In this document: positions 1-6,747 of the stretch, piece by piece
Numbering within the stretch: the first letter of the stretch is position 1
Layout of the letters: each line of letters starts with the position of its first letter
From: Escherichia coli
Lineage (GTDB): Bacteria > Pseudomonadota > Gammaproteobacteria > Enterobacterales > Enterobacteriaceae
Strand: one strand, 5' to 3'
NCBI RefSeq assembly: GCF_050320075.1
Contig: NZ_CP190024.1
Length of the DNA stretch: 6,747 nucleotides
Notes under the pieces: model-generated
Databases searched by the model: none
The model's input: the letters and a program-made list of their open reading frames with translations, nothing else
What the model was told of the DNA's origin: nothing
Translations under genes and position numbers: made by a program

Positions 1-927
1 ATGAGCGCCGCGCTTCAATACTTCGACGAAAATTTACCCCACCGTCCCTATCACACGGATGATCTCGCTTTTGGTCTTCGCATCTCCGGCAAAGGGCGTG
101 CGCTTCTTGCGCGGTACATCCAGCAGAACCAGCCTCATGCGCAGTTCTGGCTGGTTTTTGATGTTGACCGCGAGGGGGCAGCGATTGACTGGAGTGACCG
201 GAACGCTCCCGCGCCGAACATCACCGTAAAAAATCCTGTGAACGGTCATGCTCACCTGCTCTACGCGCTCAATATCGCCGTGAGAACCGCGCCGGACAGC
301 TCGGTTAAGGCGCTGAAATACGCCGCTGCGATTGAACGTTCGCTGTGTGAGAAACTTTGTGCTGATGTGAACTACAGCGGACTGATTTGTAAAAATCCGT
401 TCCACCTGGAATGGCAGGTGATGGAGTGGCGAGAGGAAGCCTATACCCTCGGTGAACTGGCTGATTATCTCGATTTGAGTGCCTCAGCGCGCCGTAGCAT
501 CGATAAACGTTACGGGATGGGGCGAAACTGCCACCTGTTCGAAATGACGCGCAAATGGGCTTACAGGGCGATTCGTCAGGGCTGGCCAGCATTCTCACAG
601 TGGCTTGATGCCGTGATTCAGCGTGTCGAAATGTACAACGCATCGCTTCCCGTTCCGCTTTCTCCGGCTGAATGTCGGGCTATTGGCAAGAGCATTGCGA
701 AATACACGCACAGGAACTTCACGCCGGAAACTTTCGCACAGTATGTGGCTGATACGCACACGCCAGAAATTCAGGCTGCACGTGGTCGCAAGGGCGGGAA
801 AATTGGAGGTGCTAAGTCTAAGCGTGGTGCTGTTGCCACATCTGCGCGAACGTTGAAACCGTGGGAGACTCTTGGAATTAGCCGCGCCTGGTATTACCAA
901 CTGAAAAAACGAGGTCTTGTAGAGTAG
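1..927 (+). CDS. rep: ColE2-family plasmid replication initiator Rep (plasmid-specific primase)
   Basis: 308-aa ORF from ATG at 1 to TAG at 925-927. The protein closely resembles, from memory, the Rep proteins of ColE2/ColE3-type plasmids (about 300 aa with a basic C-terminal DNA-binding tail, here ...GRKGGKIGGAKSKRGAVATSARTLKPWETLGISRAWYYQLKKRG). A ColE2-like origin motif follows the stop codon directly. Putative RBS GGAG at 6730-6733 if the molecule is circular. Confidence 0.88.
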   Translation: MSAALQYFDENLPHRPYHTDDLAFGLRISGKGRALLARYIQQNQPHAQFWLVFDVDREGAAIDWSDRNAPAPNITVKNPVNGHAHLLYALNIAVRTAPDSSVKALKYAAAIERSLCEKLCADVNYSGLICKNPFHLEWQVMEWREEAYTLGELADYLDLSASARRSIDKRYGMGRNCHLFEMTRKWAYRAIRQGWPAFSQWLDAVIQRVEMYNASLPVPLSPAECRAIGKSIAKYTHRNFTPETFAQYVADTHTPEIQAARGRKGGKIGGAKSKRGAVATSARTLKPWETLGISRAWYYQLKKRGLVE

Positions 928-975
928 ACCAAATAAAACCTATATCAGATAACAGCGCTTTTTTGAGCTGTTGGC
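928..975. promoter_or_regulatory. ColE2-type replication origin (Rep binding and primer synthesis site)
   Basis: Directly after the rep stop: AAATAAAACCTATATCAGATAACAGCGCTTTTTTGAGCTGTTGGCG. The core TATCAGATAACAGCGC (943-958) matches my recollection of the conserved ColE2-P9 minimal ori, which lies immediately 3' of rep in that family. Short inverted repeat ACAGC..GCTGT at 952-970. Exact boundaries are approximate. Confidence 0.6.
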
Positions 976-1035
976 GTTTGGTGGCTTTTTCGTTTCCTCC
1001 CTGCAATGGTGCGGCTTTCCGCGTGATTGAGGTTG

Positions 1036-1098
1036 TAGCGCTCGCCGCAGTCTCATGTCCGAGCGTAGCGAGCGAATGAGCGAGGAAGCGCAAAGGCG
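1036..1098. other. ColE1/pMB1-backbone-like segment, candidate single-strand initiation (primosome assembly) site
   Basis: GCGCTCGCCGCAGTCTCATGTCCGAGCGTAGCGAGCGAATGAGCGAGGAAGCGCAAAGGCG is roughly 80% identical by eye to the pMB1/pUC segment CCGCTCGCCGCAGCCGAACGACCGAGCGCAGCGAGTCAGTGAGCGAGGAAGCGGAAGAGCG, which sits just downstream of the ColE1-type origin. Functional call is inference from position (about 60-120 bp downstream of the ColE2 ori). Confidence 0.35.
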
Positions 1099-1132
1099 TC
1101 CGGTGGTGTATGTGGCTCTTACGCGCCGGGGC

Positions 1133-1408
1133 TTAGTGGTTCTGCGGTTTCGCCGGTGGTCTGGGTAGCTTCTCCAGCTCGTTAATCAGCGGTTGTAGTC
1201 GGTTCATATCGGCCTGTCTTGTGACTTCCTTTCGCAGAAACTGGAGCAGGAACGCACGCAGTTGCGCTTCTTCCGGCCTCCGTACCCTCGCCAGCATGGC
1301 AGCCCCCACAATGACTTTTTGCGCCGTGTCCAGGCTCCGGCTCTTCGCCTTCAGGCGCTGTAATCTGGCCTCAGCTTCGGCAATCTTCTGTTCGAGTGTT
1401 CTGCTCAT
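1133..1408 (-). CDS. mobC: MobC-family mobilisation accessory protein (relaxosome component)
   Basis: 91-aa ORF on the minus strand, divergent from the relaxase gene with the putative oriT in between (RSF1010-like arrangement). Charged coiled-coil N-terminus followed by KVIVGAAMLARV, resembling the MobC family. GGAG RBS about 8 nt upstream of the ATG (complement of 1406-1408); stop is the complement of 1133-1135. Confidence 0.72.
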   Translation of the reverse strand: MSRTLEQKIAEAEARLQRLKAKSRSLDTAQKVIVGAAMLARVRRPEEAQLRAFLLQFLRKEVTRQADMNRLQPLINELEKLPRPPAKPQNH

Positions 1409-1494
1409 TTCGTGACTCCGTGCGCGGTGAAAAATCGTATTTTAGCGCGTCACTGGTAGTTGCAAAACTGAACTGGCATAATGCACGGCACATC

Positions 1495-1550
1495 ACGAAG
1501 TGCGCACTTATACAATCTTCACTTCGTTTCGATTGTGTGCGCCCTGCGGG
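1495..1550. promoter_or_regulatory. Candidate oriT (nic region) and divergent mobC/mobA promoter region
   Basis: Intergenic region between divergent mobC and mobA. Inverted repeat CGAAGTG (1495-1501) / CACTTCG (1520-1526), including the perfect 12-bp palindrome AAGTGCGCACTT (1497-1508), followed by GTGTGCGCCCTGCGGGG (1535-1551). This resembles the RSF1010 nic region as I recall it (GGTAAGTGCG^CCCTCCCC), which would put the nick near 1541/1542. Confidence 0.5.
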
Positions 1551-1586
1551 GCTGAAAGAAAACGGCAAAAAGGCATTACGGAAGAA

Positions 1587-3806
1587 ATGGCGATTTATCA
1601 TCTCAGCATGAAAATCATTTCGCGAAAAAACGGCTACAGTGCCGTTGCTTCTGCTGCCTACCGTTCCGGCTCTGTCATACCCGATGACCGTACCGGATTA
1701 ATCCACGATTACACCCGTAAACGCGGCGTTGATGATGCGGTCATTCTCACCCCTGCGAATGCACCGTCCTGGTGTGGTGACCGTTCCGTTCTCTGGAATG
1801 CGGTCGAGAAAGCCGAACAGCGCCGGAACTCCCAGCTGGCAAGGGAGATTGAACTCGCCATTCCCCGTGAGATTTCCCGCGAGGCCGCACGGGAGGCCGT
1901 TCTCGCTTTTGTCCGGGAAAACTTTGTCAGTCGGGGCATGATTGCCGATGTGGCGTTCCATCATATGGACCGGACCAACCCCCATGCACACATCATGCTG
2001 ACCACGAGAGCTGTCGGGGAAACGGGATTCGCAGGAAAGGTCAGGGACTGGAACGACCGGGCACTCGCCGAGACGTGGCGCGCATCATGGGCTGACCATG
2101 CGAACAGAGCGCTTGCGAACGCCGGCTACCAGGAAGAGATAGACCATCGTTCATACGAGCGTCAGGGACTGGAGAAAGCGCCGGGCCTTCACCTCGGAAA
2201 GGCTGCCTGTGCGATGGAAAAACGGGGCATGGAAACAGAACGCGGTGAGCAGAACCGCCTGATTAACAGCCTTAACCTGGAAATACAGGTTTCCCGCACA
2301 AGGCTGGCAGTCATCCAGGTACAGGAGAACGTGCGGAAACGGGAACTCAGCGATGCCGCACGTCGTGCAGCGGAAGCCCTTAATCTGACCATTCCCGCCG
2401 CGAATGCCTCAGCGGATACCCTGCGGGAATTCATTGCCACACTGCCGCAGGAATGCGGGAACGCATGGGAGATGACACCGGAGTTCGTGGCGATGAACGG
2501 GAAGGCAAACGACATCAAACGTGAGGGGAATGCGCTGGTGAAAGAGCGGGATATTCTCGAAAAAGAGATGACCGGACTCAGAAAATCCCGTCCGGTAGCG
2601 TCCATCCTGTCAGAGCTTCCCCTGATGACATGGGCTGAACCGGAATACCGCAAAAGACAACTCCGCTTCTGGAAACTCGAGAAACAGATTGAATCTCTTC
2701 TCCGCACCTACAGGGCCGTGAAAGAACGGGACATTCCCGCCCGTCGTCAGGCCTTTGAAACGCAGTGGAATACGTGGATTTCGCCGGGAATGGCAGAGCT
2801 GAAAGAAAAACTGTCAGCACGGGAAGCGGAGCGGCGCAGGGAGGAAGCCGAAGCGGAAGCGCGCCGGAAGGAACAGGAATATGACGCACGGCTGAAACAC
2901 CATGATAACCATCGCCTGAGCCGTGAAACGGCATTAGCCGGGGTTATTACGGAGCTGGGGCGTGCCAGAGAGCCGGGAACGGGCAGGATAACCCGCTACA
3001 TGATGCTGAGTAACAGAGCCGGAGAATTCACGGTATGGGGTGATGAGCTGGCGCATTACCCCCAGAGTGTTCATGACCCGGTGAATGTTTACCTGTCGCC
3101 AGGCGGGGCTGTGATGGTCTCGGATATACGTGAGAGAATGCCAGAATCTCATGAGACGATGGCGCGGCCTGAGCGTGTGAGAATGTATTCCGGTGCGACG
3201 GTCCGGCATGTACTGGAACAGATGCGCCAGGGGTGGCCCTCTTACGGTTTTCCGGCGCTGCCGCATCACTGGCCGGATAATTTTTATTTCAGCGACGACC
3301 GCAGGCCCGCAGCCTCTCCGCTGCCGTCAGCGCACCGGGTGGACGTCACCGCTTATGCGGCACCGGAGCAACTCATGCCCGTTGTCTTTTCGACAGAGCG
3401 AAACAGCAGGACGCTGAATCTGCTGTTGTGCGAAGGGCCGGAGGAAATGCTTGTCGGTTTTGTGCGCCTGGAGGACGAGCTGCGTCCCGTTCTTGCGCTT
3501 CCGTCGCCGGATTACAGTCATCTGATGGTAAGCATCATCACAGAGAACGGGATACACCTGGCAGGTTACGGTGAGGCCATAAACCGTGATGCTGATACTC
3601 CGTACCCACCGGAACCGAAGCTGATGCAGTTCAGGCTTAAGGGCTGTCAGGACACGCTTTTTGCTGCCATCAACAAACCGGAAGAGATGCCGGATTATCT
3701 CTTCCGTCAACTCGGATTTAATCAGACCTGGCATGAGTGGAAGCGGGAGGAACAGCGCAGGCAACAACAACGCCGTCCCGGGCACTTCCGGGGCATGAGT
3801 ATGTGA
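1587..3806 (+). CDS. mobA: MobA/MobL-family (MobQ) conjugative relaxase with a long C-terminal extension
   Basis: The ORF track starts at a GTG at 1500, but the in-frame ATG at 1587 gives the N-terminus MAIYHLSMKIISRKNGYSAVASAAYRSGS, typical of MobA relaxases (RSF1010 MobA starts MAIYHL) and placing the catalytic Tyr near the N-terminus. Histidine triad HHMDRTNPHAHIML. Stop TGA at 3804-3806. Residues from about 250 to 740 include a charged coiled-coil stretch and a C-terminal region I cannot assign to a domain by eye. Confidence 0.9.
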   Translation: MAIYHLSMKIISRKNGYSAVASAAYRSGSVIPDDRTGLIHDYTRKRGVDDAVILTPANAPSWCGDRSVLWNAVEKAEQRRNSQLAREIELAIPREISREAAREAVLAFVRENFVSRGMIADVAFHHMDRTNPHAHIMLTTRAVGETGFAGKVRDWNDRALAETWRASWADHANRALANAGYQEEIDHRSYERQGLEKAPGLHLGKAACAMEKRGMETERGEQNRLINSLNLEIQVSRTRLAVIQVQENVRKRELSDAARRAAEALNLTIPAANASADTLREFIATLPQECGNAWEMTPEFVAMNGKANDIKREGNALVKERDILEKEMTGLRKSRPVASILSELPLMTWAEPEYRKRQLRFWKLEKQIESLLRTYRAVKERDIPARRQAFETQWNTWISPGMAELKEKLSAREAERRREEAEAEARRKEQEYDARLKHHDNHRLSRETALAGVITELGRAREPGTGRITRYMMLSNRAGEFTVWGDELAHYPQSVHDPVNVYLSPGGAVMVSDIRERMPESHETMARPERVRMYSGATVRHVLEQMRQGWPSYGFPALPHHWPDNFYFSDDRRPAASPLPSAHRVDVTAYAAPEQLMPVVFSTERNSRTLNLLLCEGPEEMLVGFVRLEDELRPVLALPSPDYSHLMVSIITENGIHLAGYGEAINRDADTPYPPEPKLMQFRLKGCQDTLFAAINKPEEMPDYLFRQLGFNQTWHEWKREEQRRQQQRRPGHFRGMSM

Positions 3807-3844
3807 TGTCCGGGGCTGCACTCCGGACCCCGCCAACACATCAC

Positions 3845-3868
3845 GGGCCACAAAATTTTTTGTGGCCC
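3845..3868. terminator. Palindromic hairpin downstream of mobA (possible terminator/insulator before the colicin promoter)
   Basis: GGGCCACAAAATTTTTTGTGGCCC is a near-perfect palindrome with 11-bp arms, 39 bp after the mobA stop and upstream of the colicin promoter. No clean U-tract follows on the plus strand, so terminator function is uncertain. Confidence 0.4.
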
Positions 3869-3925
3869 GCTCTGCGTTTTCTAAGTGTTATCCCTCCTGA
3901 CTTCTAAAAAATTTTCCACCTGAAC

Positions 3926-3954
3926 TTGACAGAAAAAACGATGACGGGTACTTT
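3926..3954 (+). promoter_or_regulatory. Colicin operon sigma70 promoter (-35 TTGACA, -10 approximately TACTTT)
   Basis: Consensus -35 TTGACA at 3926-3931. After a 17-bp spacer a candidate -10 TACTTT at 3949-3954. An A/T-rich tract lies upstream (3905-3920) and the LexA operators immediately downstream, as in E-group colicin promoters. Confidence 0.65.
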
Positions 3955-3959
3955 TTGAT

Positions 3960-3990
3960 CTGTACATAAAACCAGTGGTTTTATGTACAG
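3960..3990 (+). promoter_or_regulatory. Tandem overlapping LexA (SOS) operators
   Basis: CTGTACATAAAACCAG (3960-3975) fits the LexA box consensus CTGT-N8-ACAG, and an overlapping second box ends in ATGTACAG (3983-3990). The whole element CTGTACATAAAACCAGTGGTTTTATGTACAG is the classic dual SOS box of colicin promoters. Confidence 0.85.
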
Positions 3991-4037
3991 TATTAATCAT
4001 GTAATTAATTGTTTTAACGCTTAAAAGAGGGACTTTT

Positions 4038-5786
4038 ATGAGCGGTGGAGATGGACGCGGCCATAACACGGGCGCGCATAGCACAAGTGGTAACATTAAT
4101 GGTGGCCCGACCGGGATTGGTGTAAGTGGTGGTGCTTCTGATGGTTCAGGATGGAGTTCGGAAAATAACCCGTGGGGTGGTGGTTCCGGTAGCGGCATTC
4201 ACTGGGGAGGTGGCTCCGGTCGTGGTAATGGCGGGGGTAATGGCAATTCCGGTGGTGGCTCGGGAACAGGCGGTAATTTGTCAGCAGTAGCTGCGCCAGT
4301 GGCATTTGGTTTTCCGGCGCTTTCCACTCCAGGAGCTGGCGGTCTGGCTGTCAGTATTTCTGCAAGCGAATTATCGGCAGCTATTGCTGGTATTATTGCT
4401 AAATTAAAAAAAGTAAATCTTAAATTCACTCCTTTTGGGGTTGTCTTATCTTCATTAATTCCGTCGGAAATAGCGAAAGATGACCCCAATATGATGTCAA
4501 AGATTGTGACGTCATTACCCGCAGATGATATTACTGAATCACCTGTCAGTTCATTACCTCTCGATAAGGCAACAGTAAACGTAAATGTTCGTGTTGTTGA
4601 TGATGTAAAAGACGAACGACAGAATATTTCGGTTGTTTCAGGTGTTCCGATGAGTGTTCCGGTGGTTGATGCAAAACCTACCGAACGTCCAGGTGTTTTT
4701 ACGGCATCAATTCCAGGTGCACCTGTTCTGAATATTTCAGTTAATAACAGTACGCCAGCAGTACAGACATTAAGCCCAGGTGTTACAAATAATACTGATA
4801 AGGATGTTCGCCCGGCAGGATTTACTCAGGGTGGTAATACCAGGGATGCAGTTATTCGATTCCCGAAGGACAGCGGTCATAATGCCGTATATGTTTCAGT
4901 GAGTGATGTTCTTAGTCCTGACCAGGTAAAACAACGTCAGGATGAAGAAAATCGCCGTCAGCAGGAATGGGATGCTACGCATCCGGTTGAAGCGGCTGAG
5001 CGAAATTATGAACGCGCGCGTGCAGAGCTGAATCAGGCAAATGAAGATGTTGCCAGAAATCAGGAGCGACAGGCTAAAGCTGTTCAGGTTTATAATTCGC
5101 GTAAAAGCGAACTTGATGCAGCGAATAAAACTCTTGCTGATGCAATAGCTGAAATAAAACAATTTAATCGATTTGCCCATGACCCAATGGCTGGCGGTCA
5201 CAGAATGTGGCAAATGGCCGGGCTTAAAGCTCAGCGGGCGCAGACGGATGTAAATAATAAGCAGGCTGCATTTGATGCTGCTGCAAAAGAGAAGTCAGAT
5301 GCTGATGCTGCATTAAGTGCCGCGCAGGAGCGCCGCAAACAGAAGGAAAATAAAGAAAAGGACGCTAAGGATAAATTAGATAAGGAGAGTAAACGGAATA
5401 AGCCAGGGAAGGCGACAGGTAAAGGTAAACCAGTTGGTGATAAATGGCTGGATGATGCAGGTAAAGATTCAGGAGCGCCAATTCCAGATCGCATTGCTGA
5501 TAAGTTGCGTGATAAAGAATTTAAAAACTTCGACGATTTTCGGAGAAAATTCTGGGAAGAAGTGTCGAAAGATCCTGAGTTAAGTAAGCAATTTAATCCA
5601 GGTAATAAAAAACGCTTGAGCCAAGGATTAGCTCCACGGGCTAGGAATAAAGATACTGTCGGTGGGCGTCGCTCATTTGAGCTTCATCACGACAAGCCAA
5701 TCAGTCAGGATGGTGGTGTTTATGATATGGACAACCTCCGTATCACTACGCCGAAACGCCATATTGATATTCACAGAGGTCAGTAA
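4038..5786 (+). CDS. col: E-group DNase colicin (BtuB/Tol-dependent, HNH nuclease C-terminus), most consistent with colicin E8-type
   Basis: 582-aa ORF with RBS GAGGG at 4026-4030. Glycine-rich N-terminal translocation domain containing the TolB box DGSGW (residues 35-39). Central coiled-coil region of the kind that forms the receptor-binding domain. C-terminal HNH/beta-beta-alpha-Me motif [34 protein letters not shown], diagnostic of the DNase colicins E2/E7/E8/E9. Subtype inferred from the adjacent immunity gene. Confidence 0.93.
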
Positions 5787-5788
5787 AA

Positions 5789-6046
5789 ATGGAACTGAAA
5801 AACAGCATTAGTGATTACACTGAAACTGAATTCAAAAAAATTATTGAAGACATCATCAATTGTGAAGGTGATGAAAAAAAACAGGATGATAACCTCGAGC
5901 ATTTTATAAGTGTTACTGAGCATCCTAGTGGTTCTGATCTGATTTATTACCCAGAAGGTAATAATGATGGTAGCCCTGAAGCTGTTATTAAAGAGATTAA
6001 AGAATGGCGAGCTGCTAACGGTAAGTCAGGATTTAAACAGGGCTGA
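5789..6046 (+). CDS. imm: DNase-colicin immunity protein (Im family), Im8-like
   Basis: 85-aa ORF starting 2 nt after the colicin stop, with RBS AGAGG inside the colicin 3' end. Conserved Im-family blocks [12 protein letters not shown]...[13 protein letters not shown]...[17 protein letters not shown]. The variable specificity region ([32 protein letters not shown]) matches my recollection of Im8 rather than Im2, Im7 or Im9. Confidence 0.93.
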
Positions 6047-6051
6047 AATAT

Positions 6052-6090
6052 GAATGCCAGTTGTTTAAGGATGAATGACTGGCATTCTTT
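6052..6090 (+). terminator. Hairpin between imm and lysis gene (partial read-through terminator)
   Basis: Perfect 10-bp inverted repeat GAATGCCAGT (6052-6061) / ACTGGCATTC (6078-6087) with a 16-nt loop, followed by TTT. It sits between imm and the lysis gene, where E-colicin operons have an attenuating terminator. Confidence 0.5.
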
Positions 6091-6107
6091 CACAACAAGG
6101 AGTCGTT

Positions 6108-6251
6108 ATGAAAAAAATAACAGGGATTATTTTATTGCTTCTTGCAGTCATTATTCTGGCTGCATGTCAGGCAAACTATATCCGGGATGTTCAGGGCGGG
6201 ACCGTATCTCCGTCATCAACAGCTGAAGTGACCGGATTAGCAACGCAGTAA
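6108..6251 (+). CDS. Colicin release / lysis lipoprotein (bacteriocin release protein)
   Basis: 47-aa ORF absent from the ORF track because of its length. [47 protein letters not shown] has a signal peptide and lipobox (LAAC, lipidated Cys at position 20), typical of colicin lysis proteins. Strong RBS AAGGAG at 6097-6102; last gene of the col-imm-lys operon. Confidence 0.9.
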
Positions 6252-6278
6252 CCCGAAATCCTCTTTGACAAAAACAAA

Positions 6279-6311
6279 GCGTGTCAGGCTGATTCTGATG
6301 CGCTTTTTTTT
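6279..6311 (+). terminator. Rho-independent terminator of the colicin operon
   Basis: Stem GCGTGTCAG (6279-6287) / CTGATGCGC (6295-6303) with a 7-nt loop and two G-U pairs, followed by T8 (6304-6311), just after the lysis gene stop. Confidence 0.75.
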
Positions 6312-6439
6312 GAAATGTCACAAAAGTTCCATGTGGGAGATGGGATCTAAAATCCCTGTGCAGAACCTTCCATCCGGTGGGAGAAAACTTGTCATTTTGA
6401 CCTGTTCGCCATTCGGAACGGTCGAAACCGATCGCGTAT

Positions 6440-6590
6440 CGCTTTCGTGCATAGTTATGCAGCGCCCTAAAAACGATTCTGACGCATTTTTCTGGTTCAG
6501 CCTGGTGTTTCCTTGTCTTTTTGCGTTTTTTGCGTCAGAACGCGTCTGAGAGCGTTTTAAGGGGTACGTACAACAGGAATTATGGTAAAT
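6440..6590. other. cer-like Xer (XerC/XerD) multimer-resolution site with upstream accessory sequences
   Basis: Core at 6563-6590: GGTACGTACAA-CAGGAA-TTATGGTAAAT. The XerD arm is identical, and the XerC arm has one mismatch, to ColE1 cer (GGTGCGTACAA-TTAAGGGA-TTATGGTAAAT) as I recall it. About 110 bp upstream is a palindrome with ARG-box geometry, TGCATAGTTATGCA (6449-6462), plus 9-bp inverted repeats TCTGACGCA (6478-6486) / TGCGTCAGA (6531-6539). Confidence 0.65.
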
Positions 6591-6644
6591 GGATCGGGTT
6601 TGCGGGAAGGATCGACAGGATTTGCCGTTGGGTGTAGTGTAAGC

Positions 6645-6745
6645 GACTGAAAAACAAACGCCCCTGAAATCATGTCCAGATCCGGCAAGATTCAACATGA
6701 AATACAGAGGGCGTGTAGGTCGCATAACCCGGAGAGAATCGTAAC
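6645..6745 (-). ncRNA. Candidate antisense copy-control RNA (RNAI-like) complementary to the rep mRNA leader
   Basis: In ColE2-type plasmids an approximately 115-nt antisense RNA complementary to the rep 5' UTR controls Rep translation. On the minus strand, if the molecule is circular, a promoter-like pair spans the junction: TTGAAG (complement of 13-18), 16-bp spacer, TACGAT (complement of 6738-6743). Downstream, imperfect stem arms (complement of 6705-6713 and 6659-6666) are followed by a T-rich tract, GTTTGTTTTTC. Ends are approximate. Confidence 0.35.
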
Positions 6746-6747
6746 AC

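Follow-up and report, generated by a model that had tools for sequence, protein, structure and literature searches.

Modules of the 6,747-bp window

The stretch of Escherichia coli DNA analyzed here (6,747 bp, referred to throughout as the window) carries rep and its origin, a mobilization module, a colicin-imm-lys operon, a cer-like site, and the leader of rep. An earlier note on this DNA had described these modules as present once each and in the canonical order, a description borne out by the open reading frames, Pfam searches, and alignments. Leaving the control elements of rep for a later section, the features are as follows.

1-927, + strand: rep, ColE2-family initiator-primase, 308 aa (open reading frame; Pfam; RefSeq WP_024129980.1)
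921-959, + strand: replication origin, overlapping the rep stop codon (homology to the ColE2-P9 minimal origin)
1035-1124, no strand: primosome-assembly-site-like (ssi) block, of putative function (similarity to ColE1-type plasmids)
1133-3806: predicted MOBQ4 mobC/oriT/mobA module
1133-1408, - strand: mobC, putative MOBQ4-type accessory protein of the relaxase, 91 aa (open reading frame; layout)
1409-1586, no strand: putative oriT, the 178-bp mobC-mobA intergenic region (length equal to that of the oriT fragment of PMC6856555)
1587-3806, + strand: mobA, predicted MOBQ4 (Q42) relaxase, 739 aa (Pfam MobA_MobL, E 2e-70)
3926-6251: predicted SOS-controlled colicin-imm-lys operon
3926-3990, + strand: colicin promoter as read from the sequence, with -35 TTGACA at 3926-3931 and -10 TACTTT at 3949-3954
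4038-5786, + strand: colicin, 582 aa (Pfam Cloacin, Pyocin_S, E2R135, and Col-Pyo_DNase [PF21431, E 4e-53])
5789-6046, + strand: imm, colicin E8 immunity protein (Im8), by its match to PDB 1GXG
6108-6251, + strand: lys, colicin release lipoprotein, 47 aa (Pfam Lysis_col, E 1e-20; RefSeq WP_001314446.1)
6276-6316, + strand: intrinsic terminator of the colicin operon, a 13-pair stem followed by a T-run
6336-6590, no strand: cer-like multimer-resolution site, an accessory region plus core (6563-6590), aligned to ColE1 cer

Rep contains the Pfam domains Replicase (PF03090, E 8e-44) and PriCT_1 (PF08708), and its C-terminal DNA-binding domain matches that of ColE2-P9 Rep (PDB 3VW4, E 3e-55), to which it is homologous but relative to which it carries insertions of 9 and 4 aa. 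As in ColE2-P9, a homologous origin lies directly after rep. When aligned with the minimal origin of that plasmid (sequence from the supplement of PMC3163176), the window origin matches at 31 of 38 bases, with two single-base insertions and one base missing; it is identical to the origin of ColE9-J. A very small origin (about 32 bp) directly downstream of rep has been described for ColE2-family replicons (PMC6856555), and ColE2 replication uses a primer made by Rep and depends on DNA polymerase I (PMC4538821). By homology to this characterized family of class C theta replicons, Rep would act as a primase of the archaeo-eukaryotic type (AEP) whose C-terminal domain is expected to bind DNA at the ~35-bp origin overlapping the rep stop codon; the enzyme would lay down the short primer used by DNA polymerase I. 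Because the insertions in Rep and origin sit in the regions where Shinohara and Itoh, in 1996, reportedly located the determinants of Rep-origin specificity, that specificity probably differs from the one of ColE2-P9. Over 90 bp, the ssi-like block shares 78% identity with ColE1 positions 3768-3679, just past the 3' end of rop, and it is matched by more than 5,000 plasmid records; lagging-strand priming would occur at this putative ColE1-like primosome assembly site ~100 bp beyond the origin.

To judge from homology and layout, the mobilization module is specifically that of MOBQ4, mobA/mobC with a 178-bp oriT. A divergent mobC encoding fewer than 100 aa and a tested 178-bp oriT fragment make up the MOBQ4 layout, and an architecture exactly like that of the window has been described for MOBQ42/ColE9-J-like plasmids (PMC6856555). 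MobA has Y25, E87, E89, H125, H133, and H135, six of six, at the positions published in PMC6856555. It is 99.5% identical to the MobA of ColE9-J, the MOBQ42 prototype; MobC, for which a Pfam search gave no match, is 98.9% identical to its ColE9-J homologue. Within oriT, an inverted repeat (1495-1502/1520-1527) is followed by GTGCGCCCT at 1537-1545, which we take, from its resemblance to RSF1010, to be the candidate nic region. MobA, aided by MobC, would nick oriT and so render the plasmid mobilizable by helper conjugative plasmids; for a module of this group, MPF-I helpers and a relaxase acting in cis would be expected.

The colicin promoter region, which is 76% identical to that of ColE1 cea, includes two overlapping LexA boxes (3960-3975 and 3975-3990). 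On the RefSeq gene names, the plasmid would be a ColE9 or ColE2 plasmid rather than a ColE8 plasmid: PGAP/RefSeq calls the toxin gene "colicin-E9," the best full-length PDB matches are to colicin E9, and the translocation and receptor domains are identical to those of ColE9-J at 447 of 448 positions (T domain, 313/314; R domain, 134/134). The full-length similarity to E9, however, is driven by these shared uptake domains. The DNase domain is identical to that of pColE8 over 134/134 residues, compared with 106/134 for ColE9-J and 114/134 for an E2-type colicin. Similarly, the immunity protein is identical over 85/85 residues to PDB 1GXG, "colicin E8 immunity protein," and has the same protein accession in pColE8 (NC_012882.1), while its matches to the ColE9-J and E2-type immunity proteins amount to 48/88 and 52/86. 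We regard an E9 or E2 assignment as extremely unlikely; judged by the sequences of toxin and immunity protein, the module is that of colicin E8, a group A nuclease colicin, and the plasmid belongs with ColE8 instead of E2 or E9. The toxin name should accordingly read colicin E8. A LexA-repressed SOS operon would then produce colicin E8 (E9-type uptake domains joined to an E8 H-N-H DNase), Im8, and a lysis lipoprotein.

The core of the cer-like site reads GGTACGTACAA-CAGGAA-TTATGGTAAAT, with a XerC arm at 6563-6573, a 6-bp spacer at 6574-6579, and a XerD arm at 6580-6590. ColE1, a plasmid of an unrelated replicon type that is primed through RNAII/RNAI and has no Rep, shares 10 of the 11 bases of the XerC arm and all 11 of the XerD arm, but the central region of its cer is 8 bp long, as opposed to 6 bp in the window. 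An ARG-box-like palindrome, TGCATAGTTATGCA (6448-6461), aligns with the segment of ColE1 cer nearest the ARG-box consensus but departs from that consensus at more than four positions. Elsewhere in the accessory sequences, conservation is weak, with identity in 135 of 288 aligned columns. A cer-like site has been described for MOBQ42 plasmids (PMC6856555); by homology, XerC/XerD would resolve multimers at the one in the window.

One circular unit and its deposited copies

A megablast search with the whole window returned four circular E. coli plasmid records of exactly 6,747 bp each and ~100% identity: pACN001-D (NC_023325.1), NZ_CP063463.1, NZ_CP129286.1, and NZ_CP119751.1. Each match came in two pieces, because the deposited records were linearized at another point; a second search recovered three of the four. 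The records agree with the window in gene set, length, and circular sequence and differ in where they were opened. Two of them were compared base by base, and both NC_023325.1, rotated such that its base 5249 becomes window base 1, and the reverse complement of NZ_CP063463.1 (base 3071 as window base 1) reproduced the window with a single mismatch (6,746/6,747 identical). The mismatch, a synonymous one, is at base 162, which is T in the window and C in the two compared records as well as in every raw contig checked.

Raw contigs from four independent short-read assemblies encode exactly this Rep. They measure 6,873, 6,846, 6,824, and 6,802 bp and have exact terminal k-mer overlaps of 127, 99, 77, and 55 bp, respectively, closing into circles of 6,746, 6,747, 6,747, and 6,747 bp. 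A search of the window ends for terminal duplication or an assembly artifact found neither. The rotation identity and these self-closing contigs uphold the claim of the earlier note that a whole colicin plasmid of the ColE2 type, linearized at the rep ATG, makes up the window.

It could be argued that the window is instead one repeat unit taken from a larger plasmid, from a cointegrate, or from a multimer, since two metagenome scaffolds hold about two head-to-tail units each, parts of the replicon are present in IncF plasmids and in a further contig, and one 11-kb record is matched at two places. Head-to-tail scaffolds are, however, a usual signature of a circular template, and the copies in large plasmids are incomplete: either rep stops at window position 761, or a deletion has removed mob along with the greater part of the colicin gene. 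The window, in contrast, has all modules intact, exactly once, and is exactly as long as the unit in four closed circular records; the short-read contigs, moreover, close on themselves. We consider an origin from something larger very unlikely. Almost certainly, the 6,747-bp window represents a circular, mobilizable E. coli ColE2-family colicin plasmid, essentially pACN001-D, as a single complete unit opened at the rep ATG, with RNAI and the other replication-control parts being predictions. The plasmid is an ordinary, already described one, with nothing new in this respect, and the importance of the result is mainly one of housekeeping. Starting a record at the rep ATG is common practice among depositors and not a biological feature, since the matches to many relatives are unbroken and begin at base 1 of their records.

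A point on the other side is that truncated copies of the replicon and one deletion derivative lie inside larger contigs and large plasmids, so this DNA is not always autonomous.

Candidate control elements around the rep start codon

The elements with a possible role in rep expression lie at the two ends of the window.

6612-6640, + strand: candidate rep promoter, with -35 TCGACA at 6612-6617, a 17-bp spacer, and -10 TAGTGT at 6635-6640
6647-6747, + strand: predicted rep mRNA 5' leader, about 100 nt, with a hairpin at 6658-6714 and GGAG at 6731-6734, running into the ATG at position 1
13-18, - strand: candidate -35 (TTGAAG) of the RNAI promoter, in rep codons 5-6, proposed from conservation
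6738-6746, - strand: candidate extended -10 (TGT TACGAT) of the RNAI promoter, the -10 hexamer being the complement of 6743-6738
6650-6731, - strand: predicted antisense RNAI, about 82 nt, complementary to the leader and ending in a hairpin plus UUUGUUUUU, its ends placed from the promoter and terminator positions

Both hexamers of the candidate rep promoter are invariant in 15 relatives. The leader hairpin has a folding energy of -20.7 kcal/mol (z = -4.3), and none of 200 shuffled sequences was equally stable. Its shape recurs in diverged leader types although the sequence of the upper stem differs, an observation made by folding each type separately and, given few independent sequence types, weaker than covariation counts would be. 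Automatic covariation analysis of a MAFFT alignment of the leaders yielded no more than a single compensatory pair, the upper stem having been shifted out of register by indels. The earlier assignment of the last ~130 bp to the rep leader holds once the promoter is counted in (from the -35 at 6612), the leader proper being only about 100 nt.

On the opposite strand, the -35 candidate of the RNAI promoter is kept in 15/15 aligned relatives, the most diverged included, as well as in ColE2-P9, and the same is true of TA[C/G]GAT and the TG preceding it. These two elements are separated by 16 bp across the 6747/1 junction, and in ColE2-P9 the conserved antisense-promoter candidate likewise spans the rep ATG. 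In a simple sigma-70 scan of the plasmid, the rep and RNAI promoter candidates both scored below threshold; both are proposed on conservation and position. The antisense strand of the leader folds as a hairpin followed by a U-run, resembling an intrinsic terminator. The RNAI of ColE2-P9 is about 115 nt long. If transcribed from a promoter spanning the rep ATG, the RNAI predicted here would pair with the leader hairpin, block translation of Rep, and thereby set the copy number; an RNAI has been described for ColE2 plasmids (PMC6856555, PMC5304414).

Within the limits of sequence evidence, the idea that rep-control elements straddle the 6747/1 boundary is supported, and it applies to the antisense-promoter candidate and to the link between ribosome-binding site (RBS) and ATG; the candidate rep promoter and the leader hairpin lie wholly inside the window. 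A sub-threshold Rfam match, too, appeared in a record with the junction interior and was gone in the linear window. The window is best handled as a circle, and annotation of rep control, which concerns the RBS-to-ATG link as well as the antisense promoter, needs the 6747/1 junction in the interior.

The match in question, to PK-repBA (RF01089; 23.8 bits, E 0.06), spans the junction and would fit a leader acting through a repBA-type pseudoknot of the kind found in IncB/IncI-alpha plasmids, with pairing between the loop and the RBS region, rather than through simple antisense occlusion. Its score is nevertheless far under the gathering threshold of 45, and in 7/7 leader types, between 138 and 330 of 500 shuffled loops gave loop-to-RBS duplex energies at least equal to that of the native loop. 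With an Rfam score below gathering and a loop-RBS complementarity no better than that of shuffled loops, we rejected the pseudoknot, which appears extremely unlikely. An Rfam search of the whole plasmid at E ≤ 1 returned no credible RNA family.

Relatives and mosaic structure

Segments resembling pColE8 and ColE9-J, combined with a third type of leader, make the plasmid a mosaic. pColE8 (NC_012882.1, 6,751 bp) is 97.4% identical overall, with identical Im8, lysis protein, and DNase domain, a MobA identity of 99.5%, and 238/240 identities over Rep residues 1-240. It has, however, another variant of the Rep C terminus and origin (window positions 751-1050 are only 78-83% identical, and its Rep has 304 aa rather than 308), its colicin is 9 aa shorter in the receptor domain, and an extra ~32 nt in its leader form a second hairpin. 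ColE9-J (NC_011977.1, 7,577 bp), the MOBQ42 prototype, has the identical origin and matches Rep residues 241-308 at 65/68 positions, but it carries the E9 DNase and immunity in place of the E8 pair of the window, an 828-bp second, partial colicin E5 operon that is absent from the window, and a leader hairpin of another type (79% identity over window positions 6601-6747). Compared with pColE8, ColE9-J, and three E2/E8-type relatives, this same stretch is only ~80% identical, the changes being in the loop and upper stem. The apparent units of exchange are the Rep C terminus together with the origin, the DNase together with the immunity gene, and the leader separately.

These comparisons allow the reading that the plasmid is a natural three-way chimera, with a leader/RNAI incompatibility specificity of its own, unlike that of classical ColE8 or ColE9, and with a Rep C terminus/origin pair from the ColE9-J lineage; we hold this to be a reasonable possibility, at somewhat less than an even chance. 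If it is true, the exchange of modules at conserved flanks would make it possible for a cell to harbor several colicin plasmids of the ColE2 family at once. Hiraga et al., in work of 1994 that PMC5304414 and PMC6856555 cite, are said to have proposed this principle already for ColE2-related replicons, so even then the chimera would be a further case of an existing idea. One relative, of 4.25 kb, cleanly lacks the colicin operon. As it stands, the mosaic illustrates neatly how small enterobacterial plasmids trade modules and introduces no new principle.

Circularity of the 6,747-bp unit

The earlier note had taken the window to be an entire ColE2-type colicin plasmid opened at the rep ATG, and circular records and self-overlapping contigs bore this out. 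A whole-window megablast against PLSDB returned four circular records of exactly 6,747 bp and ~100% identity (NC_023325.1 [pACN001-D], NZ_CP063463.1, NZ_CP129286.1, and NZ_CP119751.1), three of which turned up again among RefSeq E. coli genomes; each aligned to the window in two pieces because it had been linearized at another point. The plasmid is already known and has been deposited several times. NC_023325.1, when rotated (base 5249 as window base 1), and NZ_CP063463.1, when reverse-complemented and rotated (base 3071 as window base 1), each reproduced the window with a single mismatch, at position 162 (T versus C; synonymous, Rep codon 54, GAT versus GAC). The T was private to the window, with C found in both circular records and in all 10 raw contigs checked.

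Comparison of the two window ends revealed no duplicated sequence. As an independent test of circularity, we used contigs of raw public assemblies encoding exactly the window's Rep, a protein indexed in 524 blocks (longest contig, 5 to 10 kb in 355 of them). Contigs of 6,873, 6,846, 6,824, and 6,802 bp carried exact terminal overlaps of 127, 99, 77, and 55 bp, respectively, and thus correspond to a closed unit of 6,746 to 6,747 bp; two of the four differ from the window at base 162 only. Since many relatives align to the window in one piece from their own base 1 (PLSDB megablast), the rep-ATG start of small plasmids is conventional in depositing or reorienting records and has no biological significance. 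In all, the observation was confirmed and its interpretation supported with refinements: colicin E8, a MOBQ4 mobilization module, and a mosaic backbone.

Features of the window
1-927, rep, ATG at base 1, 308-aa ORF (Pfam Replicase and PriCT_1)
921-959, replication origin, overlapping the rep stop codon
1035-1124, PAS-like block, 78% identical to the ColE1 segment just past the rop 3' end
1133-1408, minus strand, mobC (91 aa)
1409-1586, mobC-mobA gap (oriT), 178 bp
1587-3806, mobA, MOBQ4 relaxase
3926-3931, colicin promoter -35 (TTGACA), with two overlapping LexA boxes at 3960-3990
4038-5786, colicin gene (Pfam Cloacin, Pyocin_S, and E2R135 uptake domains; Col-Pyo DNase domain)
5789-6046, imm, product identical to Im8 (PDB 1GXG; 85/85)
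6108-6251, lys
6276-6306, strong terminator 3' of lys
6563-6590, cer-like core, GGTACGTACAA-CAGGAA-TTATGGTAAAT

Colicin E8 operon and MOBQ4 module

The identity to Im8, together with a DNase domain matching that of pColE8 at 134/134 residues but that of E9 at only 106/134, identifies the toxin operon as colicin E8, not E2 or E9. RefSeq/PGAP names window 4038-5786 "colicin-E9" because of the common uptake domains (translocation and receptor domains 447/448 identical to those of ColE9-J), and such naming can mislead. Toxins of other E8-immunity plasmids are named "colicin-E2" there, despite their E8 DNase and immunity. The deposited pColE8 colicin (NC_012882.1) lacks nine residues of the receptor-binding coiled coil (FDAAAKEKS; window 5251-5400) that the window and ColE9-J possess.

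According to PMC6856555, MOBQ42 plasmids (prototype, ColE9-J) encode a ColE2-like Rep with PF03090 and PF08708 domains and are controlled by RNAI; their 32-bp origin lies downstream of rep and their oriT between mobA and mobC, and they also have a group A nuclease colicin operon plus a cer-like site. Judged by its sequence, the window appears to agree point for point. Its mobC, gap, and mobA also have exactly the MOBQ4 layout, a divergent mobC of <100 aa plus a 178-bp oriT (PMC6856555). All of Y25, E87, E89, H125, H133, and H135 of MobA, which is 99.5% identical to ColE9-J MobA, are at published positions. An 8-bp inverted repeat in the gap is followed 9 nt further on by GTGCGCCCT, which we take to resemble the RSF1010 nick region and which provides a lead as a candidate nick region. 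Between the end of mobA and the colicin promoter, an 11-bp inverted repeat without mismatches encloses a loop of 2 nt (3845-3868; GGGCCACAAAA TT TTTTGTGGCCC). It might serve as an insulator or as a terminator in both directions; a canonical T-run is absent, and the scanner made no call.

Mosaic backbone, origin, and cer-like site

pColE8 is 97.4% identical to the window. Comparison along the full length with five relatives revealed a mosaic.

Closest relatives along the window
151-750, Rep N-terminal part: pColE8, 0.97-1.00
751-1050, Rep C terminus and origin: ColE9-J, identical; pColE8 only 0.78-0.83
1500-5250, mobA and most of the colicin gene: pColE8 and ColE9-J alike
5401-6300, DNase, imm, and lys: pColE8, identical; ColE9-J only 0.59-0.96
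6601-6747, rep leader: ~0.8 to each of the five

Window 1351-1500 (the mobC 5' end and mobC-proximal half of the oriT gap) is a further small mosaic patch, being 98 to 99% identical to the E2/E8-type relatives pUC4224_2, pCol-EH41, and pSCU-111-3 but only 91 to 92% to ColE9-J and pColE8, elsewhere the closest backbones.

At its C terminus, Rep has a domain that matches the DNA-binding domain of ColE2-P9 Rep (PDB 3VW4; E = 3e-55), with insertions of 9 aa and 4 aa relative to it. In an alignment with the minimal origin of ColE2-P9, as given in the PMC3163176 supplement, the window origin matches 31 of 38 bases, with two single-base insertions and one base missing. The ColE9-J origin is identical to it, and the origin variant tracks Rep length, 308-aa Reps occurring with two-insertion origins and 304-aa Reps with one-insertion origins. 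This pairing fits the Rep-origin specificity pairs reportedly described for ColE2 and ColE3 by Shinohara and Itoh in 1996. The PAS-like block matches >5,000 plasmid records and is read here as a putative primosome assembly (ssi) site. Compared with ColE1 cer, the cer-like core has identities of 10/11 and 11/11 in its arms and a spacer of 6 bp instead of 8; the palindrome TGCATAGTTATGCA (6448-6461), which lines up with the part of ColE1 cer closest to the ARG-box consensus, itself has more than four mismatches to that consensus.

The rep control region across the junction

The rep control region was aligned across 15 relatives, whose records either contain the junction internally or were rotated to restore it. 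TCGACA (6612-6617) and TAGTGT (6635-6640), 17 bp apart, were invariant in all 15, as was the block from TAGTGT up to the leader hairpin (6658-6714). The hairpin is significantly stable, at -20.7 kcal/mol and z = -4.3, a stability reached by 0 of 200 shuffles. The upper stem and loop of this hairpin vary among leader types, the fold shape being constant in each (z ~ -4.7 for two other single-hairpin types). On the antisense strand, UUUGUUUUU comes after the hairpin in the manner of an intrinsic terminator, and a candidate promoter consists of TTGAAG (complement 18..13), a 16-bp spacer, and the extended -10 TGT-TACGAT (complement 6746..6738), retained in 15/15 relatives and in ColE2-P9. Taken together, they point to a predicted antisense RNA of ~82 nt, from 6731 to ~6650, over most of the ~100-nt rep leader. 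In the leader type of pColE8, a second hairpin is formed by ~32 additional nt, which would lengthen the predicted RNA to ~114 nt; ColE2-P9 RNAI has a similar length, roughly 115 nt.

The candidate antisense promoter is cut by 6747/1 (-35 in rep codons 5-6, -10 at 6738-6743), as is the link from the ribosome-binding GGAG to the ATG; the anticipated straddling of the window boundary by rep-control elements thus holds for these two, and only these. One signal across the boundary was demonstrably missed in linear analysis: an Rfam scan of a record with an interior junction gave a subthreshold PK-repBA match across it (23.8 bits; E = 0.06) that was gone from the scan of the linear window. Since this score is far under the gathering score of 45, and since pairing of the loop with the RBS, the defining contact of the repBA pseudoknot, was no better than with shuffled loops in 7/7 leader types, PK-repBA membership was rejected for this match.

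The 5.2-kb small plasmid OZ040952 carries the window's hairpin type unchanged. This distinct leader type may give the plasmid an RNAI incompatibility specificity of its own, which would be a further case of a principle reportedly proposed in 1994.

A 12,756-bp contig of GCA_974490525.1 holds ~3 head-to-tail, colicin-less units of ~4.25 kb with the window's Rep; each joins window 1-3882 to 6381-6747. The colicin operon thus acts like a cassette whose ends lie near 3882/3883 and 6380/6381. In a contig of GCA_027887625.1 (8339-10778), a deletion derivative fuses window 6658-6747 plus 1-1221 to 5615-6747, having lost mob and most of the colicin gene; lys and a complete Im8 are retained, along with a DNase stub of 56 aa. 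It adjoins DUF6404 and microcin-immunity genes, an arrangement also seen in the IncF plasmids, and could be an orphan E8 immunity on a larger replicon. In a 10,111-bp contig of GCA_032742755.1, two ColE2-type rep/mob units are linked to a replicon of the Rep_3 type, which is known from MOBQ41 plasmids; the contig represents a cointegrate or else a misassembly of coresident MOBQ4 plasmids. Large IncFIA/FIB conjugative plasmids (NZ_CP032202.1, 2838-3806; NZ_CP124461.1, 5838-7010) carry a decayed copy comprising the cer-like region, leader, and rep truncated at window 761, next to ChaN/TonB/TonB-dependent-receptor genes; the former also lacks window 6688-117, and the latter also adjoins senB. Window 6499-6687 (the first 189 nt of the query) recurs at ~94% in many 60- to 160-kb plasmids.

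Follow-up and report, generated by a model that had tools for sequence, protein, structure and literature searches.

In plasmids with ColE1-type origins, the lagging strand is served by a primosome site, ssiA or n'-pas, that closely follows the RNA/DNA switch and is still present in pUC-type origins; a further site, ssiB, lies more distantly downstream and has been lost or displaced in pUC-type constructs (PMC3167613). In a ColE1-like plasmid, too, an 82-nt stem-loop ssi has been located, ~60 nt away from oriV (PMC5935869). At sites of the phiX174 type, a hairpin on SSB-coated single-stranded DNA mimics a fork and recruits PriA (PMC5778457). Short hairpin elements beside a plasmid origin also start DNA strands in RSF1010, where they are called ssiA and ssiB (PMC8567376), and pHW126/pIGRK/pIGMS31-type replicons carry an ssi palindrome described as resembling the ssi found in other replicons; replication proceeds without it, but plasmids that lose it have a higher copy number and form multimers (PMC6854812, bioRxiv 2022.12.05.519187). 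For ColE2 itself, ssi elements were reported by Nomura et al. in 1991, as that work is cited in PMC7690428 and PMC6856555.

The window analysed here, a stretch of 6,747 nucleotides from Escherichia coli, carries an imperfect 54-nt hairpin at 1038-1091 on the + strand. We regard this element as quite likely to be the functional homologue of ColE1-type ssiA (n'-pas, rriA), PriA-dependent and serving a ColE2-type origin. Its likeness to the ColE1/pMB1/pBR322/pUC element lies in homologous sequence, in a conserved hairpin and in a position, probably on the displaced strand, ~90-170 nt from the start of synthesis. The differences are that the window origin is primed by the Rep primase (ppApGpA) instead of by RNase H-cut RNAII, that the closing stem reads GCGCT/AGCGC rather than CCGCT/AGCGG, and that the middle stem is a perfect CTCAT/ATGAG where pBR322 ssiA has G.A mismatches. 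The proposed mechanism is also like that of the prototype, the n' (PriA) recognition hairpin of phiX174, although here the likeness is one of function and comes by way of the literature classification of ColE1 ssiA; copies of the block in filamentous phages occupy an analogous place, on what is presumably the packaged phage strand. RSF1010 is further removed, since its ssi sites form an oppositely oriented pair, are recognised by the RepB' primase of the plasmid itself and show no similarity to the block, whereas the window carries a single copy, on a single strand, and it is at the origin rather than at the block that ColE2 Rep makes its primer. The pHW126/pIGRK/pIGMS31-type replicons are unrelated to ColE2, though the effects of losing their ssi suggest phenotypes that loss of the present element might also show.

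The ColE1-like block and its plasmid

The window is a complete circular 6,747-bp ColE2-family colicin plasmid, identical from end to end to several E. coli records (e.g. NC_023325.1) and 95-96% identical to the colicin E2 and E9 plasmids. Its rep gene (1-927, +) encodes the ColE2-family initiator/primase, as judged from the ORF, the family recovered by tblastn and the annotation as replication initiation protein in identical records. The ColE2-type origin core, ATCAGATAACAGC, follows at 944-956 (+) and is conserved in 13/13 ColE2-type loci. Convergent with rep is a mobC-like accessory ORF (1133-1408, −), in keeping with the MOBQ4 organisation described in PMC6856555. The annotation of identical records supplies the remainder: a MOBQ relaxase gene (~1586-3806, +), a nuclease colicin gene (4038-5786), the immunity gene of the colicin (5789-6046) and a lysis gene (6108-6251). 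An Rfam scan found RNAI nowhere in the window, and the same scan was positive in the ColE1, L002 and L003 controls. With rep and the origin core present and RNAI absent, the replicon is of ColE2 type only, neither a ColE1 replicon nor a hybrid, which agrees with the original prediction of a ColE2-type replicon that lacks RNAII.

That prediction also held that some 60 bp beside the origin resemble ColE1/pMB1 sequence, and the resemblance proved to be far above chance. In a distant blastn search of window 980-1130 against 72,556 plasmid records, at least 5,000 records matched, with a common core at ~1037-1095. Window 1035-1124 aligns with ColE1 (NC_001371) 1306-1395 at 70/90 identities (78%, E 2e-16, plus/plus), and the pUC/pBR322-type copy shares 47 of the 60 positions of the core. 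A covariance model, R1, built from 54 distinct copies of the block, has a single match in the window, at 1036-1095 (+), with 84.8 bits (E 1e-18), and gives the ColE1 copy 82.8 bits, so that one model scores both above 80 bits. An unfiltered search of the whole window with R1 found no second or opposite-strand copy in the manner of ColE1 ssiB or the RSF1010 pair, the next-best matches (8-9 bits) being noise. The model found no second copy in ColE1 either, and the separate ssiB site of ColE1-type origins was not matched by it. No feature is annotated under the block in 39 of 40 records among the matches listed.

The boundaries of the block are narrower than the interval first proposed, 1000-1110. 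The core at 1038-1091, which hardly varies between ColE1- and ColE2-type plasmids with unrelated flanks, does lie within that interval, but the leftward part, 1000-1035 (+), is a lineage-specific spacer, conserved in the closest relatives only and variable in length and sequence among ColE2-type plasmids; the segment is missing altogether from the more distant L012, L053, L092 and L100. The spacer contains a predicted local hairpin at ~1000-1032, which was considered as a second ssi arm and rejected, its stem being broken without compensation in L005, L007, L008 and L128. To the right, the blastn alignment with ColE1 extends to 1124, and this weaker ColE1-like tail (1095-1124, +) includes the heptamer CTTACGC, found 26-30 nt past the block in ColE1 and in several ColE2-type loci.

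The sharing of this segment had been read, as an alternative, as a recombinational joint between ColE1-like and ColE2-like backbones. What stands of that idea is that a module of ~55-90 nt is common to unrelated replicons; homology to the ColE1 backbone is present in neither flank. Since the window has no RNAI/RNAII replicon, the ColE1 match is an isolated module rather than a backbone joint, and as far as sequence comparison goes the putative ssi module appears to be all that ColE1 replicons and the window replicon have in common.

Strand and distance relative to origins

We searched the GTDB representatives, one genome for each species, and the viral contigs of IMG/VR with a degenerate core pattern, which retrieved 124 loci. 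Three (L088, L091 and L116) were chance matches to the pattern and were dropped, and one, L054, is a degenerate copy of the block. In ColE1, RNAI lies on the minus strand (645-749), which makes RNAII plus-sense, and with it the nascent leading strand and the displaced parental strand. If the origin lies near 1194, as we take it to from the textbook distance to the RNAI 5' end, the ColE1 block (1307-1366, +) begins and ends ~115-170 nt past this estimated origin, on the displaced strand. The arrangement is general: among loci with detectable ColE1-type origin-proximal sequence, the block is on the RNAII-sense (displaced) strand in 77/77, representing 51 distinct cores, and in the 74 for which the distance from the origin could be measured it is 74-131 nt in 72 and ~315 nt in the other two.

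ColE2-type loci, counted as those with a ColE2 origin core within 400 nt, tell the same story. In 13/13 such loci (9 distinct cores), the block follows the origin core at a distance of 65-197 nt, on the rep/ori strand; these include plasmids of Klebsiella grimontii, Citrobacter braakii and Xenorhabdus with far more divergent Rep proteins. In L012, where the origin core is 1.4 kb away from rep, the block follows the origin and not rep. The spacer between ori and block ranges from ~20 to 150 nt and cannot be aligned between lineages; between ori and mobC, only the origin core and the block itself are conserved. The opposite orientation relative to the origin was found in none of the 90 classified loci.

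In the window, the trinucleotide AGA occurs within the origin core at 947-949, on the + strand only as read from the sequence, and it matches the ColE2 primer, ppApGpA. Given this primer and the plus-only AGA, the leading strand should run rightwards and displace the + strand; the direction thus depends on the primer sequence given in the ColE2 literature and on the position of AGA. The block lies 91-144 nt from AGA, and the comparison supports placing it on the displaced strand, with the distance and polarity seen in ColE1 plasmids.

A fixed strand could also reflect conjugation rather than vegetative replication, with the block priming the complementary strand on the transferred strand in the recipient after mobilisation. 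The predicted nick region of the window, a MOBQ-type oriT core (GTGCGCCCT, 1537-1545, +), shares its strand with the block, and if nicking takes place as in RSF1010/R1162, whose oriT sequence served as the guide in assigning the nick strand, the block would be on the transferred strand. The role of ssi elements as complementary-strand initiators in conjugation has been discussed as well (PMC7690428). However, in the Rep_3 plasmids L098, L047 and L090, which have a homologous MOBQ4 oriT, the core is on the strand opposite the block, whereas polarity relative to the vegetative origin is kept in all 90 classified loci. Moreover, the block is present in the ColE2-type L012, which MOB-suite types as non-mobilizable, and in pUC-type origins without mob genes. 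Because the orientation of oriT flips between carriers, block polarity follows the vegetative origin rather than the transferred strand, and we consider a conjugative role unlikely as the explanation of the block; a secondary conjugative use in the window plasmid could nonetheless exist. For the same reason, namely that orientation to oriT flips between ColE2-type and Rep_3-type carriers, we rejected the notion that the block travels with the MOBQ4 mobilisation module.

The conserved hairpin

The fold of the block was derived from an alignment (A2) of its 54 distinct copies. In a structure of 12 pairs, 92.3% of cells are paired, compared with 19-44% when partners are slid by 1-3 columns, and changes on both sides are seen in seven of the pairs. 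None of 500 shuffles reached the observed pairing or covariation score, a statistic that overstates independence, given the kinship among the copies. The 25 positions fixed by the retrieval pattern yield uninformative columns. RNAalifold independently gave the same helices, together with an extra pair that swaps between C-G and G-C. The stem-loop of the block has thus been kept in evolution by compensatory changes across the 54 copies.

Its closing stem, P1, pairs GCGCT at 1038-1042 (+) with AGCGC at 1087-1091 (+), corresponding to columns 3-7 and 55-59, in which 98.9% of cells are paired. Substitutions here are extensive: CG, AU and GC at 3-59, CG and UA at 4-58, and UA and CG at 7-55, adding up to six complementary versions of the stem (CCGCT/AGCGG, GCGCT/AGCGC, GTGCT/AGCAC, ACGCC/GGCGT, GCGCC/GGCGC and ACGCT/AGCGT). 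Both arms are outside the retrieval pattern, and the P1 covariation is therefore no artefact of ascertainment. The 3' arm coincides with the site of the AAGCGG hexamer in ColE1/pBR322, the motif common to n' sites in the literature of the 1980s. The window reads AAGCGC at this site (1086-1091), and it can do so because the hexamer is one arm of a stem whose partner base changed along with it; likewise, AAGCAC goes with GTGCT in L004-L008. From the aligned copies, then, AAGCGG appears to behave as an arm of P1.

The middle stem, P2, found both in the alignment and by RNAalifold, joins CTCAT at 1052-1056 (+) to ATGAG at 1076-1080 (+), or columns 17-22 to 44-48. At pair 22-44, 37 copies have CG and 15 have UA, while pair 21-45 varies among AU, GC and GU, and pair 18-47 between UA and CG; pBR322-type copies carry G.A/A.G mismatches at pairs 18-47 and 19-46. 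Above P2, a single pair, C1060-G1072 (+; columns 27-40), is swapped from CG to GC in 16 copies. The apex is a mini-hairpin, GC-GTA-GC, at 1063-1069 (+), with pairs G1063-C1069 and C1064-G1068 and the loop G1065 T1066 A1067; at apical pair 30-37, 38 copies have GC and 14 have AU. The loop conforms to G-N-A, where N can be T, C, G or A; its first position is almost always G, with A in three copies, and its final A was imposed by the retrieval pattern. In some copies the loop is G-N-N-A instead. Such an apex resembles the very stable GCGNAGC-type DNA mini-hairpins. G.T wobbles outnumber A.C mismatches by 12 cells to 2, and this excess, the G-N-A loop and the tandem G.A mismatches all favour the + strand as the one that would fold.

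Thermodynamic folding is less informative. The window sequence is unremarkable (z-scores −0.6 to −1.8), and folding both strands of 1000-1110, of 1030-1100 and of the ColE1 counterpart gave z-scores from +0.4 to −1.8, values that neither support nor exclude a structure, so that covariation is needed. Standard DNA parameters assign −3.8 kcal/mol to the window fold that covariation supports and −12.5 kcal/mol to an alternative pairing of CGCTCGC at 1039-1045 with GCGAGCG at 1068-1074. Alternative conformers are therefore possible, and which conformation is active is uncertain.

The compensatory changes and the fixed orientation bear on whether the block has any present function at all. It might be an inert relic of recombination between a ColE1-like and a ColE2-like plasmid, given that the shared segment is short, that small enterobacterial plasmids are mosaic (PMC2831885) and that ColE1 and the window share other islands, in the colicin promoter region (3925-4017) and the lysis gene (6161-6203). 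By blastn, the window has no ColE1-like islands beyond these two and the block. A relic would be expected to decay and lose its orientation, however, whereas the block holds its polarity and distance to the origin in every classified locus, accumulates compensatory substitutions in its stems and is, apart from the origin core, the sole island conserved between ori and mobC across ColE2-type loci. We therefore think it extremely improbable that the block is inert.

A GC-rich inverted repeat between converging gene ends, as at 927 and 1133, could equally suggest a transcription terminator or an RNA element between rep and mobC. The hairpin is not followed by a T-run on either strand, though, a consensus scan detected no terminator-like site at 1036-1095 on either strand, and no Rfam family matches the block. 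Related plasmids have a separate covarying hairpin with a T-run right after the origin, upstream of the block, that looks like the rep terminator, and convergent genes do not flank the block in its ColE1-type, Rep_3 and inovirus settings. A role in transcription is accordingly about as hard to credit as an inert relic, and the reading of the hairpin as an ssi is the one we prefer.

Proposed function and other carriers

In the pUC-type loci L040, L051, L060 and L108, pMB1-derived sequence stops right after the block (…GAGCGAGGAAGCGGAAGAGCGCCCAAT…) and is followed by what we recognise as lac-derived vector sequence. The short post-origin segment in which ssiA has to lie thus ends with the 60 nt of the block. 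Together with the geometry, the statements on ssiA in PMC3167613 and on the stem-loop ssi in PMC5935869 support the view that the block corresponds to the ssiA of ColE1-type origins.

The class of site is a separate matter. Several classes of ssi exist and AAGCGG is altered in the window, and the element might therefore belong to another of them, either recognised by DnaG (G4-type) or dependent on DnaA, instead of being PriA-dependent. This seems to us very unlikely, given that the block matches, position by position, its ColE1/pMB1 homologue, which is assigned to the PriA/n' class (PMC3167613), that the change in AAGCGG is compensated within the stem, and that no DnaA-box-in-hairpin feature was seen in the element by eye.

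A PriA-dependent site at this position suggests the following sequence of events. Rep would make the short primer ppApGpA at AGA 947-949, and its rightward extension by DNA polymerase I would displace the + strand. Once ~90-145 nt had been synthesised, 1038-1091 would be exposed on the displaced + strand and could then fold through the stems 1038-1042/1087-1091 and 1052-1056/1076-1080 and the apex GC-GTA-GC at 1063-1069. PriA would recognise this hairpin on the SSB-coated DNA and, with PriB, DnaT and DnaC, load DnaB onto the lagging-strand template, whereupon DnaG would prime the lagging strand and polymerase III would take over. The observations behind this scheme are the homology, the single copy, the same strand and distance at two unrelated types of origin, and the conservation of the fold; from them we infer the direction of ColE2 leading-strand synthesis, the dependence on PriA and activity in the window plasmid. 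Such a site would explain how the lagging strand is started in a replicon whose Rep primes the leading strand only. The suggestion that the segment is a lagging-strand priming or primosome assembly site is thereby supported, to the extent that sequence analysis allows, by the ssiA homology, the probable position on the displaced strand, the compensated hairpin and the presence of copies on the coding strand of phages.

The element of the window is very probably a known kind in a known place and has already been described. The block of a colicin E2 plasmid differs from it by a single base, at an unpaired position, and an ssi of ColE2 was reported in 1991, which makes an earlier description very probable. 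The accepted picture of ColE1 and ColE2 replication is unchanged by our analysis; what may be worth a separate look are its by-products, namely the fold, AAGCGG as the arm of a stem, the strict polarity and the spread to Rep_3 plasmids and inoviruses. The comparative data amount to a sequence-and-structure definition of the ColE1-type ssi, consisting of a covariance model and a fold backed by covariation, and they mark 1038-1091 as a putative cis element that minimal ColE2-type vectors could keep or from which it could be deliberately removed.

The block is not a constant companion of ColE2-type origins. The covariance model found no copy in the ColE2-type loci L009-L011 and L013-L016, four of which (L009-L011 and L013) are Col(Ye4449)-type with ColE1-like mob genes. 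L011 and L013 are loci that end at the end of the record; their origin lies elsewhere in the locus and is not followed by a block. We accordingly rejected the block as an ancestral part of all ColE2-type replicons, and since several such replicons do without a copy, it is not obligatory for ColE2-type replication.

Conversely, ~40 of the loci are neither ColE1- nor ColE2-type, and 20 of these gave no RNAI. Three separate groups (L098/L047/L090, L120/L035 and L139) carry the block 500-700 nt upstream of genes for Rep_3/RepE-type initiators, which share its strand. Two IMG/VR contigs, L018 and L019, are filamentous phages (inoviruses) in which the genes and the block are on one strand, placing the block on the coding strand. 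L018 encodes a gene II-like replication protein (phrog_453) and has the block in its main intergenic region, upstream of the replication gene; L019 encodes pI (phrog_1675), a secretin and an attachment protein, and its block separates gene I from gene IV. In known filamentous phages, the packaged strand is the coding-sense one, and it has to carry a complementary-strand origin. L018 and L019 therefore look like the classical ssi complementation assay set up by nature, in the polarity proposed above.

One attractive possibility raised by these carriers is that the 54-nt hairpin is a portable, orientation-locked cassette for DnaB loading, used by at least four unrelated systems (ColE1 with RNAII, ColE2 with its Rep primase, Rep_3 iteron plasmids and filamentous phages) and built from P1, of which AAGCGG is one arm, a middle stem that tolerates G.A mismatches and a G-N-A triloop apex. 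We see this generalisation as standing about evenly between right and wrong. According to it, the cassette would have moved between replicon classes and into filamentous phages. If it is correct, the polarity of the block could predict the direction of the fork in uncharacterised small replicons, and some filamentous phages would use a PriA-type complementary-strand origin, as opposed to the RNA-polymerase-type origin of M13.

As a minor observation on the phage contigs, further ORFs of L018 were read by eye, from their resemblance to L019, as pIII-like, pVI-like, pI/Zot-like and secretin-like.

The block in iteron plasmids and filamentous phages

The ssiA-like block is also carried by plasmids that replicate from iterons with a Rep_3/RepE-type initiator (L098, L047, L090, L120, L035 and L139), in which it lies 500-700 nt upstream of rep and on the same strand. 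Three of these (L098, L047 and L090) are pIGWZ12-like MOBQ4 plasmids with a homologous oriT core, GTGCGCCCT, and there the core and the block occupy opposite strands; in the window both are on the + strand. The Rep_3-type plasmid L139 has two copies of the block, at 4733-4792 (-) and 5747-5806 (+). They are oppositely oriented and about 1 kb apart, an arrangement reminiscent of the ssiA/ssiB pair of RSF1010, and the small ORF between them looks, by eye, like a putative PemK/MazF-type toxin gene.

Two filamentous-phage contigs from IMG/VR contain the block as well, at 9213-9272 (-) in L018 and 2312-2372 (-) in L019, with scores of 72.6 and 75.9 bits, respectively, against the covariance model. 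In the former it is upstream of a gene II-like replication gene, at a distance of about 600 nt and within the main intergenic region, and in the latter it falls in the interval between genes I and IV. In both contigs the strand bearing the block is the one that encodes all of the phage genes. These copies suggest that some inoviruses possess a PriA-type complementary-strand origin.

Many other matches came from non-enteric assemblies, among them Streptomyces, Cutibacterium, Microbacterium, Flagellimonas and Micromonospora (L022, L024, L038, L046, L055, L059, L069, L077, L078 and L081 are included in this set, along with others). These are short contigs that carry either pUC/pBR322-type block sequences or a single recurrent identical sequence, and they most likely reflect contamination of the assemblies by a cloning vector or laboratory plasmid.

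Sequences flanking the block

Directly 3' of the ColE2 origin core, the related plasmids L141 (957-985) and L004-L008 have a covarying GC hairpin followed by a T-run (for example, GCGCCTTTTTGGCGC TTTTTT), which looks like a terminator for rep. In the window, at 957-975, roughly 15 nt have been deleted or rearranged (AGCGCTTTTTTGAGC) and the hairpin is broken, and rep transcripts may therefore read through towards the ssi. Tandem duplicate origin cores precede a single block in two ColE2-type plasmids; they lie at about 1888 and 2151 in L005, and at distances of 65 and 197 nt from the block in L053.

On the other side of the block, the heptamer CTTACGC is found 26-30 nt downstream in ColE1 (about 1388-1394) and pBR322-type copies, as well as in several ColE2-type plasmids, including the window (1117-1123), L004, L053 and others. 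In some of these plasmids the heptamer shares bases with the stop codon of the mobC-like gene; in the window it is clear of it. An imperfect 18-nt direct repeat (78%) is also present, with one copy directly after the block (1100-1117, CCGGTGGTGTATGTGGCT) and the other inside the mobC-like gene, at its 3' end (1153-1170, CCGGTGGTCTGGGTAGCT).

Other ColE1-like segments and RNA elements

Besides the block region, similarity to ColE1 in the window is confined to 3925-4017 and 6161-6203. The first segment lies upstream of the colicin gene and probably includes its SOS-regulated promoter, with a palindromic element at 3960-3996; the second falls within the lysis gene.

In the divergent plasmids L092 (3994-4110) and L100 (6489-6605), the Rfam family PK-repBA (repBA leader pseudoknot) was matched, barely at the gathering score, directly upstream of ColE2-type rep genes. 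L100 may be a composite contig, since a ColE1-type RNAI is also present there, together with a C4 antisense RNA.

Follow-up and report, generated by a model that had tools for sequence, protein, structure and literature searches.

Introduction

The MOBQ4 relaxase family was defined by Garcillan-Barcia et al. 2019 (PMC6856555; preprint 10.1101/726927), and its MOBQ42 branch consists of ColE2-like colicin plasmids, with ColE9-J as an example (PMC6856555). A 178-bp fragment of a ColE9-J-like plasmid was cloned and mobilised in matings with R64drd11, which defined it as the origin of transfer (oriT), and the two parts of this fragment (1-70 and 71-178 in the paper's own numbering) were each non-functional alone (PMC6856555). 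The MOBQ4 relaxase gave 500-1000 times better transfer in cis than in trans, and mobC was dispensable, its deletion costing 0.6-1.5 log of transfer (PMC6856555). The best helper for MOBQ4 was the IncI1 plasmid R64drd11, and the IncL/M plasmid pCTX-M3 and RP4 also worked; transconjugants were obtained inefficiently with R751 and R6Kdrd1, and F, R27, R388, pKM101 and pOLA52 did not work as helpers (PMC6856555). No nick site for MOBQ4 is named in the main text or the preprint of that study. An earlier classification, quoted in PMC3832669, had put ColE2-P9 among the MOBQ modules, and the nick consensus of the MOBQ family is quoted in the same paper as NWACCNNTAAGTGCGCCCTYNN.

Relaxase nick sites lie 3' of a hairpin, and the MobA protein of RSF1010 contacts only the base of the hairpin, for which a 6-bp stem suffices (PMC4814116). 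The RSF1010 oriT overlaps the promoters P1-P3, which are repressed by MobA and MobC (PMC2200642). In addition, oriT mimics that have the same core but different hairpins have been described on relaxase-less plasmids (PMC4993578).

A ColE2-type colicin plasmid with a MOBQ4 mobilisation module

The window, i.e. the whole stretch of 6,747 bp that was analysed, is a complete circular plasmid of the ColE2-like colicin type. The same sequence is found in E. coli pACN001-D (NC_023325.1) and in three more records (100% identity), and its identity to ColE9-J across the entire plasmid is 96%. Genes for a MobQ-family relaxase, colicin E9, immunity, lysis, a replication initiator and one 'hypothetical protein' are annotated on it; an oriT feature is absent from both the RefSeq and the PLSDB annotation, and a search of the whole plasmid against Rfam gave no family match. 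The part of the plasmid that concerns us here contains the following features.

1133-1408, minus strand: mobC, encoding a 91-aa RSF1010-type relaxase accessory protein and transcribed away from oriT.
1409-1586: the mobC-mobA intergenic region of 178 bp, equivalent of the experimentally defined MOBQ4 oriT fragment.
1587-3806, plus strand: mobA, encoding a 739-aa MOBQ4 relaxase (Pfam MobA_MobL, PF03389, 2.2e-70; NCBIfam MobQ, 6.6e-78).

The translation of mobA carries Y25, E87, E89, H125, H133 and H135, the residues listed in PMC6856555, and its first 250 amino acids are 84% identical to MOBQ41 relaxases. The 91-aa reading frame had no Pfam or NCBIfam match and is the one labelled 'hypothetical protein' by RefSeq. 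We identify it as MobC because in a pairwise comparison it was 35% identical to the RSF1010-type MobC over 66 amino acids (E 8e-7), and because it is 84% identical to a protein on a MOBQ41 plasmid that carries the RefSeq name 'relaxase accessory protein MobC'. The sole nested reading frame that was scanned (3193-3417) gave no Pfam or NCBIfam match, and mobB is not annotated. The replication initiator matched Pfam Replicase (7.9e-44) and PriCT_1 (5.4e-5) and is of the ColE2 type, and the combination of a ColE2-like initiator (PF03090 and PF08708) with a colicin operon, characteristic of MOBQ42, is present. So is a divergent mobC separated from mobA by 178 bp, and the plasmid belongs to the published MOBQ42 group of ColE2-like colicin plasmids with a MOBQ4 relaxase. 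A preliminary description of the region, made from the letters and their reading frames, had named the two genes mobC and mobA and spoken of a MobQ-type module on a ColE2-type colicin plasmid. Both gene labels were correct, and the relaxase profiles, the MobC homology and the ColE2-type Rep support the description of the module.

The interval 1409-1586 is the exact gap from the start of mobC to the ATG of mobA at 1587. Across these 178 bp the window differs from ColE9-J by 12 substitutions, all of them in the mobC-proximal 80 bp (1409-1488), and the stretch 1489-1586 is identical between the two plasmids. The proposal that this interval is the oriT is borne out by the published matings with the equivalent fragment (PMC6856555) and by this identity. 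The oriT call is thus correct but already established for the plasmid family. IncQ plasmids are mobilisable themselves and supply no mating apparatus. Of the helpers that had been suggested in the preliminary description, IncP and 'IncQ-helper systems', the former agrees with the result for RP4 (PMC6856555) and the latter was wrong, IncQ plasmids not being helpers.

The motif shapes are not beyond chance expectation

The motifs to which attention had been drawn in the interval were all found, the larger inverted repeat being one of 8 bp.

1498-1509: perfect 12-bp palindrome AAGTGCGCACTT.
1535-1551, plus strand: GTGTGCGCCCTGCGGGG, first described as the nic motif, located by sequence.
1495-1502 and 1520-1527: perfect 8-bp inverted repeat ACGAAGTG and CACTTCGT, an alternative hairpin with a 17-nt loop.

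The palindrome had been placed inside this larger repeat; instead, it overlaps the left arm. Its complementarity to the nic-like motif is imperfect, at 83% (1496-1507 against 1537-1548). The 9-mer GTGCGCCCT at 1537-1545, which is part of GTGTGCGCCCTGCGGGG, is the sole exact copy in the plasmid.

The number of occurrences of each motif was compared with expectation. The window contains two perfect 12-bp palindromes as compared to a mean of 1.7 in window shuffles, and the rarity of the palindrome was rejected as evidence. With at most one mismatch GTGCGCCCT had four matches where 1.7 were expected, and at least four were seen in 19/200 shuffles. The MOBQ core TAAGTGCGCCCT, with at most two mismatches allowed, had three matches, all within 1497-1545, as compared to 0.56 expected (three were reached in 4/200 shuffles), and under the same mismatch limit no core-like sequence was present in the plasmid outside 1497-1545. 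The shapes alone are not beyond chance, and the signal comes from homology to the MOBQ core. A terminator scan of 1300-1700 gave no terminator; a GCCC/GGGC hairpin at 1541-1552 is not followed by a T run.

The predicted nick core lies on the minus strand at the palindrome

To place the interval among its relatives we compared the regions upstream of mobA homologues in 16 further plasmids (30-84% relaxase identity) and in one RSF1010-type IncQ1 plasmid, with all loci oriented so that mobA was on the plus strand. The RSF1010-type oriT was located with the RSF1010 sequence, which IncQ1 plasmids match at 100%. The nick of RSF1010 has been mapped experimentally, and the strand with the core is directed from mobA to mobC in the RSF1010-type plasmid. 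A layout consisting of a hairpin, 0-3 nt and TAAGTG/CGCCCT (the slash marks the cut) was found in 12 other groups of plasmids with a MobQ relaxase, RSF1010-type and pSK41-like plasmids included, and the same hairpin-core layout was present in four relaxase-less plasmids with only an oriT. Among relatives with a recognised core, the core strand was antisense to the relaxase gene wherever such a gene was present. An exact TAAGTGCGCCCT was found in five of them (Klebsiella pMB2930_2, Lactiplantibacillus, Psychrobacter, a pSK41-like S. aureus plasmid and Agrobacterium pAt3) and a core with one mismatch in Acinetobacter; in these six distant relatives the core was on the minus strand, pointed away from mobA and followed the inverted repeat after 0-1 nt. 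Four loci (L007, L013, L025 and L026) had no recognisable core in the 700 nt upstream and give no information on the layout. Aligned in the same register, the window gives the following elements.

1510-1499, minus strand: predicted nick core TAAGTG/CGCACT (TAAGTGCGCACT), an 11/12 match to the MOBQ core that coincides with the palindrome at 1498-1509.
1512-1517, minus strand: nick-proximal arm of the hairpin, GATTGT, assigned by register comparison and a compensatory change.
1518-1530, minus strand: hairpin loop of 13 nt, GAAACGAAGTGAA, expanded as compared to the 3-nt loop, mostly GAA, of most relatives.
1531-1536, minus strand: nick-distal arm of the hairpin, ACAATC, assigned by register comparison.

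The minus strand of the window thus reads ACAATC, 13-nt loop, GATTGT, A, TAAGTG/CGCACT, in the register shared with the relatives. The core is 77 nt from the start of mobA, a MobA_MobL/MobQ relaxase gene of the kind that neighbours MOBQ-class origins, and both this distance and the 1-nt gap after the hairpin are the same in Klebsiella pMB2930_2. The minus-strand copy has the inverted repeat 5' of the core, and its strand is the antisense one with respect to the relaxase gene. The hairpin formed by these arms is weak, with 6 bp and a 13-nt loop.

The other candidate is the plus-strand copy at 1534-1545, where the preliminary description had placed the nick (GTGTG/CGCCCT, 1539/1540). If this were the nick, the core would have the opposite orientation to mobA from that in RSF1010, and transfer into the recipient would start with mobA. 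GTGCGCCCT matches the core of RSF1010 and pSK41 at 9/9 positions, the plus strand likewise has the inverted repeat just upstream of it, and the MOBQ41, MOBQ42 and pSCU-121-4 plasmids all carry the motif without change. However, the two bases before GTG depart from the conserved TAA, giving 10/12 matches to TAAGTGCGCCCT as compared to 11/12 for the minus-strand copy, and the cut would be only 3 nt from the hairpin, as compared to 6-9 nt in every relative. No relative was found with the core on the sense strand of mobA, and the motif has decayed in plasmids that keep the palindrome block (see below). The plus-strand copy fits worse because of its 10/12 match, the 3-nt gap and a strand that the relatives do not use, and we consider a nick at this position unlikely. 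Over the consensus 3' half CGCCCT, the plus-strand copy is a perfect match and the minus-strand copy has CGCACT.

The expected resemblance to MobQ origins was thus found, but it is the palindrome, in its minus-strand reading, that is homologous to the RSF1010/pSK41 core. As judged from this alignment, the nick is predicted between 1505 and 1504 on the minus strand, inside the palindrome, and the copy and strand chosen in the preliminary description were probably wrong.

The plus-strand motif corresponds to a conserved flank of the hairpin

Read on the minus strand, GTGTGCGCCCTGCGGGG is CCCCGCAGGGCGCAC, which is located directly 5' of the distal hairpin arm and is 8/9 complementary to the nick region. 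A short flank, (C)GCAC, was found at the distal arm also in Klebsiella, Acidiphilium and Psychrobacter, in the pSK41-like plasmid, in pRHB01-C09_4 and in small ColpVC plasmids, and it is complementary to the GTGC(G) at the predicted nick. Folded as DNA, the minus strand formed a two-tier hairpin with an ATAA bulge, in which the flank constitutes the lower stem. The stability of this structure in the window was -11.2 kcal/mol (z -3.8, 0/200 shuffles as stable), and the corresponding values were -14.4 kcal/mol (z -5.5) for pSCU-121-4 and -10.6 kcal/mol for the pSK41-like plasmid. K. oxytoca p3 has a joint change of the base that follows the predicted cut and of the flank base that pairs with it, GTGC becoming GTGG in both copies. 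All relaxase-bearing MOBQ4 plasmids examined, those of MOBQ41 and MOBQ42 as well as pSCU-121-4, have the plus-strand copy in the same form, and a GTGCGC copy is kept even in the distant pRHB01-C09_4. The flank is a real conserved element, with pairing, a second protein site and termination as candidate roles. From the comparison of sequences, the plus-strand copy of GTGCGCCCT is probably the complement of this conserved 5' flank of the hairpin and not the nick. Given its recurrence in distant MOBQ origins, including the pSK41-like one, (C)GCAC may be a general element of MOBQ origins, and we found no description of it in the accessible literature.

The 8-bp repeat ACGAAGTG/CACTTCGT offers another fold, which would put the predicted nick in its 17-nt loop; RSF1010 MobA does cleave substrates with the nick inside the loop in vitro, with reduced yield (PMC4814116). 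The minimum-energy fold of a longer, 76-nt fragment (-13.3 kcal/mol, z -2.2) includes this alternative hairpin. MOBQ41 has a weakened form of it and p12-2388.5 a broken one, in neither case with compensation, and on these grounds it was downgraded as a candidate for the key hairpin. A function for it is doubtful.

The palindrome block is retained on plasmids that lack a relaxase gene

The arms of the hairpin vary between plasmids. They are ACAATC and GATTGT in both MOBQ41 and MOBQ42, and ACAAACTC and GAGTTTGT in pSCU-121-4, where a change from T to A at 1516 is paired with a change from A to T at 1532. The same compensatory change of the pair 1516/1532 (T-A to A-T) was seen in small ColpVC plasmids, and the arms are ACAAAC and GTTTGT in a set of small plasmids. 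In pRHB01-C09_4 the arms are GTTTCTC and GAGAAAC. Its arms are those of RSF1010 and its expanded loop is that of pSCU-121-4, and it therefore links the RSF1010 and MOBQ4 layouts.

The small plasmids, of roughly 1.5-2.6 kb, were found by a sensitive DNA search with 1470-1600 as query, which gave 673 PLSDB matches in total, and match 1493-1560 at 80-87% identity; p11-0230.2 is one of the ColpVC plasmids of 2 kb. Those that have been replicon-typed are ColpVC, and those that have been annotated carry a rep gene only. The palindrome block CACGAAGTGCGCACTTATACAA is unchanged in MOBQ4 plasmids; among five relaxase-less plasmids it is unchanged in three, has one substitution in one and a 3-nt deletion in one. 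By contrast, the plus-strand motif has decayed in all five, reading GTGCGGTCT in four of them and GTGCTATTC in the fifth, and GTGCG is the only part of it that is kept in these oriT-only plasmids. Plasmids that would have to borrow a relaxase have thus kept the palindrome copy almost unchanged, but have not kept the one on the plus strand. The small oriT-only plasmids are putative substrates of MOBQ4 relaxases and may be mobilised by them.

One further element outside the hairpin is retained in the alignment with these plasmids.

1471-1478: AACTGGCA box, kept in relaxase-less oriT-only plasmids.

The box is possibly a binding site for an accessory protein. Since plasmids that have no mob genes keep it, its role may be in the processing of DNA and not in transcription.

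Candidate promoters of the mob genes

Two promoter-like elements were noted between the mob genes.

1439-1466, minus strand: promoter-like site for mobC, TTTGCA, 16 nt, TAAAAT, the single site found in a consensus promoter scan.
1474-1482, plus strand: candidate extended -10 element of a mobA promoter, TGgCATAAT, from direct reading of the sequence.

The -35 hexamer of the mobC site is not conserved in the relatives, positions 1462 and 1463 being different. TGgCATAAT is invariant in four MOBQ4 plasmids and was absent from the output of the consensus promoter scan. The promoters of mobA and mobC probably lie in or beside the stretch with the hairpin and core, and autoregulation by the relaxosome, as had been suggested in the preliminary description, is a plausible analogy with RSF1010 and should be read only as such.

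Discussion

The explanation that we favour, and consider likely, is that the interval is a MOBQ42 oriT with its core on the minus strand, the order being hairpin (ACAATC, 13-nt loop, GATTGT), A and TAAGTG/CGCACT. The steps of transfer can be inferred from homology with the MobA of R1162/RSF1010 and the NES of pSK41. The N-terminal relaxase domain of MobA would bind the base of the hairpin together with the single-stranded ATAAGTG, cut between G1505 and C1504 and stay on the 5' C via Tyr25. MobA would then be exported by the coupling protein and mating apparatus of a helper of the IncI1, IncL/M or RP4 type, and mobC would be the first gene to enter the recipient and mobA the last. MobC would be helpful but not essential. 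The flank is predicted to pair with the nick region so that the two-tier hairpin forms, and binding of the relaxosome may repress the mobA and mobC promoters, as in RSF1010.

A different possibility, which we judge improbable, is that both inverted copies are working relaxase sites, such that either strand can be nicked or that one copy is a second binding or termination site or an operator in the mobA leader. The second copy would then contribute to the cis preference and to autoregulation. Inverted GTGCGC copies do flank one hairpin both in MOBQ4 plasmids and in the distant pRHB01-C09_4, the two copies in K. oxytoca p3 have changed in concert, and the plus-strand copy falls in the 5' leader of mobA if the candidate promoter at 1474-1482 is real; the preference of MOBQ4 relaxases for cis, by a factor of 500-1000, would also suit this possibility. 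However, simple base pairing between the flank and the nick region explains the same co-variation, and most lineages keep only (C)GCAC, whereas a second complete relaxase site would need more than this. Moreover, we know of no MOBQ system that nicks both strands. A more specific form of the idea, which is likewise rather unlikely, is that the MOBQ4 oriT is two-faced and that the plus-strand copy at 1537-1545 in the mobA leader is a real second relaxase site for holding, termination, operator function or a second nick. If this were true, the second site could pair with the true nick in the two-tier hairpin and could underlie the cis preference of MOBQ4 and the dispensability of MobC.

The idea that the palindrome and repeats are mainly transcriptional, as operators or leader-RNA structures of the divergent mob genes, with the processing site elsewhere in the 178 bp, draws on the promoter-like elements nearby (from the scan and from the direct reading at 1474-1482) and on the overlap of promoters and oriT in RSF1010, but is highly improbable given that the block is kept by plasmids with no mob genes to regulate, is strongly homologous to distant MOBQ nick cores in the same position and register, has no other core-like counterpart in the plasmid and lacks an Rfam match.

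E. coli from clinical and farm sources commonly carries small colicin plasmids of the ColE2 type, and their spread depends on the oriT described here and on IncI1, IncL/M or IncP helpers, as already published. The feature belongs to a known family, in which it is nothing out of the ordinary, and the presence of an oriT adds no new biology. What is added is a specific, testable prediction of nick position and strand for the MOBQ4 family, and a caution that a search for the 9-mer GTGCGCCCT by itself probably leads to the wrong copy. The 2-kb relaxase-less plasmids with the same core bear on the question of which plasmids should be counted as mobilisable.

Relation to described MOBQ origins

The closest described system is the MOBQ42 oriT of ColE9-J-like plasmids (PMC6856555), which has the same backbone, 178-bp gap, catalytic residues, ColE2-type Rep and colicin operon as the window. 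The main text of that study delimits the oriT functionally, and the nick and strand predicted here from the alignment are an addition to it. For the 2-kb ColpVC plasmids the parallel is with the relaxase-less oriT mimics of PMC4993578.

The oriT of R1162/RSF1010 (IncQ1, MOBQ1) lies, like that of the window, between divergent mobC and mobA genes with the core strand directed towards mobC, and in both cases a hairpin is followed by TAAGTG/CGC and the MobC proteins are homologous. In RSF1010, however, the inverted repeat is longer, with 7 perfect bp, or 10 bp if one mismatch is included, around a GAA loop of 3 nt, as compared to 6 bp and a 13-nt loop in the window, the sequence after the cut is CGCCCT rather than CGCACT, and there is no GCAC flank beside the hairpin. 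RSF1010 MobA works well in trans and needs MobC, whereas MOBQ4 relaxases prefer cis and mobC is dispensable. With a relaxase identity of only about 31% (measured against an IncQ1 plasmid) and no mobB, the module of the window works like that of RSF1010 but lies outside the IncQ1/MOBQ1 subgroup.

The pSK41-like oriT reads GCGAACG, GAA, CGTTCGC, A, TAAGTG/CGCCCT. With pSK41/pGO1 of staphylococci, where the relaxase is NES, the window has in common the single A spacer, ATAAGTG and a GCAC flank able to pair with the GTGC at the nick. These plasmids differ from the window in being Gram-positive conjugative plasmids with about 35% relaxase identity, in their 3-nt loop and in having no extended inverted copy of the core.

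Relaxase-less plasmids with a related oriT core

Homologues of the MOBQ4 oriT core with 80-87% identity, corresponding to window 1470-1560, were found in five small plasmids without a relaxase gene:

L017: pLAO79
L018: pRHB01-C04_6
L019: p11-0230.2
L020: p12-2388.5
L021: FWSEC0002 unnamed10

The sizes of these plasmids (1.5-2.6 kb) are below the room needed for a relaxase gene, the ColpVC replicon type was assigned to 4/5 of them, and the annotation consists of a rep gene alone in two, a hypothetical protein in one and nothing in the other two. They have the appearance of plasmids with an oriT only, dependent on a relaxase encoded elsewhere. Such borrowing is odd given that the activity of MOBQ4 relaxases in trans was reported to be 500-1000 times below that in cis (PMC6856555). 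A 9-nt tandem duplication of CACGAAGTG, adjoining the predicted nick core at the site corresponding to window 1494-1502, is common to pLAO79 and pVR50F (L022), which are otherwise different plasmids.

The AACTGGCA box at window 1471-1478 was kept in the relaxase-less oriT-only plasmids and the -10-like CATAAT overlapping it was not; an accessory protein may bind to this box. The 70/71 split of the published oriT fragment falls directly after the box if the numbering begins at mobC.

Repeats in and outside the oriT

A short element, (C)GCAC, adjoins the distal hairpin arm on its 5' side and recurs in distant MOBQ oriTs (loci L006, L008, L010, L014 and L024), among them that of a pSK41-like plasmid. 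In the window it lies at:

1537-1545, minus strand: (C)GCAC flank of the hairpin

The flank and the GTGC at the nick can pair, and the resulting hairpin has two tiers and an ATAA bulge.

Across the plasmid as a whole, 22 perfect 8-bp inverted repeats were counted at loop lengths of 3-20 nt, compared with 1.7 in mononucleotide shuffles; the figure of 22 is inflated, as longer repeats contribute overlapping counts. The colicin gene contains the second of the plasmid's perfect 12-bp palindromes (CAGGTGCACCTG, 4714-4725), consistent with chance expectation.

Relation to RSF1010 and IncQ1 plasmids

The RefSeq records of the window plasmid name mobC (1133-1408) a hypothetical protein, and the Pfam and NCBIfam models gave no match to it. 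Its homology to RSF1010 MobC is nevertheless clear, as is that to the MOBQ41 protein to which RefSeq gives the name MobC.

The plasmid pRHB01-C09_4 (L024), whose MobA is only 30% identical, has its oriT elements about 30-90 nt upstream of mobA. Its hairpin arms, GTTTCTC/GAGAAAC, are RSF1010-like and it also has the expanded loop GACGAAGGA of pSCU-121-4 and an inverted GTGCGC copy, a combination that links the IncQ1 and MOBQ4 oriT layouts.

Follow-up and report, generated by a model that had tools for sequence, protein, structure and literature searches.

The main finding obtained in this work was that the C-terminal domain of MobA, the relaxase of a small colicin plasmid of Escherichia coli, is a homologue of the extreme C-terminal part of Sog, a protein encoded within conjugative I-type (Dot/Icm-like) T4SS clusters. 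This domain, referred to here as Sog-C, spans residues ~446-729 (2922..3773, plus strand, of the window, as we call the whole stretch of 6,747 nucleotides analysed) and was recognised by BLASTP, tblastn, phmmer, the profile A1 and an AlphaFold (AF2) model with a pLDDT of 87.3. Residues 449-733 of MobA align with residues 946-1246 of the 1255 of SogL (BLASTP E 6e-48, 34% identity), and comparisons with the last ~290-300 residues of IncI1 Sog gave 34-37% identity (E 1e-45 to 6e-48). A homology of MobA to SogL was published in 2019 (PMC6856555), and the remaining findings appear to be unreported. The preliminary description of this DNA had considered a primase, an interaction with the coupling protein or something else for this region; of these three, we infer that interaction with the coupling or secretion machinery is the best supported. 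The more specific proposal, that Sog-C is a helper-matched module recruiting the relaxase to the T4SS, stands in our judgement at about even chances.

The plasmid and the relaxase domain of MobA

A complete MOBQ42 plasmid of the ColE9/ColE2 type, 6.7 kb in size and 100% identical to pACN001-D, makes up the window. As indicated by its ORFs and the RefSeq annotation, it carries colicin E9, immunity and lysis genes and has no T4SS genes. Its backbone matches that of MOBQ42 plasmids, with the ColE2-type replicon, the colicin operon, a divergent mobC and a 178-bp oriT all present. The mobA gene (1587..3806, plus strand), encoding 739 amino acids plus the stop codon, was assigned from its ORF, the RefSeq CDS in pACN001-D and the description of the MOBQ4 relaxases (PMC6856555). 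The ORF as listed runs from a GTG start at 1500 to 3806, and the annotated ATG lies at 1587 (RefSeq WP_063114182.1); in this numbering, residue 252 corresponds to window position 2340 and the stop codon ends at 3806. Divergent from mobA, a 91-residue ORF on the minus strand (1133..1408), annotated in RefSeq as hypothetical, is a mobC-like accessory gene: the equivalent gene of a MOBQ41 plasmid bears the annotation relaxase accessory protein MobC, and mobC has been described in MOBQ4 plasmids (PMC6856555). The gap between both genes (1409..1586) measures exactly 178 bp, the length of the experimentally defined MOBQ4 oriT fragment (PMC6856555), and is assigned on this basis as the oriT acted on by MobA. 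An Rfam scan of the window gave no match. The IncI-type plasmid of strain ACN001, pACN001-F, lacks sog and the traH-traU core, and co-residence of a helper thus gives no support either way to the proposal discussed here.

As anticipated in the preliminary description, which placed the relaxase domain in the first ~200-250 residues, the N-terminus of MobA (~215 residues) is an HUH relaxase domain of the MobA_MobL/MobQ type (residues ~18-213; 1638..2225, plus strand). It was matched by Pfam MobA_MobL (PF03389, residues ~18-213, E 2e-70) and by NCBIfam MobQ (NF041496, residues ~1-193, E 7e-78, 261 bits with the cut-off at 200), and the PDB sequences 4HT4 (NES, E 9e-30) and 2NS6 (R1162 MobA, E 2e-9) aligned only with residues ~2-190. 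The catalytic Y25 of motif I and the histidine triad H125/H133/H135 of motif III are present as listed in PMC6856555, and MobA is therefore a MOBQ relaxase, with an N-terminal HUH domain carrying the catalytic tyrosine and the histidine triad.

The region beyond the relaxase domain

The preliminary description found no function assignable from motifs beyond the relaxase domain, and this holds for the standard libraries: residues 252-739 matched no family in Pfam, NCBIfam or PHROGs and no PDB sequence, profiles included. Its division into a charged helix followed by a globular C-terminal domain was also correct, with shifted boundaries. Residues 252-445 (2340..2921, plus strand) form an all-helical region which occurs only in MOBQ4-like relaxases and is probably a spacer. 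The charged stretch, formerly placed at residues 380-470, does exist, but its composition peaks at residues ~391-447 (2757..2927, plus strand), abutting the C-terminal domain, with an E+R+K fraction of 0.57-0.60 in 30-residue windows starting at 401-411; the AF2 model shows it as the end of a single predicted helix of ~100 residues (351-449), and the DNA contains a 27-nt tandem duplication within it (2823-2876). The middle region is confined to close relatives. It is absent altogether in the relative P0078, in which only a short E/R/K linker is retained at the position of this helix, and natural deletion variants lack 60 residues of it (P0047) or everything past residue ~405 (P0053).

The C-terminal domain begins not at residue 470, as first proposed, but at ~446 (homology is detected from ~438-450), and ends at ~729. 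In the AlphaFold model it comprises three parts, namely a small OB-like barrel (sub-domain 1, residues ~450-535; 2934..3191, plus strand) with the strand order b1-b2-b3-helix-b4-b5 and the invariant G458, L474 and W484-G485, a roughly nine-strand meander beta-barrel (sub-domain 2, residues ~584-695; 3336..3671, plus strand), and two C-terminal helices (residues ~703-729; 3693..3773, plus strand; helices 268-274 and 280-294 of the model) carrying the invariant L709-G710-F711 (nt 3711-3719). Sub-domain 2 forms the core that was detected most widely across the family, and it is also a hot spot of divergence within MOBQ42. A disordered Arg-rich tail follows (residues 730-739, RRPGHFRGMSM; 3774..3803, plus strand; pLDDT ~55), and the last 45 residues have a net charge of +3.

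A first possibility to be weighed is that the whole region is evolutionary baggage, in the sense of a dispensable extension under little constraint. It does diverge more than the relaxase domain (35-45% against 83% identity between MOBQ41 and MOBQ42), and the deletion variants P0047 and P0053 occur in nature. Nevertheless, dN/dS was 0.23-0.40 in all sub-regions of residues 252-739, compared with 0.05-0.15 for the relaxase domain, and this purifying selection rules out a chance ORF extension. Furthermore, every relaxase lineage found had retained Sog-C, including those without the middle region, its predicted fold is confident, and profile A1 contains 15 invariant columns across sequences only 20-45% identical, all of them kept in MobA. 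We therefore hold the baggage explanation to be very improbable.

The nature of the invariant positions bears on the kind of function to be expected. MobA has the three invariant motifs of Sog-C, W-G, G-x-G and L-G-F, the last one found in 15/15 diverse members of the family. Only G, L, W, P and F occur among the invariants; no polar residue is conserved, K and R included, and the net charge of the domain ranges from -4 to +7 across the family (-1 in MobA). Sog-C is thus a non-enzymatic domain, and these data suit a binding module better than either an enzyme or a conserved surface for DNA binding. The same data bear on the rather unlikely alternative that Sog-C is a ssDNA-binding module that coats and protects the transferred strand, or aids termination and recircularisation, in both Sog and MobA: the OB-like appearance of sub-domain 1 would suit it, but no conserved basic or aromatic DNA-contact surface was found in the Sog-C alignment.

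A relaxase-linked primase, like RepB' in the MobA of RSF1010/R1162, is the alternative to which we give the least weight, as practically negligible. The MOBQ1 precedent exists (PMC12857230), and the 2019 wording of "low homology to SogL primases" (PMC6856555) is open to such a reading. However, the homology falls at SogL 946-1246, far downstream of its Toprim_3 domain (266-365), and DUF5710 and LPD7 of SogL also lie upstream of this stretch. No Toprim, AEP, PriCT or RepB' signal was detected by sequence or fold, no PDB primase was matched, conserved polar residues, acidic ones included, are absent, and the priming function is carried by the plasmid's own Rep, composed of the Pfam domains Replicase and PriCT_1. 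The comparison with RepB' raised in the preliminary description consequently led to rejection of the primase, and a misreading of the "homology to SogL primase" is corrected, since the relaxase carries none. Separate translation of the C-terminus in the manner of SogS or RepB' was also considered and discarded, because no Shine-Dalgarno start lies just upstream of residue ~440; the SD-like in-frame sites of mobA (residues 249, 301-318, 472 and 509) are unremarkable.

Distribution, exchange and proposed docking role of Sog-C

Sog-C was found by tblastn in 2547 plasmid records, and its carriers are Sog-type proteins of I-type T4SS clusters and MobA/MobL relaxases, with no others. In agreement, the long matches of a whole-library phmmer search were either DUF5710/Toprim/LPD7 proteins, at their extreme C-terminus only, or MobA_MobL relaxases; the short matches were fragments. 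DUF5710 and Toprim were present in SogL, P0057, P0062, P0090, P0093 and P0113, and LPD7 (PF18821) in every Sog-type match; all three are absent from MobA. In the six plasmids inspected, sog occupied the same position (traJ-traK-sog-traL-traM-traN-traO) within the I-type T4SS cluster; five of them were typed MPF_I and the sixth has the same DotI/DotH/TraO genes. The mobA gene of the window is not at this site between traK (icmT) and traL/traM. The IncI plasmid examined has one copy of Sog-C, in Sog, and no second copy was found elsewhere in it, for example in NikB. The Sog-type protein of the IncL plasmid pOXA-48 also carries Sog-C (profile E 9.5e-33), and the IncL/M version has diverged strongly and is without the LGF helices. 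Matches of 313-355 residues resembled stand-alone Sog-C proteins; P0124, the only one of them checked, begins 166 nt from the end of its contig, beside traL/dotI/dotH, and is a truncated sog. According to the preliminary description, clear homology to a characterised domain would have made the region ordinary; the homology to the C-terminus of Sog is clear, but Pfam has no entry for that domain, which is uncharacterised as well.

Both Sog and the relaxases enter the recipient, and the Sog-type carriers, regarded as polyvalent proteins delivered along with DNA, have LPD7, which belongs to large proteins of the polyvalent kind (PMC5512222). These observations would suit a role of Sog-C in the recipient after transfer, such as recruitment of host replication or repair factors or blocking of defence. 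We consider this role improbable, given that no match to known anti-defence or host-factor-binding domains was obtained and that Sog-C is always the last domain and the only one shared with the relaxases, a pattern more in keeping with an address tag than with one payload among many.

Evidence of modular exchange came from comparing four relaxases, whose relaxase domains are 67-83% identical and whose C-terminal domains are of two types, only 24-27% identical to each other. The C-terminal domains of the window type and of MOBQ41 group beside the IncI1 Sog clade, and those of P0078 and P0056 share 77% and 61% identity, respectively, with the Sog-type protein P0090 of an IncK2/Z-typed plasmid. 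Judged by sequence, each type is thus closest to a different Sog clade. In P0056, a remnant of the first-type domain lies ahead of a complete second-type module. We tentatively suggest, at somewhat less than even chances, that Sog-C is a portable address domain of conjugative I-type T4SSs (IncI, IncK and IncL/M), captured at least twice by small MOBQ plasmids from the sog genes of their helpers, with a different helper lineage matched on each occasion, and that by mimicking Sog it sets their helper range.

This pattern also bears on a role of Sog-C in the donor relaxosome, by MobA oligomerisation or by binding of oriT, MobC or plasmid DNA, which would underlie the cis-preference of the MOBQ4 relaxases. 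Acting in cis improves the performance of these relaxases by a factor of 500 or more (PMC6856555), and long helices and barrels are frequent oligomerisation devices. Even so, Sog carries Sog-C yet is no relaxosome protein, and the C-domain types track the Sog clades while oriTs and relaxase domains remain similar, so that we regard such a role as quite unlikely.

In the docking mechanism that we propose, the MobQ HUH domain (residues 1-~215) nicks oriT and stays on the 5' end, and the charged helix would keep the docking module at a distance from the relaxase. Sog-C would be the part of Sog recognised by the I-type machine, either through the coupling complex (TrbC/DotL-like and TrbA/DotM-like) or at another docking site, and by sharing it the small plasmid may have its relaxase-DNA complex accepted as a substrate by the machine of the helper. 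C-terminally truncated Sog is reportedly not transferred. In PMC8406263, which cites Wilkins and Thomas (2000), SogL is described as a natural substrate of the Dot/Icm-like (MPF_I) T4SS, exported to recipients in hundreds of copies and independently of DNA. The most efficient helper of MOBQ4 plasmids is R64drd11 (IncI1, MPF_I); another that works efficiently is pCTX-M3 (IncL/M, MPF_I), and helpers of the MPF_F type fail (PMC6856555). The dN/dS of 0.33-0.40 was likewise counted in favour of docking.

Other observations count against it. RP4 and R6K (MPF_T) also mobilise MOBQ4 plasmids, although less efficiently (PMC6856555), pCTX-M3 is efficient despite the divergent, LGF-less Sog-C of IncL/M, and the OB-like sub-domain 1 would suit ssDNA binding as well. 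Moreover, the cognate IncI relaxase NikB lacks Sog-C, which is therefore not the sole route into the I-type machine. Regarding sog itself, R64 transfer showed only a small drop without it (PMC6112013), whereas it was essential in another report (PMC4027160); in transposon data the SogS part was essential, possibly through polar effects on the tra genes that follow it.

In E. coli, Shigella and Salmonella of clinical and animal origin, colicin and cryptic plasmids of the MOBQ4 group are very common. To spread, they depend on helpers of the IncI type, which are in turn major carriers of ESBL genes. With ~290 residues common only to the exported protein of the helper and the relaxase of the hitcher, and exchanged more than once, Sog-C offers a mutable and swappable handle on helper choice and on substrate recognition by I-type T4SSs. 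If the address-domain proposal is true, these plasmids hitch-hike by mimicry of the secreted protein of their helper, which would set the helper range; if Sog-C binds ssDNA instead, it would still represent a new family that thousands of sequenced plasmids carry and that Pfam lacks.

Comparison with known systems

The MobA proteins of ColE9-J and pRC2 (MOBQ42) and of pIGWZ12 and pE2022_4 (MOBQ41), described by Garcillan-Barcia et al. (2019, PMC6856555), belong to the same family and share the backbone of ColE2-type Rep, mobC-oriT-mobA and colicin operon. MobA of the window is a MOBQ42 member and does not itself differ from that family; what is added here is the confinement of the strong match to the non-primase end of Sog, the predicted fold, the family distribution, the two Sog-matched types and the link to the preference for MPF_I helpers. 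SogL and SogS of R64 and ColIb-P9 (IncI1) have the homologous last ~290 residues and are I-type T4SS substrates, as is expected of MobA. Unlike Sog, MobA lacks DUF5710, the Toprim primase and LPD7, the linker before Sog-C is an E/R/K-rich helix in MobA and Pro/Ala/Glu-rich and disordered in Sog, and no SogS-like internal start was seen in MobA.

The MobA-RepB' of RSF1010/R1162 (MOBQ1) likewise combines an N-terminal MobQ-class relaxase with a large C-terminal extension for a non-nicking role, but its extension is a primase, whereas that of the window MobA has no primase features; R1162 MobA also acts in trans and MOBQ4 relaxases in cis (PMC6856555). NES of pLW1043/pSK41, the closest solved relaxase domain (4HT4, E 9e-30), also has a large separate C-terminal domain. 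A precedent for folded relaxase domains, rather than short peptides, as the T4SS address is given by TSA and TSB of the F/R1 TraI (PMC3912908); Sog-C shows no structural similarity to the TSA/TSB fold and is proposed to act in a like manner.

The Plasmid Backbone and Its mob Region

The window (6747 bases) spans an entire small plasmid. Four E. coli plasmid records, pACN001-D (NC_023325.1) among them, are 100% identical to it from end to end, and many colicin plasmids of the ColE2/ColE9/ColE5 type from E. coli, Shigella and Salmonella are 92-98% identical. The backbone of the window's plasmid is of the MOBQ42 type, with ColE9-J as prototype, within the MOBQ4 group defined by Garcillan-Barcia et al. 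(2019; PMC6856555). Besides the relaxase gene mobA, it carries a ColE2-type rep gene (1-927; Pfam Replicase and PriCT_1), the colicin E9 gene (4038-5786) and immunity and lysis genes. A 91-aa open reading frame on the minus strand (1133-1408), divergent from mobA and annotated as hypothetical in RefSeq, corresponds to mobC, the accessory gene of MOBQ4 plasmids; the sole Pfam hint for its product is a sub-threshold match to Relaxase_C, a helical hairpin. The gap between both genes (1409-1586) measures exactly 178 bp, the length of the segment experimentally shown to contain oriT in MOBQ4 plasmids (PMC6856555). The annotated mobA begins with the ATG at 1587 and encodes 739 aa before its stop codon. 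The open frame extends 29 codons upstream to a GTG at 1500, inside the oriT region; a 768-aa version is called by some pipelines (JGI; homologs P0011 and P0023).

A C-terminal Domain in Common with Sog

The relaxase domain lies where a preliminary description had placed it, within roughly the first 200-250 residues of MobA: Pfam MobA_MobL covers about 18-213, NCBIfam MobQ about 1-193, and PDB 4HT4 (NES) and 2NS6 (R1162 MobA) span only the first ~190. The same description could assign no function to the remainder, and residues 252-739 (2340-3803) had no match in Pfam, NCBIfam, PHROGs or PDB sequences. When 1.84 billion representative proteins were searched with this region, 63 hits resulted which, fragments aside, were of two kinds: MobA_MobL relaxases (P0055 of MOBQ41, P0056 and P0078), and proteins of 1065-1442 aa matched at their extreme C-terminus only and bearing DUF5710, Toprim_3 and LPD7, the architecture of SogL. 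Short hits resembling stand-alone copies of the domain were contig-end artefacts (P0124 was checked). In SogL (1255 residues; Toprim at 266-365, LPD7 at 776-861), residues 946-1246 align with MobA 449-733 (E 6e-48). In a tblastn search of PLSDB, MobA 445-739 matched 2547 records; conjugative plasmids account for 1869 of these, and IncI1 sogL is matched at E about 1e-45 with 34-37% identity. The MobA of MOBQ4 plasmids has been credited with "low homology to SogL primases" (PMC6856555); judged by these alignments, the homology is strong and lies entirely within the part of Sog that is not the primase. We call the shared domain Sog-C; it was rightly recognized earlier as a C-terminal domain, and begins near residue 446 rather than 470.

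In all six large plasmids inspected, namely pCH41 (IncI-gamma/K1), Yersinia pYR6, an Erwinia amylovora plasmid, an IncK2/Z-typed E. coli plasmid, a Klebsiella plasmid typed IncFII with MPF_I (the I-type transfer system) and IncL pOXA-48, the carrier is a Sog-type gene between traJ-traK (icmT) and traL-traM-traN-traO (dotI, dotH and others), inside an I-type, Dot/Icm-like transfer cluster. A six-frame profile scan of pCH41 found Sog-C once only, in Sog, and none in its relaxase NikB. The copy in the Sog-type protein of pOXA-48 is divergent (E 9.5e-33 with the whole profile, 8.5e-24 with the first barrel and 2e-5 with the second) and lacks the LGF helices. For the gene of this protein (NC_019154.1, 38217-41508), the annotation gives two CDSs that overlap, one for a toprim protein (38217-39569) and one for an LPD7 protein (39532-41508). 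A frameshift, a split made in annotation or an internal product resembling SogS could account for this; pri of pCTX-M3 could encode a 689-aa C-terminal protein (PMC6112013). Strain ACN001 harbours, together with pACN001-D, the IncI-gamma/K1 plasmid pACN001-F (NC_023326.1), in which traG leads directly to traV around 69259-70623 and traH-traU, including sog, are missing. This plasmid matched neither the Sog-C profile nor, by blastn, the pCH41 segment traI-traR, and is nonetheless typed "conjugative, MPF_I".

The AlphaFold2 model of Sog-C, built from a 15-sequence alignment whose profile found no Pfam family and no PDB sequence (mean pLDDT 87.3, pTM 0.67), predicts a small b1-b2-b3-helix-b4-b5 barrel (MobA 450-535), a helix and low-confidence loop, a roughly nine-strand meander barrel (~584-695) and two helices (703-729) before a disordered Arg-rich tail. 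Foldseek gave no match at E <= 0.001, the best local matches being OB domains, and neither primase, RepB' nor the TraI signal domain was among the fold matches. A RepB'-type primase, one of the options left open by the preliminary description, is thus in effect excluded, the homology being at the non-primase end of Sog. The plasmid-specific primase of a ColE2-type replicon such as this one is Rep, with its Replicase and PriCT_1 domains, so that a relaxase-linked primase of the RSF1010 kind is not needed. Invariant columns of the family are G458, L474, W484, G485, P593, L614, G624, G655, G660, G662, F682, P698 and L709-G710-F711. Conservation extends to no polar or charged residue, and the charge of the sub-domains changes sign from member to member. 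This pattern fits a structural or binding module rather than an enzyme, and lends little support to a conserved DNA-binding face.

Selection, Mosaicism and Apparent Domain Exchange

Comparison of mobA with its counterparts in three MOBQ42 relatives and in one MOBQ41 plasmid gave dN/dS values of 0.05-0.15 in the relaxase domain, 0.23-0.28 in residues 252-445 and 0.33-0.40 in residues 446-729. Both latter regions are thus constrained, and the idea of a dispensable filler is so improbable that it can in effect be discarded. Within MOBQ42, the second barrel (aa 584-700; 3336-3686) is a divergence hot spot (79% aa identity, dS 0.32), far more divergent than the adjoining first barrel (98%, dS 0.03) and the relaxase domain (dS 0.03-0.04), which points to recombination inside a mosaic mobA.

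The middle region was modelled from a shallow alignment of six sequences as helices only (pLDDT 72.5), with one unbroken helix at 351-449, and is probably a spacer, perhaps in the form of one stable helix or of a dimerising hairpin. The E/R/K-rich segment described previously exists, at about 391-447 instead of 380-470; inside it, an imperfect 27-nt tandem duplication (2823-2876; 70% identity; EAERRREEA/EAEARRKEQ) is found, and it seems to be through such duplication that the charged helix became longer. In P0047, a natural 679-aa MOBQ42 variant, exactly 60 residues are missing between two 22-nt direct repeats (2538-2559 and 2718-2739, exactly 180 nt apart, both encoding VKERDI), probably through a repeat-mediated in-frame deletion. 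The region is homologous in MOBQ41 and P0056 and missing from P0078, where a short E/R/K-rich linker joins relaxase and Sog-type domain. A further protein, P0053 (621 aa; UniRef cluster of 17, Enterobacteriaceae), is a MobA-colicin chimera joining ~1587-2800 to ~5100-5786, presumably a deletion derivative of a window-like plasmid without the Sog-type domain and the colicin N-terminus.

Identity among the relaxase domains of the window's MobA, P0055, P0056 and P0078 is 67-83%, and the C-terminal domains of these proteins fall into two types only 24-27% identical to each other. In the Sog-C tree, the window's type and MOBQ41 adjoin the IncI1-like Sog clade (P0055 shares 45% identity with SogL and the same with the window's MobA), and P0078 and P0056 nest with P0090, the Sog-type protein of an IncK2/Z-typed plasmid (77% and 61% identity). 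P0056, an 824-aa MOBQ4-like relaxase (gene 838-3312) of a small Rep_3 plasmid (Logan SRR23994534 contig, 7431 bp), has a remnant of a first-type small barrel before a complete second-type module, which looks like a trace of domain replacement. Its plasmid also encodes a GH28 pectinase-like protein and an MFS transporter.

Possible Function of Sog-C

The ColIb-P9 transfer system has SogL as a natural substrate, of which it delivers hundreds of copies independently of DNA (PMC8406263), and both SogL and SogS are transported (PMC6112013). Among helpers of MOBQ4 plasmids, R64drd11 (MPF_I) is the best and pCTX-M3 is good, F-type helpers fail and MPF_T helpers are uneven; MOBQ4 and MPF_I plasmids also recurrently occur together in isolates (PMC6856555). 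The one evident thing in common between a Sog protein and a small-plasmid relaxase is the need for uptake by the same machine, and Sog-C is the sole sequence that they share. For these reasons, and given the precedent of TraI, we favour, with about even confidence, the view that Sog-C is a helper-matched module for recruitment or translocation. In early work, C-terminally truncated Sog polypeptides reportedly retained primase activity and were not transferred. Against the favoured reading, NikB has no Sog-C, RP4 and R6K can mobilise MOBQ4 plasmids, the IncL/M copy is very divergent, yet pCTX-M3 is a good helper, and reports on the need of sog for R64/pESBL transfer conflict, or may reflect polarity. 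The main rival, that the OB-like barrel binds ssDNA, would agree with the old idea of Sog coating the transferred strand, but loses weight since no basic residue is conserved, and appears rather unlikely. Action in the donor-side relaxosome is less probable still, and action on the recipient side is just as doubtful.

Earlier publications already cover the protein family, the type of plasmid and the mere fact of homology to SogL. In the literature searched, which took in few subscription journals, we found no report of where the homology lies, of the Sog-C fold or its restriction to two kinds of proteins, nor of the two types matched to Sog clades or of a connection, as proposed here, with the choice of helper. 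The idea of a helper-matched module is directly testable with existing constructs. MobA fits a known kind, the relaxases with accessory C-terminal domains determining transfer, and the role proposed for Sog-C would resemble that of TSA and TSB of TraI, folded relaxase domains that serve as an address for the T4SS (PMC3912908).

Follow-up and report, generated by a model that had tools for sequence, protein, structure and literature searches.

The palindrome that lies between the relaxase gene and the SOS-controlled colicin promoter of a small Escherichia coli plasmid is a real, conserved and non-random element, and is best read as part of an ordinary terminator-type hairpin that ends mobA and is present here in a partly degraded copy. 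The element, GGGCCACAAAATTTTTTGTGGCCC, occupies positions 3845–3868 of the window, by which we mean the whole stretch of 6747 nucleotides that was analysed; an earlier sequence-only reading had reported it as a near-perfect palindrome, and both its sequence and its coordinates were recovered exactly. An RNA terminator or 3′-end hairpin of the mobA transcript is in our judgement a somewhat better than even prospect, and it is from comparative and folding data that we infer termination and its efficiency. The resemblance to an intrinsic terminator stems from the sense-strand position past the stop codon, the T-run found on one strand only, the stem maintained by compensatory substitutions, and the location at a module boundary.

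The window is a complete small colicin plasmid of the ColE9 type (ColE2 family, MOBQ4), and its backbone corresponds to the MOBQ4_2/ColE2-like type of Garcillan-Barcia et al. 2019 (PMC6856555). The 341 bp from 3700 to 4040 are 100% identical to NC_023325.1 (pACN001-D, also 6747 bp) and to other ColE9-type plasmids. According to the annotation of NC_023325.1, the open reading frames of the window and the scans made here, rep (1–927) is followed by mobC on the minus strand (1133–1408), the oriT intergenic region (1409–1586) and, on the plus strand, the mobA/mobQ relaxase gene (1587–3806, 739 aa, with its TGA stop codon at 3804–3806), which forms the transcription unit upstream of the hairpin. 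Its product is annotated as a MobQ family relaxase in NC_023325.1, and residues 18–213 match the Pfam domain MobA_MobL with E = 2e-70. Downstream of the hairpin come the colicin promoter, with TTGACA at 3928 and TACTTT at 3951 by reading of the sequence, the LexA double box (3960–3990), a presumed transcription start at about 3963, the colicin E9 gene (4038–5786, beginning with ATG at 4038), the immunity gene (5789–6046), the lysis gene (ending at 6251) and the plus-strand terminator of the colicin operon (6276–6306). A cer-like XerC/D core, GTACGTACAACAGGAATTATGGTAAAT, lies at 6564–6590 between the lysis gene and rep, and is kept in a cryptic Salmonella plasmid. The end of mobA at 3806, the −35 hexamer, the LexA boxes and the colicin start codon bear out the location that the sequence-only reading had given to the palindrome.

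Within the reported 24 bp, 22 positions are self-complementary, the exception being the central TT. One extra pair extends the palindrome to a perfect 26-bp inverted repeat, CGGGCCACAAAA-TT-TTTTGTGGCCCG (3844–3869), which has 12-bp arms and a 2-nt centre, forms the top of the hairpin, and is situated 38 nt past the mobA stop and 59 nt ahead of the colicin −35 hexamer. Among the perfect inverted repeats of the window, only the LexA double box is longer. When the whole window was shuffled with its dinucleotide composition preserved, inverted repeats with arms of at least 12 bp and a loop of at most 10 nt appeared in 2 of 300 shuffles, and arms of 11 bp were reached in 8 of 300. On the mobA sense strand the perfect repeat belongs to a longer hairpin (3835–3878), which begins 29 nt past the stop codon and whose 21-nt arms (3835–3855 and 3858–3878) are 81% complementary in the window. 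This hairpin leads straight into GTTTTCT (3876–3882), and the first two T of the T-run TTTTCT (3877–3882) can pair with the AA at 3835–3836. The minimum free energy (MFE) fold also contains a small GC-rich hairpin, CGGGGCUG...CGG.CCCCG, at 3811–3832 between the mobA stop and the main hairpin; it reads CCGGGG-N5-CCCCGG in relatives, and no MOBQ4_2 variant has lost its CGGGG/CCCCG arms.

Folding of a 56-nt RNA from the window gave an 11-bp perfect stem with a 4-nt loop, enclosed by an outer AAC.CA / UG.GUU helix from which the palindrome is split by a 3×3 internal loop; this outer helix is weak, comprising five pairs with a mismatch. The predicted energy is −21.8 kcal/mol, compared with −9.3 ± 2.4 kcal/mol for shuffled sequences (z = −5.1), and none of 200 shuffles was as good. 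The homologous hairpins of an enterotoxigenic E. coli (ETEC) colicin plasmid (L004) and of cryptic Salmonella/E. coli plasmids (L002) reach −36.2 kcal/mol (z = −10.3) and −31.6 kcal/mol (z = −6.5), respectively. A stable, G+C-containing RNA stem-loop is thus present on the sense strand in the window, L004 and L002, at the 3′ end of a transcription unit and in the same orientation as that unit. Another pairing was observed at the foot of this structure: GUGAUGU (3803–3809), which overlaps the mobA stop, is fully complementary to ACAUCAC (3838–3844) in the outer 5′ arm of the hairpin. The window MFE fold adopts this alternative, and the upstream copy reads GUGAUAU in relatives with an intact outer stem; a translation-dependent switch between the GUGAUGU pairing and the outer stem is conceivable.

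The region 3790–3925 was matched in 104 plasmid records, every one of them typed as MOBQ mobilizable. An exact-pattern scan of metagenome contigs for the last mobA codons returned 32 loci, mostly the same few variants; five of these loci (L029, L030, L033, L035 and L037) were rejected as unrelated chance matches. Nine distinct hairpin variants were obtained, and they fall into four lineages. The window type is carried by ColE2/E3/E9 plasmids, with one sub-lineage that has a G.U pair (GGTCC) and some members with AA at the centre, not TT. The ETEC colicin plasmid L004 represents a second lineage, with 20 pairs that are all Watson-Crick, and the cryptic 4234-bp Salmonella/E. coli plasmids (L002) a third, with 17 Watson-Crick pairs, one wobble and two mismatches in a different stem sequence. 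The fourth comprises the pUA1142-type plasmids, whose mob genes differ and whose colicin is of the pore-forming kind; their homologue of the hairpin has eroded to the stability of shuffled sequence (z = −0.95), so that the constraint on the hairpin is not universal.

Across the nine variants and four lineages, 81% of the stem cells are paired, against 30–50% when the partners are slid by 1–3 columns; five pairs have changed on both sides, against 0–2 in the slid controls, and the covariation score is 0.153, against 0.02–0.09. The GTTTTC that follows the stem is invariant in all nine. These counts indicate that what is conserved is base-pairing together with the T-run, not a recognition sequence. 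Conservation in related plasmids, which had been named as a check on the palindrome, was found in this form: relatives carry the hairpin with its T-run unchanged and, the eroded pUA1142 type excepted, with its stem pairing kept. The strand on which the hairpin acts is left equivocal by the pair statistics: according to a G.U-wobble test, four single changes (in L003, L039, L002 and L031) favour the plus strand, and two window-lineage changes (A.C pairs) and two inner pairs of the Salmonella type favour the minus strand. The outer 3′ arm reads GCTCTGCG in the window, GTGATGTG in L004 and GTGAGGCG in L002. Four clustered substitutions at 3869–3876 (GTGATGTG to GCTCTGCG) disrupt the outer stem in the ColE2/E3/E9 lineage; on the minus strand two of them still give G.U pairs. 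At the same place pUA1142-type plasmids show another substitution cluster, GTTCACCG. The palindrome centre (window 3855–3858) has TT in the window and AA in L041 and L004, whose palindromes are the exact reverse complement of that of the window.

Comparison with plasmids that have other genes downstream assigns the hairpin to the mobilisation backbone. The cryptic 4234-bp Salmonella MOBQ4 plasmids consist of rep, mobC and mobA with the hairpin after mobA, and have no colicin operon. They are collinear with the window through GCGTTTTCT, just past the T-run, and then diverge, their next 370 nt matching window 6381–6753 at 89.7%. The segment 3883–6380 of the window, with the colicin promoter, colicin, immunity and lysis genes and terminator, is hence a block of about 2.5 kb cleanly inserted or deleted relative to the Salmonella backbone, with junctions at 3882/3883, on the T-run side of the hairpin, and at about 6380/6381, on the side of cer and the region upstream of rep. 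Colicin and pesticin promoters on unrelated plasmids are homologous to the window from about 3925 onward only. The colicin-free carriers and the starting point of this promoter homology together show that the hairpin is a feature of the mob backbone and not of the colicin promoter, and the notion of a device specific to the colicin operon has to be abandoned: the same hairpin occurs where there is no colicin operon, and the homology ends behind its T-run. In pUA1142-type plasmids the hairpin element lies on the colicin side of a breakpoint, and the gene upstream of it has no homology to the MobA C-terminus. The position of the hairpin behind mobA is constant in plasmids with different downstream modules. 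In addition to placing the hairpin in the backbone, these comparisons define the left edge of the colicin cassette at 3882/3883 and its right edge at about 6380.

According to the mechanism that we propose, the mobA transcript would end in a long RNA hairpin whose upper part is the palindrome, and this hairpin together with the following UUUUCU would constitute an intrinsic (rho-independent) terminator, or at least a 3′-end-forming or stabilising hairpin for the mob unit. It would act in the mobA direction only, since the minus-strand tail lacks a U-run and no minus-strand gene is nearby. The bidirectional terminator of the sequence-only reading finds no counterpart here: the tail on the minus strand is GUGAUGUGUUGGCGGGG (5′ flank CCGCCAAC), and no minus-strand gene faces the hairpin. 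Read-through from mobA would be kept out of the downstream unit, which is the LexA-controlled colicin-immunity-lysis operon in colicin plasmids and the cer/rep-control region in their cryptic relatives. In the ColE2/E3/E9 lineage the four clustered substitutions have opened the outer stem, which would probably make the element a weaker terminator than the intact versions of relatives. The window copy is probably a weakened terminator of doubtful strength.

Terminator scores are in keeping with this gradation. A d'Aubenton-Carafa-type score came to 44 for L004 and 26 for L002, both well above zero, and to 9 for the window, slightly above zero; it was computed with modern energy parameters, and the values are indicative only. 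A consensus terminator scan passed over the window hairpin and its homologues in L004 and L002, because the maximal stem takes up two T residues and leaves a UUCU tail. The U-tract is indeed short, with four U followed by C and another U, and in the window it lies 8 nt from the perfect stem. As regards the terminator suggested by the sequence-only reading, direction and position stand (29 nt past the stop on the sense strand, with an invariant GTTTTC and a compensatory stem), but the 24 bp of the palindrome do not by themselves make a canonical terminator, given its 8-nt distance from the T-run and the silence of the consensus scan. The sole call of that scan between 3400 and 4300 was a minus-strand one at 3679–3706, where a perfect inverted repeat with 10-bp arms lies within the mobA coding sequence; this call is probably fortuitous. 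An Rfam search gave no family match near the hairpin even at E ≤ 1.

Like the intrinsic terminators of E. coli and its plasmids, the mobA element is a GC-containing stem-loop that occurs on the sense strand soon after a stop codon and is followed by a T-run; it is also maintained by compensatory substitutions and sits at the boundary of two transcription units. It differs from them in its unusually long stem (up to 20 bp in relatives) with an A/U-rich upper part, in its short U-tract (UUUUCU), which is partly pairable with the upstream AA, and, in the window, in the broken outer stem that leaves the perfect part 8 nt from the U-run. The terminator of the window's own colicin operon (6276–6306, followed by TTTTTTT) similarly closes a plus-strand unit of the plasmid with a hairpin and a T-run, but the consensus scan picked it up, with 13 pairs and a T7 tail, and not the mobA hairpin. 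MOBQ41 relatives, with about 47% protein identity in the MobA C-terminus, have no homologous hairpin. After mobQ, however, MOBQ41 (pIGWZ12-like) plasmids such as NZ_CP107177.1 (L038, 1866–1895) carry a canonical terminator, CCCCCAAAAATTGGGGGG followed by TCTTTTTT, that shares with the mobA hairpin its strand, its role relative to a homologous relaxase gene and G/C arms around an AAAAATT loop. It has no sequence homology to the mobA hairpin, its stem is a short one of 6–7 bp, its T6 tail is a proper one, and some 120 nt, with apparent iteron repeats among them, separate it from the mobQ stop. Its presence on the same strand at that distance suggests that the position is functionally analogous to that of the mobA hairpin.

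Other explanations of the element have to be weighed against an RNA terminator of mobA. It could be a decaying relic, that is, an ancestral mobA terminator retained by descent only and functionless here, whose 12-bp core is owed to chance or to gene conversion between the arms. We regard this as unlikely, even though the outer stem is broken by clustered changes at the same place in two lineages, the window score is marginal and the consensus scan is silent, since the inner palindrome has been kept perfectly (the only changes among the sampled window-lineage variants are a G.U wobble and a flip of the centre), the T-run has not varied, and a hairpin of −19 kcal/mol still pauses RNA polymerase and blocks 3′ exonucleases. 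The preservation of pairing instead of sequence also bears on the protein-binding site that had been offered as the alternative to a terminator. An operator for a dimeric DNA-binding protein, regulating the colicin promoter or mobA from −119 to −94, calls for a conserved recognition sequence, and five stem positions have changed on both sides with pairing kept, the Salmonella variant altering both arms compensatorily (C-G to A-T and A-T to G-C). The perfect dyad, its AT-rich centre and its place upstream of a regulated promoter are what an operator would look like, and AsnC is known to wrap the promoters of nuclease colicins from −93 to +100 (PMC4482635). However, the hairpin also occurs without any colicin promoter, the promoter homology of other plasmids does not extend to it, and its half-sites, by reading of the sequence, mismatch the CRP consensus TGTGA-N6-TCACA, being in the opposite arrangement. 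In addition, record annotation gives ColE2/E3/E9-type plasmids only Rep, MobA, MobC and the colicin operon, with no candidate regulator among them. We therefore consider an operator extremely improbable. The AsnC/LexA study of cea8 (PMC4482635), which covered −93 to +100, neither includes nor explains the palindrome, which lies at about −119 to −94 if transcription starts near 3963.

A function in DNA, as opposed to RNA, is a further alternative. A hairpin or cruciform might serve as an ssi/sso-like signal in single-stranded or supercoiled plasmid DNA, at complementary-strand synthesis after mobilisation or during the reported accumulation of single-stranded DNA, or it might be a recombination-prone junction at which cargo is exchanged; we hold such a role to be quite improbable. 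Both DNA strands of the window fold stably (z = −4.7 and −5.9), and the minus-strand hairpin is more stable than the plus-strand one, as RNA and as DNA, the window lineage having 16 Watson-Crick pairs, two G.U pairs and two mismatches on the minus strand and 16 Watson-Crick pairs and four mismatches on the plus strand. The TT of the window and the AA of L041 and L004 look like an inverted loop, such as template switching through a hairpin would leave behind. The element is also hit by four independent breakpoints or insertions: the Salmonella type breaks off at the 3′ end, the pUA1142 type at the 5′ end and L008 at the centre, and in L048 one side of a KPC transposon lies in the 3′ arm. Terminators, however, are natural module boundaries, so that breakpoints at the edges are expected regardless, and a role in DNA gives no function to a T-run that is invariant on one strand or to a fixed position behind a stop codon. 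For the ssi/sso-like variant, ColE2/ColE3 plasmids are reported to accumulate single-stranded DNA in a passage of PMC5916893 that cites Morales et al. 2015, and an ssi is placed somewhere on ColE2 in passages of PMC6856555 and PMC7690428 that cite Nomura et al. 1991. Some 2.9 kb, however, separate the hairpin from the ColE2 origin, which follows rep at about 930–1000, and a lagging-strand ssi would not be expected at the site of the hairpin; moreover, the element is eroded in pUA1142-type plasmids, and ssi sites have no sequence consensus with which it could be compared. That the palindrome forms hairpins or cruciforms in vivo, at which the inverted centre of some relatives hints, and is a preferred cargo junction of MOBQ4 backbones or a priming signal in single-stranded DNA, besides or instead of terminating mobA, seems to us very improbable. 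If the junction version were true, cargo such as the 2.5-kb colicin cassette would enter, leave or be exchanged in MOBQ4 backbones at this site. The cruciform-forming inverted repeat of ColE1 is the classic supercoil-dependent cruciform, and the mobA palindrome, which has no sequence relation to it, is likewise a perfect inverted repeat of a small Col plasmid and AT-rich at its centre; by this analogy, cruciform extrusion at the mobA palindrome is physically plausible.

With the hairpin read as a terminator of mobA, an element that is intact in relatives has become weakened in the widely used ColE2/E3/E9 plasmids. If the weakened hairpin permits mobA transcripts to read through past the LexA-controlled promoter, some basal, SOS-independent expression of colicin and lysis genes could be added; this would matter for quantitative models of colicin E2 release, though it would not be surprising, and the overall importance of the result is modest. 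Literature searches found no account of the palindrome, although older ColE2/ColE3 papers might contain one, and the MOBQ4 paper (PMC6856555) is silent on terminators, hairpins and palindromes.

Several other identities were considered for the palindrome and rejected. It does not match a cer-like Xer site, the only cer-like core in the window being that at 6564–6590. Nor is it a copy of oriT: its best local alignment to the plasmid's own oriT/nic region (1409–1586, ...GTGTGCGCCCT) is the 9-mer CACATCACG with a score of 18, which 299 of 1000 shuffles equalled or exceeded. A second nic site was suggested by TAAGTG..CCCT downstream of an inverted repeat, the arrangement seen at MOBQ nic sites, but this is at chance level; the sequence concerned, TAAGTGNNNNCCCT at 3882–3895, arose by chance in 40 of 200 shuffles and is absent from the Salmonella type.

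Some rearranged relatives deserve description. In L048 (NZ_OQ821047.1, a 16-kb KPC-3 plasmid), the sequence adjoining ISKpn6/blaKPC-3 abuts the 3′ arm of the hairpin at about 2990–3010 and the 5′ half is displaced; the separation of the arms beside these genes indicates that a resistance transposon landed in the hairpin element. In the metagenome contig L008 (7113–7200), which has the same mobA, homology ends inside the 5′ arm of the palindrome (CACGGGCCAtAAAA), and past the breakpoint there is a different hairpin, GGCCTCT-ATATAA-AGAGGCC, and a convergent 371-aa open reading frame. L003 (NZ_AP027659.1, 4732 bp) is a deletion derivative without window 4192–6219: its colicin gene breaks off after ~150 nt, with the colicin promoter and the hairpin still present ahead of it, and is joined to the equivalent of window 6220.

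Two observations concern the flanks of the spacer. Over 1800 conjugative plasmids encode a protein, annotated as LPD7-domain protein or DNA primase, whose C-terminal part is 44–50% identical to the last ~187 aa of MobA (window 3246–3806), which lie beyond the N-terminal MobA_MobL domain to which Pfam coverage is confined. On the promoter side, an UP-element-like A/T tract, AAAAAATTTT, at 3906–3915 precedes the colicin −35 hexamer by 13 nt; its AAAAAAT is also conserved in the pUA1142-type promoter.

Follow-up and report, generated by a model that had tools for sequence, protein, structure and literature searches.

Composition and plasmid comparisons point to a colicin E8 operon carried as accessory cargo in a conserved slot of a ColE2-like plasmid

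The DNA analysed here (the window, 6747 bp) is a whole circular plasmid of the ColE2-like (MOBQ4-2), colicin E8 type, in which replication and mobilization genes of high GC content are followed by an AT-rich colicin operon. An earlier note on this DNA read the contrast as the trace of a toxin-immunity cassette acquired as a module, which raises the question of where such a module would begin and end and what its composition says about its history. Four circular plasmids show 100% identity to the window across 6747 bp; the identity to the window is 100% for pACN001-D and 97.5% for pColE8. The plasmid is of the colicin E8/Im8 specificity type, its immunity protein being that of the reference pColE8, i.e. 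the product has the same accession (WP_000421100.1) in a window-identical record and in pColE8 (NC_012882.1). The operon is 99–100% identical to that of pColE8 except at positions 5251–5400, and this patch, rep 751–1200 and the rep control region (6665–150) are the main differences between the two plasmids.

The gene identifications of the earlier note hold in Pfam searches. The rep gene (1–927, + strand) encodes a 308-aa ColE2-type replication initiator with the Replicase (PF03090; 7.9e-44) and PriCT_1 (PF08708) domains, annotated as a replication initiation protein in an identical record. A probable ColE2-type origin, AGACCAAATAAAACCTATATCAGATAACAGCGC, was recognized by sequence reading at 927–959 (+ strand), just past the rep stop codon, and may resemble the ori sequence of ColE2-P9. 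The ColE2 ori has been described as 32 bp downstream of rep (PMC6856555). On the − strand, a 91-aa ORF (1133–1408) is a mobC-like relaxase accessory gene, recognized as a homologue at the DNA level only (83% identity to a region of pMB6206_4 annotated as mobC), with no Pfam or NCBIfam match in profile searches; mobC is known to run divergently from mobA (PMC6856555). The mobA gene (1587–3806, + strand) encodes a MOBQ-family relaxase, matching Pfam MobA_MobL (2.2e-70) and NCBIfam MobQ (NF041496) at 261 bits, above the cutoff of 200 bits, and is annotated as mobQ. Upstream of rep, the control region at 6665–6747 (+ strand), in which RNAI and the rep leader have a role (PMC6856555), forms a mosaic patch of its own and is highly variable: in alignments with nine relatives, L002 among them, mismatches are concentrated from position 6665 on in every case (9/9).

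By Pfam, the genes of a group A nuclease colicin operon lie in the order colicin, immunity, lysis on the + strand (4038–6251). Sequence reading and an inverted-repeat search placed the colicin promoter region at 3926–3990 (+ strand), with a −35-like TTGACA at 3926–3931 and a perfect palindrome at 3960–3990 (15-nt arms, 100% complementary, CTGT...ACAG), which, as is established for colicin operons, are presumably overlapping LexA/SOS boxes. The colicin gene (4038–5786) encodes a 582-aa protein with a C-terminal DNase domain (Pfam Cloacin, Pyocin_S, E2R135 and Col-Pyo_DNase) and is followed by the immunity gene Im8 (5789–6046; Colicin_Pyocin, 2.6e-30) and the gene for the colicin release lysis lipoprotein (lys, 6108–6251; Lysis_col, 1.1e-20, in agreement with the annotation). 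A rho-independent terminator-like hairpin with a T-run (6276–6311, + strand; 13 pairs, then TTTTT), identified in a terminator scan, marks the operon end.

The AT-richness of the colicin receptor and DNase regions, imm and lys relative to rep, mobC and mobA, which the earlier note had judged by eye, is borne out by calculation. The GC content is 56.0% in 1–3870, 43.8% in 3871–6260 (also 43.8% in 3900–6260) and 46.6% in 6261–6747. GC3 is 0.566 in rep (54.3% GC overall), 0.652 in the mobC-like ORF and 0.622 in mobA (57.2% GC), i.e. ~0.6, whereas it is 0.326 in the colicin gene, 0.375 in lys and 0.267 in Im8, the gene of lowest GC content here (35.7%), i.e. ~0.3. GC1 and GC2 are nearly equal in the rep/mob set (0.629 and 0.452) and the colicin-operon set (0.577 and 0.446), and the GC3 gap is 0.29. 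Since the contrast is confined to GC3, with GC1 and GC2 barely shifted, amino acid composition was ruled out as its cause. Synonymous codon usage is heterogeneous between the two gene sets (chi2 194.8, df 41, p 7e-22), and their RSCU correlation is 0.13. When the circle was partitioned by maximum likelihood with two breakpoints, a low-GC arc emerged at 3850–6708 (44.1% GC versus 56.1% elsewhere), with a log-likelihood gain of 47.2, compared with a maximum of 12.6 in 100 shuffles. GC content and codon usage are thus not uniform across the window. That the heterogeneity is a chance fluctuation or an effect of amino acid composition only can practically be dismissed on these figures, although a glycine-rich N-terminal part of the colicin (~4041–4350) illustrates that amino acid content can move local GC: it forms a GC-rich island (59%) arising from a GC2 of 0.74, with GC3 still low (0.39), and was rightly left out of the AT-rich regions in the earlier note.

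The left compositional break is sharp and lies at ~3850, and the right break is diffuse (6591–6708). In dynamic-programming segmentation, the first break was always 3851, and the BIC-best solution contained breaks at 3851, 4041, 4351 and 6591. No compositional step was found at 6260–6320, where the right boundary had been proposed; the low-GC arc continues through non-coding DNA and the cer-like site to 6591–6708. Non-coding stretches of the window have 41–46% GC. Their raw GC was rejected as a sign of foreign origin because E. coli intergenic DNA is just as AT-rich (42.2% in the K-12 sample). Non-coding GC is normal for E. coli, and the true anomaly is confined to GC3 of the coding parts: it is 0.32 in the operon and 0.61 in the backbone, compared with a range of 0.42–0.62 in the K-12 reference, a single 50-kb sample of 31 genes. 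Classic rare codons are not enriched in the cassette (39 per 1000, versus 50 per 1000 in the backbone). Low GC3 is general to colicin-type operons, whichever plasmid carries them. The genes of E5 and E7-like operons have GC3 values of 0.37/0.25/0.33 and 0.36/0.26/0.38, respectively, a pore-former has 0.31, and in CloDF13, with a ColE1-type replicon, the values are 0.44 for cloacin, 0.31 for imm and 0.48 for lys, versus 0.72–0.75 for the mob genes. No explicit GC3 analysis of ColE2-like plasmids was found in the literature searched.

Comparison of module boundaries across related plasmids indicates that the operon acts as a separable unit. The same rep/mob backbone occurs without the colicin operon in at least 22 plasmids of ~4.2–4.7 kb: a query spanning the junction was covered to 80% or more by 22 records from E. 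coli, Salmonella and Shigella, and in 20 of these the identity was ≥99%. In these plasmids (e.g. NZ_CP032885.1 and NZ_CP075858.1), rep, mobC, mobA, the hairpin described below and cer are as in the window and the mob region is 97–100% identical, whereas 3883 to ~6377 is wholly missing. Two of them, L002 (4714 bp) and L018 (4234 bp), match the window from 1 or 955 to 3882 and then from 6381 onward, with 3882 joined directly to ~6378–6381. The operon is thus polymorphic for presence and absence, with fixed edges, in otherwise homologous replicons. All MOBQ4-2 plasmids were reported to carry colicin operons (PMC6856555), and plasmids with this backbone and no colicin are unexpected from that work.

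These comparisons delimit a cargo module at 3883–6377 (+ strand), i.e. the colicin E8 operon including promoter and terminator, with an overall GC content of 43.8%, atypical in composition relative to both its flanks and the K-12 host sample. The left joint (3882/3883) falls within the interval of 3870–3920 that had been proposed. The right joint (~6375–6381, approximately 6377/6378) lies at the start of the cer accessory region, ~60–120 bp beyond the proposed 6260–6320, a span occupied by the operon terminator. On the left, the slot is flanked by a hairpin after mobA (3835–3878, 21-nt arms), found as an inverted repeat. In an alignment of seven plasmids, 3833–3882 is common to both backbone types, and the differences in the hairpin arms, judged by eye, fit retention of the stem.

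The second backbone type is that of Col156-type plasmids (pGABEEC10_4, pRHB01-C09_3 and pMNCRE44_3), which share with the window a ColE2-type rep (91–99% identity over ~1–800), the hairpin, the cargo slot and cer, but have a 308-aa MobA/MobL relaxase, an unrelated mob module and a lower backbone GC content (52%). The Col156/MobA-L plasmids L006, L010 and L012 carry E7-like, E5 and pore-forming colicin operons and are homologous to the window from 3833. Their operons, with the same AT-rich GC3 as that of the window, thus place the same operon type beside an unrelated mob module. L013, a colicin-less Col156 relative, differs from L010 exactly between the equivalents of window positions 3881 and 6378, where it contains 1578 bp (36.8% GC). 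The slot of these plasmids thus holds an E5, E7-like or pore-forming colicin operon, or else AT-rich DNA (1.6 kb) without a long ORF.

The right flank of the slot (6378–6562, + strand), where homology with all plasmids begins irrespective of colicin carriage, is presumed to be a cer accessory region from its position upstream of the core. The cer-like Xer core, GGTACGTACAA-CAGGAA-TTATGGTAAAT, was located by pattern search at 6563–6590 (+ strand), and its sequence is conserved in all ColE2-type relatives examined; a cer-like site has been described in MOBQ4-2 plasmids (PMC6856555). A search with the strict cer pattern of ColE1 (8-bp spacer) gave no match; under a relaxed pattern, the site shows a 6-bp central region. 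The core pattern (GGTACGTACAA-N6-TTATGGTAAAT) occurs once in the window and in one or two copies in 15 of the 16 related plasmids searched, with no match in the Rep_3-type plasmid L014. No second Xer site was found in the window: the next-best matches have at least 7 mismatches in 22 positions, equal to the shuffle level, and none is near 3883. An Xer-flanked (cer/dif) module was therefore rejected, the window having a single core and none at the left edge of the operon, and Xer recombination alone cannot have exchanged the operon. The suggestion that the cer-like site is a hotspot of exchange stands in part: the core is present and one relative breaks exactly at its end, but it lies ~300 bp from the boundary that had been proposed. 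A search of 3800–6450 revealed no terminal direct or inverted repeats linking the operon ends, junction comparison revealed no target-site duplication, and the ORF list contains no integrase or transposase; the module shows neither mobility machinery of its own nor flanking repeats. Transposition or an IS-borne cassette was rejected for lack of terminal repeats and target duplication around 3883 and 6377.

The two blocks seen in the earlier note reflect a real contrast, but identity profiles of relatives reveal much finer mosaicism, and the patterns are incompatible between modules. L002 is 99–100% identical to the window in mob and 69–88% in rep 1–600, L005 is 100% identical over 5251–6300 and 83–91% over 3301–3750, and L011 is 99–100% identical over 1501–5250 and 39–65% over 5401–6150.

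Taken together, sequence composition and comparison make it quite likely that the plasmid consists of separately descended modules, namely rep/ori, mobC-oriT-mobA, the colicin operon and the cer site, each with its own history. The colicin operon (3883 to ~6377) would be accessory cargo in a slot extending from the post-mobA hairpin to the point where the cer accessory region begins. The AT-richness of the operon is a signature at synonymous sites (GC3 ~0.3, versus ~0.6 in rep/mob) that is constant for colicin-type operons. Homologous recombination between co-resident related plasmids may exchange the cargo, with the hairpin (3833–3882) on the left, lys and cer (~6050–6590) on the right and conserved stretches within the operon as candidate substrates; Xer/cer, by forming and resolving heterodimers, may bring partners together. 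A dedicated cargo-exchange locus from the hairpin at 3833–3882 to ~6378, serving two unrelated mob backbones, is a far less probable reading. On that reading, the role of the hairpin and of the cer accessory region would go beyond passive homology, e.g. to that of entry points in an exchange assisted by a relaxase or by Xer, with a relationship to the mini-module between cer-like cores in NZ_CP075858.1.

The composition and the comparisons are consistent with several directions of change, i.e. gain of the operon, loss of the operon or a swap of the mob module. The proposed acquisition of a toxin-immunity cassette is therefore sound as to the separability of the module, but gain is one of several histories, and composition cannot polarize the event because the GC-rich mob module has itself been swapped (PMC6856555). 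It is possible, though doubtful, that the incoming piece was this mob module (mobC-oriT-mobA of MOBQ4, ~1090–3832), gained by recombination by an older unit of ColE2 rep, cer and colicin. The mob region is unrelated to that of the window in L006, L010 and L012. Homology of L006 to the window is unbroken from 3833 to 800, across the operon, cer and rep; that of L010 and L012 is limited to the flanks of the block (3833–5030 or 3833–4062, the cer region and rep), owing to their different toxin-immunity parts. The same mob module, at 83% identity, is found on a Rep_3 replicon (PMC6856555), the GC3 values of mobA and mobC (0.62–0.65) equal or exceed the upper limit of the K-12 sample, and the mob of L002 is nearly that of the window while its rep and cer differ. 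This history would nevertheless leave the contrast between rep and the operon unexplained, since rep, part of the older unit, is also GC-rich, and the same rep and mob are found together in plasmids without colicin. It is compatible with the preferred reading of the operon as exchangeable cargo, and both modules may have moved.

The colicin-less plasmids could also be deletion derivatives rather than pre-acquisition forms, which counts against the preferred reading. The slot edges would then be deletion end-points and the pattern silent on acquisition. No feature polarizes the event, costly lethal operons are readily lost from small plasmids, and the functional elements at the slot edge, i.e. 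the terminator hairpin and cer, could not be lost in a viable deletion. We regard this as somewhat unlikely, since both edges are found again in a second backbone and with different cargos, and junction comparison revealed no microhomology. In the colicin-less plasmids, the hairpin region (3751–3900) is 74% and the cer flank 89–91% identical to the window, i.e. the flanks are 9–26% diverged beside the nearly identical mob, and these plasmids are thus not simple recent deletions of the window plasmid. Less probable still is that the AT-rich synonymous composition is no foreign footprint but is kept by function, whether through selection for tight silencing by H-NS or similar nucleoid proteins, through selection to keep translation of this lethal, SOS-induced operon slow or restricted, or through relaxed codon selection in genes that are seldom expressed. 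Bacteriocin operon and mob genes differ in GC3 by ~0.28 in both the window plasmid and CloDF13, although the absolute values differ (both partners are higher in CloDF13), this offset persists in four toxin classes, and the non-cassette cargo of L013 is likewise AT-rich. A bias maintained by expression selection or silencing fits the CloDF13 offset as well as separate ancestry does, which again counts against the preferred reading. Yet rep and mob, also weakly expressed plasmid genes, are GC-rich, classic rare codons are no commoner in the cassette than in the backbone, and the presence/absence polymorphism, which exists regardless, stays unexplained.

Beyond careful annotation, these results matter little: they confirm that small colicin plasmids contain exchangeable modules for replication, mobilization, toxin production and resolution, and they place the edges of the cargo slot within a few bases (3882/3883 and ~6377/6378). 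The new points are modest, i.e. colicin-less plasmids with a MOBQ4-2 backbone are now common in databases, a second backbone uses the same slot, and colicin operons show a constant GC3 offset in whatever plasmid they are carried, which prompts the question whether history or maintenance accounts for it.

Among known systems, pdif modules of Acinetobacter plasmids are Xer-dependent modules flanked by dif/cer sites. They can be likened to a 401-bp segment of L002 that lies between two direct cer-like cores and bears an ORF of 91 aa, for which profile searches found no family, whereas a single Xer core lies near the operon of the window. In ColE1-like bacteriocin plasmids such as CloDF13, AT content is higher in the bacteriocin operon than in mob, as in the window, but these plasmids use another replicon (RNA II/RNA I) and a relaxase of another family, and homology to the window is limited to short promoter and lysis-gene stretches. 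The same ColE1-like backbones occur with and without bacteriocin operons, and oriT and cer have been cited as recombination points (PMC8683028). MOBQ4 plasmids combine a common mob module with two unrelated replicons, of which the ColE2 group has a colicin operon and a cer-like site (PMC6856555). The modular architecture of small colicin plasmids is already published, and our result is ordinary in that respect. The ColE2-like/MOBQ4-2 colicin plasmids ColE9-J (NC_011977), pColE8, ColE2-P9 and ColE3-CA38 have the same order of rep-ori, mobC, oriT, mobA, colicin, imm, lys and cer-like site (PMC6856555 and Hiraga et al. 1994 cited therein) and are 95–100% identical to the window along most of its length, and the window plasmid does not differ from them in kind.

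The 6747-base sequence is a complete circular plasmid that matches four database plasmids at 100%, each exactly 6747 bp in length and including pACN001-D (NC_023325.1), and matches the reference pColE8 at 97.5%. Because the plasmid is circular, with position 6747 joined to position 1, all boundaries are read on the circle. The gene map proposed in the earlier note was borne out by Pfam. The backbone contains rep (1-927), encoding a ColE2-type Rep with Replicase and PriCT_1 domains, and mobA (1587-3806), encoding a MobA/MobL relaxase that NCBIfam assigns above cutoff to MobQ. The cassette comprises the genes for a 582-aa colicin with a DNase C-terminal domain (4038-5786), the colicin immunity protein (5789-6046; accession identical to that of Im8 of pColE8), and the lysis lipoprotein (6108-6251). 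The minus-strand ORF at 1133-1408 (91 aa) gave no match in profile searches against Pfam and NCBIfam; at the DNA level, it shares 83% identity with a stretch annotated as mobC in a related plasmid.

The contrast between an AT-rich cassette and a GC-rich backbone, previously judged by eye, is real and strong in terms of GC content, GC3, synonymous codons, and segmentation. The GC contents of regions 1-3870, 3871-6260, and 6261-6747 are 56.0, 43.8, and 46.6%, respectively. The signal sits at third codon positions: GC3 is 0.566, 0.652, and 0.622 in rep, the mobC-like ORF, and mobA, respectively, versus 0.326, 0.267, and 0.375 in the colicin, imm, and lys genes. Amino-acid content was rejected as the cause because the two gene sets hardly differ in GC1 and GC2. 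Synonymous-codon usage differs between cassette and backbone (chi-square 194.8, df 41, p 7e-22), with RSCU values correlating at only 0.13 across the gene sets. Relative to a sample of 31 ordinary K-12 genes (pooled GC3 0.527, range 0.42-0.62), the cassette (0.32) lies far outside the range and the backbone (0.61) at its upper edge. The glycine-rich N-terminal 100 codons of the colicin form a GC island (58% GC, GC2 0.74), the GC3 of which is still 0.39. Non-coding pieces contain 41-46% GC, which is normal for E. coli intergenic DNA (42.2% in the sample), and the anomaly is confined to coding GC3. The best two-breakpoint partition of the circle delimits a low-GC arc at 3850-6708, with a log-likelihood gain of 47.2 (at most 12.6 in 100 shuffles). 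A break at 3851 is present in every multi-segment dynamic-programming solution, and the BIC-best segmentation places breaks at 3851, 4041, 4351, and 6591.

Colicin-type operons show the low-GC3 signature on every vehicle examined. GC3 is 0.25-0.38 in the E5, E7-like, and pore-forming operons carried by Col156 backbones, and 0.31-0.48 in the cloacin operon of CloDF13, a ColE1-type replicon, versus 0.72-0.75 in its mob genes. The offset in CloDF13 is thus similar although both partners are shifted upward, and this leaves room for an AT bias that is kept in place, e.g. by silencing or expression control. Our literature search found no paper stating the GC3 contrast explicitly, but the contrast is an unsurprising corollary.

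The edges of the cassette were defined by comparison with colicin-less plasmids. In total, 72,556 plasmids were searched with cassette and backbone queries; at least 80% of the cassette was found in 87 records and at least 80% of the backbone in 76, with many further records containing only partial cassette or backbone content. NZ_CP075858.1 (L002, 4714 bp) and NZ_CP032885.1 (L018, 4234 bp) carry rep and mob as in the window without the colicin operon, and their homology to the window extends up to 3882 and starts again from 6381. In base-level alignments, the empty junction joins GCGTTTTCT (3882) to GGTGGGAGAAAAC (about 6376-6378). A query spanning this junction detected 22 records at ≥80% coverage, of which 20 were ≥99% identical, in E. 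coli, Salmonella, and Shigella hosts, and the empty-slot configuration is therefore a lineage, not an artefact.

Plasmids of the Col156 type provide a second backbone, with a rep homologous to that of the window (91-99% over about 1-800), a 308-aa MobA/MobL relaxase, and a mob region unrelated to that of the window. Homology restarts at 3833, 27 bp past the mobA stop codon. L006, with an E7-like DNase operon, remains homologous across the operon, cer, and rep. In L010, which has an E5 operon, and L012, which has a pore-former operon, the homology is limited to the conserved operon front (3833-5030 and 3833-4062, respectively), the cer region, and rep. A colicin-less relative of the Col156 type, pMNCRE44_3 (NZ_CP010879.1), departs from them exactly between the equivalents of window positions 3881 and 6378. 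Since the colicin-less comparisons in both backbones agree, the edges of the cargo slot are identical in the two. The slot of pMNCRE44_3 (3301-4878; 1578 bp, 36.8% GC) contains no ORF of >69 aa lying within it, longer ORFs at its right end extending into the cer flank; this DNA may be either degenerate cargo or a non-coding element.

The left slot edge is the end of a hairpin located 3' of the mob genes (3835-3878), and the right edge is the start of a stretch of ~185 bp upstream of the cer-like core. Joints had been predicted at 3870-3920 and 6260-6320. The former was correctly placed, at 3882/3883, a few tens of bases downstream of the compositional break at ~3850. The latter interval contains the operon terminator (a stem of 13 pairs at 6276-6306, then a T-run) and no joint, the presence/absence edge lying 60-120 bp further on, at ~6377; nor does the profile show a compositional step there, the low-GC arc running on to 6591-6708. 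The hairpin differs in sequence between lineages (3835-3878 versus 774-806 in L002). Its stem, judged by eye, is apparently retained through changes in both arms, which would suggest that the structure is under selection, as a terminator or in another role. In 8.1-kb relatives, there is a further breakpoint at 6416, after which comes a second operon, partial and of the E3 type, which in L008 (NZ_CP075630.1, 6426-7288) consists of an E3 cytotoxic-domain fragment, E3 imm, a DNase-type imm, and lys. The point of insertion is 36-40 bp into the cer accessory region, and beyond the insert the lys-cer stretch occurs a second time.

The window contains no match to the strict ColE1 cer pattern. A cer-like core, GGTACGTACAA-CAGGAA-TTATGGTAAAT, with a 6-bp central region, does exist downstream of the operon, as had been claimed (6563-6590), and was found in every ColE2-type relative examined; such a site has been noted for this plasmid group, with Hiraga et al. 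1994 cited (PMC6856555). In L002, homology to the window breaks off precisely at the final base of the XerD arm, which is direct evidence for the capacity of the site to serve as a crossover point. There, two direct cer-like cores (1000-1027 and 1429-1456) surround a 401-bp segment encoding a 91-aa ORF (1039-1314, GC3 0.67; no match in a family search), and the segment looks like a small module captured by Xer recombination. The colicin operon itself, however, has only one Xer core: the next-best candidates in the window have at least seven mismatches, equal to the shuffled level, and none is near 3883. Given the single core and the absence of direct or inverted repeats pairing the operon ends and of a target duplication, the operon was rejected both as an Xer-flanked module and as a transposon.

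Sliding-window identity between the window and nine relatives indicates module histories that appear to fit no single tree. L002 is 99-100% identical in mob and 69-88% in rep (1-600). pUC4224_2 is 100% identical in the DNase-imm-lys part (5251-6300), 83-91% at 3301-3750, and 73% at 4351-4500. In pF95-5, identity is 99-100% between 1501 and 5250, 39-65% at 5401-6150, and 58-87% in rep; in ColE9-J, it falls from 99-100% before position 5400 to 59-75% across the specificity region. From 6665, the rep control region differs from all nine aligned relatives. The rep leader/control region (6665-6747) and two patches inside rep (1-150 and 751-1050) share only 57-94% identity with plasmids that are otherwise 99-100% identical, and they represent a separate mosaic, presumably tied to incompatibility and origin specificity. 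Within the colicin gene, a 150-bp patch (4351-4500) is 73% identical to E2-type plasmids and 100% to pColE8, ColE9-J, and pF95-5, and another (5251-5400) is 81% identical to pColE8 and 100% to ColE9-J; these patches are either short recombination tracts within the gene or mistakes in old reference sequences. The GC-rich mob block, found also on a Rep_3 replicon (83% identity), is itself a travelling module, and its presence on that second replicon is the central point of PMC6856555. An internal rep fragment (118-761; 644 bp) occurs unannotated, at 95-98% identity, in many large plasmids (60-190 kb) of E. coli and Klebsiella and may have been left behind when a ColE2-type plasmid formed a cointegrate. 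The promoter/SOS-operator region (3925-4015, 3875-4062) has 85-86% matches to unannotated DNA in many large plasmids; because it also matches DNA upstream of pore-forming colicin genes, the promoter is a sub-module common to different colicin classes.

The plasmid is most likely a patchwork of independently exchanged modules, in which the colicin operon is cargo in a conserved slot and keeps its low-GC3 signature. Homologous recombination between co-resident relatives would be the simplest account of the exchange, with the conserved hairpin, lys, cer, and conserved segments within the colicin gene as probable substrates, and any role of cer would be indirect, through the formation and resolution of heterodimers. 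The earlier note read the contrast as acquisition of the cassette. Presence/absence and the shared slot edges support the modularity in this reading, but its direction was overclaimed: composition by itself does not discriminate between gain of the operon by the backbone, its loss from the empty plasmids, and a swap of the mob block beneath a rep-cer-colicin unit. The note's interpretation is supported in part: it was right that the plasmid is modular, right about the left joint and that a cer site exists, and wrong about the right joint.

Overall, this is already known biology. Only two facts are mildly new: the many colicin-less members of a group earlier said always to carry the colicin operon, and the delimitation of the cargo slot at base resolution. 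Recombination is a familiar driver of toxin-immunity diversity in colicins. The same driver is described for polymorphic toxins (PMC3482391), and the replication, mobilisation, colicin operon, and cer-like modules of ColE2-like/MOBQ4-2 plasmids have been published (PMC6856555). The modular picture is the same in ColE1-like plasmids, the backbones of which occur with or without bacteriocin cargo and for which recombination at oriT and cer has been described (PMC8683028).

Follow-up and report, generated by a model that had tools for sequence, protein, structure and literature searches.

The lysis gene of a pColE8-type plasmid from Escherichia coli and its flanking hairpins: a colicin E8 operon gene shorter than the ORF-length cut-off

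The lysis gene of the colicin E8 operon, the sequence of its protein and the regulatory hairpins that flank it have been in the literature since the 1980s. Through this gene, colicin production kills the producer cell, and the gene also sets the timing of toxin release. In the ColE2 and ColE7 plasmids, one stem-loop, T1, is located upstream of the lysis gene (cel) and another, T2, downstream of it, and two transcripts are described, an abundant short mRNA covering cea and cei, and a rare long one that takes in cel as well (PMC5157957, PMC4353708, PMC2896534). The lysis proteins are lipoproteins of 47 residues with a 19-residue signal peptide, which are lipid-modified, processed and sorted by the Lol system to the outer membrane, and which bring about colicin release by activating phospholipase A there; those of E2, E3, E7 and DF13 are specifically described as diacylglyceryl-modified and cleaved by signal peptidase II in a globomycin-sensitive manner (PMC2896534). 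In ColE7, gel shift, in vivo and mutational analyses place CsrA on the loop of T1 (site BS1) and on a second site, BS2 (ACAAGGAGT), which covers the Shine-Dalgarno sequence, and CsrA represses translation of the lysis gene, with the level and the half-life of the mRNA unchanged (PMC2896534). The cei-cel regions of E2, E3 and E6 to E9 are almost 99% similar, and the same CsrA control has been hypothesised for all of them (PMC2896534).

The stretch of DNA analysed here (the window, 6,747 nucleotides) is a complete circular plasmid of the pColE8 type, written from the ATG of rep. It is 100% identical over 6747 bp to at least three plasmids, pACN001-D (NC_023325.1), NZ_CP063463.1 and NZ_CP129286.1, and 97.5% identical overall to pColE8 (NC_012882.1). 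The features of its colicin operon are collected in Table 1. The colicin, immunity and lysis genes are all encoded on the same strand, with lys as the last gene of the operon, and the immunity protein carries the accession WP_000421100.1 in pColE8 as well as in a window-identical plasmid. The colicin is longer than that of the reference pColE8 (573 residues), the sole difference among the aligned residues being a nine-residue indel, FDAAAKEKS, at residues 412-420 (about nt 5271-5297), in the coiled-coil receptor-binding region. As a matter of annotation, PGAP names this gene product 'colicin-E9' in the window-identical plasmids, though the immunity protein is common to pColE8.

The promoter of the operon is composed of a -35 element, TTGACA (3926-3931), a 17-nt spacer and a -10 element, TACTTT (3949-3954), and just downstream of the latter are two LexA boxes sharing one base (CTGTACATAAAACCAG at 3960-3975 and GTGGTTTTATGTACAG at 3975-3990), in agreement with the two LexA sites reported for the cea8 promoter (PMC4482635). 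A loose LexA pattern finds 26 matches in the whole window versus 15.6 expected, a number reached by 5 of 200 shuffles and not significant by itself, and the only matches we counted as meaningful are this tandem overlapping pair adjoining the -10 element, in line with the published description (PMC4482635). The operon layout and the tandem boxes together place col, imm and lys under SOS (LexA) control.

Table 1. Features of the colicin operon in the window (positions within the 6,747-nt stretch)
Feature	Position	Strand	Evidence
Operon SOS promoter	3926..3990	+	sequence read and pattern search
col (cea8), E-group DNase colicin, 582 aa	4038..5786	+	Pfam Cloacin, Pyocin_S, E2R135, Col-Pyo_DNase
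imm (cei8), DNase colicin immunity protein, 85 aa	5789..6046	+	Pfam PF01320, E 2.6e-30
T1 stem-loop, imm-lys intercistronic region	6052..6087	+	inverted repeat, folding, covariation
Shine-Dalgarno AAGGAG	6097..6102	+	5 nt before ATG 6108; read from sequence; within ACAAGGAGT (6095-6103)
lys (cel8), colicin E8 lysis (bacteriocin release) lipoprotein gene	6108..6251	+	translation, Pfam, exact match, lipobox rule
T2 intrinsic terminator, operon end	6276..6311	+	terminator scan, inverted repeat, folding

The translation of lys starts with ATG and runs through 47 codons to a TAA. Its product matches the Pfam family PF02402 (Lysis_col) over its entire length (73.6 bits, gathering score 27; E 1.1e-20; residues 1-47 on profile positions 1-49 of 49), and it is an exact match to UniProt LYS8_ECOLX, 'Lysis protein for colicin E8', and to RefSeq WP_001314446.1, while an NCBIfam scan of both the 47-residue protein and a 58-residue form considered below gave no match. 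In RefSeq, the same 144-nt CDS directly after the immunity gene is annotated as WP_001314446.1, 'colicin release lysis protein' (pColE8, pACN001-D). We found no evidence that contradicts the identification, and we hold it as practically certain that the ORF is lys of a pColE8-type plasmid, encoding the lysis or bacteriocin release protein and standing third in the SOS-induced operon cea8-cei8-cel8. Gene, protein sequence and hairpins are already known, and plasmids identical to the window carry the RefSeq annotation of the gene; as this is the well-known colicin E8 gene, with both T1 and T2 already described, the finding is correct but ordinary.

The ORF list for the region (6000-6330) was made with a default cut-off of 60 residues and does not contain lys, while a second list, made at 30 residues or more and holding 61 entries, shows the locus as an ORF of 58 residues, 6075..6251, from an in-frame ATG upstream of 6108. 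It follows that the first-pass annotation was correct in stating that lys, below the length threshold, had been missed by the ORF track. ORF callers with a 60-residue floor drop a gene of 47 codons, and the result matters only as a check on annotation. A minus-strand ORF that overlaps lys (6151..6321, 56 residues) belongs to no Pfam family, and was rejected as a gene.

The longer ORF raises the question of which ATG is used. A true product of 58 residues, extended at the N-terminus and starting within T1, would be compatible with the reading frame, which is open from ATG 6075, and one of the relatives, L005, also has an open in-frame upstream ATG. The rest of the evidence opposes this reading, to which we give hardly any credence: ATG 6075 has no correctly spaced Shine-Dalgarno sequence and is buried in the stem of T1, position 1 of the Pfam profile aligns to residue 1 of the 47-residue form, both RefSeq and UniProt have the shorter form, and the 11-residue extension would put the Lys-Lys n-region at an atypical position. 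In addition, in the relatives L006 and L010 (ColD) the upstream ATG is missing, out of frame or followed by an in-frame stop. A weaker version, in which T1 would melt, through read-through ribosomes or CsrA for example, expose ATG 6075 and give rise to a minor 58-residue Lys isoform with altered export kinetics, seems to us just as improbable: the support for it consists of the open reading frame, and ATG 6075 is not conserved in frame in L006 or ColD. If such an isoform did exist, T1 would couple transcription attenuation, CsrA binding and start-codon choice. We therefore continue with the 47-residue protein that starts at ATG 6108.

The signal sequence predicts that this protein is a lipoprotein. 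The precursor has a predicted signal peptide of residues 1-19 and a lipobox, LAAC (17-20), giving a mature form of 28 residues from Cys20. The assignment was made by a PROSITE-style rule, [LIVMFWSTAG]2-[LIVMFYSTAGCQ]-[AGS]-C with the six positions before the lipobox uncharged, the Cys at position 15 to 35 and a K or R among the first seven residues, which is satisfied by residues 10-20 with Cys20. The n-region is MKK, with two Lys residues, the hydrophobic core is 16 residues long with a mean Kyte-Doolittle value of 3.1, and among the 108 Met-starts in six frames of the whole window, Lys is the sole match to the rule. As to the first-pass annotation, its proposal of a 47-residue ORF with a strong ribosome-binding site and a lipobox agrees with the translation (47 residues and a stop), with AAGGAG 5 nt before the ATG and with LAAC, of which A19 and C20 are invariant in homologues. 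Its suggestion of homology to bacteriocin release proteins is confirmed by the full-length Lysis_col match and the identity to LYS8_ECOLX, and an alignment to colicin lysis proteins, which it had proposed as a check, reveals a conserved core, with 46 of 47 residues identical to the E2/E3 lysis protein. The notion that the gene completes a col-imm-lys operon likewise holds, lys lying on the same strand, directly after the colicin and immunity genes.

The two hairpins were examined by inverted-repeat search, folding and a terminator scan. T2 is a canonical intrinsic terminator after lys: a 13-pair stem (6276-6306) with a 5-nt loop is followed by a run of 8 T ending at 6311, with inverted-repeat arms within 6271-6311, and it is the strongest terminator-like site found by the scan in 3800-6747. 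The folding energy of its RNA is -20.6 kcal/mol (z = -4.4; 0 of 200 shuffles as stable), versus -15.5 for the minus strand. T1 begins 6 nt past the stop codon of imm (6044-6046) and has perfect arms of 10 nt (6052-6061 and 6078-6087). Its RNA forms 16 pairs, including G-U pairs, at -22.1 kcal/mol (z = -5.9; again 0 of 200 shuffles as stable), compared to -14.6 for the minus-strand RNA. Both thus fold better as plus-strand RNA, as G-U pairs become A-C mismatches on the minus strand, and this fits a function in the operon transcript. Searched against Rfam at E <= 1, the whole window showed no curated family for T1 or T2; its sub-threshold matches, C0719 (4727-4841) and sR28 (3325-3380), are away from both hairpins and were dismissed as chance. 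Also dismissed was a separate promoter for lys, as the candidate between T1 and lys (6089-6118, plus strand) matches at 9 of 12 positions, and the region holds 3 such matches versus 5.3 in shuffles.

T1 was not flagged by the consensus terminator scan; it has no U-tract, the stem being followed only by UUU (CUUUCACA), and that T1 terminates transcription here is therefore an extrapolation from the sister plasmids. On this basis, T1 is likely a partial terminator or attenuator, in agreement with the published ColE2 and ColE7 work. The first-pass annotation had placed hairpins at 6052-6087 and 6279-6311 and had read them as attenuated read-through into lys followed by a strong terminator. The hairpins themselves are substantiated, the first by its perfect 10-nt arms and z of -5.9 and the second by the stem at 6276-6306 with its T run and z of -4.4, and the coordinates given for them and for the ORF were right to within a few bases. 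Of the regulatory reading, the strong terminator stands, T2 being canonical by the scan, while read-through at T1 comes from the ColE2/ColE7 literature and not from the sequence alone.

Comparison with relatives allows for a further view of both the protein and T1. A blastn search with 6030-6330 as a query returned 1131 plasmid records, nearly all of them, among the matches listed, annotated as 'colicin release lysis protein'. Eight relatives were chosen: one plasmid of the E2 type, one that is E3-like and has a second immunity gene, cloacin-like ones (E. coli, Shigella, Klebsiella) and ColD. Their Lys proteins are 62-94% identical to that of the window, and M1, K2, K3, A19, C20 and the core QANY.RDVQGGT..PSS are invariant in the alignment (6-7 homologues). 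A hairpin is present just upstream of lys in each relative's operon, with stem sequences that vary. T2 is kept in the relatives with a ColE2 replicon, with a G-U to G-C change, and the ColE1-type Klebsiella and ColD plasmids have a different hairpin in its place. One side observation is a degenerate lys homologue in the large conjugative IncK2/Z plasmid pSTEC401_1 (CP061248.1; L007:1232-1414), annotated as 60 residues, which has lost the MKK start (its translation opens with IYKEQYEKITG...) and ends in a different, longer C-terminus, and which still has the upstream hairpin.

Covariation in T1 was scored for the ten inner pairs in an alignment of eight leaders from divergent operons; the outer pairs (6052-6057 with 6082-6087) were left out, as indels shift the columns in the cloacin-like sequences, but single-sequence folds still give each of the cloacin-like leaders an extended stem. 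The inner pairs are formed in 98.8% of the cells, and 3 of the 10 pairs have changes on both sides, versus 24-49% of cells paired in controls with the 3' partner slid by 1-3 columns, and T1 is therefore conserved as a structure. These data also speak to the most skeptical reading, that lys is a small ORF open by chance, flanked by inverted repeats that are just as accidental. ORFs and inverted repeats of short length are indeed common, the 61 ORFs of at least 30 residues being a case in point, but we consider this reading as already refuted, by the full-length family match with an E of 1e-20, by the identity of Lys to a curated protein, by more than 1000 plasmid records that conserve the region, with the lysis protein annotation among the matches listed, by the failure of any of 200 shuffles to fold as well as T1 or T2, and by the compensatory changes in T1.

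One further layer, absent from the first-pass annotation, is the presence of CsrA motifs in the loop of T1 and at the ribosome-binding site. The sequence over the ribosome-binding site, 6095-6103, is verbatim the BS2 site of ColE7, and a GGA at 6069-6071, near the apex of T1 and within AAGGAUGA, corresponds to BS1, so that the window possesses the two GGA motifs of a CsrA-repressed leader, one near the apex of a hairpin and the other over the Shine-Dalgarno sequence. The loop of T1 in the minimum-free-energy fold is AAGG, and so the GGA is only partly unpaired. By analogy with ColE7, CsrA would be expected to repress the E8 lys as well.

These motifs give some substance to another reading of T1, namely that it is mainly a docking site for CsrA and an mRNA-stability element, protecting the 3' end of the col-imm mRNA, rather than a terminator, and that low expression of lys is mostly translational. 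It would account for the lack of a U-tract and of a terminator call, for GGAUGA near the apex being kept in 7 of 8 aligned operons, and it is in line with ColE7, where CsrA binding to the T1 loop results in translational repression at an unchanged mRNA level (PMC2896534). However, the ColE2 and ColE7 papers report both a short and a long mRNA and call T1 a transcriptional terminator, and ColD, the one operon with GUAUAA instead of GGAUGA, keeps the hairpin with GUA replacing the loop GGA, so that conservation of the structure does not depend on the CsrA motif. Taken as a replacement for termination, this reading is unlikely, if by no means as far-fetched as a 58-residue product, and the two roles are not mutually exclusive. 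Partial termination at T1 remains our preferred reading.

Based on work on ColE2, ColE3, ColE7 and cloacin DF13, the operon would be expected to function as follows. Cleavage of LexA would allow for transcription from the promoter near 3926-3990. Most transcripts would stop at T1, supporting synthesis of colicin and immunity protein, and a minority would pass T1 into lys and stop at T2. On the long mRNA, CsrA, bound at the apical GGA of T1 and at ACAAGGAGT over the Shine-Dalgarno sequence, would further restrain the translation of lys. The 47-residue precursor would be exported via Sec, receive a lipid at Cys20 and be cleaved by signal peptidase II, and mature Lys, with Gln at position +2, would be sorted to the outer membrane, where it may activate phospholipase A, leading to quasi-lysis and to release of the colicin-immunity complex.

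Some observations concern other parts of the plasmid. Two ORFs of at least 60 residues adjoin lys, 6265-6549 (plus strand) and 6318-6725 (minus strand), and both are unannotated in the RefSeq twins. Neither has a credible Pfam family, one having no match and the other a sub-threshold match to MBD (14.7 bits, cut-off 21), both probably being spurious reading frames of the non-coding stretch that separates T2 from rep. In the interval that separates the end of mobQ, the relaxase gene, from the colicin promoter, a near-perfect palindrome (3845-3868; GGGCCACAAAA / TTTTGTGGCCC) could serve as a terminator or be bound by a protein. The Rep protein has the Pfam Replicase and PriCT_1 domains, and just 3' of the rep stop codon, at about 943-957, is TATCAGATAACAGCG, which resembles the ColE2-type minimal origin, itself located directly downstream of rep. 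Divergent from mobQ is an ORF of 91 residues on the minus strand (1133-1408; MSRTLEQKIAEAEARLQRLKAK...), a hypothetical protein in RefSeq, whose Pfam matches are sub-threshold only (Relaxase_C, E 0.028), and which may be a mobilisation accessory protein.

When placed among the known systems, the locus is nearest to that of colicin E8 itself. The lysis protein of pColE8-J (celH/cel8, NC_012882.1; LYS8_ECOLX; WP_001314446.1) shares 47 of 47 residues with Lys of the window, the gene is in the same place after imm8, and a stretch of 701 bp covering the end of col, imm, lys and T2 (5700-6400) is 100% identical. The lysis protein of colicins E2 and E3 (LYS2_ECOLX, CelB/hic) is identical at 46 of 47 residues, and its single substitution, A18S, makes the lipobox LSAC in E2/E3 as opposed to LAAC in the window; in ColE2, the genes follow the same order, with T1 and T2 at the same places (PMC5157957, PMC4353708). 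The leader of ColE7 cel shares with the window the verbatim BS2 and the GGA near the apex of T1, and it is in ColE7 alone that CsrA binding and repression have been measured. More distant are the bacteriocin release proteins of cloacin DF13 and klebicin, and the lysis protein of colicin D, which belong to the same Pfam family and have the same A19, C20 and QANY.RDVQGGT core as Lys of the window, at 62-68% protein identity and with longer or different signal peptides. In these operons a hairpin upstream of lys is found in the same register as T1, while the downstream terminator is a different hairpin, belonging to a ColE1-type replicon. In ColD (pNE1092-4, L010:1177-1247), the hairpin upstream of lys is kept and is longer (-29.1 kcal/mol), and its loop, AAGUAUAA, lacks the GGA of BS1, while ACAAGGAG at the ribosome-binding site is kept.

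Follow-up and report, generated by a model that had tools for sequence, protein, structure and literature searches.

Positions 6380-6590 of the window, by which we mean the whole 6,747-bp stretch of DNA analysed here, very probably constitute (at a probability of roughly 0.88, judged from the sequence) a cer-type, ArgR/PepA-controlled multimer-resolution site of a ColE2/ColE3-family colicin plasmid, with a 28-bp core. The Xer site of the window is of an already known kind, namely the ordinary XerCD dimer-resolution site of a ColE2/ColE9-type plasmid, and it combines a common architecture with a central region that is a rare point variant. What was established directly, and is described below, is the sequence of the site, its register and geometry, its homology and its distribution. 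The following elements were located.

6380-6562, no strand assigned: accessory sequences next to the XerC arm (about 180 bp, predicted to be wrapped by PepA and ArgR), placed by homology, with an approximate left boundary
6446-6463, no strand assigned: 18-bp ARG box, a putative ArgR site, assigned from cer-family homology and position
6448-6461: core palindrome of the ARG box, TGCATAGTTATGCA, with a 12/14 match to the cer Arg-box core
6465-6563, no strand assigned: nested long-range inverted repeats (6465-6475/6553-6563 and 6477-6486/6531-6540)
6563-6573, plus strand: XerC-binding arm GGTACGTACAA, identical to the ColE1 cer XerC arm at 10/11 positions and the same as the arm of the tested pRS218 xrs
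6574-6579, plus strand: central (strand-exchange) region CAGGAA, 6 bp, in the sole register that fits both arms
6580-6590, plus strand: XerD-binding arm TTATGGTAAAT, of cer type, identical to ColE1 cer at 11/11 positions

The core site and its register

The arm sequences of ColE1 cer, verified against the actual ColE1 record, were taken as the query. With a 6-bp gap between them, they matched 21 of 22 arm positions at 6563-6590. This was the single match in the whole window when both strands were searched, and none of 200 dinucleotide-preserving shuffles matched the same pattern at ≤ 3 mismatches. The initial annotation had reported GGTACGTACAA-CAGGAA-TTATGGTAAAT at 6563-6590, and both the coordinates and the sequence are exact. 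The site has the two 11-bp XerC and XerD arms, separated by a central region of 6-8 bp, by which cer-type sites are defined (PMC11724359, PMC2699498). The stricter description of ColE1 cer, with an 8-bp central region and a 30-bp core, does not apply to 6563-6590.

The length of the spacer follows from the arms. When the XerD arm was anchored, the XerC arm scored 10/11 with a 6-bp spacer, 3/11 with 7 bp, and 4/11 with 8 bp; when the XerC arm was anchored, the corresponding scores of the XerD arm were 11/11, 4/11 and 2/11. The cer arms with a 7- or 8-bp gap gave no match in the window at ≤ 3 mismatches. Moreover, in a multiple alignment, the relatives with 8- or 7-bp central regions (pColR, p19A14 and p2015AM) forced a gap of two columns or one column into the central region of the ColE2 family. 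The 6-bp spacer of the initial annotation therefore stands, both arms fitting in that register alone, and the equally good 8-bp alignment that it had named as the counter-case was looked for and was absent. An 8-bp (or 7-bp) cer-like architecture, in which the 6-bp reading would be an artefact of alignment, is refuted by the arm scores, and we take its probability to be practically nil.

Among 16 aligned sites, the XerD arm was invariant in 11/11 columns. The outer positions of the XerC arm varied among the relatives, and its inner AA and GG..CG were invariant.

Accessory region and plasmid context

The ARG-box-like palindrome that had been noted upstream of the core is present at 6448-6461, where it matches the cer Arg-box core at 12 of 14 positions. 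No other such match occurs in the window; one was obtained in 6 of 200 shuffles. A search with the generic chromosomal ARG-box consensus misses this palindrome at ≤ 3 mismatches, so that the assignment to ArgR rests on cer-family homology and on position. The window ARG box aligns with the ArgR sites shown in bold for ColE3, ColE1 and NTP16 (PMC11724359 Sup file 1). It lies 99 bp upstream of the XerC arm, in keeping with the cer-type layout of an accessory sequence of ~ 180 bp on the XerC side and an ARG box ~ 98 bp from the XerC arm.

The distance from the start of the ARG box to the XerD arm was 132 bp in the window, in ColE1 (8-bp central region), in CloDF13 (6 bp), and in an NTP16-like site (7 bp), and 133 bp in three other sites with an 8-bp central region. 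In the same sites, the distance from the ARG-box start to the XerC arm ranged from 113 to 115 bp. The near-constant spacing to XerD, together with the variable spacing to XerC, indicates that differences in central-region length are offset just upstream of the XerC arm.

The homology shared with other plasmids spans the stretch from about 170-230 bp before the core to just beyond it. The start in the window was at ~ 6379-6395 for the Col156-type 5-kb plasmids, ~ 6336 for the IncF plasmids, and ~ 6425 for the ColE1-type plasmids, and all of these alignments reach the core. This extent agrees with the length of the accessory sequence in cer-type sites, ~ 180 bp (PMC2699498, PMC2409434). Homology to characterised members covers the whole site: the xrs of pRS218 is 90.1% identical to the window site over 191 nt including the ARG box, and the accessory sequence of ColE3 can be aligned. 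The accessory region by itself is 90% identical to that of the pRS218 site and 90-95% identical to those of other ColE2-family sites. It contains T/A tracts at 6469-73, 6487-91, 6518-22, 6526-31, and 6555-58. We know of no usable consensus sequence for PepA.

The initial annotation was thus correct in describing an Xer core that has cer-like arms, a central region of genuinely 6 bp, and an accessory region of the ArgR type. Two other classes of site share features with it. The psi and dif sites also have a 28-bp core, a 6-bp central region and A as the final central-region base; psi uses ArcA and PepA, and dif depends on FtsK and lacks accessory sequences (PMC11724359, bioRxiv 10.64898/2026.02.23.706985). 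The XerD arms are TTATGTTAAAC in psi, TTATGTTAAAT in dif, and TTATGGTAAAT in the window. The site does not belong to the psi type (ArcA/PepA), given this difference in the XerD arm and an accessory region that is homologous to the ArgR type. A dif-like, FtsK-activated xrs, with a 28-bp core, no accessory sequence, and a place on a chromosome or large replicon, would agree with the window site in the length of the core, and a response to FtsK is known for 28-bp xrs only. However, the window site possesses an ArgR-type accessory region, which FtsK-type xrs lack, and it resides on a plasmid of 6.7 kb; the replicons that carry FtsK-type xrs are larger than about 115-250 kb (PMC11724359). Its XerD arm is of the cer type, whereas dif and the sites of large replicons have TTATGTTAAAT, and the pRS218 homologue recombines in an ftsK mutant (PMC11724359). 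We consider a dif-like site extremely unlikely.

The window is a complete, small and mobilizable colicin plasmid of the ColE9 type, 6,747 bp in length. Over this full length, E. coli pACN001-D (NC_023325.1) and three further records match it at 100% identity; for pColE8 and for ColE2- and ColE9-type plasmids, the identity is 92-98%. The RefSeq genes on the plasmid encode a MobQ relaxase, colicin E9, the immunity and lysis proteins, a replication initiation protein, and one small ORF. As expected for carriers of cer-type sites, it is a small multicopy plasmid without a resolvase of its own (6,747 bp; rep, mobQ, colicin, immunity and lysis only). The Xer site is intergenic, between the lysis gene and rep, ~ 157 bp upstream of the latter, and carries no annotation in the RefSeq and PLSDB records. 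The xrs of ColE3-CA38 was placed in the “replicon region encoding Rep protein” (PMC11724359), which matches the position of the window site.

A terminator-like hairpin followed by a T-run was found at 6276-6306 on the plus strand, just 3′ of the lysis gene. It is probably the terminator of the colicin operon, and it forms the left boundary of the intergenic region that contains the Xer site. Two mechanically called ORFs run across the Xer site and its accessory region (6265-6549, plus strand, 94 aa; 6318-6725, minus strand, 135 aa). Both are probably spurious, since they are unannotated in the RefSeq records of the identical plasmid.

The nested inverted repeats of the accessory region may represent an Rcd-like RNA or an architectural element. 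The minus-strand RNA fold of the accessory region had z = -4.1 to -4.4 (0/200 shuffles), against z = -0.8 for the plus strand. In ColE1, whose cer encodes Pcer/Rcd, the best fold of the equivalent region is that of the plus strand (z = -4.55), and in CloDF13 both strands fold well; ColE1 and CloDF13 also have analogous inverted repeats, which differ in sequence. The direction implied for Rcd by published accounts is from the ArgR side to the core, and this corresponds to the plus strand here. Covariation within the ColE2 family was not significant (16-sequence alignment; 64/500 shuffles were as good), and when the complete window was compared with Rfam (E ≤ 1), the Xer region gave no match and two weak, irrelevant matches lay elsewhere. 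A promoter and terminator scan of 6200-6747 detected no sigma-70-like promoter inside 6380-6590; therefore, no analogue of Pcer can be named within the Xer site.

Length and sequence of the central region

The initial annotation described the 6-bp central region as standing in place of the 8 bp of cer, which takes ColE1 as the norm. As reported by Fournes et al. 2025 (PMC11724359), ColE3, ColA, CloDF13 and pJHCMW1 carry previously characterised 6-bp sites with ArgR accessory sequences. Their listing gives GGTGCGTACAA CGGGAG TTATGGTAAAT for ColE3, and the central regions CGGATG for ColA, GGGATG for CloDF13, and CAGATG for mwr of pJHCMW1. The spacers of other sites are 6 bp in pSC101 psi, 7 bp in NTP16, and 8 bp in ColE1 (PMC11724359). 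The complete list comprises 185 unique enterobacterial xrs. The exact 28-mer of the window is missing from these 185, and the nearest entry, GGTACGTACAACAGGAGTTATGGTAAAT, is 1 nt away; the list also has GGTACGTACAACGGGAG... and GGTGCGTACAACAGGAG... (PMC11724359). A cer-type XerD arm was found in 55 of the unique entries, of which 32 are 28 bp long, 16 are 29 bp, and 7 are 30 bp. Hence, 6 bp is the commonest central region among the published cer-type xrs (32/55, versus 7/55 with 8 bp).

We also retrieved 14 relatives of the site, from ColE2-, ColE8- and Col156-type plasmids of E. coli, Salmonella and Enterobacter and from two IncF plasmids. All 14 have a 6-bp central region (CGGGAG, CGGGAA or CGGGAT) and an identical XerD arm, and 12 of the 14 have the same ARG-box spacing as the window. 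More distant, ColE1-type relatives, with sites 59-67% identical, have central regions of 7 or 8 bp. A 6-bp central region is the normal, already catalogued design for ColE2/ColE9-type plasmids and for most cer-like sites.

Several sites are mosaic. In pColR, a Klebsiella IncF plasmid and two others, accessory regions of the window/NTP16 type (59-67% identical to the window) are joined to the 8-bp core of ColE1 (TTAAGGGA), to another 8-bp core (TACTGGTA), or to a core with 7 bp, a pattern suggestive of an exchange of modules in or close to the core. A ColE2-type module was also observed inside IncF conjugative plasmids (pRS218 19500-20300; pEco15-2). Besides the accessory region and the xrs, it includes a “plasmid replication protein” that is truncated, and both the module and the window are assigned to rep_cluster_2131. 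Entry of this module into IncF plasmids by Xer recombination at the core was considered and rejected: the core is not at the junction, being flanked in pRS218 by the accessory and rep sides as in the small plasmids.

The sequence of the central region is less common than its length. The PLSDB queries were 38 nt long and could be matched by megablast only if the central region was exact or nearly so; under these conditions, the CAGGAA context was found in 5 of 72,556 records, all of them ~ 6.7-kb E. coli plasmids, and the corresponding counts were 15 for CGGGAA (1 exact), 66 for CAGGAG, and 943 for CGGGAG. The CAGGAA and CGGGAA contexts together account for ~ 20 PLSDB records, against ~ 1,000 for those ending in GAG, and the ColE2-family core as such occurs in about 1,000 PLSDB plasmids. 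Of the 943 records with a CGGGAG site, 390 are conjugative plasmids. Among 5,426 complete E. coli genomes, the CAGGAA context was present in 6 and was always plasmid-borne. All carriers in PLSDB and in the E. coli genomes are closely related plasmids of ~ 6.3-8.3 kb. One record with two exact copies of the site, NZ_CP187286.1 (8,301 bp), was rejected as a natural two-site plasmid. It is flagged as linear, its rep region is duplicated at both ends and its genes are frameshifted, and we attribute the second copy to an untrimmed overlap of the long-read assembly.

The last base of the central region (6579) is A; of the 32 cer-type xrs of 28 bp in the catalogue, 30 have G and 2 have T at this position. 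Together with the restriction of the exact context to five PLSDB records and six E. coli genomes with closely related plasmids, the lack of this A from the catalogued sites could mean that the site is decayed or inactive, CAGGAA being a disabling mutation in one recent plasmid lineage. Nevertheless, both arms and the accessory region are intact, and the central-region sequence is “not conserved” among active xrs (PMC11724359). The A adjoining the XerD arm is found in dif, psi and cer themselves (PMC11724359), the related CGGGAA variant is present in pColE8 and other plasmids, and the two copies in a dimer would be identical, preserving homology. An inactive site is accordingly very unlikely in our view.

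It is also conceivable, albeit improbable, that CAGGAA with A beside the XerD arm is functionally meaningful, either through psi- or dif-like completion by XerD with weaker accessory dependence, or as a barrier of homology. The latter, if true, would stop Xer-mediated cointegration with the very abundant CGGGAG and CAGGAG sites of Col and IncF plasmids in the same cell. In E. coli XDL, pXDL-4 (CAGGAA) occurs together with pXDL-5 (CAGGAG). Both are ColE2-family plasmids, and their cores differ at the last central-region base alone; the site regions of the two are 99.5% and 93% identical to the window.

Expected recombination behaviour

The closest tested relative of the window site is the xrs of pRS218, which provides the sole functional data for ColE2-family sites (PMC11724359). 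The two sites have identical XerC and XerD arms, a 6-bp spacer, and an identical ARG-box core with the same spacing. They differ in the central region, which is CGGGAG in pRS218, and in the replicon, a 114-kb conjugative IncF plasmid as opposed to a 6.7-kb multicopy plasmid. The xrs of ColE3-CA38 resembles the window site in its place upstream of rep, in an ArgR-type accessory sequence that is alignable throughout, in the same XerD arm, and in the 6-bp length; its XerC arm is one base apart (G4 -> A), and CGGGAG differs from CAGGAA at 2/6 positions. ColE1 cer shares the XerD arm, 10/11 positions of the XerC arm, the ArgR/PepA-type organisation, and the 132 bp between ARG box and XerD arm, but has an 8-bp central region (TTAAGGGA) and an accessory sequence that is only ~ 50% identical. 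The sites CloDF13 parB, ColA and mwr combine a cer-type XerD arm, a 6-bp central region and ArgR-type accessory sequences, as does the window site. Their XerC arms are different, with a weaker match to cer, their central regions are GGGATG, CGGATG and CAGATG, respectively, and their accessory sequences are unrelated to that of the window (48-50% identity).

When cloned as direct repeats and assayed in vivo, the pRS218 xrs recombined in the wild type and, at a normal level, in an ftsK mutant, did not recombine in a xerC mutant, and showed intermediate recombination (+/-) in a pepA mutant (PMC11724359). In the pepA mutant, ColE1 cer (8 bp), which is fully PepA-dependent, and pIGRW12 (6 bp) gave no product, and psi was intermediate (PMC11724359 Table 1). 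In the classification of Fournes et al., recombination of the pRS218 site proceeds “in a PepA-dependent manner” (PMC11724359). The 6-bp site mwr depends on ArgR and PepA, halts at the Holliday junction like cer, and is sensitive to osmolarity and supercoiling (PMC2699498).

These results bear on two claims of the initial annotation. Its expectation that the site may behave differently from cer is favoured by the pRS218 homologue, which keeps intermediate recombination in the pepA mutant where ColE1 cer has none. Its further argument was that spacer length affects the order of strand exchange and the dependence on accessory proteins and FtsK; yet 6 bp alone does not imply dif- or psi-like control, as pRS218 is FtsK-independent, pIGRW12 is fully PepA-dependent, and mwr halts at the Holliday junction as cer does. 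Given the strong cer-like arms and the 6-bp central region, the PepA dependence of the window site is probably less absolute than that of ColE1 cer, as was measured for pRS218.

A more far-reaching version of this difference would be a relaxed site, whose strong cer arms and 6-bp central region would allow XerCD to recombine it largely without PepA and ArgR, also between molecules. The accessory region would then merely modulate the reaction; this is a difference of degree and overlaps with the ArgR/PepA-controlled reading. The intermediate phenotype of the pRS218 homologue, unlike the complete loss seen with ColE1 cer and pIGRW12, points in this direction. The type II cer/parB hybrids attributed to Summers in 1989, which have cer arms and a 6-bp central region, are also said to have lost topological selectivity. 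Conservation across the family of the accessory region, the ARG box and their spacing (12/14 relatives for the spacing) argues, on the other hand, that accessory control is under selection. The PepA dependence that Fournes et al. ascribe to pRS218 (PMC11724359) speaks likewise against relaxation, as do the fully accessory-dependent 6-bp sites pIGRW12 and mwr, and position 4 of the window XerC arm is A, as in CloDF13 parB, and not the G of cer. Sites “such as cer3” recombine without accessory factors, yet are regulated by them when these are present (PMC2409434). Altogether, we hold a relaxed, cer3- or type II hybrid-like site to be possible but rather doubtful, and prefer the ArgR/PepA-controlled resolution site.

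For the preferred reading, protein binding, strand-exchange order and factor dependence are proposed from the homology of the site with cer, with mwr, and with the pRS218 site that was assayed, within the general Xer mechanism (PMC2409434, PMC2699498, bioRxiv 10.64898/2026.02.23.706985). ArgR would bind the ARG box, which precedes the XerC arm by 99 bp, and the flanking accessory DNA would be bound by PepA. The two accessory regions of a dimer would interwrap about three times. Only an intramolecular synapse would then activate XerC on GGTACGTACAA. XerC would cleave the top strands at the left border of CAGGAA and exchange them. The resulting Holliday junction would be completed to two monomers either by XerD (on TTATGGTAAAT) or by Xer-independent host processing. 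FtsK is expected to be dispensable for the reaction.

It is plausible, by analogy, that the window site behaves somewhat unlike cer, in the way documented for pRS218. The literature already shows that ColE1, with its 8-bp central region, is exceptional among cer-type sites, and that PepA dependence is only partial in 6-bp sites with strong arms like that of pRS218. If CAGGAA altered the strand-exchange order or recombination across plasmids, this would be a modest addition to Xer biology. The finding has little importance beyond correct annotation; naming the site as the XerCD/ArgR/PepA dimer-resolution site of the plasmid is useful for plasmid annotation and vector design.

Follow-up and report, generated by a model that had tools for sequence, protein, structure and literature searches.

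The question raised by this locus is whether the DNA just upstream of rep in the window (the whole 6,747-nucleotide stretch of Escherichia coli DNA analyzed here) encodes, on its minus strand, an antisense RNA that controls plasmid copy number. In ColE2-like plasmids, rep is controlled post-transcriptionally by RNAI, to which the rep mRNA is bound through its 5' untranslated region (PMC6856555; PMC5304414). An initial, sequence-only reading had proposed that the window carries such a system and that a plausible promoter for it spans the 6747/1 junction. These two articles, along with the match of the encoded Rep protein to Protein Data Bank (PDB) entry 3VW4 described below, support the proposal that a ColE2-type Rep is controlled by an antisense RNA directed against the rep leader.

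The last 448 bases of the window were 100% identical to three circular plasmids, each of exactly 6747 bp, one of which is pACN001-D of E. coli ACN001 (NC_023325.1; L001 in our sample), in which the 6747/1 junction is contiguous. Plasmids with this identity over the queried region are carried by E. coli ACN001, GZM7, and EM22-18-53. Because of this identity to circular records, the window can be considered the complete circular 6747-bp plasmid pACN001-D, opened at the rep ATG, and the junction is real, continuous DNA across which the proposed minus-strand promoter can indeed be read. The plasmid contains rep (positions 1 to 927, plus strand) and genes for mobilization, a DNase-type colicin, immunity, and lysis. 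The regulated gene, rep, encodes a ColE2-type initiator of 308 amino acids, as indicated by the list of open reading frames (ORFs), the RefSeq record, and the PDB match: Rep residues 174 to 301 matched 3VW4 with an E value of 2.6e-55. This entry, whose molecule name reads just "Rep", we take to be the DNA-binding domain of ColE2-P9 Rep. Two insertions, one of 9 and one of 4 residues, set Rep of the window apart from this domain (Rep 174 to 301, nucleotides about 520 to 903), a difference that resembles the ColE3-type specificity difference. The immunity protein matched the colicin E8 immunity protein (PDB 1GXG) with 185.5 bits, all 85 residues being covered. Since Rep and the immunity protein match 3VW4 and 1GXG, respectively, the plasmid can be placed in the ColE2 family, where it looks like a ColE8 type. 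In RefSeq, the colicin carries the label "colicin-E9", against the match to the colicin E8 immunity protein (window 4038 to 6046). Just past the lysis gene there is a 13-bp terminator-like hairpin followed by a T run (6276 to 6306, plus strand), probably the terminator of the colicin operon, and the sole promoter-like site of the region with 9 of 12 consensus matches (6321 to 6292, minus strand) overlaps this hairpin on the opposite strand.

The predicted RNAI transcript covers positions 6731 to 6650 of the minus strand (about 81 nucleotides [nt]); its 5' end would be G6730 or C6731, and its 3' end would lie in the T tract. The folding energy of this segment was -29.4 kcal/mol (z score, -4.21), and 0 of 200 shuffled sequences folded as well. 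For the reverse complement of 6640 to 6745, which the initial reading had singled out for folding, the corresponding values were -31.8 kcal/mol and -2.71. Two elements were predicted. The first is a small and weak 5' stem-loop of 5 bp (6717 to 6730; GGGUU/GACCU, including two G-U pairs), which has another sequence in relatives (GUGUG/CACAC) and is replaced by a 27-nt GC-rich hairpin in the ColE2-P9 types. The second is a long, interrupted main stem-loop (6659 to 6713, from C6713 to G6659), predicted to be at once the kissing hairpin and the terminator stem; in the leader of the rep mRNA, the complementary sequence forms the target hairpin. The apical hexaloop of the main stem-loop, UUGCCG (6683 to 6688; CGGCAA in the mRNA), is closed by AUC/GAU and is the presumed specificity determinant. 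The GC-rich stem is directly followed by the U tract UUUGUUUUU (6650 to 6658), which corresponds to the tail of an intrinsic terminator and is invariant in all relatives. The T tract ends about 88 nt from the -10 hexamer, within the 80 to 100 nt at which the hairpin and T tract had been anticipated downstream of the promoter.

On the sense strand, we noted a candidate promoter of the rep mRNA, TCGACA-17-TAGTGT (6612 to 6640, plus strand), from which the sequence suggests an mRNA start near 6647; RNAI would therefore be complementary to nearly the whole rep leader. The counterpart in an Edwardsiella ictaluri plasmid reads TCGACA-17-TACTTT, and the conservation of this motif is biased, since it served as the search pattern for metagenome contigs. 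An SD-like GGAGAG (6731 to 6736, plus strand) lies 11 nt upstream of the rep AUG and abuts the end of the region complementary to RNAI.

Sequences similar to the region were found in 1140 PLSDB plasmids, and 915 of 5426 complete E. coli genomes contained a similar leader sequence (221-bp query), truncated remnants counted in. For comparative analysis, we compiled 16 plasmid loci and 120 metagenome contigs with the conserved rep-promoter motif, which provided 28 distinct leader sequences. A 15-mer scan of genome contigs returned essentially chance matches and was too unspecific. RNAalifold, run on a plain MAFFT alignment that included the promoter flank, proposed a long-range helix that was rejected as an artifact, the hairpin being misaligned by one base. 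Ten gap-free sequences and a specified structure served to build a covariance model, R1, to which all copies were realigned. The model search was done at an E value of 1e-6, after a looser search had mixed in weak matches to the opposite strand. The main hairpin of the window matched R1 with 51.4 bits (E value, 1.3e-10). Among 22 distinct sequences, 94.9% of the cells were standard pairs and 8 of the 17 pairs had changed on both sides, values that are somewhat inflated because the alignment was fitted to its own model, although the contrast with slid controls, in which the 3' partner was moved by 1 to 3 columns, was large (32 to 49% paired and at most 3 covarying pairs). In the upper helix, all six pairs covaried. 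The folds, the covariation, and the invariant U tract agree in identifying a stem-loop with an exposed loop and a rho-independent terminator, as is the case for ColE2-type RNAI. The hairpin is present on both strands, so covariation cannot assign the strand under selection.

The minus-strand promoter consists of a -35-like hexamer TTGAAG (18 to 13, within rep codons 5 and 6), a 16-nt spacer, the TG of an extended -10 element (6746 to 6745), and the -10 hexamer TACGAT (6743 to 6738). The extended -10 element as a whole, TGtTACGAT (6738 to 6746), is flanked, on the other strand, by the SD-like GGAGAG and by the rep ATG, and downstream of the -10 hexamer a pyrimidine-rich stretch is followed by the purine G6730. 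This promoter matches the consensus at 8 of 12 positions, which, taken alone, is no better than chance: the plasmid contains 25 sites of this quality against 22 expected from shuffled sequences and, when an extended -10 TG is demanded, 2 against 1.5. A consensus promoter and terminator scan of the region reported neither the antisense promoter nor the RNAI terminator, because of its own thresholds (at least 9 of 12 matches for promoters and a loop of 3 to 8 nt for terminators). According to our sequence comparisons, it is conservation and covariation that raise the candidate feature above chance. A number of observations can be made on this conservation. (i) TTG, TG, TA..AT, and their spacing were invariant among 27 distinct relatives. 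(ii) Within the -10 hexamer, positions 1 and 2 (TA) and 5 and 6 (AT) were invariant, whereas positions 3 and 4 varied (TACGAT, TAGGAT, and TAATAT). (iii) The 16-nt promoter spacing was constant; the stretch from the -10 hexamer to the hairpin varied in sequence and length. (iv) The sequence CATGTG, which spans the complement of the start codon and the extended -10 TG, was invariant in the alignment. (v) The base located 8 nt past the -10 hexamer was a purine in the five variant types read (G, A, G, G, and A). This pattern of invariant and variable positions, which the Edwardsiella ictaluri plasmid also shows, appears to be that expected of a working promoter, with the proviso that the same bases overlap the rep translation initiation region and the first rep codons, so their conservation could reflect the sense strand.

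That overlap is one of several arguments for a purely cis-acting role, in which the hairpin would be a structure of the rep mRNA leader, such as a translation enhancer or stabilizer, no functional antisense RNA would be made, and the promoter- and terminator-like features would be by-products of sense signals. The formation of the structure on both strands and the chance level of the promoter match are also in favor of this explanation, as is the A tract, with which the inferred mRNA would begin. It accounts poorly, however, for an invariant U tract placed directly after a GC-rich stem, for invariant and variable positions that fit a -10 hexamer exactly, and for the TTG of the -35 element being kept in the Edwardsiella plasmid although the hexamer is found there in a different coding context. 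G-U pairs also favor the antisense strand, with 10 cells on the RNAI strand versus 2 on the mRNA strand, a small asymmetry that partly rests on the assumed apical helix and provides a weak hint. Furthermore, RNAI has been described for ColE2 plasmids (PMC6856555; PMC5304414). Taken together, these data make an exclusively cis-acting structure unlikely, and an RNAI gene remains our preferred reading.

Two relatives, L012 and L259, encode Rep proteins that are identical to 3VW4 at residues 175 to 294, and their leader aligns with that of the window; both match model R1 at about 51 bits. In this comparison with ColE2-P9, which had been suggested in the initial reading, the control region of the window proved to be homologous to that of the ColE2-P9-type replicon in the promoter region of rep and the AAAAACAAACGCCCC block as well as in the main hairpin with its U tract and in both hexamers (-10 and -35) of the antisense promoter. 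A 32-nt insertion forming an extra GC-rich stem-loop is present in L012, L206, and L235, and in the ColE2-P9-type leaders the same promoter and terminator landmarks predict an RNA of 114 to 115 nt. Takechi and colleagues are said to have reported in 1994 that ColE2-P9 RNAI is roughly 115 nt long, which matches this prediction. The window, in contrast, lacks the insertion with its second stem-loop, hence the length of about 81 nt. It also differs from the ColE2-P9 type in its upper stem, which is altered by compensatory substitutions, in its hexaloop (UUGCCG, not UUGGCG), and in the Rep insertions mentioned above. Like RNAI of ColE2-P9 and ColE3-CA38, the predicted RNA is encoded opposite the 5' leader of a ColE2-type rep and has its promoter next to the rep start; the element, from the promoter to the terminator (6650 to 6746 plus 13 to 18), adjoins and partly overlaps rep. 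As for ColE2-P9 RNAI, its presumed action is the post-transcriptional repression of Rep. ColE2-related RNAI was studied by the Itoh laboratory from 1988 to 2009.

The comparison of relatives also bears on the possibility that the minus-strand promoter drives a protein-coding mRNA. A 135-amino-acid ORF (6318 to 6725, minus strand) does start just downstream of the promoter, within the RNAI region, and one record (H61) annotates a hypothetical protein under the match. Its expression would, however, need read-through of the terminator, and RefSeq annotates nothing at this site. The stretch from the -10 hexamer to the terminator differs in length among the relatives (segments of 118, 124, 125, 126, 127, 159, and 160 nt); because these length differences are not multiples of three, there is no conserved frame, and the ORF was rejected. 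We assign a negligible probability to this explanation.

We found that the sense-strand leader also resembles the control region of I-complex plasmids (IncI-alpha ColIb-P9, IncB, and IncK). It matched the Rfam family PK-repBA (RF01089) over 6658 to 6747 plus 1 to 34 (plus strand) with 23.8 bits (E value, 0.0089), which does not reach the gathering score of 45. In this alignment, hairpin falls on hairpin, the rep AUG on the leader-peptide AUG of the model, and the SD-like GGAGAG on the AAGGA of the leader-peptide ribosome-binding site. Other E. coli types scored 26.2 to 29.4 bits, and the Edwardsiella ictaluri plasmid, pEI-A07-698-1 (L013, 453 to 566, plus strand), scored 47.9 bits, above the threshold. 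This plasmid has UUGGCG on the mRNA loop, a leader ORF of 16 codons, a downstream CGCCA, and a UUG start of rep, so that a Rep of the ColE2 family is combined here with a layout in the style of the I-complex. Between the two kinds of plasmid, the hairpin tip of 12 nt is exactly inverted, the sense strand reading ATCCGCCAAGAT in the E. coli ColE2 types (window 6680 to 6691) and ATCTTGGCGGAT in Edwardsiella (about 470 to 485), so the UUGGCG loop motif is carried by the antisense RNA in the former and by the mRNA in the latter.

What the window has in common with the I-complex is a hairpin whose GC-based stem is interrupted by an internal loop and whose apical hexaloop belongs to the UUGGCG/CGCCAA type, followed at the same distance by an SD sequence and an AUG. 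In I-complex plasmids such as ColIb-P9, a kissing contact of Inc RNA with the target loop precedes the block of the SD next to it (PMC4705826), a mode of action that the two systems would share. Other features differ. We did not find GGCG or UUGGCG in the mRNA target loop of the window, where the mRNA loop is CGGCAA and UUG(G/C)CG belongs to the antisense strand. Neither a leader-peptide ORF nor a distal CGCC partner was found in the window, the rep AUG taking the place of the leader-peptide AUG, and the two systems differ in their Rep protein family and in their origin as well. The element of the window hence resembles I-complex control in part, yet neither its score, nor its mRNA loop, nor the layout of its leader makes it a member of PK-repBA.

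These similarities are relevant to the idea that Rep translation depends, as in the I-complex, on a pseudoknot, here between UCCGG (6681 to 6685) and CCGGA (6730 to 6734), and that the antisense RNA acts mainly by preventing it. In favor of such a pseudoknot are the PK-repBA match itself, the relative from Edwardsiella that passes the gathering score, and the fact that a 5-bp pairing between the loop and the distal site can be drawn in the window. The window match is below the threshold, however; the GGCG-type motif is on the antisense strand rather than on the mRNA; and there is no leader-peptide ORF, the rep AUG being where the I-complex model puts that of the leader peptide. In addition, the pairing amounts to a palindrome, UCCGGA, which easily arises by chance. 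Loop types and downstream sequences are freely mixed in the natural recombinants L232 and L255, and because of this the loop and the distal site do not covary. The pairing of the loop UCCGG with the SD-proximal CCGGA was rejected on these grounds, and we consider control through a pseudoknot very unlikely, even more so than an exclusively cis-acting structure.

As to the origin of the module, our data are compatible with an evolutionary scenario that we put forward tentatively, at slightly less than even odds. The control module of ColE2 may have arisen from that of the I-complex by reduction: inversion of the tip would have moved the UUGGCG motif from the mRNA to the antisense RNA, the leader peptide and the pseudoknot would have been lost, and rep would have come to start at the former leader-peptide AUG; the Edwardsiella plasmid would then be a surviving intermediate, and the UUGCCG loop of the window would mark, within E. 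coli, a separate specificity group able to live beside UUGGCG plasmids.

We consider it highly probable that this region encodes the RNAI of a replicon belonging to the ColE2 family. The observed anatomy, its conservation and covariation, and the homology to the ColE2-P9-type leader support this assignment, and from the anatomy and the homology we infer that the RNA is transcribed, where exactly it would begin and end, and how it would kiss its target and block translation, in the following manner. A weak sigma-70 promoter facing away from rep would yield an RNA of about 81 nt that ends at the intrinsic terminator, whose hairpin would double as the recognition hairpin. The RNAI hexaloop UUGCCG would kiss the complementary CGGCAA loop that the same hairpin presents in the leader of the rep mRNA, and pairing would then spread along this leader, where the predicted complementarity to RNAI begins near the 5' end and extends to position -17. 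The duplex so formed would end at the SD-like GGAGAG and would block 30S binding and Rep translation, a step proposed by analogy with ColIb-P9 Inc RNA, where kissing is followed by a stable complex on the adjacent SD. More plasmid copies would produce more RNAI, giving a negative feedback on copy number, and the loop and upper stem would define the incompatibility specificity. CopA/CopT of R1 (IncFII) and RNAI/RNAII of ColE1 are alike in that a small antisense RNA measures the plasmid concentration by loop-loop kissing; CopA and ColE1 RNAI are small, unstable, and constitutively made. Unlike the RNAI proposed here, ColE1 RNAI blocks primer maturation, not translation, and CopA acts through a leader peptide. 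A permissive Rfam scan of 1 kb returned no match to ColE1 RNAI (RF00106) or R1 CopA (RF00042) up to an E value of 10.

The hexaloops of the compiled sequences differ. In a tally of this biased sample, about 78 of 126 copies had UUGGCG, 41 had UUGCCG, and 5 had UGGCCG, so the window does not carry the commoner loop. Eight contigs contained two control regions each. Both copies were identical in three of them, probably due to concatemer assembly; another three combined a UUGGCG hairpin with one identical to the UUGCCG hairpin of the window; and in the remaining two the hairpins shared the loop and differed in the upper stem. Single metagenome contigs of 10 to 15 kb with two different ColE2-type control regions (L168, L217, and L142; also L193 and L221) could be cointegrates or co-assembled co-resident plasmids. 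They fit the idea that the hairpin tip defines compatibility, of which they are no test. In I-complex plasmids such as IncK, single changes in the loop alter compatibility.

Some of the matches were incomplete. A recurrent dead remnant was detected at 21 loci (L140, L166, L176, L186, L204, L225, L256, and others). Its identity to the window extends to 6687, where the sequence continues, across a GCA microhomology, at window position 126; this 185-bp deletion removes the RNAI promoter, half of the hairpin, and rep codons 1 to 41. Large conjugative plasmids (large F-type; H74 to H98) match just the first part of the query in hundreds of cases. In the related plasmid L158, matches to the traJ-II RNA of Rfam (163 to 244 and 4082 to 4163, plus strand) were below the threshold (38 versus 40 bits), and a traJ-II-like match of this plasmid is located about 350 nt upstream of the rep promoter. 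No traJ-II match was obtained in the permissive Rfam scan of window positions 6099 to 6747 and onward.

The initial reading had also stated that a linear annotation cannot see the element. It is indeed unannotated, but this equally applies to records in which the region is contiguous. In the two RefSeq-derived records inspected, proteins alone were annotated at the leader region, and in the Rfam scan of the region matches to other families were below the threshold and no ColE2 RNAI family turned up. Since the element is unannotated in contiguous records and the scan returned no RNAI family, the annotation gap is most likely due to the lack of a curated model rather than to the linear cut.

The RNAI family has long been known, and the element described here is an unannotated member of it. 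The link to PK-repBA is a modest point on the evolution of plasmid control modules. The practical value lies in annotation and typing rather than in discovery: with a covariance model such as R1, pipelines could mark RNAI and read its loop and upper stem, features that, by analogy with I-complex plasmids, probably predict which ColE2-like plasmids can coexist.
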